DNA from: Octopus vulgaris | Lineage: Eukaryota | DNA length: 64,000 nt | Direction: 5' to 3' | NCBI GenBank assembly: GCA_951406725.2 | Contig: OX597817.1 | Span: forward strand, 86,490,001-86,554,000 | Part shown: positions 1 through 64,000 of the stretch, one piece after another | How positions within the stretch are numbered: position 1 is the first letter of the stretch | Layout: the number at the start of each line of letters is the position of its first letter | The notes under the pieces: model-generated | Database searches by the model: none | What the model was told of the DNA's origin: nothing | Seen by the model: the letters and a program-made list of their open reading frames with translations, nothing else | Program-made: the position numbers and the translations under genes

Positions 1-268
1 CCATGGTTTTTTTATGGGGTTTTCCATGAGCAACCCTCGAATGTCTCTTCCCTATTGAGGATCACACATCGTTGATTTTTTTTTGATTTTTGTTTGCAAA
101 ACTCTCACAACACACACTCACACACATACACACACACACTTTCTTTGTTTTGTGCTGTGCTATCAATAATGTTTTTCTTAATGTAAACCTTTGTGGTTAA
201 TAAAGTCATCATCGTCGTCGTCGTCGTGATCATCACCATCATCATCATCATCGTCATCATCATCATCA

Positions 269-338
<70 letters not shown>

Positions 339-538
339 GGCGGCGAGCTGACAGAATCATTATCACACTGGACAAAATAATTAGCTTCATTTCGTCCGTC
401 TTTACACTCTGAGTTCAAATGTCGCCGAGGTCGACTTTGCCTTTCATCCTTTCGGAGTACCAGTGAAACACTGAGGTCGACGTAATTGATTAGTCCTCCC
501 CAAAAAAATTTCACGGTCTTGTGCTTTCAGTAGAAAGG

Positions 539-540
<2 letters not shown>
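339..540 (+). mobile_element. tRNA-derived SINE, family B (head ggcggcgagctggcagaatc; core gtcgactttgcctttcatcctttcgg)
   Basis: B-box-like gagttcaaat; same core recurs at about 14010-14190, 14543-14710, 24940-25445, 30170-30520, 31560-32100, 39260-39450, 48020-48755, 56215-56605 and 59280-60090. Confidence 0.8.
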
Positions 541-570
<30 letters not shown>

Positions 571-2514
571 TTTTTTTCTTCTTTCAAATTTGCTTCCATT
601 TCTTGCCGAGTGTCTTCCCGACTCCTAGGGCAAAGAAACTCATAGTATACATTGGTAGGCCATTAAACCAAACTCAGTAGTTCGTTCATTTTTTTTTTTT
701 TTAAGTTAAATTAAAATACATGAGCAGCAACAGTTCTCACATCGACAATGCTCTTCTCAATACGTGTGATGTACCAGTTAAGACAATCTTTTGCACTTCT
801 TGCAGGGATGGTAAGCCAGGGATCATTCTCATATAATTTTCGGTTCCCTTCTTGATCATTCCTAGTGCTCCTACGATCACTGGTATTGTAACCGCCTTGA
901 GATGCCACATTTTCTCAATTTCAATGAGTAGGTCTTTATATTTTCTGAGCTTGTCAAACTCTTTCGCTGAGATATTATGATCACAGGGGATGCTCATGTC
1001 GATCAATAAGCAAACTTTATTGTTTTGGTCTTTCACAACAATATCTGGTTTATTGGCCTTGATGGTTCGGTCTGTATGTACTGGAAAGTCCCACAGAATG
1101 GTTACATTTTCTCCTTCAGTTACAGCCTCAGGGTGGTGATTATACCACTTGTCGGCAGTTTTGATATTGTAATGCCGACTTATTAGCCAGTGGAGATATT
1201 GGCCAACTCTGTCATGTCTTAATTTATACTCCACTGGTGCTAAGACTTTACATCCAGAGATTAGGTGGTCCACTGTTTCAATCATGTCGTTGCAGAATCG
1301 GCATTTTGGGTCTGCTCCATTTTTCATCACATTGGCCTGGTAGTTCCGGGTTAATAGGCTTTGATCTTGAGCAGCCAGGATGAAACCTTCGCTCTCTGCT
1401 TTTAGCCCTGAGCTCCGTAGCCACTGATGGGTTTGCTTCTGGTCAACATCAGCTTGTTTGCTGCGGGTCACATATTTGCCGTGCAGAGGTTTCTCCTCCC
1501 ACCTATCAGCCAATTGCTCGTGCGCTTTCTTCATTGCCATCATTTTCACCTTCTTTGCAACAATAGTTGCCGTACTTCCCTCGGGTTGTTCAGTTTGGGT
1601 ATCCTGCACGAGATCAATAGCAAATTTTTTGCTTTCCTTTATGATAGAATGAAGCTTCTTTCGGCTCTCGTGATTTTCCACGAGATTTAGCATCCAGTCA
1701 TTCGATATTTCGAGATATTTGGCCAGTCCAATTGTGGTTGTTTTGTAAGCTAGTTCAAATTGGATCAGGCCTCGACCTCCTTGGGCTCTGGGAAGGTAAA
1801 GGCGATCTACGTCTGCCTTTGGGTGGTGCATCCTATTACAACTCAGCAGCTTGCGTATTTTTCTATCTATATTCTTTACTTCACTCATATTCCAGTTCAA
1901 CACATTGTAGCTATAAATAACAACTGGAACTGCTAAGGAATTTATAGCTAACACCTTGTTACGTGCATTTAGTTCAGATTCCAGGACTGCACGAACTCTC
2001 CTATAACATTCCTTCCTGATTTTCTCTTTCATGCTTGCATGCTGAATACCAGAGCCTTCATTTATCCCTAAATATTTGTATGTTTGTTCTTGCTCAAGCT
2101 CTCTTATGACTGTGTCAACATCTAACACGACTAAATTTGTGGTCTTCACTTTCCCTTTCTGGAAAGTGGCCTTGGCACACTTCTCAAGTCCAAACTCCAT
2201 CCCGATGTCATCGCTGAATGCTTTCACGGTGCGCAATAGGCCTTCAAGTTCATTATTGTCTTTACCATAAATTTTTAAGTCATCCATATAAAATAGATGG
2301 CTTATTTTTTTATTGGCAATTTTATACCCATACGCTGTTCTGTTTAATTCACTTGTAAGGGGTATTAGGGCTATGCAGAATATTAAAGGTGAAAGTGAGT
2401 CACCTTGAAAAATTCCACAGTTGATGTTTATATTTTCTGAGGCAAGTACTCCATTAGAGTGGTATAATTGGAGATTCGGCAAGTACTCCATTAGACTGGT
2501 ATAATTGGAGATTC
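541..2514 (-). mobile_element. 5'-truncated non-LTR retrotransposon, R4/Dong clade (RLE type), with 3' UTR and (TAA)n at its 3' end
   Basis: RT-RLE ORF at 737-2491, 3' UTR about 571-736, (TAA)n on the element strand at 541-570, and (TTC)/(TTA) repeats at the 5' junction. Dong-type elements are known to target TAA repeats. Confidence 0.9.
737..2491 (-). CDS. C-terminal 584 aa of reverse transcriptase / CCHC knuckle / restriction-like endonuclease polyprotein (5'-truncated, frame uninterrupted)
   Basis: RT motifs GIFQGDSLSP, LFYMDDLK and YKYLG; zinc knuckle CRFCNDMIETVDHLISGC; RHD motif; PD-(D/E)xK region KPDIVVKD..LIDMSIP..KLRKY; C-terminal PVIVGALG. Confidence 0.93.
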   Translation of the reverse strand: MEYLPNLQLYHSNGVLASENININCGIFQGDSLSPLIFCIALIPLTSELNRTAYGYKIANKKISHLFYMDDLKIYGKDNNELEGLLRTVKAFSDDIGMEFGLEKCAKATFQKGKVKTTNLVVLDVDTVIRELEQEQTYKYLGINEGSGIQHASMKEKIRKECYRRVRAVLESELNARNKVLAINSLAVPVVIYSYNVLNWNMSEVKNIDRKIRKLLSCNRMHHPKADVDRLYLPRAQGGRGLIQFELAYKTTTIGLAKYLEISNDWMLNLVENHESRKKLHSIIKESKKFAIDLVQDTQTEQPEGSTATIVAKKVKMMAMKKAHEQLADRWEEKPLHGKYVTRSKQADVDQKQTHQWLRSSGLKAESEGFILAAQDQSLLTRNYQANVMKNGADPKCRFCNDMIETVDHLISGCKVLAPVEYKLRHDRVGQYLHWLISRHYNIKTADKWYNHHPEAVTEGENVTILWDFPVHTDRTIKANKPDIVVKDQNNKVCLLIDMSIPCDHNISAKEFDKLRKYKDLLIEIEKMWHLKAVTIPVIVGALGMIKKGTENYMRMIPGLPSLQEVQKIVLTGTSHVLRRALSM

Positions 2515-2532
2515 TTCTTCTTCTTCTTATTC

Positions 2533-2569
<37 letters not shown>

Positions 2570-2570
2570 G

Positions 2571-2600
<30 letters not shown>

Positions 2601-2601
<1 letters not shown>

Positions 2602-2832
2602 TTTCTTCTTTCCATTTCTTGCCGAGAGTCTTCTTGATACCTAAGGCTGTGATCGTTTGTTCATTTACAAAATCAAATAAAGTTATGTTGAGAGTAAAAC
2701 ATTATTTACATAGAACGTCGATCTCACAGTGAGAATACACTTTTCAATATGAGTGATGAACCCGTTAAAAACAATCTTTTTCATCTCTTGCATGGATGGT
2801 AAGCCAGAGTTCATTCTCAAATTAGTTTCACT
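2601..2832 (-). mobile_element. Second, older R4/Dong 3'-end fragment directly upstream of the first
   Basis: ccatttcttgccgagagtcttc and tgcatggatggtaagccagagttcattctca match 596-618 and 801-831; separated from the first element by a (TTA)n tract. Confidence 0.8.
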
Positions 2833-2844
2833 TCTATTTTTCGA

Positions 2845-3147
2845 TCGGGCTCACAATCACAAGGTAGTGAGTTCGATTGCCTGAGGGCTGTGTGCTGTGT
2901 TCTTGAGCAAGTCATTTTATTTCACATTGCTCCAGTTCACTCAGCAGTAGAAACTAGTAGCGACGTCACTGGTGCCAAGCTGTATCGACCTTTGCCTTTC
3001 CATTGGACAACATCGGTGGCGTGGAGAGGAGATGCTAATATGCATGAGTGACTGCTGGTCTTCCAGAAGGAACTTTGCCCGGACCTGTACTTTGGAGGGA
3101 AACTTTCTAGGTCCAGTCTCATGATCATTTATGACAGGAGGTCTTTA
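2845..3147 (+). mobile_element. tRNA-derived SINE, family C (CORE-like), 5' eroded
   Basis: gagttcgattgc B box followed by gtgttcttgagcaag..ttcacattgctccagttcactcagc; full-length relative at 63111-63443. Confidence 0.75.
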
Positions 3148-3167
3148 CTCTCTCCTTCTCTATGTGT

Positions 3168-3231
<64 letters not shown>

Positions 3232-3549
3232 TGTATTATATACGTATGTATGTATAATGAGTTGATCATTTCGAGATTTTAAGAGACCGTTCTTACAATA
3301 AAGAACCCAAGTTTCTTTAATGAGGAGCTAAATATTTTTTATTAATATTAATATATATAAAGTGTGTAACACGCGTAGGAAATAAACAATTCTCAATTAC
3401 AGCGAAAATATTTCTTTTATACAAATTTATTAGAGGGAGTGCTCACCATAGAATGAAAACGAGACTTAATTTCAACAATATTATATATATGTGAGGAAAA
3501 AATACTCAAAAGTGAAATAGGATTTAGTTATAGTTGTATAAATAAATAT

Positions 3550-3604
<55 letters not shown>

Positions 3605-3607
<3 letters not shown>

Positions 3608-4306
3608 TAATAAATAAAATATATGCATACATACAAACATATATGTACGTACCGACATCTACATGTATATATACATGCATATATAAATATATATACGTAC
3701 AGGACATCACAGGAAGACGAAAAAATCAACAGAACGAAAACGGAAAAGACATTTTGTTACAACAGAAGGGCAGAGACGTGGAACAAGACGAAACGAAAAC
3801 AGGAAAAACAATTATGTGCAGCAGAAAAACGAAGTACAGGACATGCTGCACAAGGAAAAATCCCCTTCATCAGCTGCCGCTAGCAGACACGTGTTTCGAA
3901 GGCAGAGACAGAACACGTATAACCAAGCCAGGCCTTCCTACGAGAGAATTAAAATAAAATAAACTCGTAGAGGGGTAAACGAGCGAGAAAAAATGTAACA
4001 CAAAAAGGGACGTAACAAAGAACTGCACAAAAAATACATACAAGAAAAAAATAAATAATACAAAATAAAGATACATGTACAAGAAAATACATAACGAGAA
4101 TTAAATTGGAATACGAGAAATCAAAAATAAACAAGAGAACAAACTAAAAAGACGAACGAAGGCCTTTGTTCTGGCTGGGACGAGATAGGTAACTGGCGAG
4201 CGCGAGGAAACATGACCTTAGGGCCTGAATGCAACAGGCGGAAAGGTTTAGCAGTGACGAAAGTGAGGAGGGGAGAGAGAGAGAGACAGATAGAGGAAGA
4301 CACAGG

Positions 4307-4307
<1 letters not shown>
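3605..4307 (-). mobile_element. (TA)n-embedded non-coding repeat, probably Penelope-derived, with a permuted hammerhead-like motif
   Basis: Flanked by (TA)n on both sides; related to 11370-12135 (+), 54845-55065 and 59150-59280; minus strand reads CCTTC GAAAC ACGT GTC ... CTGATGA AGGG at 3862-3903. Confidence 0.55.
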
Positions 4308-4341
<34 letters not shown>

Positions 4342-4478
4342 GAGGAAGAATACATTCTGTACTTACTTTAATATGTAACTAGACAGTATTATTGAAGTGT
4401 GATCGTATATATTGTACGCACACACACACACACACATACACACAGACGCGTGCACACGCGTGTGGTAAGAAGCTTGCT

Positions 4479-6681
4479 CCCCCCCCCCCCCCAAGAAGGT
4501 TGCTTCGGCGCATGTGCGTGTAAGTGTGATGTTTGGCACCGAAGCGGTGAGACGTACTTTTGAAGCCGTCTCGAATTGAAAAATTTTGAAGCACCACTGT
4601 AACATAAGATTCTGTTTTGGGGATCCAGTGGGAATTTTTTGTTTTACGAGAATTTTTTTGTACAAGCAGGAAGTCCTACTGGATTCTGAATTCTGGTCTA
4701 CCTGCATGGAGCGAATATTTTTTCTCACTTAATTGTGAGAATTGTTGCTTGGAGGAGTATCGTGCCTACTCACTATTTGCGAATTTTTAAAATAATTGTG
4801 AGAACTGCTGTTTGGGGGAGTGTCTTTGCCTCCGAAGATTCAACGATTTGTATACCAGTTTTTGTGGTAGTTGTGTTCCAGTCGTGGTGTTCCGGGTTCA
4901 TGTTTTTTTTCTTTTTGCTGTACTTCTGAACTATTGACTTTCTTCCTTCTAAACTTTATTTGACTTTCTTTTTTCGTGAATTGTTTTCCTTTTCTTCTTT
5001 TCATTTTATTGTGACTTTCTTTTGATTTCCTTTTTTCTTCTCTCGTTTTAAGTTTTATTTTGAACTATTTTCAAACTGTTAAAAAAAAGGGGGGGGGCAT
5101 GGCAATGAAAAAAGACAATGTTTTCGAGTGGGAGATTGTACCGCCCAAAAAATGGTTGAAAGACTGTGAAGATAGGTCGGTGGAGTTGAGGACCTACTCC
5201 AAGTCACTCGACACCACCGCCCTATTCGAAAAGACTGCAATTGAAAAGGAGTTGGCACAGTATTTGCCAACAATTAAATTCATTTCCAGGGTTGTCAAAT
5301 ACGCAACGGTGTGATTGCTATTTGACACCCCTGAATAAACTCGCAAATTTGCGAGCCACCCCTTGGAGGGCGAAGAAATTTTGTTTCTTCCCACGTATTG
5401 TGGGAGGAGGTTGACGGGAGGTCGGGTCTGCGGGTTGCCACCCAGGATAAAACCCGAGTGGATAGAGGATACTATCCGCCGGGGTCTGGGTGGAAGCGGA
5501 GCCAACCTCCTTAATGTGAAAGTTTTTCCTGCGGCTGATTGGGTTGGGTCAAAAGCTGTTTTGACCCTTTGGACCCAATCAGCCAATCTGATTTTTGCAG
5601 ATATTTTGAAAATGGCCGGGTGCAGATACCCGGTGATTCTTGAGGGTCGCCCTCCCACCCCAGGTGTCATCGGTGTCTGGAGTCTGGCCATATAAAGAAA
5701 AACTGTCCCCAGGAACAAAATAAGGTCCTGGAGCAGTTGAGTGAGGCCTCTCTAGAAGAGGGAATGAAGGCAGCCGAGGAGGCGGAGGACTCCTCAAACA
5801 GGGGCCGCAAGAGGAAGAAGGCGAGCAACAATGGGTGCTCACCAAAGGACCATATGAAGAAGGGGAAGTGAATCCCCCGGTCACGGAGGCGGCGCACACA
5901 CCCCTCAGTTGAAAAGAAAAAAGAGGAAGAGGAAGAGAAACGGGACATTGCCTGCAGTCGGTAACATAGTACCGGAATATCCCGCAACTACGTCGCTTGG
6001 GGTTGTGCCACCGGCGGGAACTGTGCCGCCAACGGTAGAATTGGATATCCCGCCCCCGGCGGAAGACGAATTATTGATCTTCTATAGAGGCGGGGAGGTT
6101 GAAATGGTGGTGGAAAAGCACCATAAGAGAGCACCTTTAGCCTGCACACTGGATCCCGAATGGCCTCCGCAGATAGCTGTGGAGGTCATAACGTTGGGCG
6201 TGACGTTTAGGCTGGAGGAACTCAATGAGCAATATCGCTTGTACCCGGGCGACGCCAACACGGAACCCGCTTTGATCTTGAATGAGGCGTGAAGGATGGC
6301 TTAAGATGCGGGCACAAGTGATGTTGAGGGTGAGTTATAAATTGTGGCACTGTGTGACACAAACATTTGATAAAAGGCACTTCGCCTTCTTCTTTCTGAA
6401 CTCCCGGCTGTCAACGCGGTCTGCTCTGCAGGCGGCTAGATATTTGACTAAGGGTCCAGAATAAGGAGGAAAGGAAAAGTGATAGTGTATTTTTGATGTT
6501 TGATTGACTTTTTGATTTTTATGTAATAAAAGAACCTGTGATTTCGAGTGGGGTTCGGTCTGCGGGCGCCGAATACCCCTCCCATTTACATCATTCGTAT
6601 TTGTCATTTTCATCACATTAATGTATATGTCCAGCCCGCATTGCTTCTCTGTAAGGCCTTCATGGCCAATTTGATAAAATA
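4479..6681 (+). mobile_element. L1/Tx1-like non-autonomous element (degenerate ORF1 only) inserted in a SINE head with a 12-bp TSD
   Basis: TSD aagaagcttgct at 4467-4478 and 6682-6693; 3' end ...gataaaataaa; disrupted ORF1 with a CCHC knuckle; the SINE sequence resumes after the insert. Confidence 0.75.
5099..6292 (+). pseudogene. Disrupted ORF1 (gag-like nucleic-acid-binding protein) of the L1/Tx1-like element
   Basis: MAMKKDNVFEW...; in-frame stops near 5312 and 5336; after a frameshift 5665-5709 encodes CHRCLESGHIKKNCP (C-x2-C-x4-H-x4-C); basic KRKKRKRKR tract follows. Confidence 0.7.
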
Positions 6682-7035
6682 AAGAAGCTTGCTTCCCAGC
6701 CACATGTTTATGGGTTCAGTCTCACTGCGCGGCCCCTCGATCAAGTGTCTTCAGCTATAGCTGTTGGCTGACCAAAGACTTGTGAGTGGATTTGGTAGAC
6801 GGAAGCTGAAATAAGCCCGTCGCGCGCGCGCGTGTGTGTGTGTCACTACCGCTTGACAACCGGTGTTGGTTTGTTTACGTAGCCGTAACATAACGGTTCG
6901 GTAAAAGACACCGACAGAATAAGTACTATAAAAAATAAAGAAAGAAAGAAGTAATGGGGTCGATTCATTTGACTAAAAATTATTTAAGGCAGTACCCAAG
7001 CATGGCCGCAGTTTGATGATTGAAACAAATAAAAG

Positions 7036-7037
<2 letters not shown>
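6682..7037 (+). mobile_element. tRNA-derived SINE, family A (body; its head fragment lies at about 4458-4478)
   Basis: Matches the full copies at 18381-18760 and 52122-52533 (ccacatggtt..gggttcagtcccactgcg..gtgagtggatttggtagacggaaactgaa..catggccgcag..gaaacaa). Confidence 0.85.
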
Positions 7038-7077
<40 letters not shown>

Positions 7078-7612
7078 ACGCAAACACCACGCACACGTAT
7101 ATATATATGTGTGTGTGTGTGTGTATACTATATATAATATATTATATATATATGTGTGTGTGTATGTATCCATACATGTATGTATGCATCTATGTATGCG
7201 TACATGTATGAATATATGTGTATGTATGTGTGTGTGTATGTATAGACAAAAATATAGACACACACACACACACTTGATCTCGACCTATTGCGTCTGCTTT
7301 CATACTTATTTAACCGTCACCCTCCAGCTATCCTTTTGATGTAATAGGTTATTGATTTCTAAAACATTGTTTACATGTCTTTCTTACTGTTTCCTCCAGA
7401 ATTTTCACTGTGATATGTTAGCGTAGCGAGATCAATTACGTTTTCATTGACCTCTAAGAAGTTCCAAGAACAGACTCTTCTTGGGTCGTCCTTCACATGA
7501 TATACTGTGCAGCAATTTCAACCATTATAGGCTTTCCTTATGAAAAAAATCTTCCATTGTCGCTAATCCTTTTGATTCTTTCATTCCATTTTTTAGGAAT
7601 ATTGTCTATTCT

Positions 7613-7704
<92 letters not shown>

Positions 7705-7709
<5 letters not shown>

Positions 7710-8538
7710 ACAATTGAGGGTAAAATTAATTAATCAATTTCACCAAGTGTTCAGTATGTAAAAGGACCATTTAAGGCGAATTCAAAATATTACATTATAT
7801 AATTAGGGCTTAGTAAAATAAATTACTTTGCCACATACTGAACTTAATAGAAATAGCAGCCCCAAAAATTTTTTTAGCCATTTCTACTACTTAAAGAAAA
7901 TTTCTCTCAGATAATGTTTACTCAAGATAACTCACGAAGGTATGGAGGTAAATACAGAAAAATATCACAAGTACAAAGATCGTTTGAGAACGTCAACGTT
8001 TCTAGATTAGCCAAATAAAATCAGCATTTCTTTCGTCAGCTCAAAATTTCTTAATTTGGATTTGGAAACACCAAAAAGAAAGAACTTTACCTCTCGGCGA
8101 ACTTATCACCTCAGATGAACCAGCTCAAACTGCCAGTGCTAACAAATTCAAAATGCGCAAGCGTAAATTCCTGCACTCCTCCTCCACCCACGCAGTCTAT
8201 CTAGCAAACATTATATTTTAACCGCGAGAACCGAGGCAGTATGACAGAGAGAAATTAATTATAATATCAACAATTGAGGGTAAAATTAATTAATCAATTT
8301 CACCAAGTGTTCAGTATGTAGAAGGACCATTTAAGGCGAATTCAAAATATTACATTATATAATTAGGGCTTAGTAAAATAAATTACTTTGCCACATACTG
8401 AACTTAATAGAAATAGCAGCCAAAAAAAATTTTTTTAGCCATTTCTACTACTTAAAGAAAATTTCTCTCAGATAATGTTTACTCAAGATAACTCTCGGCG
8501 AACTTATCACCTCAGATGAACCAGCTCAAACTGCCAGA
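7705..8538 (-). mobile_element. (TA)n-embedded partial tandem repeat element (Penelope-like pseudo-LTR arrangement)
   Basis: 7705-7933 is repeated at 8264-8493 and 8092-8136 at 8494-8537; hammerhead-like CTGACGA...GAAACGTT on the minus strand at about 7990-8043. Confidence 0.6.
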
Positions 8539-10727
8539 TATATATATATATATATCGCCTTTTATCTTTTACTTGTTTCAATGATTGGACTCCGGCGATG
8601 CTGTGTTGGGTTTCGTCGAACAAACCGACAGCAATACTTATATTTTTTTAAGTCTGGTACTTATGCTATCGGCTTCTTTCGCCGAACCGCTAAGCTATGG
8701 GGTCGTAAACAAACCAACACCGGTTATCAAGCGATCTTGGGGACAAACGCACAGAAACACACACACATAGATACACATATATACATATGCATACATACAT
8801 ACATACATATATATTTTGAAGTATATTGTTATAATCATACTTTTATAACTATTTACTTAAAAATTAATTTTACCGATATGGTGATTTTTTATACGTTACC
8901 CACTGATTTTAATGATTATATCCTCTTTTTATAAATACACACACACACGCACGCACACACATATATATATATGCATGTATGTATACATACTAATATTGAT
9001 CACTGAGAATGAGCGCTCAACACCACATTGGTGGATAAATATTCTTTATCTGTAGGCTTGTTAGCAACCAATGATTTCATGCGAAGAGATTTTCACAATT
9101 GTTCAGGTGTACCACATAGAAATGTTGGTATGATGTCAGAGTTTCTGCCATATCGTGGATTTTATTTCAGTAATGGATCTAAATGTTTTTTTTTATATTT
9201 GTAGACAACATACTACTCATATAAGTGGTGTGTTCCTGGCACACAACCTATTTTACAGGCAGGAGGACCGAGCCAGCAAGAGTTGATGTTCTTGACCGCA
9301 AGCAGAACGCTGTGGTTGAAATGAAACAAAGCTTCAACGTTGGGCTAGTAGTTGGCTACCCTATTATCACCATTATGTTTCAGCTTTGCTAATCAATACC
9401 TTCAGACCCGTAACGTGAGTTGGATGCATACCACCACCACCACCACATTACCACTGCTACCGTTCACTGATTTAAAGGACAACTCTATTTCACCGTTCAT
9501 TTCCCCTCACTACACTCACGGCTGTTCAGTTTGCAATCCCCATCTTAGATCTTCACGCAAATCTTACTTTTTGACTCACCCTGTTGTTTCTATAGATGAG
9601 CATTTCTTTCTGCTTTCTATTATCATATGAATGTGTTTGTATGTGGGTACTTGCGTGCGTTGCACTTGCATATGTGTGAGCATATGTGCGTTTATCTGTG
9701 TATGCGTGTACTTTATATTTTGCGTGTGTATCGATGTGTGCATGAGCAATAAGCTTCATTCATTTGTCTGTCACGTTTTCGTGCACTATAATCCAGGAAG
9801 AAAAGTGTCCGGTGCTTAAACGCATTGCAAGGTCTTTGGTGAGGATCGCGTGGCATGATTCAAAGAAGATTTCCAGGTCTATCAGCAATTTACTGAATAC
9901 TTTAATCACAGATCTGCTAGAATCAGGTCGGTGTAGGTCACGTGATTTTTGCGTACTTTTGTATAATCATTTTCATTATTGCATTGTATTGAAATAAACC
10001 TCGACCTGACACACGCCAACTGCTTTCAAGTCCTAGCAGGAAGCAGTGAACTTGTGAAACGTCTAATCCTCTGATAAATGACTGATTTATTCAAGCAGGC
10101 AAACCTAGCATCACCAAAAGCGGTTCTTAACGTTTCCAAGATATTACAATTCCGCTTAGTCAAATTGTTCATGCAATATTCCAGTCACGCACACAGTCGT
10201 TGTTCTGTTGTTTATTTCTTTTAGAAACACATTTCCTCAAGAACAAAGCCATATCTTCAGCAATTAGTTTAAGCGGCTGTTTTTGTTAGTGTCATATATC
10301 GTTCTAGAAACAATACAATAAGTAGTCCACGATTTTTAAGCAATTCAAGTGTAGTTTAATAAAGAGATAAAATGATGTTCTGTCGTCATGTCCACGTAGA
10401 TTAGCGAACATATCAAAATAGGAATTTGCGTTTGTTAACGTATTCTTTTATTCGTTTACTGGTCTTTGCCATTGGACTGCAGCCATGTTGATTGGTGTAC
10501 AGAATTTAAGAGCTTTTAGTCTATCGTACTGACGACATATATATTTCAACTTGCTTCTTGTTTTATTTAGATCTATTTATCGGATGGTAAAGACGCACAT
10601 TTTAACAGAACCAGGGTTTTACACAACCAATACACACACTTACACGCATACATATGTGTGTGTCTGTGGTGTGTGTGTGTGTTTGTGTGTGTTTATGCAC
10701 TTATATATTTATGTATGTGTATGGTGC

Positions 10728-10761
<34 letters not shown>

Positions 10762-10884
10762 CGGAGATGTACTCGCATAGCAAGTAATTAAACTTAAATG
10801 TTGAAGTGAATCGAACGGCTTTTGTGTGTTTCTTAAATGGCTTATAAACACCTTCCACGCTACAATTGTATATATATATATATA

Positions 10885-11330
10885 TCAAAATAAGCAACAA
10901 GAATGACTTCGGTAATTTGGTACGATCGCTTCACGCTACATTATTTTATTAAATGTTGTATGTATTACAGCAGTTTTAAAATGTTGACCAATCATCACCC
11001 ATTAATAGAGGTTTTCCATTAATACATAATTTTCATTTCAATTGATAACATTATAGAGAAGGTAGATATATAGACAACGATGTCGATTTAAATTTTAAGA
11101 ACATTAAGGTAGTAGAGTTTATCAACTGACTGCTCAACATTTTAAAACTGTTGTAATACTTACAACATTTAATAAAATGATGTAGCGTGAAACGATCGTA
11201 CCAAATTACCGAAGTTATTCTTGTTGCTTATTTTGATTATAATCACCCCATGGATTTATGGATAACACCATACAAAATTTTGGTGCATCTAACTTAAGTA
11301 CCATATTCATTTGAATCTAAATTTTGCTGA

Positions 11331-11335
<5 letters not shown>
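10885..11335 (+). mobile_element. (TA)n-embedded fold-back element: about 110-bp inverted arms plus a 3' tail
   Basis: 10885-10995 is the reverse complement of about 11127-11238; contains GAAAC GATC GTA; tail ends ..ctgaat before (TA)n. Confidence 0.7.
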
Positions 11336-11369
<34 letters not shown>

Positions 11370-11371
<2 letters not shown>

Positions 11372-11626
11372 AGAAGAAAATGGAAGAAAAATAACAGGAA
11401 GAAGTTAGTTGTTTGCGCTAGTAAGCCATTAATTTAATTAATTAATAAAGAAAAGTGGTAGTAATAGTACATTTACGATCGTTTCTGTTTACCAGTTGTC
11501 GTGGTAGGCATCATCAGAATGCAGATGCGCACTCTTCTATCTTTACTATCTCTCTCCTTCTCTTGTTCTTCATCCTTTCTGGTTTTCTCTCCCACCCTTC
11601 CCTATTCTTCTTCTCTCCTCTTCAGT

Positions 11627-11685
<59 letters not shown>

Positions 11686-12135
11686 TCCTGCTCGACTCTC
11701 TCGTCACTGACACGTGACGAAAGAGAATCTATCTTTCTGATTATTACCTTCGTAAAGACAACAACGTGCTTATACTGTCTCCTTCATAAGCTCGTCCTAG
11801 CGTTCATAATAATTTTTCTATGTGTTTATTTTTACTGTTTTGTTCTCACTGTCCTGTTCTTGTTACCATTTTCACCCCCCGCAAAAAATCCCATATTTTA
11901 TTTAATTTGCTTTCGGGAAGGACTGTTTCAACGAAGTCGCGTCTTGTTCTTACCTTCGAACGCAGAGTAGATGAAACAGGGACAACTGAAGAACGGAAAT
12001 ATTCTTTATGTTGTATGTCTTGTTTCTCTGTTTCTTTTTTCGTTGTTCAAAAAAAAAGTTCGTTTCTATGTTTTTGTTTCTATGTTTTCGTTTTTCACTG
12101 TGTTCAACGTTTTTTTTATGTCCTGTACCCATATA
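11370..12135 (+). mobile_element. (TA)n-embedded repeat related to 3605-4307, with internal (CT)n
   Basis: ccttcgaac...ctgaagaacgg at 11954-11997 and a terminal tgtcctgtac..atatatgcat shared with the reverse complement of 3620-3710. Confidence 0.55.
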
Positions 12136-12237
12136 TGCATATATATATATACATATATATGTAGGTATATGCATATATATATACATATATATGTAGGTAT
12201 GTACATATATGTATGTATATATGCATCTATTATTTAT

Positions 12238-12292
<55 letters not shown>

Positions 12293-12295
<3 letters not shown>

Positions 12296-12572
12296 AAAAG
12301 AAAATGACGATATAGCATTTAATAAAAATTTGTTATCAGCAAAAATCCAACTTATTCTCAAGAGAATATGATGGATTTTTGCAAATAATAAGTTTTTATT
12401 AAATGCTATATCGCCATTTTCTTAATTTTCTTTTGAATGATTATAAACCATGATTTATATATAGACCTATTATTTTATGAATATTATTATTCGCAACAAT
12501 ATTAGGTAATGAACCAGTAATTCATTGGATATTACTATCTCTTAATGAGGCTAATTTAACCTCTAACTGAAT
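12293..12572 (+). mobile_element. (TA)n-embedded fold-back element: hairpin centred near 12360 plus a 3' tail
   Basis: gaaaatgacgatatagcatttaataaaa..ttattctc AA gagaata..ttttattaaatgctatatcgccattttc; tail motifs ttattcgcaa and gat..tatctctt are shared with the 22985-23320 element. Confidence 0.7.
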
Positions 12573-12614
12573 ATATATATATATTTTGTGTAAGGAACCT
12601 CCCCCTTTCTCTCT

Positions 12615-12855
12615 GCGCAGGAAAAACCATTATAGTATCTATAAAAAGGGCAGAGTAAGAAGGCAACGCATCTATGACAAATGGTGAAGTGTATCGGTAA
12701 CTTCACAGCAGTCAGTCGAGTAGAATTCATTTGGATGTGCTCCATATTGTTCGTGTATGAAACAACGACCCTCCCAACAGCTGGAGCAGTATTCCAGTAC
12801 TGAGCTTTCGAAGAGAATCGTGAAATATTCGGAGCTGAAACACCTTCCGATCTTA
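12615..12855 (-). pseudogene. CR1/Jockey-like LINE RT C-terminal fragment
   Basis: Minus-strand frames give SVLEYCSSCW and CHRCVAFLLCPFYRYYNGFS, matching the LEYCS.VW and HRR.VA.L.LFYRYY motifs of such RTs. Confidence 0.6.
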
Positions 12856-14186
12856 AAGAATATTAATTAAGGAATAATAATTTATGGGAAGAAATTTGTA
12901 CATCAACCCCCAGAAATCATGGTGTGCATAAATCGCATCTACTTTAGGCAGGTCCACAAAGATTTCAAATCTCAGAAGGCTCAAATGTTCTGTAGAGTTC
13001 TGCTATACCTCTGTTAACTTTGAACGCGTCACATATATTGAAGATGATAGCCGACTCCAAGTGAAGAACATTCTCGAGTACCTAAACTGATAAACAACAA
13101 TAACAACTTGGTGAAAAGGACGCTTTCAGTTGTATTCGTCTGTCTGCTAACAAACAACACTTCATTTAATTTCGATACAGACATAGATACTGAAGTCTCT
13201 AGACGGACATTTTCTTTGAGGTAAACATTTCACAGAAGTATTATACATACAGAAAATAATGTATAAATTCTAAAACATTTAATTATAACGTAGGAATAGA
13301 CATGAATTGAACATCAAGAGCCAAAACTCAGTTTCTGGTGAAAGGTGACAGGTATGACAAAGACTGCAAACGAAAAGAAAATTCAATAAACTCAAAGACG
13401 ACTACAAAAACATGTAGAAAGTAATATTTCTTAGAATAACAACTATTATTACGAAAAGAGAGAGAGAGACTATTATTACGAGAGGAGAGGGAGAACGAGA
13501 GAGAAATATTAAAATATGTGACATTCAAAGACAAGATGTAGTTGTACAGTAAATAATAACCTTCATAACATTAAACTAAGAGGAAGAATATAGAAATGAA
13601 TTCGATAGCATGCGTGGGCGTGTGTGTATGTATATGTGTATGTATGTTCGTGTCTGTATTGTGTTTGTGTGTATGTTTGACGAATAAAAATAACGCCAAT
13701 ATAAAAGTAATAATACAAGAATGATATCACTGAAAAGACCAAGTAGCTGCTAATACGTTGGAGTAGAACACTATGAAGGGGAGACTGCTTTCTGTCGTAA
13801 GCACGTATATAGTCATTAAACGTGTCTCTCACTTACATTCAATGTTTTTTTTTTTTTCTCTCGTTAGCTTGTCTTGAGTCTCACGCTCCACCATTGCGCT
13901 GAGCTATCATAATTGCACAGCTCCTCTATTTCGAACCAATTTTGCTACATACAACAAATGTGGACTTACAACTCGATATTATTATTGTTATTGTTGTTGT
14001 TATTAAGTACTGGGCAAAATGCTTAGCGGCATTTTCGTCCGTCTTCACGTTCTGCGTTCATATTCCGCCGAGGTTACCTTTGCCTTTCATCCCTTCGGGA
14101 TCGATGAAATAAGTATCTGTCAAGCACTGGAGTAATCGACTTACTCCTCCCGCAAAATTTCAAGCCTTATGCCTATTTTAGAAAGG

Positions 14187-14265
<79 letters not shown>

Positions 14266-14323
14266 TTACTGCTTGGAATCGAACTCGGAATCTTCTATAA
14301 TAATAATAATAATAATAATAATA

Positions 14324-14497
14324 ACATCGTAAAATACCTTAGGAATGAGAATCCAGGTTCGAAATTTACCCCAAAGCACCTGATGAAGGCTGGAGAGTAT
14401 ATAAGCCGAAAAGTTGTGTTAACAACAAACAAGATGAGGACAAATATCCGTCAAATGTAAATAATGTACATAATTCTTCATCTCTTAAATATAGAAC
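14324..14497 (+). mobile_element. Short Penelope-LTR-like repeat carrying a minimal hammerhead motif
   Basis: CTGATGA a ggct-ggagagtatata-agcc GAAA agttg at about 14380-14416; follows a (TAA)n tract. Confidence 0.55.
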
Positions 14498-15497
14498 AGG
14501 AGCAATCACATTACTCGTTGACTGGTTTGAAATAATGACAGGACGGCGAGCTGGCATAGTGGTTAGCACGCCAGGCAAAATACTTAATGACATTTCGTCC
14601 ACTTCACATTGTGAGTTCGAATTCCACCGAGGTTGACTTTGCTTTTATCCTTTAGGGGTCGATAAAATAAGTACCAGTTGAACACTGGATAGAATGTAAT
14701 CGACTTGTCCCGCCCACCCGAACAATTTGCAGATTTTCCCATTTGGAGTCAGTTGCTTAAAAGCTATATACACGCTTAAAAGCCGCCCTATCGTGCGTTA
14801 GTTGCTTAAGAGCTACATACTAGCTTATTAGGCAGCAACCTTCTTACCCACACGATCACGGATTATTGCTGATTTTCAGGAACCAATTTATAATTATCTC
14901 TATTTTCAGATATTTTTTCTTTAATTAGATAAATTTTTCTTTCATTTTCGCAATACGTCGCTATACTTAGGGATTGATACTCCAAAATGGCGGCACTTTC
15001 TTGCCTGATGGCCAACGTCTGATCTATTTCTCTCGATTCCTCTTTCCTTATGTCCTGAGAAATCTCTTAATATTGTTGTTTTGTCATTCTTTGGGACATA
15101 CGCAGTCTACCGGATGCGTGGTTATCTAATTTCTTAAACTTTAGGGAAATAAGAGCTACAAAATATCCCTGGAGAGAACGCTAGTCTATGTTAGGCAATA
15201 ATTCCTGCAGAAAGAAGCAATTCCCTTATCACTATTTCGAAAAAATGATTCAGTGTATGTTTCACTGATGAATATATTAATAGAGCTATAATATATTTGT
15301 GCTTCACAGGCTCGGGCAAACTATCCAAATTGATATTTGCGGTTTTAGTTTGACTTGTTAATGGTGCATGAATCCATGTACATACATTACATTACATAGG
15401 CATACATCAGCATTACCCTTCCATACACCCCTACATACAAGCATACATACATGCATGCATACACACACACACACACATACACAGAAACAGAGGGGAA

Positions 15498-15498
15498 G

Positions 15499-15553
<55 letters not shown>

Positions 15554-15588
15554 TAGACAAACAGATATATGGATTAGACAGACAGATT

Positions 15589-15663
<75 letters not shown>

Positions 15664-15675
15664 TGACAGACTGAC

Positions 15676-15754
<79 letters not shown>

Positions 15755-15793
15755 CAGATAGACAAACAGATATATGGATTAGACAGACATATT

Positions 15794-15831
<38 letters not shown>

Positions 15832-15840
15832 TAGACAGAC

Positions 15841-15919
<79 letters not shown>

Positions 15920-15920
15920 C
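15498..15920. repeat. Compound (GATA)n/(GACA)n microsatellite with an internal higher-order duplication
   Basis: Non-repetitive spacer agacaaacagatatatggattagacagaca occurs twice, near 15555 and 15760. Confidence 0.9.
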
Positions 15921-16552
15921 ATACATACATATCTACACACATACATACATGCATAAACTCATACACACAGGGATACACACACGTACGCAGAAAGAGAGAG
16001 TGAAAAATCTCAGGTGCATAGGACTATATTTTTCCTCGGCACACATAAAACTGAAATGCTATATTAAAAATAGACACCAAGATGTACATCCATTCATTTA
16101 TAACCAATCTCCAAAATGCCTGGGCTTGATGACACTATTCTTATTACGCTGTAGCTGTGTAACTCTGCCTGTTGCATTTATAGTTGTTTTACGGTTCTTC
16201 TGTTTATTCTTGCCTTGATGGAAAAATACTTCTATTTCCATTTGTTTGCATATCATTTTAAGCTACATATAAATGTCAGTGTGTACACACGACCTCTCTA
16301 TATTTTCTCTCTGCCTTTCTCTTTAATATGTGTGTGTATGAGTGTGTGTAAATGTATGTAAGTGTGTGTGTGGTGGGGTGTATCATTCTCTTCCTCTGTC
16401 ATTATCCTCAAAGCCCTTGCTACGTATCTTTTTCACTTTGCATCATCTCTCAATTTTCTCATTCATATACACACTAACATGTTATATTCACAGATGTATG
16501 TATCTGTTAACAGTGTATCTATATTCATCAAATTTCAGGTCTTCTGTATGAT

Positions 16553-16625
<73 letters not shown>

Positions 16626-17045
16626 TCTACATATATGCATACACAAATACATATATATATATAGAGAGAGAGACGTATATTTGTATATATGTAACTGTCT
16701 ACACATGCGTGCCTACGTATATATGTACTTAGATATACATATATATTACTATATTTGCATACATACACATGTGCATTTGTATGCATACATTTTTAATAAA
16801 TGTATGGATGTGCATGTACACACACAATATACGCATATATAATCGCGCGCGCACACACACACACACGCACACATGCATACATATATATATATATATATAA
16901 TGCCACTTCATTTGTTTTTTCGCAAATGTAGTCTCTCATTTATACAACCTTCTCTTTCATTTAAAGTAACATACATTCTCTGTCTCCACATCTCTTTCTA
17001 CTCTATACACTCACTCTCACTCTCTCTCTCTCTCTCTCTCTCGTC

Positions 17046-17090
<45 letters not shown>

Positions 17091-17673
17091 TACACACACT
17101 CACTTCTCATTACAAAGTACCTTTTAGCGATCAAATACGTTTGCCATTACTGTGAAACAATCTTTGTACCACGAAATATATAATTGATGGAAGAGATATA
17201 TGTTCATATAAACGTGAAACCATATAGGTTCCAGGACCAAGAAAATAAATTAGATGGGGGCCGAAACGTTCAACTGATAATTCATAACAGTATGCTTATA
17301 ATTCTTTACAGTATAATTCATTACAGAATGCTGGCTGGTCCCTTTGGTTTCTGGTTCTGGTTCTGGTTTCAAATCATGATGGTGTCATCTTTACTGTTTA
17401 TTTCATAAGAACCACGACCTAGCAACAAAAATCTATGAAAGTCGCTCAGCCTAGAGAAATAACACCCAAATCTTCCTGAAATAAAACCCATGCTCGGAGC
17501 ATGGATTTCATCCGAAGCGATCTTCGATTATAAAACAAAATCCATCATTAATCGCCTAATTTAGATCTTTTACATCTTACTTATTTCAGTCATTCAGTTT
17601 CAGCCAAGCAGCGGTTGGGGACAAACACAAACATATACATATGCATACATACATACTACATAATATATATATT

Positions 17674-17721
<48 letters not shown>

Positions 17722-17741
<20 letters not shown>

Positions 17742-17976
17742 AATGCGCCCTTTTCAAGCCTAGCCAGTCTCATGGGCTCGGTTTCCCGGTTTCTATGGCG
17801 TATGTGTTCCCCAGCTGGACGGGACGCCAGTCCATCGCAGCGTTACTCATTTTTGCCAACTGAGTGAACTGGACCAACGTAAAATGAAGTGTTTTGCTCA
17901 AGAACACAACGCGTCGCCGGGTCCAGGAAGCGAAACCACAATCTTACGATCATGATGCTAAGCCACGCGCCTTCAC
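17722..17976 (-). mobile_element. tRNA-derived CORE-like SINE (family C variant)
   Basis: Minus strand starts gtgaaggcgcgtggcttag, has B-box-like ggtttcgcttcc and gtgttcttgagcaaaacacttcat; related copy at 56706-56935. Confidence 0.75.
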
Positions 17977-17986
17977 TATATATATA

Positions 17987-18368
17987 CTAGCAGTATCGCC
18001 CGGCGTTGCTCAGGTTTGTAAGGGAAATAACTATAAAGCATTTTTAGAGAGTTATAGCCAAAAAATAGCAAAAAAATGGAAAAAAAATGATGGTAAATTT
18101 TTTTGAGAGTTAAAACAGGTGGAGTTGCGTCCCCTAGACGGTCTGTGGTTTGGGTTTCTCATTCTCGACCCCATGTCGAATTTATCGATTTTTTTCAGAA
18201 CTGGGGGAACTTTTCAAAATTTTCGCTGCGTTAGTTTTGAATTATGACATTGGGCTATGTGTGTGTCAAGTTTCATCAGAATCGGTTGAAAGCCGTGGTC
18301 AGAGTGAGGGTACGAGAAAACAGACACACAGAAACACGCACAGACAAACTGCCGTTTATATAGAGAGA
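17987..18368 (-). mobile_element. Non-autonomous Helitron
   Basis: Minus strand begins TC(TCTATATAAACGGCAGTTTGTCTGT) and ends CTAG, with a GC-rich subterminal hairpin cctgagcaacgccggg; inserted between A and T with no TSD. Confidence 0.75.
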
Positions 18369-18380
18369 TATATATATATA

Positions 18381-18760
18381 GGCGCAGAAGTGGCTGTGTG
18401 GTAAGTGACTGCGTGGCATCTTGGGCAAGTGTCTTCTGCTATAGCCCCGGGCCGACCAATGCCTTGTGAGTGGATTTGGTAGACGGAAACTGAAAGAAGC
18501 CTGTCGTATATATGTATATATATATATATGTATGTGTGTGTGTTTGTGTGTTTGTGTTTGTCCCCCTAGCATTGCCTGACAACCGATGCTGGTGTGTTTA
18601 CGTCCCCGTCACTTAGCGGTTCGGCAAAAGAGACCGATATAATAAGTACTGGGCTTACAAAGAATAAGTTCCGGGGTCGATTTGCCTGACTAAAGGCGGT
18701 GCTCCAGCATGGCCGCAGTCAAATGACTGAAACAAGTAAAAGAGTAAAGAGTAAAAGAGA
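18381..18760 (+). mobile_element. tRNA-derived SINE, family A
   Basis: Head ggcgcagaagtggctgtgtggtaag, internal TA/TG tract, tail gactgaaacaagtaaaagag. Other copies at about 8560-8760(-), 20430-20592(-), 22399-22560, 23360-23563, 24075-24528(-), 27503-27890(-), 30899-31345, 46064-46460, 49610-50058, 50805-50995, 52590-52785(-), 54486-54632(-), 58455-58835(-) and 61977-62345. Confidence 0.85.
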
Positions 18761-18782
18761 GTATATATATATATATATATAT

Positions 18783-19530
18783 AGTATTAATTAATAGGAA
18801 ATGGATTTTGTATTAGACCTTTATTAGGTGCAACATTTGTTTCGTCCCATCAGTCCGGATCTCTTCAAGTACATTGATAAAGATGTCTCACAAGAGATTT
18901 ATAGTGTCGGCTTGCTTATTGTTATATGCCGATCGAGTTAGGAAATGAATGAAAGCAAATGTATATGCACGAACATAAAACTACTTGACTAGGTATTAAT
19001 CTTCCTTTCTCCTTCTACTTTCTTTTTCCTCTAAGCAGTTATGACAGCGAAGGCTGATAAGGTCATTTTATCTAAAATGGAACGCAAGTTTTCCACGTTC
19101 ATATTTGAATATTCTGCGTTTCTATAATATTGTTTGCTTTTATTCATTCCCTAACTTGATCAGTGTATAACAAGCCAGCTGACACTAAAAATTTCCAGTG
19201 AGACGTCTTTATCAATGTACATGAAGAGACCCAGACTGATGGGCAGAAACATATGTTGTTCCTAATAAAGTCTAATAGGAAATCCTTCTCCTATTAATAT
19301 TATTACCCTAACTGCCACTGCGGAGTTCCAGGAGTAGATTCAACGGAAGTGTACCACAACTGCCTTTCTGGTTAAAAAGTACCTAGAATCATAACGTCAA
19401 CAAAATATCGGAGTTACCAACAACGCTATGGAACAAAATGTTGGAAATTTAAAGATTAAAGAAACCATTCTTATTAAAGAATAAAAATCCAGCCTTAACA
19501 AAAGACCTGATTTATGCGATGATCATTGAC
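18783..19530 (+). mobile_element. Penelope-like element remnant: inverted hammerhead-bearing LTR arms plus a GIY-YIG endonuclease C-terminal fragment
   Basis: About 18787-18960 is inverted at about 19133-19298; each arm has (T/A)TGAAGA-stem-GAAAC A(T/A)AT GTT followed by AATAAA; 19449-19499 encodes LKIKETILIKE*KSSLN, similar to the L.I.E.L.I...P.LN end of Penelope endonucleases. Confidence 0.65.
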
Positions 19531-20171
19531 TGATTACCACTCAAAATCTGTGCTTATCACAAGCCCCTTTTCCTATTTCTCCATATCTCTGTGAAGATTA
19601 GAGGTAAACCTAGTTTCCAGTTTTTCTAGGTGAGAAATTGTTTATCAGCCAAAATATTGTCACCCAATGACTTATAAACCTTTAGCAATCTCTCGGATAT
19701 TTTAGCTATGGTATAAGGAAGGTGTGATGTGCGGGCTGAGTTGCACTGAACCTCAATGAGTGATATGCTAGAAGCCAAGTGAAAGAGTTTAAATTTAGAA
19801 ATTTCCAAGGAGTGGACGAAGTTTGGTGAAAGATGAAAATACATGATGGACGCTGCATACGTACTTATGTAAATACATAGATACATGCATACACACACAC
19901 ACACACACACCAATACACATATATAACTTTTAAACGCTGAGGAAAAGAGGGGAAATTGGGTTTGAGGAAAACGTATCATTAAGGAAAGAGGGGTCGATAA
20001 GTTGACAGAAGTTGATCACATGCAGCGTTTATGCTGTCCATCATAAAAAAGAAAACTCATACGCATATACATACGCATACATAAACATACAGAGACACAC
20101 ACATACATACATATATATACACATAGGCACACACACAAATGTCTACTATATTATGGAGTGTGTGTCCGTGT

Positions 20172-20202
<31 letters not shown>

Positions 20203-20372
20203 GCATCTTATAACTGTCTACCTGTCAGTCGGAACGGAACAAGGTCGTAAGTCGAGAAGGTGTACTTCAAATGAATTACACAATACTAACATGCGTGTGT
20301 GTATATGCATGAATATACAAAAACCTATATAAACATACATACACACATATATACATACATAAGTACACATAT

Positions 20373-20431
<59 letters not shown>

Positions 20432-20633
20432 ACGGGCTTCTATCAGTTTCTGTCTACCAAATCCACTCAAAAGGCTTTGGTCGACCCGAGGCTATAGTTG
20501 AAGGCACCCGACCAAGGTGCCATGCAGTAGGACTGAACCCAGAACCATGTAGTTGGGAAGCAATCTTCTTATCACACAGACAAACTTGCGCCTATTGTGT
20601 GTGTGTATGTATTGACATATTCATACTTACATG

Positions 20634-20671
<38 letters not shown>

Positions 20672-20745
20672 ATATATATATATATATATATATAGATAGA
20701 TAGATAAGAAAGTTGGTTTGTGAAAGCACGTAGTTGAATATATAG

Positions 20746-21105
20746 AAAATAGTAAAAAGTGAAAAAACTACAGAAGGCTTAAAGGTTAAAAAATATATAT
20801 ATTTGCGTCAATATGTCTGAAGAATATTAAAAAATTTTTTTTTCTTTACAATGACATAATTTAGAAGAAAGACCGGTTTCGCGTTTAGCCTTTCAAATTT
20901 CTTACGACGTTATGTTTATGTTGAATAACTCTATTCAACATAAACATAACGTCGTAAGAAATTTGAAAGGCTAAACGCGAAACCGGTCTTTCTTCTAAAC
21001 TATGTCATTGTAAAGAAAAAAAAAAAATTTTTTATATTCTTCAGACATATTGACGCAAATATATATATTTTTTAACCTTTAAGCCTTCTGTAGTTTTTTT
21101 TTTAC

Positions 21106-21112
<7 letters not shown>
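20746..21112. repeat. Near-perfect long palindrome, arms about 180 bp, 4-nt loop (actc, 20928-20931)
   Basis: ...gacgttatgtttatgttgaata ACTC tattcaacataaacataacgtc... extending outward to aaaatagtaaaaa / ttttactatttt; abuts (TA)n. Confidence 0.92.
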
Positions 21113-21163
<51 letters not shown>

Positions 21164-21365
21164 AAGTAAAATTGGAAAGTACTGCACGAGTGAAAATGTA
21201 TAGGGAAGAGGATTTGAAAATGCAGAGGTCTTTTAAAGATGTTTATTGACTTGACTGGTTTCACATTTTTTAAAGAAGAATTTTCAAAAGTAAAGTGCAA
21301 GGTTTTGTGTAGCCTTTGTAGTTGTTAAAAATTAGTTAACATAGATGTATTAAGATACAGTGATA

Positions 21366-21408
<43 letters not shown>

Positions 21409-21723
21409 CGTGTGCGTGTGTGTGAATAATAACGGAAACCAGTTAGTGGGATATCGAATACTTTTAATGATACGGACATTTCAAGTAGTTGCTTAACAAG
21501 TGCTTCTTCAGCTATCCACTTTCTTCGCACAATCACTTGAAACGGACGTGTCGTTAAATGTATGTGAACTAGGATTCTGTCGTTATTAAAATATCATGGG
21601 ATTCATAATTCTGATGGTTTTATCTATTTTTGCATGGGCAATATAAGTATTCAGTAATACTTGTATAGTGGTATGTCAATCTAAACAGTGAATAACGTGT
21701 ATTACATTAAAACATACTGCTAA

Positions 21724-21770
<47 letters not shown>

Positions 21771-22602
21771 TTTTGTTTAGGCATTGCGAGACCAATAACC
21801 CGACGTAGAATTCAATATACGTATATTTTAGAACGAATCGTTGGCTGAGTATAGAACGGTAAAAAGAAACAAGAGATGACAAAGGAATAAACGATTTTTG
21901 AAGAGGAGGATATGGACACCCAGAACATGGAAAACAAGACCCGTCAAAGGGCGGAGGAACTCGTAAGAGTCAATAGCCATCCAGTAGTGTGTCTATAGAA
22001 GAGTTACCCTCAATGACGAAAAATTCCCCGAGCCTGGGTCACAGAGAAGTCACGGGGAGCAGCATAGCGAATGTGAAGTTATGCATCTTGATCTTCATTC
22101 GGTGAAACTACACGACAGAGTCAGAGCCTCTTCAGCCGACTGTCAGTCAAGGGTCAACTAATCTTATTAGAGGTTTACTGGATTATCCATTCAGCCTCCG
22201 CCATAGTGGTTAGTCAACCCCTGTACCTAGTAACGTTACTAGTTATGCGTTTCTATCTCCTCCTTTACCTACCTATCTTCATGTATTAATTTATTTTAAT
22301 TCATTTTTAATTTATTTTTCATTCATCTTCATTTTATTTATATTTCAGTATATTTTAAATATATAATTTAATTTGATATATATATATATATATATATAGG
22401 CGCAGTAGTGGCTGTGTGTTAAGAAGTTTGCTTCCCACCACATGATTCTGAGTTCAATCCCACTGCGTGACATCTTGGGCAAGTATCTTCTATTATAGCC
22501 TCGGACTGACCAAAGCCTTGTGAGTGGATTTGGTAGATGGAAACTGAAAGAAGACTGTCATACACAAACACACACACACATATAAATATATATATCTATA
22601 TA

Positions 22603-22898
22603 TCACCGTGACCGACCAGGCTATCAGATGTTGCTACACACTGCTGGTCACAATGCGCTTCGCATTGTTTTAGCCTTCAAATGACGCCACCCCGCTGGCT
22701 AAGCGAGCAGGCCAACAGAAGAAAGAGTGAGAGAAAGTCGTGGCGAAAGAGTACTGCAGGAATCGCCACTACTCCCTGCTGGAGATCGTGGAGCTTTAGG
22801 TGTTTTCACTCAATAAACACCCACAACGCCCGGTCTGGGAATCGAAACCGCGATCCTACGACCGCGAGTCCACTGCCCTGACCACTGGGCCATTGCAC

Positions 22899-22900
<2 letters not shown>
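22603..22900 (-). mobile_element. tRNA(Arg)-like-headed SINE
   Basis: Minus strand ggtgcaatggcccagtggtcagggcagtggactcgcgg..ggtttcgattcccag: A box, TCG at the anticodon position, B box, then a non-tRNA body. Confidence 0.75.
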
Positions 22901-22984
<84 letters not shown>

Positions 22985-22987
<3 letters not shown>

Positions 22988-23320
22988 AGATAATGGTATC
23001 ATTGAGACCCAAAGGTGTCAGGTAATGCTGAATAAGTGCTATAGACAGACCATAGTTAAGTTCCAGATTCGGTAATATTGCGAATAAAAGGTTCAACGTT
23101 GGTTCTATGTCACCGTATATATATATGAATTTTTAGCGTAATGAGATACAAAAACTAAGGCTGTATAGATATTAGAGCATTTATAGATAGAAGGTCTTAC
23201 AGCTGTTTCTAGAATATTAATTGATAATATTAATTAATATTCTAGAAACAGCTGTAAGACCTTCTATCTATATATGCTCTAATATCTATACAGCCTTGGT
23301 TTTTTTATCTCATTACGCAA
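22985..23320 (-). mobile_element. (TA)n-embedded fold-back element with half-hammerhead GAAAC AGCT GTA next to the fold
   Basis: 23136-23222 is inverted at about 23232-23319; unpaired tail 22985-23135; (TA)n on both sides. Confidence 0.75.
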
Positions 23321-23635
23321 TATATATATATATATATATATATATGCATGTATGTATTTATGTATTTGTGTGCCTGTGTTTATCAACCCATCATCGCTTG
23401 ACAACTGATGTTGGTGTATTTACGTCCCGCAACTTAGCGGTCAGGCAAAAGAAACTGATATAATAAGTACTAGAATAAACCCTGGGATCGATTTGCTTGA
23501 CTAAAGATGGTGCTCCGGCATGGCCGCACTCAAATGACTGAAACATGGTAAAACAATAAAAGAATACACACACACACACACATACATACTTATATATATA
23601 TATAATATATATATGTATATATATATATATATATA

Positions 23636-23698
<63 letters not shown>

Positions 23699-24261
23699 TA
23701 TCCATTTGCTTTTATCCATTCCTTAACTTGATCGGCATATAACAATAAGCAAGCCGACACTACAAATACGGTACATTGTTCCTGGAGACCGCTCATGAAG
23801 CGAAAACTCGTAAAACAAAGCAATAATTTCCCAAAATAGCAATGTTATAAATCGCAATTCTTTCCCAGAAAAATAGTTTACCCATAAAATTTATAAAACT
23901 CGTAAATAAATGGCAAGGAAACAACAGTAGAATGTGCAGAATATTTTATATAAGTTAAAAGAATGTCTAGATCATTAACAATAAAAATATTATTATTATA
24001 ATCGTTTTCTGAATCACTTCTAGACGTGATTCACAAGCTCTCGTAGACAGGCTTTCACCTTCTCTTTTTTTCTCTTTTTCTTGTTTCAGTCAATTGACTG
24101 CGGCCATGCTGGAGCACCGCCTTTCGTCGTGCAAATCGACCCCAGGACTTATTCTTTGTAAGCCTAGTACTTATTCTATCGGTCTCTTTTGCCGAACCGC
24201 TAAGTTACGGGGACGTAAACACAACAGCATCGGTTGTCAAGCGATGTTGGGGGAGGGACAA

Positions 24262-24358
<97 letters not shown>

Positions 24359-25669
24359 CATACATACATACATATATACGATGGGCTTCTTTCAGTTTCC
24401 GTCTACCAAATCCACTCACAAGGATTTGGTCGGTCCGAGGCTATAGTAGAAGACACTTGCCCAAGGTGCTGAACCCGGAACCATGTGGTTCGTAAGCAAG
24501 CTACTTACCGCACAGCCACTCCTACGCCTTGTAGATTTCTTTTTAAAAAAAACAAGCCTAGAGTTGTTTGCCTAGAAGAAGCATTTTTTCGCTCTCTATA
24601 AACTTCTCGGTAACACGCAGAAGCATTTGTTATGGTAGTAGAAATTTTTGTACTGCGTTCAAAGTTTGGATCTTGTGCTTTAACTTTTTGTCTATTATAA
24701 TAAAATAAAGCACGTAAACCCGAACTCTCATAAAGTGAGGTATTACTGTATACATACATACATACACGCACACGCACACACACACACATATATAATTCAT
24801 TTTTTGCCTTTTGTTTTATTCGCATACGCTCCCGAAATGATGAAAGGTAAAGCCTAGAACTTATTCTATCGATCTCTTTTGCTGAACCACTAGATTGCAG
24901 GGACATAAACACACCAGCGTTGGTTGCCAACGCTCCCGAAATGATGAAAGGTAAAGTCGACCTTGGCAGAATTTGAACTCAGAACGTGAAGACGGACGAA
25001 ATGCCGCTAAACAACATCTTTCGCGGCGTGCTAACGATTCTGCCAGCATCAATAACATTGGTTTCAAATTTTGGCAAAAGGCCAGCAACGTTGGTGGAGG
25101 GTTAAGTTGAGTACATCAACCCCAATGCTCAACTGGTACATATTTTATCGACTCCGAAAGGAAGAAAGGTAAAGTCGACCGCAACAGAATTTCCACACAA
25201 AACGTGAAGACTATCTATAATATTCGAAACTTTTAAGGCGGCGTGTCGGCAGAATCGTTAGCACACTGAGCAAAATGCTTAACGGCATTTTCTCTGCTCT
25301 GGGTTCAAATTCTGCCGGAGTCGACTTTGCCCTTCATCCATTCAGAGTCGATAAAATAAGTGCGAGCTAAGCACTGGGATCGATGTAATCGACTTAGCTC
25401 CCTCTCCTGAAATTGCTGGCTTTGTGCCAAAATTTGAAACCAATATTCAAAACAATTTGCTATATTATTTCTCGGGAAGAAATGTAATTTGATATAATAA
25501 TGTTTATCAAGCGCTTGGATAACCTTTGTATGAAATACTTATATATTCAAGCGTGTTTATCCATCCATCTCCTCCGTACGCTATTCCTGGTGTAGGGAGG
25601 GAGTTCTCAAATTCCTCTTTTATAGGTTCATGTCAGAGGTAACCGCCATTAGACTTTCTGGCTGGATTC

Positions 25670-25850
25670 CCAAGTGTAACTGAGACTATGGATATTATCC
25701 AACCATCTTGTTTTTTGTCTACCCTTAAGCTTCCTACTGGTTGACTCGGCTTCAAGAATCCATCTTGCGGTTCTTTCCCGCGAAATTTTCATCACATGCC
25801 CGTAGTACCGGAGCGGTAACCTGTTAATGCAGAGAAGTAGCGGCATGATT
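25670..25850 (-). pseudogene. RTE-clade LINE RT C-terminal fragment
   Basis: LRYYGHVMKISRERTARWILEAESTSRKLKGRQKTRWLDNI matches the L.W.GH..R...RGRP..RW.D signature. Confidence 0.75.
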
Positions 25851-26142
25851 TAGAAAGATTTCCTAATCTCGGGAGAGATCTTCTGTTAAATAAAGTTACG
25901 CCAGAGAAGTTTCGGTGTAACCTCATTTCGGCATACTTATTAACATTATGACTAAAATAAGCCCCTGTTTTCATTTTCCTATCAGATTTGGATGGTAGAG
26001 CCTTATCGATATAAAGCGGTATAAACACGAGTCTACATGGACGGTCTTCATATTGAAAACAACGCAGTACTCTGTGTTCTAATACATCCAATTTAAGTAG
26101 GAGATAAATATTACCTTTTGGTACTAATACTGCTTCTGTTGC

Positions 26143-26226
<84 letters not shown>

Positions 26227-26234
26227 CAATAATT

Positions 26235-26788
26235 GCCCTGATGCAGTACTAGGCAGTTGCTCTCGTGGCTTCTGCTCTTAACTGATTGAAAGTGTTATCA
26301 TGTACATTGTTTTGTCTTGGTATAAAAGATGGACTACAGCAAACATTCTACTCAATACCACAGATTTCCTTGTCAGTTGTTTGACCTTAACCAGTTGACC
26401 ATGTCCCTTAGTGGCTGACGATATGTGCATCTCTGATCACGAGCAGAAGTAGTGGAGGGAGCATCATAGCTATGTGTTGAGAGGGATTCTTTGGGGTGTT
26501 AATGATTCACCTCTGGAAACATTGGTGTTTCGTTCAACATCCTTAAACAACCCTTATTCAGGGACCTTTTGAGCGGATGTGTTACTCGACCAGAACAAAA
26601 TTCTAACTGAGCCCCACCTGCAAGGTCATGTACTGTTCATCTTGATATGAGATCACATTGTTTCGCACTTATGGTTGTGATGCATGTGCCTAGTGTACCT
26701 TTATCAGACAGGTAGTCATGATGGGTATACTGGGCTTCGTATATTTTACCCTAGTGTCACTTTCATGGCATGCACTGCTCTCTCGCTC

Positions 26789-26789
<1 letters not shown>
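26235..26789 (+). mobile_element. About 550-bp non-coding element embedded in (TAA)n
   Basis: Starts gccctgatgcagtac and ends ctgctctctcgctc followed by (AAT)n; further copies at 41498-42032, 42842-43225 and 63599-64000(-), all in TAA tracts. Confidence 0.8.
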
Positions 26790-26839
<50 letters not shown>

Positions 26840-26845
26840 TAATAT

Positions 26846-26894
<49 letters not shown>

Positions 26895-26897
<3 letters not shown>

Positions 26898-27440
26898 GGT
26901 GGCCCAAAGGTAGTTTTTACAGTTATCACGTTTTAGTTTCAGCTTATGCATTAAGCGTTGCAATGATGTTCTTGATATGGATAGTTCTAGAGAACTACTT
27001 CATGTGGACTTATTCGGACTGTTCACAAATACCATAGCCATTAACATCTCATTTTTTTCAGTCACAGAAGTCTTAGGGCGTCCAGATTTTGGTGCTTTAC
27101 TCACTGAACCTGAAGCATCAAATTTATTTCTTATTCGATAAATTATCTGGTGTGAAGGTAGAGGAGTGTAAAAAGGCTTTTTGCTATTCTGTGCGTACCT
27201 GCTCGGCATTTTCAGACTTCCAATACTGCTTTGGTATCCACTTTCTTTGCTCCTGATTTAGATTGTTTACCACGGTTCACACTAAAAAAATTTACAAACT
27301 GAAAAGGGTGCTTGACAAAATTAACTAAATCAGCATAGAATAATGGTCTCATATTCTTTTATAATTAAGGTCTAAACTGTTAATATATGAATGCGAAAGA
27401 GATAGTTGAATAACTGTAAACCTACTTTTGGGCCACCCTG
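26895..27440 (-). mobile_element. Internally deleted Tc1/mariner-superfamily DNA transposon
   Basis: TIRs cacggtggcccaaaggtagtttttacagttat / ataactgtaaacctacttttgggccaccctg in TA context; N-terminal transposase remnant IYRIRNKFDASGSVSKAPKSGRPKTS. Confidence 0.85.
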
Positions 27441-27472
<32 letters not shown>

Positions 27473-27890
27473 TATAATGTGTGTGTGTATGCGTGTGTGT
27501 TCTTTTATTCTTTTACTTGTTTCAGTTATTTGACTGCGGCCATGTTGGAGCACTGCCTTTAGTCGAACAAATAGATCCCAGGACTATAATTTGTAAGCCT
27601 AGTACTTATCCTATTGGTCTCTTTTGCCGAACCACTAGGTTACGGGGACCTAAACACGCCATCATCAGTTATCAAGCGATGTGGGGGTAACATACGCAGA
27701 CACACAATCACACAGACACGCACACACATGCGACGGGCTTCTTTCAGTTTCCGTCTACCAAATTCACTCACAAGGTTTTGGTCGGCCCGAGGATATAGCA
27801 GAAGACACTTACCCAAGGTTGCACGCTGTGGGACTGAATCCGGAACCATGTGGTTGGTAAGCAAGCTACTTACCACTCACGCCTGCGCCT

Positions 27891-27968
<78 letters not shown>

Positions 27969-28054
27969 CGTGTGTGTTTGTGTCTGTGTATACATTTATA
28001 TATTGCTGGTGCTGGAAAACATTATAAACTGCTACTTTGAATATAGATCCACAC

Positions 28055-28342
28055 CAGTGGTTCTCTGCCAGGATTCATGTGGCCCTTTGGGGTCCGTGTG
28101 GCCCTTTAAGGTCCATGTGGCTCTTTGGGGGCTATGTAAGATTTTGTTTTTAAAAATTTTTGCGCAATAAATTGGTTACACTTCTGAAATATACAAATTA
28201 TTTTAATAATTATTTTTATACAATTCCGAATAACATTTAATTATAAAAAAATGTAATAAAATTTTTGAAACATCGAATGCCTAAGAGGGTACACCTAAGT
28301 ATAAAATAAGAATCAAAGGTAAAAAATAGTTGAGAAACCCTA
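28055..28342. mobile_element. hAT(Charlie)-like MITE
   Basis: Ends cagtggttctc / gagaaacccta; three short internal repeats (c)atgtggcccttt; 8-bp flanks only partly alike (atccacac / ttctacat). Confidence 0.55.
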
Positions 28343-29229
28343 TTCTACATGATCAAGTCAGAGTTTGCCTAAACGGCAGCAACCAACAATACTCAAAAGC
28401 AGCAGCAGCAGCTGTTGTTGTTGTGGTGGTGGTTGTCGATGATGATGATAATGATGTTGCTGCTGTTGTCTTTATAAACTACAATTTGAAAGTTTTATAA
28501 ACATCTAAGCTGAAACGAAACTTATGACCAAAAACCAAAGAAATAAAGAAAAATCAACAACAAACTCGAGATGTTGAGTGGAAAAGGGATTATTATTGTT
28601 TAAGATGGAGACGGTTCCAATCTTTTAAACTAAAACAACATTAAAAAAGCATATCAAGAACAATGTAATATCAAATTAAGAATATTTGCACTGATTACAA
28701 ACCAAATATTGACATGTTGTCATAATGAACTTTTCTTAGAGGGATTTTAGTTTTTGTCTCGACAGTAAAATATTTTATCTGCGAGAAGAATTCAAAATAA
28801 ACAGAGAAACATAAATGAAATATAAAAATATTTGAAGAACAAAAACACGTAAGGAACAGCTATGGTGTCAAGAAATATTAGATGAAATCAAAGTTGAAAC
28901 GACAGTTGATAGCAGGGTGAGTGAGGGGTGGAGGAAACGGTCGTTGGAATCATAACAAAGGTTTAAAAAAATACTGTGTATTTTAATGAAAAAACAGATG
29001 AAAATGAATGCTATAATGGAAGTTGAAATTGATCTCTCCGACTAAGTAGAAACAAAAAACCAACAATAACAATAACAAAAGGCTGTGGTAGGGGTATTGA
29101 AATCAACATTAGCAACAATAGCATCAACATTCACAACAGAATTTAAAAAGGCAAAAAAAATACAGAAGAACGATGGCGGTAACAACGATGGCAGTAACAA
29201 CGATGGCAGTACCTTCATTTTGTGACAAA

Positions 29230-29353
29230 GGAGACACTCCAACGACAACAAACGTAACGACAACAAACGTAACGACAACAAACGTAACGACAACAAACGT
29301 AACGACAACAAACGTAACGACAACAAACGTAACGACAACAAACGTAACGACAT
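29230..29353. repeat. 15-bp minisatellite (acaacaaacgtaacg) x about 7, followed by (GGT)/(AGT) tracts to about 29600
   Basis: Exact tandem units are visible in the sequence. Confidence 0.9.
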
Positions 29354-29398
29354 CAAGTAGTGGTGGTGGTAGTGGTGGTGTTGGTGGTGGTGGTGGTG

Positions 29399-29436
<38 letters not shown>

Positions 29437-29529
29437 GGTGGTAGTAGTAGTAGCAGCAGCAATAGCTGCATACCATAACTGTAGCATAGTTGCAGCAGCA
29501 GTAACAACCGCAGCAGTAGCAGCCGCTGC

Positions 29530-29598
<69 letters not shown>

Positions 29599-31105
29599 CA
29601 AGGCAAATGCACCAGAGGACTCACTGATTGCCTCAGACATGCACTGGCCTGTTCTCTTCCCCCATCACCTTCCCATACGCAAACATACAAAAATCTGCTT
29701 TCTTTACAAATATTACCTCTAAACCTGCTAAATCTCTTCAAAAGAGGAAAACTTTCGTTGGAATACATTTGCGGCTTATTATTACAGAGGTCCATGTGGT
29801 GGGCTGGTAGAAATAGTTCACGATCCTACGTTATTTCCTACCTTTGCATTTGAGTTCAAATTCTGTGGGTGGAGGTGCTTATCCTTCGTCAGCACAGGAT
29901 CAATAAGATAACTTTCAGACCCATGATCTCTATCGATTCCCTATCTATAACTTTCTGACTGCGAGTCGACCAAAGGTTTCCTCAAACTACACCCGATTGT
30001 TGAAAAATCAGGACACGTTTGAGGATTGTAGTCCAAGGTACACGGAACCTGAATAAAAGCAAGATGGCTCCGGCTATATTGACTTTGATCACAGAGTTAA
30101 AAAAAAAAACAACAGCAGTAAAAAATTCATGACTTTGTGCCAAACTTAGAAATTGTTATTATTGAAACGATACCGAATTGTTAACATGCTGGACGAAATG
30201 CTTAGCGGTATTTCGTCTGCCGTTACGTTCTGAGTTCAAATTCCGCCGAGGTCGACTGTGCCTTTCATCCTTTCGGGTTCGATAAATTAAGTACCAGTTA
30301 CGCACTGGGGTCGATATAATCGACTTAATCCGTTTGTCTATCCTTGTTTGTCCCCTCTGTGTTTACCCCCCTTGTGGGTAGTAAAGAAATAGGTATTTCC
30401 TCCGTCGTTACATTCTGAGTTTAAATTCCACCGAGGTTCATCTTTTCGGAGTCGATAAATTAAGTACCAGTGAAATACTGGGGGTCGATGTAATTCCCTC
30501 CTCACAGTAGGAACGATTATTAGAACGATGCTTCAACATTATTGGGCAATCCAGTTTACCAGTTGTGTTATAGGTGTTATATTATTTCAAACATTAGCTG
30601 ATTCCAAATTCCACCGAGTGAATTTTGTCTTTTATTTCATTCTTTCGGAGTCGATACGATAAATACACGTCAAGCTCTGGCGTTGATGTGATCGACAAGC
30701 TACGTCCTCAAGATTTCAGTCTTTTGCCTATAGTAGAAAGAATTATTATCAATCCTGACAACTAACTGTATTATGGGTGCTATATTATTTCAACATTAAG
30801 CGTGAAGGGTGCATGGCTTAGTGATTAGAGTGTTGCAATCACGAGATCGTAGTTTCAATACCTGAACCGGGCAATGCGATGTGTTATTGAACAAAATAGG
30901 TGCAGGAGTAGCTGTGTGGTAAGTAGCTTGCTTATCAACCACATGGTTCTGGGTTCATTCCCACTGCATATCACCTTGGACAAGTGTCTTCTACTATAGC
31001 CTCGGGTCGACCAAAGCCTTGTGAGTGGATTTGGTAGACGGAAACCGAAAGCAGCCCGTCGTATATATATATATATATATATATATGATATTTATTATTG
31101 CTTAC

Positions 31106-31152
<47 letters not shown>

Positions 31153-33981
31153 TGTGTCTGTGTTTGTCCCCCAACATCGCCTGACAATTGATGCTGGTAT
31201 GTTTACGTCCTCGTAACTTAGCGGTTCGGCAAGAGAGAATACGTACTAGGCTTACAAAGAATAAATCCTGGGGTCGATTTCTTCGACTAAAGGCGGTGCT
31301 CCAGCATGGCCGCAGTCAAATGACTGAAACAAGTAAAAGAGTAAAGAAAGTAAAACGCTTCATTTTACGTTGCTCTGCGGTCACTTCAACACCTGATGTG
31401 TGATGCGCCGCGCACCATTTCAGGTAATGTCGATTTTTATGGAGGGAGTGACCTAATGTGCAGCACATGCATTTGATTACGATAAACAAATCATTTGTGC
31501 AGGTTGATCAGCAACAAATTGCAGAACCGTCTTTCTCGGGCTACGAAAGATTTACCAATATTACTGGTTTCGAATTTTAGTACAAGACCAGCAATTTCGA
31601 GGGAGCGAGCTTATAGAATACGTCGACTCCCAGCACACAACTGATACTTCAGTGGAATTTGAACTGATAACGTAAAGACGGACGAAATGCCGCTGTGCAT
31701 TTAGCTCGGCATGCTCAAGATTCTTATTTCTTTACTACCCACAAGGGGCTAAACATAGAGGGGACAAACAAGGACAGAAAAAGGTATTAATTTATCGACC
31801 CCGAAAGGATGAAAGGCAAAGTCGACCTTGGCGGAATTTGAACTCAGAACGTAACGACAGACGAAATGCCTATTTCTTTACTACCCACAAGGGGCTAAAC
31901 ACAGAGAGGACAAACAAGGACAGACAAACGGATTAAGTCGATTACATCGACCCCAGTGTGTAACTGGTACTTATTTAATCGACCCCGAAAGGATAAAAGG
32001 CAAAGTCGACCTCGGCGGAATTTGAACACAGAACATAGCGGCAGACGAAATACCGCTAAGCATTCGCCCGGCGTGCTAACGATTCTGCCAGTTCACCGCT
32101 ACCAGCTTACCGACAACGTTATCGTCAACGAGGAATGTTATTGCTGCCATATTATTTCAACATTTTTATCAACATCGTCAACGATCTTTGTTTTGAACGT
32201 TATACTGTTTCAAAATTATTATAAATCCGATAAACCAGCTGCATTGTTAGTGTTTTATCTATCCACCAGTAAGATTTTATCTCGGATGGTGTAACTCACT
32301 GCAAACACTATAGTACATTGCAGCTGTCATAACTTCGCTGACAGGCTGTCTTGTACTTTTATCCACTTTTACCTCTTCATTTCATGCAGGGTTGCATTAA
32401 CCATTAATCAAAATGGGCACGTGCATGAAGTCCCACAAGGAGACACTATTTTCTCTCTCTTTTCTTTTCTTTTTTTTTTTTTGTTTTCAATATTTGGTTT
32501 ATCATAATGCAAAAGCTAAAAAGAATAATAAAACAGTGTTGAAAACCTGCATTTTCTCCTGTTACCCTTGTTCTAAAAGAATAGTTTACTTAAGTTTTCT
32601 TACATCTATTTCGTGTCAAATACTATTTTTACAGTTAAATGATACAAAAAAAGGCTCTATTTAATATAGTTGCTAGTCTGATCTAAGTGATGGCCAAGGA
32701 ACCTGAAATCTGAATTAGTTCACAGTCAGCTTCCTATTATATTTTAATGTCTTGAGAGAAAATAGAAATCTCGAGATGACGCACCATTGTTGGGGTGTTT
32801 AAGGTAACAGTTGTTCTTCATCTAACTCAAGCCTCAAAACTTCGGTTCTTCCAGTAAGTGAGGCTACCATCGTCAATGAGGAAGGGAAAAGAGCGAAAGA
32901 TACCTGACTAACTGCTGCTGCTACCACTGGCTAATCTTGAGTGAAAAAACTTGTGATCAGAGATAACCCGGTTGTAGCTAATCCTTCTTCTATTCAGATA
33001 CAATGTACCTAAACCTACATTTCTACTGTGTTCCGTTTCATAAGACGATGACATGTGATTTAAGAGAGATTTGGCTGCTATATCTAGCAACGTGAGTGAC
33101 TGCGAAGAAGCTTCCAGTGCACCGAGATATCTTAGCTTGTAGATCTGGTCTGTATTCTTTCAATAGAATGGATTCGTCTAAAAGTACCCATAGTCCATGA
33201 TGGTGTTAAATGGAGTGACGGATGAAGTTTACCACCTCAGAACAAGTTCATGAACGGGCTTTCACAGTTTCCATCTTACCTGTTTTATTACAAGTCTTAT
33301 GCTAACCCGATGCTATGGAAAAAAAAAAAACACTTGCCTAAGAATCCGTACAACGGGTTCGAACCAGGAACCATGTGATTGCTAAGCAAACTTCTTAACG
33401 ACACAGCCATACGATTGTGGAAACATCTCTATTTTCCGTCTATTTAATTTTCAAATAAATTATAGAAATAAACGCTAGCCTTATGAATCATTACGATAAG
33501 TGTAGAATATTTATGAAGTTCATCTTCGAATAGTTTTGGCTACTAACGCCTCGACATCAATCTGCAACAGGAACTGATTTCAACTGGTAAACTGCTTCCA
33601 ATAGATAACCAATTGTTGGAAATAGTTATTCTTGGATGTGTTTGAAATTCCTCATTCAAATATACAAAACAGGAAGCCTTAAGAAACAATTATTCCCATT
33701 ATCACACGCTGGCATGTGAATACTGAATACATTAGCGCAACATTGTTGCTTAGAAACACAGAAATTCTTTGGAATCAATGATGTAGTTGACTAAGTCAAG
33801 CCAAAACTCGTTTGATACTTTGTTTTATAGAAAGGATTCCGATTAGCATCACCAACTACTTTGACGTTCTGTATTGCCATCCTCCAGTCTTTTTAAATCT
33901 AAATTACTATGTCCAGAAAGTGCGACCATATTTAGGCATCGTTTCGAAGGATCTGGTGGAACAAAACGAACGAAATTCTGT

Positions 33982-34192
33982 CTTCTTCTTCTTCTTCTTC
34001 TTCTTCTTCTTCTTCTTCTTCTTCTTCTTCTTCTTCTTCTTCTTCGTCTTCTTCGTCTTCTTCTTCTTCTTCTTCTTCTTCTTCTTCTTCTTCTTCTTCT
34101 TCTTCTTCTTCGTCTTTTTCGTCTTCTTCTTCTTCTTCTTCTTCTTCTTCTTCTTCTTCTTCTTCTTCTTCTCCTCCCCCTCCTCCTCCTCC
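33982..34192. repeat. (CTT)n microsatellite
   Basis: Seen directly; explains the poly-F/L/R ORFs. Confidence 0.95.
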
Positions 34193-34291
34193 TTTTTAGT
34201 TTGGTATTTACCTTATCAAGCTTTTCTGTCAAACCGCTACATTCCGGGGACGTAAGCAAACTAACACCGGTTGTCAAGCAGTAGGAAGAAA

Positions 34292-34356
<65 letters not shown>

Positions 34357-34845
34357 ACGCACACACACTCATCAATGATCAAAAAAATCTCAGGAGAGCA
34401 CCCATACAACCAGTGTTCGTTGCATTTTCAATTTCAACGCCTGCATTTCAGTGACAAACACGGAAATTAACTGATTGACCGGTCATGTAGTGAGCTGGGC
34501 GCCTGTCTGACGAAATAAATACCTAAGTGACAATTGCATTTCTCTTACTGTCTGACTCATACAGGTCAGCACAAACTCACAACAATCCACTTGTTTTCTC
34601 TCATGCTTAAATGTAAACTAATCTCTTCGTTTCCTTCTCTGTTTTGTCCTTTTTTGACAATCTATTTATGTATCTGTCTATATTTCTTTCTTCCTTTCTT
34701 TTTCTCCCTCACTTGCCCTCTCCTTTCTCTCTCTGTCTCTGTCTCTCTCTCTCTCTCTCTCTTTTTCTGCACGTACACACACACACGCACACATACACAC
34801 AGACACATATACATATACCCCATATGTATGGGGTATATGTATGTA

Positions 34846-34879
<34 letters not shown>

Positions 34880-35031
34880 CCCCATATGTATGCATATGTT
34901 TTATTTATTAATTTGTTATTATATATATATATGACTATCTCCTTTTTCTTAACATACAAAACCTGTACATCCCTTCAAACAATCTCTATATATCATATAT
35001 TATATATATATATATATAACTGCTTCTTTTT

Positions 35032-35094
<63 letters not shown>

Positions 35095-35507
35095 ATATAC
35101 ATATATAATTATATACGCGCGGGTGCGCACACTTACAAACTCGCACACACAAACACACACACTAACTCACTCACATAACACTCCTTTTTTACTTTTATCT
35201 ATATTTCTCAAAGAAAAATATGCCTGTGGAATGTTGAATATTTTATTTCTTTTATCACAAATTAAAGAAATAAAGAACGACAAAAAGAAAATAAAGAAGG
35301 AAGGAAGCAAAAGAAGCAAAGAAACAAAATCACAGAAATTCAGCACTGTTGACAAAAATGCTACCATTTTCATCTCTAATTTCATTTTAAGATGGCGGCT
35401 ATATTCGGGGCGTTTCTGTTTGCCGTCTGGTTTGTTTGTCTTTTGTTATTGTGGCGGTTATTTACAATCCTAAATTAATGATAACTACATTGACAACAAC
35501 TAATAGC

Positions 35508-35573
<66 letters not shown>

Positions 35574-37385
35574 CAGCAGCAGCATGTGAGTCAAAATGAC
35601 CTGACTCACTAAATATGTATTTATCTGTATATTCATTTATTCGTTTTACCACGGTTCCTATTTCGTGTGTGTGTTTGTATGTATGTGTGTGTTTGTATGT
35701 ATGTGTGTGTGTGCGCGGATATGTGTTCGTATGTGTGCGTATGCATGTGTATGTGTGTGCATGTGTGTATGTGTATGTGTTTGGGTTTTCGTGTGTGCGT
35801 GTGTGTTTATAGGGTGATGTGATGCGTTTAGAGCAGTAATGTTGTTGTTGTTCTTCTTCTTCTTGTGGTGGTGGGGGTGGGGTGATGGTGGTGGTGGTGG
35901 TGGTTCAGCCCCATGTCAGTCCTGATGAACAGTTTTATGATGATGAAAGGCATTCCAGACCATGACCACACTGTCCTCTCTCTCGAGCCCTTTGTATCAA
36001 GGAGTACCTTTTCCAGACGGTGCAGTGTAATCGAAGTGAAAGTGCCTGCTATTTCTTGTAGGCCGAGCTACTACGTTAAAGCACCACCTCCAAAACACTT
36101 ATTAGTTGAGGACAAGTGTATCGTGAGCCTCCGATTGTTTACAGCTCAATGTTTGTAAGATCATATTCTGAACTGAGAAGCAGCCTAATGAGTAAGTGTT
36201 CCCTATCAGTATAGAATTCTTTGTTCACCAAGACCTCTCTCGGAGCTACGTACAGTTCCTTGATATTTTGTACTTCCGTGCTAATTTGACAGGGGAACTT
36301 GGAGTAGTCATGAATTCTAGAGGCCCATCCAGGTGAATATAATGTGGCATTTATCAACTACTCCCCCACTGTCTTGTAACTAAATGCAGGAAGGTAAAAC
36401 CTACAGAGATGTGTCCAGATAGAAAATCAAGCTTTGCGAGTCAACCAGAGGTGGATGTAGGTTAGGATTGAATTTCTCTCAGGTCGCAGCAGTTTTGAGA
36501 AGGCACTGGTCGTCTCGGCTCTTCCCTTCATAGTGAAGTTAGATGCTCGAAAAAATCTCAATGCTAATATACAGTTTCATTGTGTAAATATTTTGCCACG
36601 TAGATTTTAGATCGCTACCAAGTCTGGCAACGGCAGTAGGTTAGAAAGTGATGGAAGCTTCTAGTCAGAACTCAACAGGTCAGAGGCAAAGGGTATCAGT
36701 CGTTAGTGGATAGTATTGAATGGAAACCGCCAACTCCTGAGATACTAGGGACATCGCTGCTTCCTTCAATCGATGCCTAAAAATCATTCACCCTGTTCAG
36801 TTATTAACTAAAATCATTCACTTTTTTTCAGTTGTTAGCTAAATCATCAACCTCCCATGGCATGCAACACAGAAGACGTAACAGAAACATAATGTACTGC
36901 TCAGGCATCTCCCATGGAATATCGAATACTGTTTGGTGATGGTAACTCAACCCTAGCCTTCGAACATCTCTCATAGCTGGAAAGCTGAGACGCTACAACG
37001 TTCATACAGCTTACTCAATAACAGTAGGAAATGGTTCTTTTAATGAAGGTGGTGGGTAGACATCATCAACATGGCGTTGACTTTGCTGTGAGGATCACTC
37101 TACTGCCTAAACTGAGACACAGGTTGACACAAGTGGCTAATGTCACTTTATATTCTTCTTGCTTACATGTTAATGAGTGCCTTTGATAGAAATTTTGCCA
37201 TCTGATAGAACAAAAACTGCTTCTGTCAGATATTAAATCTAAAAACAAGACAAAGTCATCCTGAAGAGTGATATAAATGAATGGCAACACATTTGTATCT
37301 CTAAGTACGACTTCACTATCTTTTAGCATAAAAACATAGATACAAGATTTTATGGATAAATCAGATACAAACACTGGATCTTATA

Positions 37386-38277
37386 CAGGTACCGAACCGC
37401 TTATCCGGAATCCAAAAATCCGGAAATACCAGAAATCCGGCTATTCTAACTGGCTAGCTTTGAATTTCGCAGGCTGTAGTAGTTCGCTACGCGGCCGCTT
37501 TGTTTTAGTTTTCGCGATGTATGCGTCACACGACGCCAGTTCCTGTGTGACTGCTGCTGTGTGGACGCCCTCTTCTTACAGCTAAGTAGTTATTTTTCTT
37601 AATTTATAATATTTATTTATTACCATGTCGAAAAAGCCAGCATAAGGGCAGCTTGCTAGCGGAAACCCAAAAAGAAAACATTTAACGCCCAGCATAGCGA
37701 AAAAAGTAGAGTTACTTAAGAGACTCGATAAAGGTGCTTCAGCACGGATTTTGAGTGAGGAATATGGTATTGGTATTTCTACTGTCTTATGATATCAAGA
37801 AACAGAAAGAACAGATACTTCGATTTTACCATGATAGTGATGTGCCTAAATTAATGGACAAACGTAAAACTTTACATCGGTCGTAGAGTGCTGACGTGGA
37901 CATGGTGTTTTTCAGTGGATTAATAAGGATCAAACATACTTTGCTTCAAAAGTGTATTATTTTGTACCTGTATCTCTTAAATAAAATTATGTTCTTTTCT
38001 TTATTTTTTGTTGTTGTTTTTTCATCCTATACGCGGTACAGTATAATATATACAGTATTTTAAGAGTTTTAAGAATTTTAAGTGGCTTAATAACGATCAA
38101 ACAGACCCCGCTTTAGAAATGTATTAATTTAGATATGTTATACAATTTTGTTCTTTACTTTTAGTTGTTTATTTTATATTTTCGGTATATATTTAGCCTG
38201 TGTCCAGAAACACGGAAAATCCAAGCATCCGGATCACCTCCGGCCCCATGGTTGCCGGATAAGAGATTCGGTACCTG
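37386..38277 (+). mobile_element. pogo/Tigger-like DNA transposon, internally deleted
   Basis: TIRs caggtaccgaaccgcttatccgg / ccggataagagattcggtacctg with TA on both sides; CENP-B-type HTH remnant inside. Confidence 0.9.
37625..37915 (+). pseudogene. pogo/Tigger transposase N-terminal HTH remnant
   Basis: MSKKPA*...KRKHLTPSIAKKVELLKRLDKGASARILSEEYGIGISTV, frameshift, YDIKKQKEQILRF...KRKTLH. Confidence 0.85.
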
Positions 38278-38946
38278 TACTACACGTTGTTTATGTGAGT
38301 TGACCTCAAGGATATTTTATTTATCTGTGCAGTGAGGAGAGTTGAGTGTTGGGGCAGACGAAATTAGGATACTAACAAAAATCAGATTGTATGTATAGCT
38401 ATTGCAACGTTGGAAAACACCAAACATCAACTGCTGTAAGATCGACAGTTCTGATATGGCTGATGAAAACAGAGTATACGAGAGAAAAACAATTAGCAAT
38501 GGTTCGATGAGAACTTCACTACAATTGAAAGACTCATGAATGACTTGTTGAAGTCTCATAGAGCAAATTTGGATAATCACACACTAAAAATGTAATGGCG
38601 AATTCTTCATGTCCAAAAAAAAAAATTAAGTATGGCTTGAAAAAGCGCAAGAAATCCAGATGCAAGCAGACAGACATGGTATGCTCAATTCATATGTTGC
38701 TATAAATATTCTCTGTAGCCGTCGACATAATTCCACAACACCAGTCCGTTCATCGGTCTGAAAATTTCTGCTGAAAGAAAAAAAACAGCAATAAAGCTGA
38801 GGTTGATAGCCAACATCTAAACTAGATTCTCTCAACTTCATTAGTGTATTTTGAAGAGTTACCGACCTTTGCCGTTAAAATGTTGAAAAACAAAGAATTT
38901 ACACAGTACAATCTTCCAGCAGAGATCTTAAGGAGGTCAATTACCT

Positions 38947-39111
38947 ATTTCTTTACTACCCACAAGGGGCTAAACACAGAGAGGACAAACAAGGACAGAC
39001 AAACGGATTAAATCGATTATATCGACCCCAGTGCGTAACTGGTACTTATTTAATCGACCCCGAAAGGATGAAAGGCAAAGTCGACCTCGGCGGAATTTGA
39101 ACTCAGAATGT
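38947..39111 (-). mobile_element. 5'-truncated family B SINE with a 14-bp TSD
   Basis: gaggtcaattacct at 38933-38946 and 39112-39125. Confidence 0.85.
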
Positions 39112-40194
39112 GAGGTCAATTACCTCTTTATTAGGTGTTAGTGACCTCTCTACGCAGGATATTACAAAGTCACATAGACGTTGAACTAGGAGTACATACC
39201 TCAGGATTGAAAAGGTGATAGAAAACAAGGGAGACAGATCTGTTTACTCAAATGAATATTGGCTTCAAATTTTGGCACAAAACCAAAGATTTGGGGACTG
39301 GGGTAATTCGATTACAGGTACTTATTTTATTGAAATCGAAAGGATGAAAGACAAAGTCGACCTCGGCGGCATTTGAACTCAGAACGTTAAGACGGACGAA
39401 ACGCGGCTAATCATTTTGCCCGGTATGCAAACGATTCTGCCAGCTCGTCGCTTTATTCAAATAAATATTTTGGTTACAACACTTCTCATTACCGGGAAAA
39501 GACTAGTTCAGTCAGCATCAAAGCCCTACCAGAGTCGGGCTTTGACAGTGGCCGAAACTCAGCCGAAGTGATCTTTACAAGCCAGCTTCATGTTAAGTGA
39601 AAGAACATTGAAACGTGCACTGGATTAGTGGATCTATCAAAGACTTCTGATACCATAAACGGTGGGAGGGATGTATTTTGCGAGTTGTCAAGTTTTGTTG
39701 CTCATCCAAATTTGTGAATCTCCCTCGCTACTGTCATACAAGGATGACAGTTCGCATTGTGATGGGACTGAGGCTGTGAATGAACGGGTAACCTAATGGT
39801 AGGAGAAATGAGTGATAAACAAGTAAATGAGTGACAGTGGTTGAGTGATTGAGTGGAAGTTGCAACAAGCAAATCTAAAATATAAAACCAATAGCAATGC
39901 ATTACTTAATCTTTTACATTATAATTAGGGAGACATCAACACAATAGTGGTGTTGCTGGTGATGGTGGTGGTGGATGGTTGGAAGTGGTGGGTGGGTGGT
40001 TGGGAGTGGTAAGAGATTGTGAGTTGTGGTGGTGGTAGTGTGGTGGTAGTGATAGTGATGGTAGCAGTAGGGAAGAAAATAACCAACGTAGATTAAGTAG
40101 TAGTAGTAGTAGTAGTGTAGTAGCAGTGATAGTGGCGGTGGCGGTAGTGGTAGTGATTGTGGCGGCTGCAGTACTAACAGCAGCAGCAGCAGAT

Positions 40195-40251
<57 letters not shown>

Positions 40252-41412
40252 ACTAGCCTGGTTGAAATTACGTTTCGTATTAGGGAATAATTAAATGACA
40301 GTTCCCCCAAAGGTCCGAACGAATGAATTTAAACAGCACGACAACAGCACCAAAAAACAAGAAAAAACGAAAGAAAGAAAGAACAGAAAACTTAGCTGGA
40401 TATAATTGTTGGATCAAATATTCGCCTGGAACCAGCAATGACACATCCATTAAAGAATGTAGCCCCCGTCAACCTCTCCGAGCGTCAACCCACTAACCCA
40501 AGCCCCTACGTTTAACCTCATCGTTAAACTTTACATACCAATCTTCACCCCATCAGCAGCCAACGGTATTAACAACAGACGCCGATCCATCTGACACAGA
40601 ACAAATACGAATACACACATACACACACACACACAACACACACACACGCGATTACACACACACGCACGCACGAACATACACATACGCATTTACACACACG
40701 CATACGCACACTTACATATGTATGCAGTAGTACGGCGGGAAATGCATTCATAGACATTTGTACGAAGAAACATTCATACGCTTCAACAGACCTTTTCTAC
40801 AATATTCCCTTCATCTTTCTCTCCTTCTCCTCCTACATTGATCGTCATTATACATTTTCCATTCATTCTTCATTGTCAACTCGTTCACACGCCATACTCG
40901 TACACATACATATTATTCACAAACACATACGGCCATGCAAGCACGCCTAAATGCACTCGCGTTCTCTATTAACATTTGTTCGCTTTAATCGCCGTGTTGC
41001 CGTTTTAAATTCTTCCTTCTCAGCCGCTGTTAGCCTTCCTTTCTTTCCTTATATTAAAAATCATTCATGTTTTAAGAAAAACAATGACAACATAAGTTAA
41101 GAGTGACACACCCATGCAAAGAAACGGATGAGAGAGAGGGAGATGACGATAGCAAGGGCTGCTGTATAGCTGGGGGTTGGAACAGACAACCATAATAGTT
41201 AATGGTTGCTACAGGAAACTTGGTGATTATCCTGTAATGTTCGATGTTAAATAAATCAAGAACCGGAACAAACATTGGATACTCGTCATTGTCCGATCTG
41301 TTAGAAATAGCATCCAAATCTGCTTCAAAGCACACAATACGTTTAAAAAACATGAACGACAGCATTAAATGTTGGTTAATGTAGTCTTAAATACAACAGG
41401 TCTAGAGAGGCA

Positions 41413-41497
<85 letters not shown>

Positions 41498-42032
41498 GCC
41501 CTGATGCAGTACCAGGCAGTGGCTATCATGGCTTCTGATCTTAACTGATTGGAAGTGTTATCATGTACATTGTTTTGTCTTGGTATAAAAGATGGGCTAC
41601 AGCAAATATTCTGCTCAATAACACAGATTTGCTTGTCAGTTGTTTGACCTTAACCTGTTGAGCATGCCCCTTAGTGGCTGACGATATGTGCATCTCTGAT
41701 CACGTGCAGAAGTAGTGGGGAGCAGCATAGCCATGTGTTGAGAGGGATTCTTAGAGGTTTAAATAATTCACCTTTGGAAACAGGGGTGGTTCGTTCAACG
41801 TCCTTAAACAACCCTTATTAGGGGATCTTTTGAGCGGGATGGGCTACTCAACCAGAAGAAAATTGTAACTGGGCCTCACCTGCAAGGTCATGCGCTGTTT
41901 ATCTTGATATGAGATCACCATGTCGCGCACACATGGTTGTGATGCATGTGCTTGGTGTACTCTTATCAGACGGGTAGTCATGATGGGTATACTGGGCTTT
42001 GTATATTTTACCCCAGTGTCACTTTGATGGCA
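41498..42032 (+). mobile_element. TAA-embedded non-coding element (copy 2)
   Basis: Colinear with 26235-26789; (TAA)n on both sides. Confidence 0.8.
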
Positions 42033-42101
42033 TATAATAATAATAATAATAATAATAACAACAACAACAATAATAATAATAATAACAACAACAACAACAA
42101 C

Positions 42102-42154
<53 letters not shown>

Positions 42155-42237
42155 TAATAATAATAATAATAATAATGATAATAATAATAATAATAATGAT
42201 GATGATGATGATGATAATGATGATGATGATGATAATG

Positions 42238-42310
<73 letters not shown>

Positions 42311-42399
42311 TAACAACAACTATAATAATAATAATAACTCGAAACTAAACAGCATCTAATAATACTACACAGTAGTAGGAGCAAAGATGATATCTCAAG

Positions 42400-42790
42400 A
42401 CGGTCACAATACGAGTGATTGTAGGAGCACTTGGAATGATAAAAAAAAATGAACGGAAAATTATTTAGAATGACTCCTGGATTACCATCCATGCAGGAAT
42501 TGCAAAAGATTTTATTAATTGCTACGTCTCACGTATTGAGAAGAGTATTGCTGCTGTGAATTTTCTTTCCTTTTTTTTGCCCTTTATTTTCTTTGTTTAC
42601 TATTATATTTTATATTTTTCCTTTTTCTTTCTGCCTTTCTTCCCATTTCTTCTATCACATGACTCTGTAAATGAACAACTGATGTGATTATTGTAATGGA
42701 CTACAAATGTATGCAGTGCGTTCCCCTGCCCTAGGTGTCAGGAAGACACTAGGCAAGAAAAAGAAACGTAATTGAAAGAAGATGATCATG
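42400..42790 (+). mobile_element. R4/Dong 3'-end fragment
   Basis: VIVGALGMIKK..RMTPGLPSMQELQKILLIATSHVLRRVL* matches the C-terminus of the 737-2491 ORF; 3' UTR motif cctaggtgtcaggaagacactaggcaagaaa; (TAA)n follows. Confidence 0.85.
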
Positions 42791-42796
42791 AAAGTG

Positions 42797-42841
<45 letters not shown>

Positions 42842-43225
42842 GCCCTGATGCAGTACCAGGCAGTGGCTCTCATGATTGGAAGTGTTATCATGTACATTGT
42901 TTTGTCTTGGTATAAAAAATGGGCTACAGCAAATATTCTGTTCAATACCACAGATTTGCTTGTCAGTTGTTTGACCTTAACCATTGAATAATAATAATAA
43001 TAATAATAATAGTGGGGGAGCAATAGCCATGTGTTGAGAGGGATTCTTTGGGGTTTGAATAGTTCACCTCTGGAAACATGGGTGGTTCTTTCAACATCCT
43101 TAAACAATCCTTATTCAGGGACCTTTTGAGCGGGATGGGCTACTCAACCTGAAGAAAATTCTAACTGGGCCCCACCTGCAAGGTCATGTGCTGTTACTTT
43201 GATGGCATGCACTGCTCTCTCACTC
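42842..43225 (+). mobile_element. TAA-embedded non-coding element (copy 3, internally deleted)
   Basis: Same ends as the 26235 copy, with deletions and an internal TAA tract at about 42988-43010. Confidence 0.8.
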
Positions 43226-43272
<47 letters not shown>

Positions 43273-43279
43273 TAATAAT

Positions 43280-43322
<43 letters not shown>

Positions 43323-43348
43323 GCAATAATAATAATAATAGTAATAAA

Positions 43349-43417
<69 letters not shown>

Positions 43418-44069
43418 TAACGGAACCCATAACAAAACCAAATAAAACATCAACGGACGGATAATCATGAATACTACAAAATAGTTGATTTAGGAGCTAC
43501 ACACACATATACACTACTATGCAACACTTCTCCAAAAACATACAAGAATGAATTCATACTGTAAATACCCAACAAAATTAACAAAATCCACAACATGTGC
43601 CATAGAAGGTCGATACCCGACAGAACACAACCTGCGCTAAACAAACAACACACAATATAAAAGCTAATACAGCAGAAGACTCAAACAAAACCCCATAACA
43701 AAACGTACTGATACAACACAATATCTCCGCCCCCCAAAAAATGCAACACACCCCACCCCACCAGCACAACGGGGCAACAAATGATGCGATAGAAAGTTGC
43801 TTGAAACTATCAGATCTCGAAAAATAATAGTGGTGATGACGATGGTGACGAATGTTACCTTATCTCAGTTTATGAGAGACAGGACTTTCCGAAGAACTCT
43901 GGTTGTAACAGCGAGAATGAAGCTGAACCTTTAAGGGAAGGCCTCTCGCTCGGCAATGGATCAGTAAATATGCAGACTGACCAGAGCTGTTATCCTAATA
44001 CAGCATCAGTAGATAATAGAGCAAGGAGGAAGTGGACCAGTGAAAAGTGAGGGCTAGAGAGAGTCAAGA

Positions 44070-44480
44070 CGTGGTATGAGCACAAACCACAGAAAGTGGC
44101 GGGGTCGGAGACTTGCAAAATCCTCTGGTATTTCCCAATCCAAACAGATCAGGTACAAGAGCTTAACAGACCGGATCTGGGGGTGGTCGACAAGATGCAC
44201 CACATGTACTATATAGTTGATGTTACATGCCCCTTTGACCCACGAATAATCAAGAAAGAAGGCGAAAAAATAGATAAGTGCAACCTTCTTAAGTACGAAA
44301 TAGCCCGGCTATGGAAAATGTAGAAGGTGAAGATAGTCCCAATTATTTGGGCTTGGGGACAGTATCAGAAAGCATCAAGAGGAATATAAAGGAAATTGGA
44401 ATAGAGTGTCTAGTAGAACTGTTACAAAAGTTTTGCTCTCTTGGCACAGCCAGAATAATCAGGAAAGTATTAGATAACTA
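44070..44480 (+). pseudogene. Restriction-like endonuclease fragment of a second R4-clade LINE family, followed by (GAAA)n
   Basis: WYEHKPQKV..KILWYFPIQTD..NRPDLGVVDK..IVDVTCPFD..EKIDKC..LKYEIARLWKM*KVKIVPII..LQKFCSLGTARIIRKVLDN*; (GAAA)n at 44510-44697. Confidence 0.85.
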
Positions 44481-44550
44481 AAAAGAGAGAATAGCATGAT
44501 CAGTAAACAAGAAAGAAAGAATGAAAGAAAGAATGAAGGAAAGAAAGAAA

Positions 44551-44584
<34 letters not shown>

Positions 44585-44594
44585 AGGAAAGAAA

Positions 44595-44687
<93 letters not shown>

Positions 44688-45493
44688 GAAGGAAGAATTT
44701 GAAAACTGGACAGCTACTTTGTTTATTAACCTCGAAGAGATGAAAAGCATTGTTGACCTCGGTGACCTTTGAGGTAAGAGCAAGGAAAGCCAGAACGAAT
44801 TACTGACCTTCTAACAATTCTGCCAACTCATTGCCTTTCAGTCACAGAATGGTGAATTAGCAATGGGCGTTAGAGCAATTCAGAGCACTTTCTCTGACTC
44901 TTTTGCCCTCTGTGTTCAAATTCCTCAGCGGTCAGCCTTGCCTTTTGTACCTTCGAAGTTGATAATTAAAAATACCAGCCCAGTATTGATTCTTCTTCTT
45001 GATGCTTCTTCTTCTCTTTCTCTCTCTCTTTCTCTCACCCTCAATCTTTCTCTCTCTGTTTCTCCCTTTTTTCCTTCCTCCTTCTCTCTTGCTATTCTTC
45101 CCTCTTCCCCACCCTCCATCCCTGGAGGAAACGTTCCGCTAGATTTAAATGGTTAACATATATTATATTGTCATACCAACACCCCTACGTCGCATTTCAA
45201 GGCTCGTTGTCCCCAAAGCTACAATTTGGTTGTTGGTTCCATTACTGTAGGCTTCATAAATATTGATTTCAAATTTTAGCACAAGGCTAGCAGTTTTTGA
45301 GGTGAAGTGCAAGTCGATTTCATAAACCCCAGTACTGGAGTCTATGAATCGAGTTCCCCCCTCCTCAAAACTTGACTGGTGCTTACTTTATCTACCTCGA
45401 AAGGATGAAATGCGAAATTTGAACTCAGAATGTAATGACAGGCGAAATGCCGCTAAACATAACCGCAGTCTAGTGACTGAAACATGTAAAAGA

Positions 45494-45524
<31 letters not shown>

Positions 45525-45850
45525 GGATTAATGAGAGACCCGGAAGATGGGAGATAGACGATACAGGAAACTATTGATCACTACAATTGTTTTGATCCAT
45601 CCAGCATCGACCCCTCACAGGTGGAATACTGAGCATCTGGTTTAGATGTATCCGTCGGTGTAGATGTGTCTCCTCGGGTGATTTCAAGAGGTATCTCATT
45701 AAAATACACTCTCTTTCGGAAGATTTCTTCTTGGTTTTCGTATATATAAATGTCAGATTTATAAAAGATCATAACAAATATCAGGTACAAAAAGACACAA
45801 ATACACAATCCAGCCAAAAAAGTATTAGATATAATATATTAATATGGATG

Positions 45851-45913
<63 letters not shown>

Positions 45914-45917
45914 GGAT

Positions 45918-46064
<147 letters not shown>

Positions 46065-46533
46065 GGCGCAGGAGTGGCTGTGTGGTAAGTAGCTTACTTA
46101 CCAACCACTTTGTTCTGGGTTCAGTCCCACAGCGTGGCACCTTGGGCGTCTTCTACTATAACCTCGGGCGGACCAAAGCGTTGTGAGTGGATTTGGTAGA
46201 CGGAAACTGAAAGAAGCCCGTCGTATGTGTGTGTGCGTGTGTGTCTGTGTCTGTGTGTGTGTCTGTGTTTATCCTCCACCTTCTTTGACAACCGATGTTA
46301 GTGTGTTTACGTCCCGGTAACTTAGCGGTTGGGCAAAAGAGCCCAATAGAATAGGTACTAGGGTTACAAAGAATTATTCCTGGGGTCGGTTTGTTCGATT
46401 AAATGTGGCGCTCCAGCATGGCCGCAGTCAAATGTCTGAAACAAGTAAAATAATGAAAAATAAAAGTATATATATATATATATACTTTTATTTTTCATTA
46501 TATATATATAAATATATATTTTTTTATTTTTTC

Positions 46534-46576
<43 letters not shown>

Positions 46577-46579
<3 letters not shown>

Positions 46580-47190
46580 CGGGTAAGCTGTGATGGGGAG
46601 GTGTTGTAGAGATTTGCTATTAATTGAATTAGGGATTATATTTTTGTTCACAATTTATTAATTCGTGTAGAACTTTGTAGATAGTTGTCTATATTTAGAT
46701 GTGTCACCTTTAGGTCTAGGGATTATTTTTTAATGGTTCACAAAAAGGAAGTTGGAAGGTAAAGGTTTTTTATCATTGGGCGAGTCATTAGTTTTAGTTA
46801 TTTCTGGTTTTATTGAATTTAATCCTTTGCTTTGAGAATGTAAAGTTCAAAGTTCAAAGTTTAATTCAGTATTTAAAAAGTTAGAAATTTAGTGTGTCAT
46901 TCTTTTTGCAATGAACTTTTTAAGTTTCACAAAAGAATGGCACTAGGTGGTACATTTTAGCGGGTTAGAAATTTTCTTTATTTGCTGTTTGATGTTATTT
47001 AAGATATTACCTATTTATATTTGGAAGGTAGAGGTTATTATTTATGCTTATCATGGTGTAATTAATATAGAAATAATTGCTTAGCTGGGCGAAACTTCGC
47101 AGTCACTGACAATTCTACTCTTGTTAAAGAATAATAAATTTGTACTCTACAAAATTATGGAGTAGCCCATCAGATTGTTTTTATTAAACA
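46577..47190. mobile_element. Degenerate Penelope-like remnant next to (TA)n
   Basis: Minus strand at about 46860-47000 weakly resembles a GIY-YIG C-terminus (NIK.QIKKISNP.K.T..C); plus strand has cgaaac...gtc followed by aataaa at 47090-47140. Confidence 0.3.
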
Positions 47191-50055
47191 TTAGTGTGTG
47201 GGGTGCGTGTGCATGTGCGTGTGTGTGTGTGTGCGATTTCTAAAAACAAGATTCACAGTTGCCAAAGTTATAAACTTCTTAATAATTCACCTCAGCTATT
47301 TGGACATTAAACACTAATATACTTAGGTCGGCGCTCTGTTGTCTCAACCACCTCGATCTTCCTAATATAAACCATTTATTTTTGAGATAATTATTGTTTA
47401 TAGATAGACTTCTGGTCTCTTTTCTTTATTATTTTTTAAAAACTTTTTATTAAGTTTTGGGGGATTTCTCTGTTTATCATAGCTTAGACGTGAAACAGTT
47501 TTTATCAGATTAACCTTCATAACCTTATCATAACGATTTACAAACACATTTCGTCTGCCATCTGGAGACTCTTGGCTCTCTGTGTTATTCGTTTGCTACA
47601 AAATGGTAACATTTATTTCTTGTACAAGATAAACAATCCGACTTTATTCTTATCAATGAAATCTATAATTATTTTATTCTAACAGTCTTTTCAGAACTAC
47701 ACCATCCGTCCCCTACATCGAAACAATGGCCTCCTTCATTTACTCTTGTATCCTATTTCGAATCATTGAAATAATAATTCATCTAAGCATTCAGGATCCC
47801 ACACTGAAAAGTGGGAACTTGATGCTGTTAAGCATATAGTTCGGCGCTCTCTTTACTATGGTCGCCCCGCAAAGCTTTCAGCTGCAACGTAGGAGTGTTG
47901 TCATAGCATATGGTGTATGTTGACCATGTAAACCGACCGACTGAATGAGGAGGCTTCCATAGTAGATTAATGACGTATGAAGAAGAAGAAGAAGAAGAAG
48001 AAGAAGAATTGTTTCTGATTTTAGCAAAAGGCTAGGAATTTTGAGGAAAAGAAAAAAGTCAATTACGTCGACCCTAGTACATGACGGGATTTTATTTCAT
48101 CGCCCCCAACCCCGAAAGGAAGAAAGGCAAAGTCAACCTCGGTGGGGTTTGAACTCAGAAAGTAAAGAACCGGAAGAAATACCGCTAAACATTTTGGTCG
48201 ACACGCTAACGATTCAGCAAAAGCTTCTGGTATTTGGCACTCTTCCATTCAAAGGCTGGATGGCACCATTTTTTCCTTGGTGCTATAAGCTCGATAATGA
48301 TTATCTCCGTCCCCTTCTCAGACCACAAAACGTACATCCAGCTTCCGGATTATCAAGACAACCTAGGGAAAGTATACCTTTACCTCAGCTTACCTTTATA
48401 TCTCATGATAGGGTCATTTGCAACAAACAGCTTATTGTTGTTACCATAGTCAATGACTTTCCTCCTTTCACCGCGAACATAACTGATGATGTTTTCCTTC
48501 ACTGTTGGTAGTTCTTATATATTTCCTGACACTGAACTGTAATTTCAAATTTTGGCACAAGGCCAGTAAGTTCGAGGGAAAGAGTAAGTCGATTAGGTCG
48601 ACGCCAGTGCTGAACAGGTACTTATTTTATCGACCCCCCCCCCAAAGGATGAAAGGTAAAGTCGACCTCGGCAGAATTTGAACCCAGAACGTAAAGACGG
48701 ACGAAATGCCGCTAAGCATTTTGCCCGGTGTGCTAAGGATTCAGCCAGATCGCTGACCTACAGTGAATTCTAATAATGGTAGTGGCCGGTTTGTCTTCTC
48801 CAGAAGATACTGAAAAGGACCTCGTACGGCATAATTTTAGTGATACTGAATATATAAGGATATGATTTTGTGCATTTGTTGTACTGCTCTTCTACGAAAT
48901 ATTTAAGCACTAAATATTGAAATACTTATCACTCATGGAAAATGCACAGGTGATTAGCATTCAGTTTCATCGTTAATTCCTTGCAGAAAATTGTGTTGAA
49001 AGAGACAAATTGAAGAAAATAGCTACGGGTGAAACAAACTATATTTTGTCAGACTAATGTTTAAGGATTAAATATTTTATTCACTCTCAGGCTTACCTTT
49101 GTATACCCTATTCTAAGTGACTGGACACAGCTTCTCCTTGAACTTGTCACACCTTGGAACCTTAAGTAAAATTATGGCGGAATTCTGGTTTAAGCACCTC
49201 ATATAACCCCTCATAACATTTCTTTTATTTTTTGGAATTGTTCGAAAACTCTTGAGAATTTCTCTTCTACACAGAGGAATTCTTCTTTTATACTCCTTCT
49301 CCCATAAATCCTAAAAGTTCCACTATTTTCTGAATTATTTTTATATATCAAAGTTTAAAATATAGACAGTCTGAATGCGTTGCAGCAATGGACCACCCTT
49401 GGATGCGTCATCATTCCATCAAGTGGTCGTGCTAAAACTAACAGCTAAATCACCCTTAAATCAAACAATTTCTTTTTCATAATAGTATGAATTCCCGTGT
49501 GTAGAACACAAATTCGCAAAAAATTTCTGAAAATTCAAAAAAAAAGTGATGATGGGTTATATGGGGTGCTTAAACAAGAATTCCGCCAATGTTCTATACA
49601 TATAGTTGCAAATGTAGCCCCGGGACCGACCAATGGTTTGTGAGTGAATTTGGTAAACATGGAAGCCCTAATTGTGTATATATGTGTATGTATGTTGGGG
49701 GGGGGTTGTAAGTGTGTGTGTGTTTGGTGTTCTCTTACCACTTGGCAATGGATATTGGTTTATTTACTTCACCGTAACTTGGTGGTTCGCCATAGAACCC
49801 GATAGGATAGCAAGCAGACTTTAAAAAACAAAACAAAAAATACATAAATTATCTTCGACTAAAAGCACCTTCAAGGCACTGCCCTAACATGGCAGCAGAC
49901 CAATGACTGAAACGAATAAAAGATAAAAAGGAACCTCATGGTACCGGGTTCAGTTCCACTGCATGGCACCTTCAGCAAGTGTCTTCTACTATGGCCTCGG
50001 GCCGACCAAAGCCTTGTGAGTGGATTTGGTAGACGGAAACTAACGGAAAGCAGTC

Positions 50056-50107
<52 letters not shown>

Positions 50108-50202
50108 TTAATCCAAACAAGAAAACAGAAAAAAACACAGCAACGCGAGGACGTGGAACAATTAAAGTATTATTTGACGCTCAGGAAAGAAGGGAAGGAG
50201 GG

Positions 50203-50235
50203 TTTAACGTTTCAAGCGGAGCTCTTCGTCAGAAA
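50203..50235 (-). ncRNA. Minimal type I hammerhead ribozyme motif in a (TA)n-flanked Penelope-LTR-like repeat
   Basis: Minus strand TTT CTGACGA A GAGC tcc GCTT GAAAC GTT AAA: core intact, 4-bp stem II, palindromic AACGTT stem III. Confidence 0.6.
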
Positions 50236-50394
50236 CAAAGGAGAAGGAAAGATCCTGAGAAGGGAAGACAGAGGAAAAAAATATATTTGCTGGTGGTGCT
50301 CAAGAGATCACATGTTGAAAGAACAGAAGTTGAAAGGTAGATGAATCATGATTTTTAAAAACAAGAGAGTTTCAAAGACAAGGAATGTTTGTGG

Positions 50395-50436
<42 letters not shown>

Positions 50437-50993
50437 AAGGATGACAAGTGTGTTTCTGCGTGCGTGTGTGTGTGTATATATGTATGGTGAATAACAGGCA
50501 TGGCTTAGCCAGCTGTCATAAAGAAGTGGCACTTTTTTGTATCCAGCGAGGTCAAAACCAGGTCGAAAAACAAAGGGGTATATGTGTGTGCGTGTAAGTA
50601 TATGTATCATGTGTGTGTGTTGTTTGTAGTGTGAGTGTGTGTGCATGTGTGTGTTCGTGTGTGTATGCGTAGAGTTTGGGTGTGTGGCGAGTAACTGTGC
50701 TTAACCTAGTGTATGTGTGCGTGTGTGCTTGTACGTGCGTATGTATGTATGTATGTATGTATGTATGTATGTATATCTATGTATGTGGCGTGTATATGTT
50801 TGTGTATCTGTGTTTGTGCCCCAACATCGCTTGACAACCGACGTTGATGTGTTTACGTCCCCGTAACTTAGTAATTCAGTAAAAGAGACCGATAGGATAA
50901 TTACTAGGCTTAAAAGAATGTCCTGGGCTCAACTAAAGGCAGTGCTCCAGCATGGCCGCAGTCAAATGATTAAAGGAATTAAAAGAATAAAAG

Positions 50994-51041
<48 letters not shown>

Positions 51042-51315
51042 GTCTTTCATTACTATTTTTTCTTCAAGTCATTGGACTGTGCGGCAATGGTAGGTTCAGC
51101 CAAACAAACGTGCCCTAACATTCTCGAGTCAGGTACTTATTTTATCTGTTCCTTTTGGCGAATCAGGGGCGTAAACAAACCTACACTGGTCGTCCAGCGA
51201 TGGAGGGAGGACAAACACGCGCGCGCACACACGCACATATATTCATAGAAGGAGAGAGTGAGAAGCAGAGAATGAGTCGTGAGATGATGATGTTGATGAT
51301 GATATTCATATATAT

Positions 51316-51319
<4 letters not shown>

Positions 51320-51357
<38 letters not shown>

Positions 51358-51524
51358 ATATATATGTATGTATGTATGTATGTGTGTTTGTATGTATGTA
51401 TGTATGTATGTATGTATGTATGTATGTATGTATGTATGTATGTATGTATGTATGTATGTATGTGTATTCACGCACGTATATAGAGGGAAAAGAAAGATTG
51501 AATATATTTAGACAATAAATATTC

Positions 51525-51560
<36 letters not shown>

Positions 51561-51702
51561 GAATATTTATTGTCTAAATATATTCAATCTTTCTTTCCCT
51601 CTATATACGTGCGTGAATACACATACATACATACATACATACATACATACATACATACATACATACATACATACATACATACATACATACATACATGCAT
51701 AC

Positions 51703-51745
<43 letters not shown>
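51320..51745. repeat. Palindrome centred on a (TA)n tract
   Basis: tgtgtattcacgcacgtatatagaggg..aatattcatg (TA)n catgaatatt..ccctctatatacgtgcgtgaatacaca, flanked by (TATG)n and (CATA)n. Confidence 0.9.
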
Positions 51746-51747
<2 letters not shown>

Positions 51748-51951
51748 TATTTATATTTCAACAGAGGAAACTTACACAGAGTACAACGACACAAAATTAA
51801 GAGAAGTTATGGTGTTACAGGTCGAACTGCTGTTACTGGGAGACCGGAATTATTTCATAATTTTGGCAGCTGTAGCTCACAAAAAGTCAAGGATATGCAA
51901 CCAGTAATGGAAGCATATAAACATTAGATAGATCCGGCATCCTTCTTCAGG

Positions 51952-51982
<31 letters not shown>

Positions 51983-52121
51983 TGTATGTATGTATGTATG
52001 TATGTATGTATGTGGTGTGTATGAATGTATGTGTATATATATATACGTAAACTTACTTGGAAATAGATGTGTGGCATTCAGTCATAAAATAATATAAATA
52101 ATATATATATATATATATATA

Positions 52122-52533
52122 GGCGCAGGAGTGGGTGTGTGGTAAGTAACTTGTCTACCAACCACATGATTCCGGGTTCAGTCCCACTGCGTGGCACCTT
52201 GGGCAAATGTCTTCTACTATAGCCTCGGGCCGACCAAAGCCTTGTGAGTGGATTTGGTAGACGGAAACTGAAAGAAGCCCGTCGTATATATGTATATATA
52301 TATATATATGCGTGTGTGTGTTTGTGTGTCTGTATTTGTCCCCCTAGCATTGCTTGACAACCGATGCTGGTGTGTTTATGTCCCCGTTACTTAGCGATTC
52401 GGCAAAAGAGACCGATAAAATAAGTACTGGGCTTACAAAAGAATAAGTCCCGGGGTCGATTTGCTCGATTAAAGGCGGTGCTCCAGCATGGCCGCAGTCA
52501 AATGACTGAAACAAGTAAAAAGAGTAAAAAGAG
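52122..52533 (+). mobile_element. Full-length family A tRNA-SINE
   Basis: A-box and B-box-like head (gggttcagtccc), internal microsatellite, tail gtaaaaagagta; TA flanks. Confidence 0.88.
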
Positions 52534-53034
52534 TATATATATGCATATTTGCATACATATATGTACATACATATATATTTTTTATTCTTTTTTTCTTTTA
52601 CTTGTTTCAGTCATTCGACTGCAACCATGCTGGAGCACCGCCTTTTGTTGAGCAAATCGCCCCCAGGACTTATTCTTTGTAAGCCTAGTACTTATTCTCT
52701 TTTGCAGAACCGCTAGGTTACGGGGACGTAAACACACCAGCATCGGTTGTCAAACGATGTTGGGGAACAAACAGACACACAAACATATATATATATATAT
52801 ATATAAGGGATATTAGCCAACCGAATATGGCTAGGGACAGAGATATAGACAGTGACTGCTCCGTAATATAAGGGATATTAGCCAACCGAATATGGCTAGG
52901 GACAGGGCAGGGTGGTGGGGGTGTCACTATTGCATTTAGCCCCAGGCGAACATCAACGTCACCAGATAGGCCTGACGCCATCACGGCGTCCTCTATCTTG
53001 CAAAGGGAGATCATCCACCAAGAAGCAGATACCA

Positions 53035-53080
53035 CACACGGACCTAGGTTTCAAGGTGTATTGCCTATTATCAACGTGTG
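53035..53080 (-). ncRNA. Type I hammerhead ribozyme, U3-A8 variant (inverted copy)
   Basis: Reverse complement of 53488-53533. Confidence 0.75.
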
Positions 53081-53487
53081 GTAGGCATCGCTTCTCGATG
53101 AACGACCAACTGTGCAAGATATATATAAGGATTTTCAAGTAAATACATTTACTGATTTCGAAACCTAGGTCCGTGTGTGGTATCTGCTTCTTGGTGGATG
53201 ATCTCATTTTGCAAGATAGAGGACGCCGTGATGGCGTCAGGCCTATCTGGTGACGTTGATGTTCGCCTGGGGCTAAATGCAACAGTGACACCCCCACCAC
53301 CCTGCCCTGTCCCTAGCCATATTCGGTTGGCTAATATCCCTTAAATTACGGAGCAGTCACTGTCTATATCTCATTTAGAGAATTATTATTGCTGTCGAAC
53401 AGATTTTCGAAATCAGTAAATGTATTTACTTGAAAATCCTTATATATATCTTGCACAGTTGGTCGTTCATCGAGAAGCGATGCCTAC

Positions 53488-53533
53488 CACACGTTGATAA
53501 TAGGCAATACACCTTGAAACCTAGGTCCGTGTG
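53488..53533 (+). ncRNA. Type I hammerhead ribozyme, U3-A8 variant
   Basis: cacacg TTGATAA t-agg-caataca-cct-t GAAAC ctag GTC cgtgtg: stem I cacacg/cgtgtg, stem II agg/cct, stem III AC/GT with a palindromic loop; predicted cut after 53527. Confidence 0.8.
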
Positions 53534-53843
53534 TGGTATCTGCTTCTTGGTGGATGATCTCCCTTTGCAAGATAGAGGACGCCGTGATGGCGTCAGGCCT
53601 ATCTGGTGACGTTGATGTTCGCCTGGGGTTAAATGCAACAGTGACACCCCCACCAACCTGCCCTGTCCCTAGCCATATTCGGTTGGCTAATATCCCTTAT
53701 ATTACGGAGCAGTCACTGTCTATATCTCATTTAGAGAATTATTATTGCTGTCGAACAGATTTTCGAAATCAGTAAATGTATTTACTTGAAAATCCTTATA
53801 TATATCTTGCACAGTTGGTCGTTCATCGAGAAGCGATGCCTAC

Positions 53844-53889
53844 CACACGTTGATAATAGGCAATACACCTTGAAACCTAGGTCCGTGTG
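53844..53889 (+). ncRNA. Type I hammerhead ribozyme, U3-A8 variant (next tandem copy)
   Basis: Identical to 53488-53533, 356 bp downstream; predicted cut after 53883. Confidence 0.8.
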
Positions 53890-54102
53890 TGGTATCTGCT
53901 TCTTGGTGGATGATCTCCCTTTGCAAGATAGAGGACGCCGTGATGGCGTCAGGCCTATCTGGTGACGTTGATGTTCGCCTGGGGCTAAATGCAACAGTGA
54001 CACCCCCACCACCCTGCCCTGTCCCTAGCCATATTCGGTTGGCTAATATCCCTTATATTACGGAGCAGTCACTGTCTATATCTCATTTAGAGAATTATTA
54101 TT

Positions 54103-54150
<48 letters not shown>

Positions 54151-54151
<1 letters not shown>

Positions 54152-54445
54152 CGAGATCATCAGAAAGAAGTCCGGCGTGAGAGATGTCATCGCAGAGTAT
54201 ACACGCAGCAAGTATAAATGGGCTGGACACGTCGTCCGGCTCACCGATAATCGGTGGACCCACGCAGTTGTCGAGTGGTACCCGCGCGAGCGGAAAAGAC
54301 CACCCGGAAGACCTCCATGACGGTGGAGTTACGATTTCAGGAGGACGATTGGGATCACGTGGATGAGAAAGGCGCGATCCAGGGAGGAGTGGACAGCGTG
54401 TCAAATGGACGCCTGACGGACTGGTCGGTCAAGCTGATCAAGGTG

Positions 54446-54446
<1 letters not shown>
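54151..54446 (+). pseudogene. RTE-clade LINE 3'-end fragment between (TA)n tracts
   Basis: IRKKSGVRDVIAEYTRSKYKWAGHVVRLTDNRWTHAVVEWYPRERKRPPGRPP*RW; short-repeat tail tcaagctga tcaaggtga. Confidence 0.88.
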
Positions 54447-54483
<37 letters not shown>

Positions 54484-54770
54484 GCAACGGTCTTATTTCA
54501 GTTTCTGCCTACCAAATCCACTCACAATGCTTTGGTCGGGTCGAGGCTCTAGTAGAAGACACTTGCCCAAGTTGTCACACGATGAGGCTGAACCCGGAAT
54601 TATGTGGTTGGTTAGCAACCCACACAACCACTTCTATATAGAGAGAGGCTTCGAATGACCCATCCGTGTTTTTTGTATCGTCTATTTGGATGTTTTGCGT
54701 TCTTGTCCCATTTTGTATTTATATATATATATATATATATATATAGCAGCGTACGTACACTTTGTTCTCC

Positions 54771-54838
<68 letters not shown>

Positions 54839-55066
54839 CATATATGGGTACAGGACGTCATAACATGTAAACAATATGAAATATGAAGACAAACTTTGGT
54901 ATGCGAAGAACGAGAGAAACAAATGGAAAACAAGACAAGTAACATAAATAAACGACCCTTCAAAGTTGGTAAGAAAAACAGGAGAGTGGAGACATACAAC
55001 AAACCAAACGAAAACAAACGTGGAGCGCCGTTAGGCCAGACGAGGTAAGGTAGCAAACGCTGAGGA

Positions 55067-55120
<54 letters not shown>

Positions 55121-56024
55121 GTACATATATTTATGTATATATGCATATATTTTTTTATTTATATTATTATTTGATTGAACACCACGCATCCATTTCCAAG
55201 TAAGATTATCTAAATAATTTTGATGTGACTTTACTCTGTACTGTTCTCTCTCTTCCCCTTTGGTTTTCTCTCTCTCTCTCTCTCTCTCCCCCCTCTTTCT
55301 CCTTTACGCTCCCTCTGATATATATATATATATATATATATTATGTATGTATGTATGAATGTATGTGTGTACATATATGTATGTATATGTGCATATATAT
55401 ATTTATATTATTATATATATATTTATATAATTATATATATATTTATATACATACATACACGACAAGATTCCGCACAGTTTCTGTCAACCAGATTTATTCA
55501 CAAGTCATTGGTCGTCCAGAACTATAAAAGACACTTGTCTACGATACTGTGCAGTAGGATTGAACCTGAAACAACACCTGTTAAAAGACGAGCTTCTGAA
55601 CTACACAGCCATGCACGCGTCTTCATATATGCGTCTGTGTGTAGATATGTGTTACTATAAAGTACTACAGAGCTAATCTGTATAGTTAAGGCCATCATTA
55701 TGTTATGAGAAATGCAAACATTGCATCAATATACACAATTAGTTTGATGACAGAGAAACACAAAAACATTTGCAGGCGCTACACGTCTCAATTCTTCTTG
55801 CAACTTCGTCAGCAGTTGTGTATCATTTTTAATTATTCATGACCATACTTCTTATAAAGCTGCTAATATTAGCTGCTAAAGAAACACTTTCTTGTTAATA
55901 TGCTAATTCGAATATTAAATTACTGTGTGTTTCAGAGTGTGCATTATGTATATAAACATGATGTTTACATTCGTCGTTACATACAACTTTGGCTAAAAAT
56001 GTCCCTCGATATGTGCTATAGTGC

Positions 56025-56095
<71 letters not shown>

Positions 56096-56627
56096 CTGCA
56101 CACATGTAAGAATATAAGTGCAAAACAAAGTGGACAAATAGTTCTCGAATACCAAAGGTAGAGTAAGATACTCATTGAAGCTTAAGAGTTGAGGTTAAAA
56201 AAATTTTTTTCTACCTTTGGCACAAGGCCCGAAATTTGGGTGGGGGTAGGGGCCAGTCAATTACATCGACCCCAGTACACAACTGGTACTAAATTTATCG
56301 ACCCCGAAAGGATGAAAGGCAAAGTCGACCTCGGCGGATTTAGAACTCAGAACGTTGCGGAAGACGAAATACCTATTTCTTTACTACCCACAAGAGGGTA
56401 AACACAGAGAGGACAAACAAGGACAGACAAACGGATTAAGTCGATTACATCGACCACAGTGCGAAACTGGTACGTATTTATCGACCCCGAAAGGATAAAA
56501 GGCAAAGTCGACCTCGGCTGAATTTGAACTCAGAACGTAACGGCAGACGAAATACTGCTACGCATTTCGCCCGGCGTGCTAACGTTTCTGCCAGCTCGCT
56601 GCCTTTTGAGGTGAAAAATATTGAAAA

Positions 56628-56658
<31 letters not shown>

Positions 56659-57673
56659 TGAGTGCAACCACTAAGCCATGCAGCATATATATATATATAT
56701 ATATATGTATTGCACTCATGATCGTAAGATTGTGGTTTCGGTTCCTAGACCGGTCGACGCGTTGTGGTCTTAAGCGAAACACTTCATTTCACGTTGCTTC
56801 AGTCCACTTAGGTGACAAAAGTGAATAATCCTGCAAAAGACCGGCGTCCTGTCCAGGTGGGGAATATGTATACATGTCATGGAAACCAGGAAACTAGCCT
56901 TTAGGAGTCGGTATGCCCCGAGAAGGTTACTTACCTCACTGTAAACATTATTATTAAGATTAAAATAAAAATTATTCCATGTGTGTGTGTGTGTGTGTTC
57001 GTGCGTGAATGCGTGTTCGGAATAATAATCATTTTAAAAAGGTTTTTCTTGCATGCCCACTCGAAAAGAACGAAAGGGCGAGTGGAAAATACGATCTGGT
57101 TTCAATTTCCAGTTACGCTTTAGAAAGGCACAGCAGAAGCATCACATTTTTTTATCACTTTCCCTGAAACCTACAAAGGACCCATTTGTTCGTCACTGAA
57201 CCCGCTAAAAATAGCAGTCACATTTCACTTAATCTTACTGTTATAAAAATATATATCTATAAAACTCTACTGAACATTGTACACAACAGCTGGGGAAAGG
57301 CGGGTCAGTCATGGATTGAACGCTTTTGATGATAGATTTTAATCATGGTTGACATGTGACTAAACAACAAGAACTTGAGGCAGTAAAGCCCATGTAAGAA
57401 ATCAATAAGACACCCCAGCCTTACATTTAAACCATGTCTCTTTGTCATTGAAGATGGGTTCACTCGGCCGTTGCCATAACAACACATGATGGATGCATAT
57501 ACTTTTGTCTTCTTTTTCCTGAATCAATCAAATTCTTACATCTCTGATTCGATTCCTTTCACATGTCCATCTATCATTATGTCTACTGATTCTCACTTGA
57601 TGCTAAAATTAGTCAAAAAAAAAATGTTTAAATAATCCAAACAAACAATATTCATACATACAAATATATATAT

Positions 57674-57727
<54 letters not shown>

Positions 57728-58126
57728 TGATTTCCTTTTCGTTCATATCTGTTTGTTTTAATAAAGTGTACCACTTTTGTGTTTTGCCTTTATTTATTTA
57801 TTTATTAATCTGTTTTAAACATTTTAATCCTTCAATAAATACAGAGACAACATTCCTTAAATTTATAGATTTAAGCCCTTACTATCTGATTAAAATCTCT
57901 GATCTTTTGTATCAAATTTTACCCCTACCCACTTTCTCCCTCGCCTGTCATCTCTCTTTTTCTCCCGTTTTCTCTATTTCTTTCATCTTCTCTTTCTCTC
58001 TCGCACACTTACACACTTTCTCTTACCCTTTCCGTCTCCCTTCTATATTTCTCTCTTATTTATAATGCTATTCTCCTTCTATCGACCCACTCCATCTTCT
58101 CCGAGTTCCGTTGATTAATAAATAAG

Positions 58127-58198
<72 letters not shown>

Positions 58199-58676
58199 CT
58201 CCATAGCAAATAGAAAGCGATCAGTTAGCAGAATTGTAAGTATTCTGCTCTTGGTCTAAATACTTGAAGAGATTTTAGCTTCGTCTGTGTTAGTTTTGAG
58301 TTGAATTCTAACCAAGTTCGAATTTGACTTCCGGGGCATTCACGACCGATAAAACTATAAAATAAAGACCAGAAATATAATAGTTTGTTCAGTCGTTTTT
58401 ATCCCTTCCCTATGAATAAACGGCTTTGCTTCAATGTGATAAATCGTTTTAAATTTTACTTATGTCAGTCGTTAGACTACGGTCATGTTGGAGCACCGCC
58501 TCGAAGAATATTTAGTCAAATGTATCGACCCCGGTGCTGATTTTTTTTAAAGCTTGTCACTTATTCGATCGGTTACTTTTTGTCGAACCGCTAGATTATG
58601 TGGACGTAAACACACTAATACCGGTTGACAATCAGTGGTGGAGGACAGAGACACAAAGACACACACACATAAGCGG

Positions 58677-58721
<45 letters not shown>

Positions 58722-59084
58722 CACGCACGCACACACACACACACGCACACACACGCGCGCATTTATATATATACACGACGGGCTTCTTTCAGTTTCCGTC
58801 TACCGAATCCACCCACAAGGCTTTGGTCGGCCCGAAAAACAAGAATATCATAAACTTTTTGGAACACGACTACGTGATATGTGTATACAAAAATATTATA
58901 AACATTCGAGTGATTGTGAAATAATTATCTATATTTATTTGTTTGTTTATTTTTGGAACAGTGGATCTCGAAACACGTAAAAGTCGAAGGCCGTCTTCGA
59001 CTTATTCTGTCCAAAGGTTTTTCAAACCAATACTTACATGCTATAATTTATTGTTTATATATTTCGAGTTCCGTTGATTAATAA

Positions 59085-59149
<65 letters not shown>

Positions 59150-59279
59150 TATGTGACTATAGAACATCACCAGTAGTACGCAACATAATGTACGAAAACA
59201 AATGACTTATATACGCAAACAAGGAGAGAAAAAATGGAAAACAGGACAAGTGACACAAAGAACGACTCTTCATCAGTTC

Positions 59280-60090
59280 CCGCTAAGCATTTCGCCTGGC
59301 GTGCTAACGTTTCTTATCCCCACAAGAGGATAAACATAAAGGGGACAAATAAGGACAGACAAAACTACTAAGGTGATTACATCGACCTCGGTGCGTAACT
59401 GGTACTTATTTAATCGACCCCGAAAGTATGAAAGGCAAAGTCGACCTCGGCGGAGTTAGAACTCAGAACGCAGCGGCGGACGAAATACCTATTTCTTTAC
59501 TACCCAAAAGGGACTAAACACAGAGGGGACAAACAAGGACAGACAAACGGATTAAGTCGATTGTATCGACCTCAGTGCGTAACTGGTACTTATTTAATCG
59601 ACCCCGAAAGGATGAAAGGCAAAGTCGACCTCGGCGGAGTTAGAACTCAGAACGCAGCGGCGGACGAAATACCTATTTCTTTACTACCCAAAAGGGACTA
59701 AACACAGAGGGGACAAACAAGGACAGACAAACGGATTAAGTCGATTACATCGACCTTAGTGCGTAACTGGTACTTATTTAATCGACCCCGAAAGGATGAA
59801 AGGCAAAGTCGACCTCGGCGGAATTAGAACTCAGAACGCAGCGGCGGACGAAATACCTATTTCTTTACTACCCACAAGGGGCTAAACACAGAGGGGACAA
59901 ACAAGGACAGACAAACGGATTAAGTCGATTATATCGACCTCAGTGCGTAACTGGTACTTATTTAATCGACCCCGAAAGGATGAAAGGCAAAGTCGACCTC
60001 GGCGGAATTTGAACTCAGAACGTAACGGCAGACGAAATACCGCTACGCATTTCGCCCGGCGTGCTAACGTTTCTGCCAGTTCGCCGCCTT
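59280..60090 (-). mobile_element. Family B SINE with a tandemly iterated 184-bp body (about 4 units)
   Basis: Junction cctatttctttac at 59488, 59672 and 59856; tRNA-like head at about 60040-60090. Confidence 0.88.
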
Positions 60091-60298
60091 GCGATAGTTT
60101 ATATCTTAATAACAATGTTGTTGGGAAATTGTGTGTGTTTCTTTTTCCACCGAACGGTTCGCTTTCTTGAAGGTCTTTTTTTTTTCTTTTTTTTATTATC
60201 AAAGATCTTTCGAGAATTATCGTACACTAACAAACGCTTGAGTTTCATTCTGTTCAAAAACACCAGAATTCCAGTCCGATTAAGTACACACACACACA

Positions 60299-60339
<41 letters not shown>

Positions 60340-60346
60340 ACTCACA

Positions 60347-60406
<60 letters not shown>

Positions 60407-61029
60407 TACACACATACATACACACACGTGCGCGCACACACGATTTTTTGAGTGGAGCAGACATCATAGGAATTAAGGTGTAATTGTCTGCTAGTTCCAA
60501 TTCCTTCCAGAATCCCCGGAATTGTCTAGAACTAGCCTCATTAGTCATCAACAGATGAAGTGTATCCTCTTTAAATCTCTTTCGTTTCTTTCTCTGTCTC
60601 TTTATATTATCTACATTATCATTAGAATAGCCCTTTGTTTTTTTGTTGTTTTTTTGTTTTCTTTTGCTTTTGCTCGACTTTTTATCTTATTTTTGTAGTT
60701 GTCTTGTTTCCGCTTGTTTTGGTTTTGTTTTCTTTGAATTTTATTTCGCGGCGCAGCTGTTTCAGTTCCAAAGACTTGGTATGAAACACCACAAAAACTC
60801 GTATCGATTCTTCCATTCATTATACAATATAATAAATAACATGATAATAAAAATAAAAATAAAAATAAAGATTTTGTTCCATTGAACACTAGTAATGCAT
60901 ATTTTACCATTGTATACACATATTTTTTGCTTTTGTTTTTGGGTTTTATTGTTTATTTATTTATTTATTTATTTATTGGAGTTAGAGTCTGGTTTTAATG
61001 CCTCTGATATTTGACAATTGTTGACGACA

Positions 61030-62520
61030 GCCATACACATGCCTAGCGTCGTGTGTACACATACATTGACTCAGCCATACACATAACGCAAACAGATATA
61101 CAACACGACACACACACACATGATATATACACATAGGCAGACGTACGATATATACATACACACATGCACATGCATAATACAAACCGATATACAATACAAA
61201 CATGCAGACACATACATACAGACGCAGACACACACACAGACATATTCAATATACGCAGATATACAGCACAAACACACACGTACATATACATATGCAGACA
61301 TATAATAGACACATACACACTCACAAGCGTAATACATGCAAACATACAACACAAACGTACAGATACATACACACACATGCGTATACACGCAGATACACAA
61401 CACAAACGCACACATATACAATACACACCCACACGCAGATATACAATACACACCCACACATGCATAATAAAAGCATACATACAATACAAGCATACAAATG
61501 CATACACAAACATATACATAATGCACAGATGAACGACACAAGCGTATAGGTATATATACTCATACACATATGCATAATATAAGCATACATACAACACATA
61601 ACATACAAGTGCATTAAGAGAAACATACATATACATACACACTAGCAAACACACGTATAATACATACAGACGTACAACACAAACGTATAGATACATACAC
61701 ACATACACATAATACATACGGACATACATTACTAACACACACACGTACACGTACTTACGTAGACACGTAGACACACGTAGACACTACGAATAATACATAG
61801 ACATACACCACAAGCATACACGTACATATATATACGCAGACATGCAATACACACACATATGCCTATACACATAATACAAGCACACGCGTATGTACATACA
61901 TAGACATACAATACAATGCATAATACAAGGATAAAGTATTTAGATATATAACACAAAAACACACGTATTTATGAATACGCGTAGGAGTGGGTGTGTTCAG
62001 TCCCACTGCGTGGCACCTTGGGCAAGTGTCTTCTACTATAGCCACGGGCCGACCAAAGTCTTGTGAGTGGATTTAGTAGACGGAAACTGAAAGAAGCCCG
62101 TCGTATATATGTATATATATATGTGTATGTATGTGTGTGTATGTGTTTGTGTGTCTGTGTTTGTTCCCCCAACATCGCTTGACAACTGATACCGGTGTGT
62201 TTACGTCCCCGTAACTTAGCGGTTCGGCAAAAAAGACCAATAGAATAAGTACTAGGCTTACAAAGAGTAAGTCCTGGGGTCGATTTGCTCGACTAAAGGC
62301 GGTGCTCCAGCATGGCCACAGTCAAATGACGGAAAGGAGTAAAAGAGAGAATACGCAGACATACAAATCGCACATACACACATATGCATAATACAACCGT
62401 AATACACTAAGACATACAAAAGAAGCGTACAGATATATGCACACATATATACATAATACACATAGACATGCAACACAAACATACAGCTACATAAACACAA
62501 ACATCCGTATAAGCCAAGCA
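61030..62520. repeat. About 1.5-kb degenerate AC/AT-rich low-complexity tract interrupted by a family A SINE (61977-62345)
   Basis: Imperfect acatac / acacac / atacac motifs throughout. Confidence 0.8.
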
Positions 62521-62992
62521 AATCTACGACTCAAGCAAAAATACAGCAAGAGAAGCGACGGTGATGAGAGCTGATACATAAAATACGAGATTTCCAGGTT
62601 TTTTGTATTTTTTTCTCTCAGCATTTGATTTCAGTGAAGAAATGAAATGGCCGAATGATATATAACTACATAACCAACAGATGGTGCGTCTTGACTTACA
62701 AGTCCAGCTTGTTGGTTTTATTGTTTTTTCTTCTTTTTTTTTTTGTCTATGACGCGGGGATAATTAACCCATTCACGTGAGGAACATTCAGGCGATTCGC
62801 TATTTCTTCATTTAACGTTGTGATTGGAAACGGTTTCCTGCATTTCACGAGGGAAGGTGTAGAGGATCGAATATAAGCCAGATTACATATTAATACAAAT
62901 TTCTAAACCTCTGGCGTGATTTTAACACACAAATCCCAGAGACAAACAACTAATCATGTCTCTTTTCAATGGATATATTATACACACACACA

Positions 62993-63048
<56 letters not shown>

Positions 63049-63110
63049 AACACACACACACACACACACTGTGAAGGCGCATGACACACTGTGAAGGCGC
63101 ATGACACACT

Positions 63111-63440
63111 GTGAAGGCGCATGGCTCAGTGGTTAGAGCGTCGAGCACACAATCATGAAGTAGTAAGTTCGATTCCTGGACCGGACTTTGTGCTGTGTTC
63201 TTGTGCAAGAGACTTTATTTCATGTTGCTCCAGTGAACTCAGCTGTAGAAATGAGCTGCGACGTCATTGGTTCCAAGCGGTGTCGGCCTTTACCTTTCTC
63301 TTGGATAACATCGATGGCGTGGAGAGGGGAGACTGGTATGAATGGGTGGCTGCAGGTCTTCCATAAACAACCTTGCCTGTTTGTATCGAGGAGGGTACCT
63401 TCCTAGGTGCATTCTCATAGTCTTTCATGACCGAAGGAGC

Positions 63441-63443
<3 letters not shown>
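63111..63443 (+). mobile_element. Full-length family C CORE-like tRNA-SINE
   Basis: gtgaaggcgcatggctcagtggttagagcg (A box), agttcgattcc (B box), gtgttcttgtgcaagagactttatttca core. Confidence 0.82.
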
Positions 63444-63492
<49 letters not shown>

Positions 63493-63563
63493 ATATATAT
63501 ATATATATACTGTATATATATATATACATGCATATATTATCATCATCATCATCATCATCATCA

Positions 63564-63598
<35 letters not shown>

Positions 63599-64000
63599 GA
63601 GTGAGTGAGAGAGTAATGTACTGAGGTACAAATATACGAAGCTCAATATACCCATCTGATAAGAGTACATGCATCACAACCATATGTACACACACGGTGA
63701 TCTTATATCAAGATAAACGGCGTATGTCCTTCCATGTGGGGCCCAGTTAGAATTTTTTCAGAACCAGTGGCCTATCCTGCTCAAAAGGCCCCTGAATAAG
63801 GTTTGATGAAAGAAACACCAATGTTTCCAGAGGTGAATTATTCAAACCCCATAGAATTCCTCTCAACACATGGCTATGATGTTCCCCAACCTTTCCTGCT
63901 GGTGTCAGAAATGCACATATCGTCAACCACTAAGAGATATGTTCACCTGCTTAAGGTCAAGCAAATATGTGGTATTGGGCAGAATATTTGATGTAACCGA
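63599..64000 (-). mobile_element. TAA-embedded non-coding element (copy 4, runs off the window)
   Basis: Diverged reverse complement of about 41600-42030; (TTA)n at its 3' end. Confidence 0.75.

What the first reader, a model, noticed from the sequence alone, without database searches (positions are those of the whole stretch)
53404..53720. The 356-nt unit folds as a strand-specific, G-U-rich branched RNA
Seen: hammerhead stem I extends for roughly 40 bp with small loops: gatgcc/ggtatc, cgagaagc/gcttcttg, gtcgttcat/gtggatgat, tatcttgca/tgcaagata (53447-53574). Many pairs are G-U on the plus strand, which would be A-C mismatches on the minus strand. Further hairpins: gacgcc/ggcgtc, caggc/gcctg, tagcca/tggcta, acagtgac/gtcactgt and gattttcg..agtaaat/atttact..tgaaaatc. 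Inference: selection acts on RNA structure of the plus strand, as in viroid-like circular RNAs, and the internal loop in stem I could contact loop II.
Basis: partly seen in the sequence, partly recalled or inferred. Interest (0 to 1): 0.75.

Follow-up and report, generated by a model that had tools for sequence, protein, structure and literature searches.

The report
Structured hammerhead retrozyme spread by Penelope
This 356-base repeat is one of thousands of copies of a small jumping element with no conserved protein gene, whose RNA is predicted to fold into a branched shape that related families have kept, with a likely self-cutting ribozyme at one end and, at the other, two fixed points from which a Penelope-type enzyme likely copies it back into the genome; it is a known kind of element and no richer in G-U pairs than shuffled sequence.

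Summary
The fold is real; "G-U-rich" is not. The circular unit folds far better than shuffles (z -5.0; minus strand -2.5). Relatives 55-98% identical keep the structure through compensatory changes (30 of 91 pairs), and the plus strand is moderately favoured. G-U pairs (12%) are no commoner than in shuffles (14%), and one named hairpin (caggc/gcctg) is not conserved. The unit is a metazoan non-LTR retrozyme with a type I hammerhead (U3-A8 core, U.U at the base of helix II, self-complementary helix III in 291 of 302 cores), not a viroid-like replicon. Insertions carry the Penelope footprint: (TA)n target, inverted truncated arm, and two fixed 3' ends 45 nt apart, one per arm in 25 of 27 two-armed insertions. 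An intact Penelope-like element with the same footprint lies in the genome but shares no clear sequence with the unit. Cleavage and circles are untested. The scan found this element type before on other DNA of this genome.

The parts
52801..54105 (.). Whole insertion (two arms back to back) in a (TA)n run; boundaries blur by a few bases into the TA flanks
52801..53163 (-). Inverted, 5'-truncated arm: unit positions 234-356, 1-201, then a re-primed piece 136-175 that ends at the short 3' end (hence the 40-nt duplication 52801-52840 / 52866-52905)
53160..54105 (+). Forward arm: 2.6 tandem 356-nt units (345-356, two full units, 1-222), ending at the long 3' end; 53160-53163 is shared with the inverted arm (microhomology)
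53528..53883 (+). One monomer, from predicted cleavage site to predicted cleavage site (44% GC)
53488..53533 (+). Type I hammerhead: helix I 53488-93/53528-33, U3-A8 core from 53494, helix II 53502-04/53512-14 on a U.U pair, loop II 53505-11, palindromic helix III 53519-26, predicted cut after C53527
   Evidence: PMC3088659 section 8
53844..53889 (+). Second complete hammerhead, predicted cut after 53883
53035..53080 (-). Third complete hammerhead, in the inverted arm (same polarity as the unit)
53447..53574 (+). Rod extending helix I: 39 pairs, 6 of them G-U; bulge 53485-87 / 53534 is the candidate partner of loop II
53578..53630 (+). Hairpin 53578-53594 and two-helix arm 53596-53630 (GGCCT/GGG(C)T, GGTGA/TCGCC)
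53638..53719 (+). Helix 53638-45/53712-19 enclosing hairpin 53670-89 and the short 3' end (unit position 177 = 53704)
53402..53438 (+). Stem-loop gattttc/gaaaatc with inner agtaaa/tttact, supported by covariation, not by single-sequence folding (repeated at 53758-53794)
54061..54105 (+). 45-nt 'tail' (unit 178-222) with the small CTC-N5-GAG hairpin (54082-54092) and an AT-rich end at the long 3' end

Best explanation
The unit is a non-LTR retrozyme: a repeat with no conserved reading frame, whose plus-strand RNA is predicted to fold into a 39-bp rod capped by a type I hammerhead and a branched domain, likely cuts itself out of tandem transcripts, would be closed into a circle by a host ligase, and is likely copied into TA microsatellites by a Penelope-like enzyme supplied in trans. 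Shown: tandem units, hammerhead motif, conserved fold, thousands of dispersed copies, two fixed 3' ends, inverted arms, TA targets, an intact Penelope-like element with the same footprint. Inferred: (1) in a tandem transcript two hammerheads pair through their self-complementary helix III and cut as a dimer, while a lone monomer or circle with a 2-bp helix III cuts poorly and so lasts; (2) the rod pairs the monomer's own 5' end with its 3' part and holds the cut ends together for ligation; (3) the enzyme nicks both DNA strands and primes at unit positions 177 and 222, AT-rich stretches at the pole opposite the ribozyme, so that one template gives two back-to-back arms. G-U pairs are tolerated wobble states of this plus-strand structure, not a special enrichment.
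For: Fold vs shuffles. Covariation on a sequence-only alignment of 22 monomers: 89.5% of 1986 cells paired vs 80.9+/-0.4, covariation 0.287 vs 0.148, 0 of 500 shuffles, slid controls 37-48%; RNAalifold 25 of 73 pairs with two-sided change; plus consensus -44.0/73 pairs vs minus -27.4/53 pairs. Core pattern 556 matches, control 0; unit 32-mer 3084, control 0. Position 3/8 occurs as C-G, U.G and U-A; U3-A8 and U10.1.U11.1 are described natural or active variants (PMC3088659 section 8). Helix III self-complementary in 291 of 302 cores, as five different palindromes; double hammerhead -180.0 vs two single ones -171.0 kcal/mol. 70 of 72 arm ends at the two sites, 67 of 72 next to TA runs, 25 of 27 two-armed insertions with one of each, as for Penelope tails and two-strand, two-site priming in vitro (PMC11167929). 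A 765-aa RT + GIY-YIG ORF whose copies end at two points about 40 nt apart in TA runs. All four window copies share T at unit position 14, seen in 4 of 66 family-A rows; 7 of 11 insertion-wide private variants span both arms: one template per insertion.
Against: Rfam finds no hammerhead, even at E 10, nor in the canonical-core family. The unconstrained fold misfolds the core (-183.4 vs -180.0 for the dimer; -112.4 vs -106.2 for the circle). Activity is untested; 8 of 9 predicted frog retrozyme dimers did not cleave (10.64898/2026.07.22.740005). No homology between the unit and the one Penelope family examined, beyond a weak match of hammerhead cores. The minus strand also folds better than shuffles; the G-U over A-C excess is weak in family E (6:4). 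'Further pair types' did not exceed shuffles (65 vs 69), and related rows inflate the other measures. Most arms run through the cleavage site (82 of 93), which a circle or an uncut multimer explain equally.
Confidence: 0.8

Rival explanations
1. A non-autonomous Penelope derivative copied from linear, uncut tandem transcripts; the hammerhead and rod serve protein binding or 5' processing and no circle is needed.
For: Hammerhead mutants do not affect insertion by a Penelope protein in vitro, where unprocessed RNA is the main template (PMC11167929). Arms cross the cleavage site freely. No circle was shown here.
Against: Insertions of up to about 12 units with private variants shared by all copies on both arms (L245) suit one small template read repeatedly; the ribozyme has canonical helix I, bulge and loop II rather than the minimal form in the Penelope repeat; circles are shown for mussel, coral and axolotl retrozymes (PMC7229834).
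Confidence: 0.3
2. A viroid-like circular RNA that replicates RNA to RNA and is only occasionally reverse-transcribed into the genome.
For: Size, rod-plus-branch fold and hammerhead; cloned mussel circles did not match genome entries (PMC7229834).
Against: Hammerhead on one polarity only; the minus-strand consensus is weaker; thousands of genomic copies in subfamilies with fixed ends.
Confidence: 0.04
3. The G-U pairs come from A-to-I editing of the double-stranded RNA, fixed by reverse transcription, rather than from tolerated wobble.
For: Many shared changes are A/G opposite U; A>G is 3 of 11 insertion-wide variants vs 10 of 200 single-copy ones.
Against: Counts are small and unpolarised; single-copy A>G vs T>C is 33:24 and 10:17; C/U changes opposite G and two-sided changes also occur. 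Editing would add to, not replace, selection on structure.
Confidence: 0.12
4. A satellite or DNA-level inverted repeat; the fold is a by-product.
For: Watson-Crick helices read on both strands, and the minus strand also beats shuffles.
Against: Dispersed short arrays with fixed ends, conserved catalytic core and conserved unpaired nucleotides, compensatory changes.
Confidence: 0.02

Closest known systems
Metazoan non-LTR retrozymes (Cervera and de la Pena 2020, PMC7229834: mussel 350-390 bp; axolotl Rtz_353 with HHR_Amex2)
   Same: Tandem non-coding units of about 350 nt, under 50% GC, type I hammerhead, highly paired fold; like HHR_Amex2, a 2-bp helix III with tetraloop and a U.U pair at the base of helix II.
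   Different: U3-A8 core in this subfamily; short dispersed arrays with inverted arms and two fixed ends, which the parts of that paper that I read do not describe; cleavage and circles not shown here.
Penelope-like elements and their pLTRs (10.1101/2021.04.23.441226; PMC11167929; PMC4209133; 10.64898/2026.07.22.740005)
   Same: Partial tandems, inverted 5'-truncated copy, tail on one end only, (TA)n target, hammerhead; U3-A8 is known from Schistosoma Cercyon elements.
   Different: No RT or endonuclease ORF; canonical, not minimal, hammerhead; 45-nt tail; no pLTR homology to the intact family examined, unlike the frog retrozymes.
Hammerhead viroids and viroid-like circular RNAs (features recalled)
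   Same: Size, branched and rod-like pairing, hammerhead that can act as a dimer.
   Different: One polarity only; encoded and spread as genomic DNA.

Membership tests
Metazoan non-LTR retrozyme | Short tandem units of 150-450 bp, under 50% GC | tested here: met
   356 nt x 2.6, 98% matches; 158 of 356 G+C
Metazoan non-LTR retrozyme | Type I hammerhead in each unit | tested here: met
   Motif and helices, with variants described in PMC3088659; Rfam does not detect it
Metazoan non-LTR retrozyme | No protein coding | tested here: met
   Only short ORFs (48-98 aa, one of 136 aa by running into the flank); a 1-nt deletion inside the 73-aa frame in 46 of 73 family-A pieces
Metazoan non-LTR retrozyme | Highly self-paired monomer | tested here: met
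Metazoan non-LTR retrozyme | No LTR, primer-binding site or polypurine tract | not tested
   The layout shows no LTR pair; no PBS search was run
Metazoan non-LTR retrozyme | Self-cleavage in vitro | not testable with these tools
   Needs transcription assay
Metazoan non-LTR retrozyme | Expressed as circular and linear monomers | not testable with these tools
   Only contigs of runs not on record as RNA were offered
Penelope-like element (autonomous) | RT plus GIY-YIG ORF | tested here: not met
   None in the element; present in a separate family
Penelope-mobilised element | Partial tandems, inverted 5'-truncated copy, tail on one end, TA target | tested here: met
Penelope-mobilised element | Sequence shared with the pLTR of an autonomous partner | tested here: inconclusive
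   No significant match to 30 GIY-YIG loci or one pLTR; only 150 of 6136 candidates were scored; a short hairpin-plus-TTATT likeness in the tails
Hammerhead viroid / viroid-like RNA | Ribozymes in both polarities | tested here: not met
   Motif scan finds hammerheads only in the unit's sense; other ribozyme classes only through Rfam
Hammerhead viroid / viroid-like RNA | No DNA counterpart | tested here: not met
   3084 genomic matches

The most novel reading that the evidence does not exclude
The branched domain is a conserved landing platform for the Penelope enzyme: over 45% sequence divergence it keeps two priming sites in register, the outer one behind a small CTC-loop-GAG hairpin and TTATT run that mimics the tail of the genome's intact Penelope element, and one dimeric enzyme primes both cut DNA strands on a single RNA circle and runs round it. 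The family set also records a stepwise C3-G8, U3.G8, U3-A8 change of a catalytic tertiary pair and co-varying helix III palindromes that would restrict cutting to dimers.
Probability: 0.3. Interest if true: 0.68.

Novelty: new member of a known kind. Interest (0 to 1): 0.42.

Why it matters
Retrozyme folds in the papers I read are energy predictions of single sequences. Here several families 55-98% identical give a comparative model of the whole monomer and tie its pole opposite the ribozyme to two fixed priming sites. With an intact Penelope-like element in the same genome and a published in vitro assay, the proposed route (circle, Penelope enzyme, tandem insertion) becomes directly testable. 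The class itself is known.

Tried and rejected
Rfam: nothing at gathering or E 10 for the hammerhead. A loose core pattern had its gap set one base too long, missed this element and gave chance-level counts (141 vs 137 control); its 30 loci were left out of later counts. Expression: no RNA holder listed. Contigs of runs only guessed to be RNA cover the unit, bridge the cleavage site, and include 390-391-nt contigs (about one unit plus 30) in X2, X3 and X7; a circle, a tandem transcript or DNA would all give this, so it is not used as evidence. Fossil evidence of cleavage: 5 arms in the 45 insertions start at unit positions 1-5; in family E 9 of 11 stops within 55 nt lie between -9 and +7 but only 3 within -2 to +2: enriched near the ribozyme, but stalling cannot be told from run-off at a cut end, and the window was chosen after the fact. 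A-to-I editing: too few events. Partner by homology: none found. caggc/gcctg rejected. One monomer with a deletion (L143) was dropped before alignment A1. Literature: 'retrozyme'+'octopus' and 'hammerhead ribozyme'+'cephalopod' listed no paper describing this family; the host group is my guess from repeat content, unchecked. The supplement of PMC7229834 could not be read and bioRxiv supplements are closed; either could list such a family.

Full report
Setting. The finding lies in a 1.3-kb insertion (52801-54105) between TA runs: an inverted, truncated arm (52801-53163) and 2.6 tandem units of 356 nt (53160-54105). The genome is 2.8 Gb. Rfam reports no family at its thresholds and no hammerhead at E 10.

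Check of the fold. As a circle the unit folds at -112.4 kcal/mol (z -5.0, 0 of 100 shuffles); the minus strand at -95.5 (z -2.5, 1 of 100). The strand gap exceeds that of 100 shuffles. The rod 53447-53574 is well determined. It has 6 G-U in 39 pairs, and the whole fold 14 in 116, below the shuffle mean of 14.2%; 'G-U-rich' fails.

Relatives. A core pattern gave 556 matches and a unit 32-mer 3084, both with 0 control matches; a family-E 28-mer gave 782. I aligned 22 contiguous monomers, picked by hand as representatives from about 125 apparently complete copies plus family-D copies seen; they are 55-98% identical. RNAalifold gave 73 pairs, 25 with two-sided changes. A 91-pair structure taken from the window copy is paired in 89.5% of 1986 cells against 80.9% in shuffles and 37-48% when slid; 30 pairs change on both sides; the count of further pair types does not exceed shuffles. 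Rows are related, so these are not probabilities, and the distal rod is out of register for the most distant families in this sequence-only alignment; folded singly, each of seven representatives forms the rod.

Strand. Plus has the lower energy in 22 of 22 monomers and the stronger z in 5 of 6 further ones tested, but minus is often significant too. Consensus folding: plus -44.0 with 73 pairs, minus -27.4 with 53. In 182 full copies, at pairs whose common state is Watson-Crick, variants seen in 3 or more loci are G-U 15, A-C 5 (p 0.04), single-copy variants 41 and 39; shared variants keep pairing 21 to 14, single ones 43 to 90 (p 0.003). Overlapping locus ids may inflate 'shared' slightly, and family E alone is 6:4. 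Selection on plus-strand structure is supported, moderately.

Ribozyme. Helix I has 6 bp, helix II 3 bp on U.U, helix III 2 bp with a 4-nt loop, and the cut is predicted after GUC. Canonical animal type I hammerheads have 6-bp helix I, a short palindromic helix III and act as dimers (PMC4209133, part 1 of 4 read). U3-A8 and U10.1.U11.1 are described variants (PMC3088659, passages and section 8). Among 302 cores from the loci fetched (a biased sample), position 3/8 is U-A, U.G or C-G, and helix III is self-complementary in 291 (253 Watson-Crick, five palindromes; 38 with wobble; the search fixed the outer two pairs). The double hammerhead is 9 kcal/mol better than two single ones, but the free fold is 3.4 better still.

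Insertion footprint. In all 45 insertions among the first 100 places, 37 arm ends lie at unit positions 168-180, 33 at 214-226 and 2 elsewhere; 67 of 72 abut TA runs; 25 of 27 two-armed insertions have one end of each kind. Family E ends at the equivalent points. Inverted truncated copies, a tail on one end and TA targets are Penelope traits (10.1101/2021.04.23.441226, passages), and a Penelope protein nicks and extends both strands and primes at two internal sites that bound the tail (PMC11167929, parts 1-3 of 4). Both ends fall in the branched domain, after small hairpins, partly unpaired by prediction. The window's four copies share a rare base, and 7 of 11 insertion-wide variants in 86 insertions span both arms.

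Partner. A GIY-YIG search found many copies of a 781-codon frame: 765 aa from ATG, GIY-YIG E 4e-7, RVT_1 E 1e-6 just under its cut-off, with a CxxxxCxxC linker, a minimal U3-A8 hammerhead and two ends about 40 nt apart in TA runs. It does not align with the unit better than shuffles. Its tail carries a CTCG-loop-CGAG hairpin and TTATT run like the unit's CTC-N5-GAG hairpin; that likeness is short and has no statistic.

Comparison. The element matches metazoan non-LTR retrozymes (PMC7229834, parts 2-4 of 6; supplement unreadable), proposed to be non-autonomous Penelope derivatives (10.64898/2026.07.22.740005, parts 1-3 of 5). It is not an autonomous Penelope element and not a viroid. Earlier notes of this scan reached the same class on other DNA of the genome; I tested their two-end claim (holds) and their editing claim (inconclusive).

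Verdict. Observation partly confirmed, interpretation partly supported; a new member of a known kind. Cleavage, circles and the identity of the partner remain untested.

Noticed in passing
L202-L209 (e.g. L202:1793-4090 +): Young Penelope-like family with intact 765-aa RT + GIY-YIG frames, an upstream overlapping frame of up to about 480 codons, a minimal U3-A8 hammerhead and TA-run insertions.
   Followed up: partly
L214:4430-5000 +: A more distant hammerhead repeat (U3-A8 core, same UAC bulge, CTC-loop-GAG hairpin near its end), inserted in TA runs next to a Penelope copy.
   Followed up: partly
L245, L248, L254, L258 and others: The commonest core in the unbiased sample has C at position 4 (CCGAUGA/CCGACGA), in arrays of up to about 12 units; the window's U3-A8 subfamily is a minority.
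   Followed up: partly
L133-L135, L137, L139: A subfamily with a GUA instead of GUC cleavage triplet.
   Followed up: no
window 51340-51720: A near-perfect inverted duplication (about 60 unique bases plus TATG runs) around a TA run; it resembles a two-armed insertion or a fold-back.
   Followed up: no
window 54151-54426: A fragment between TA runs whose frame reads like the C-terminal end of an RTE-type LINE protein (label recalled).
   Followed up: no
window 59319-60041 and about 56260-56600: A 184-bp unit in 3.9 tandem copies, similar to a two-copy dispersed repeat near 56300-56600.
   Followed up: no
window 52801-52905; L003:1980-2052: Re-priming scars: a short piece from unit positions 136/137-175 and an arm starting at position 234, in a palindromic stretch, occur both in the window and in the close relative L003.
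   Followed up: partly
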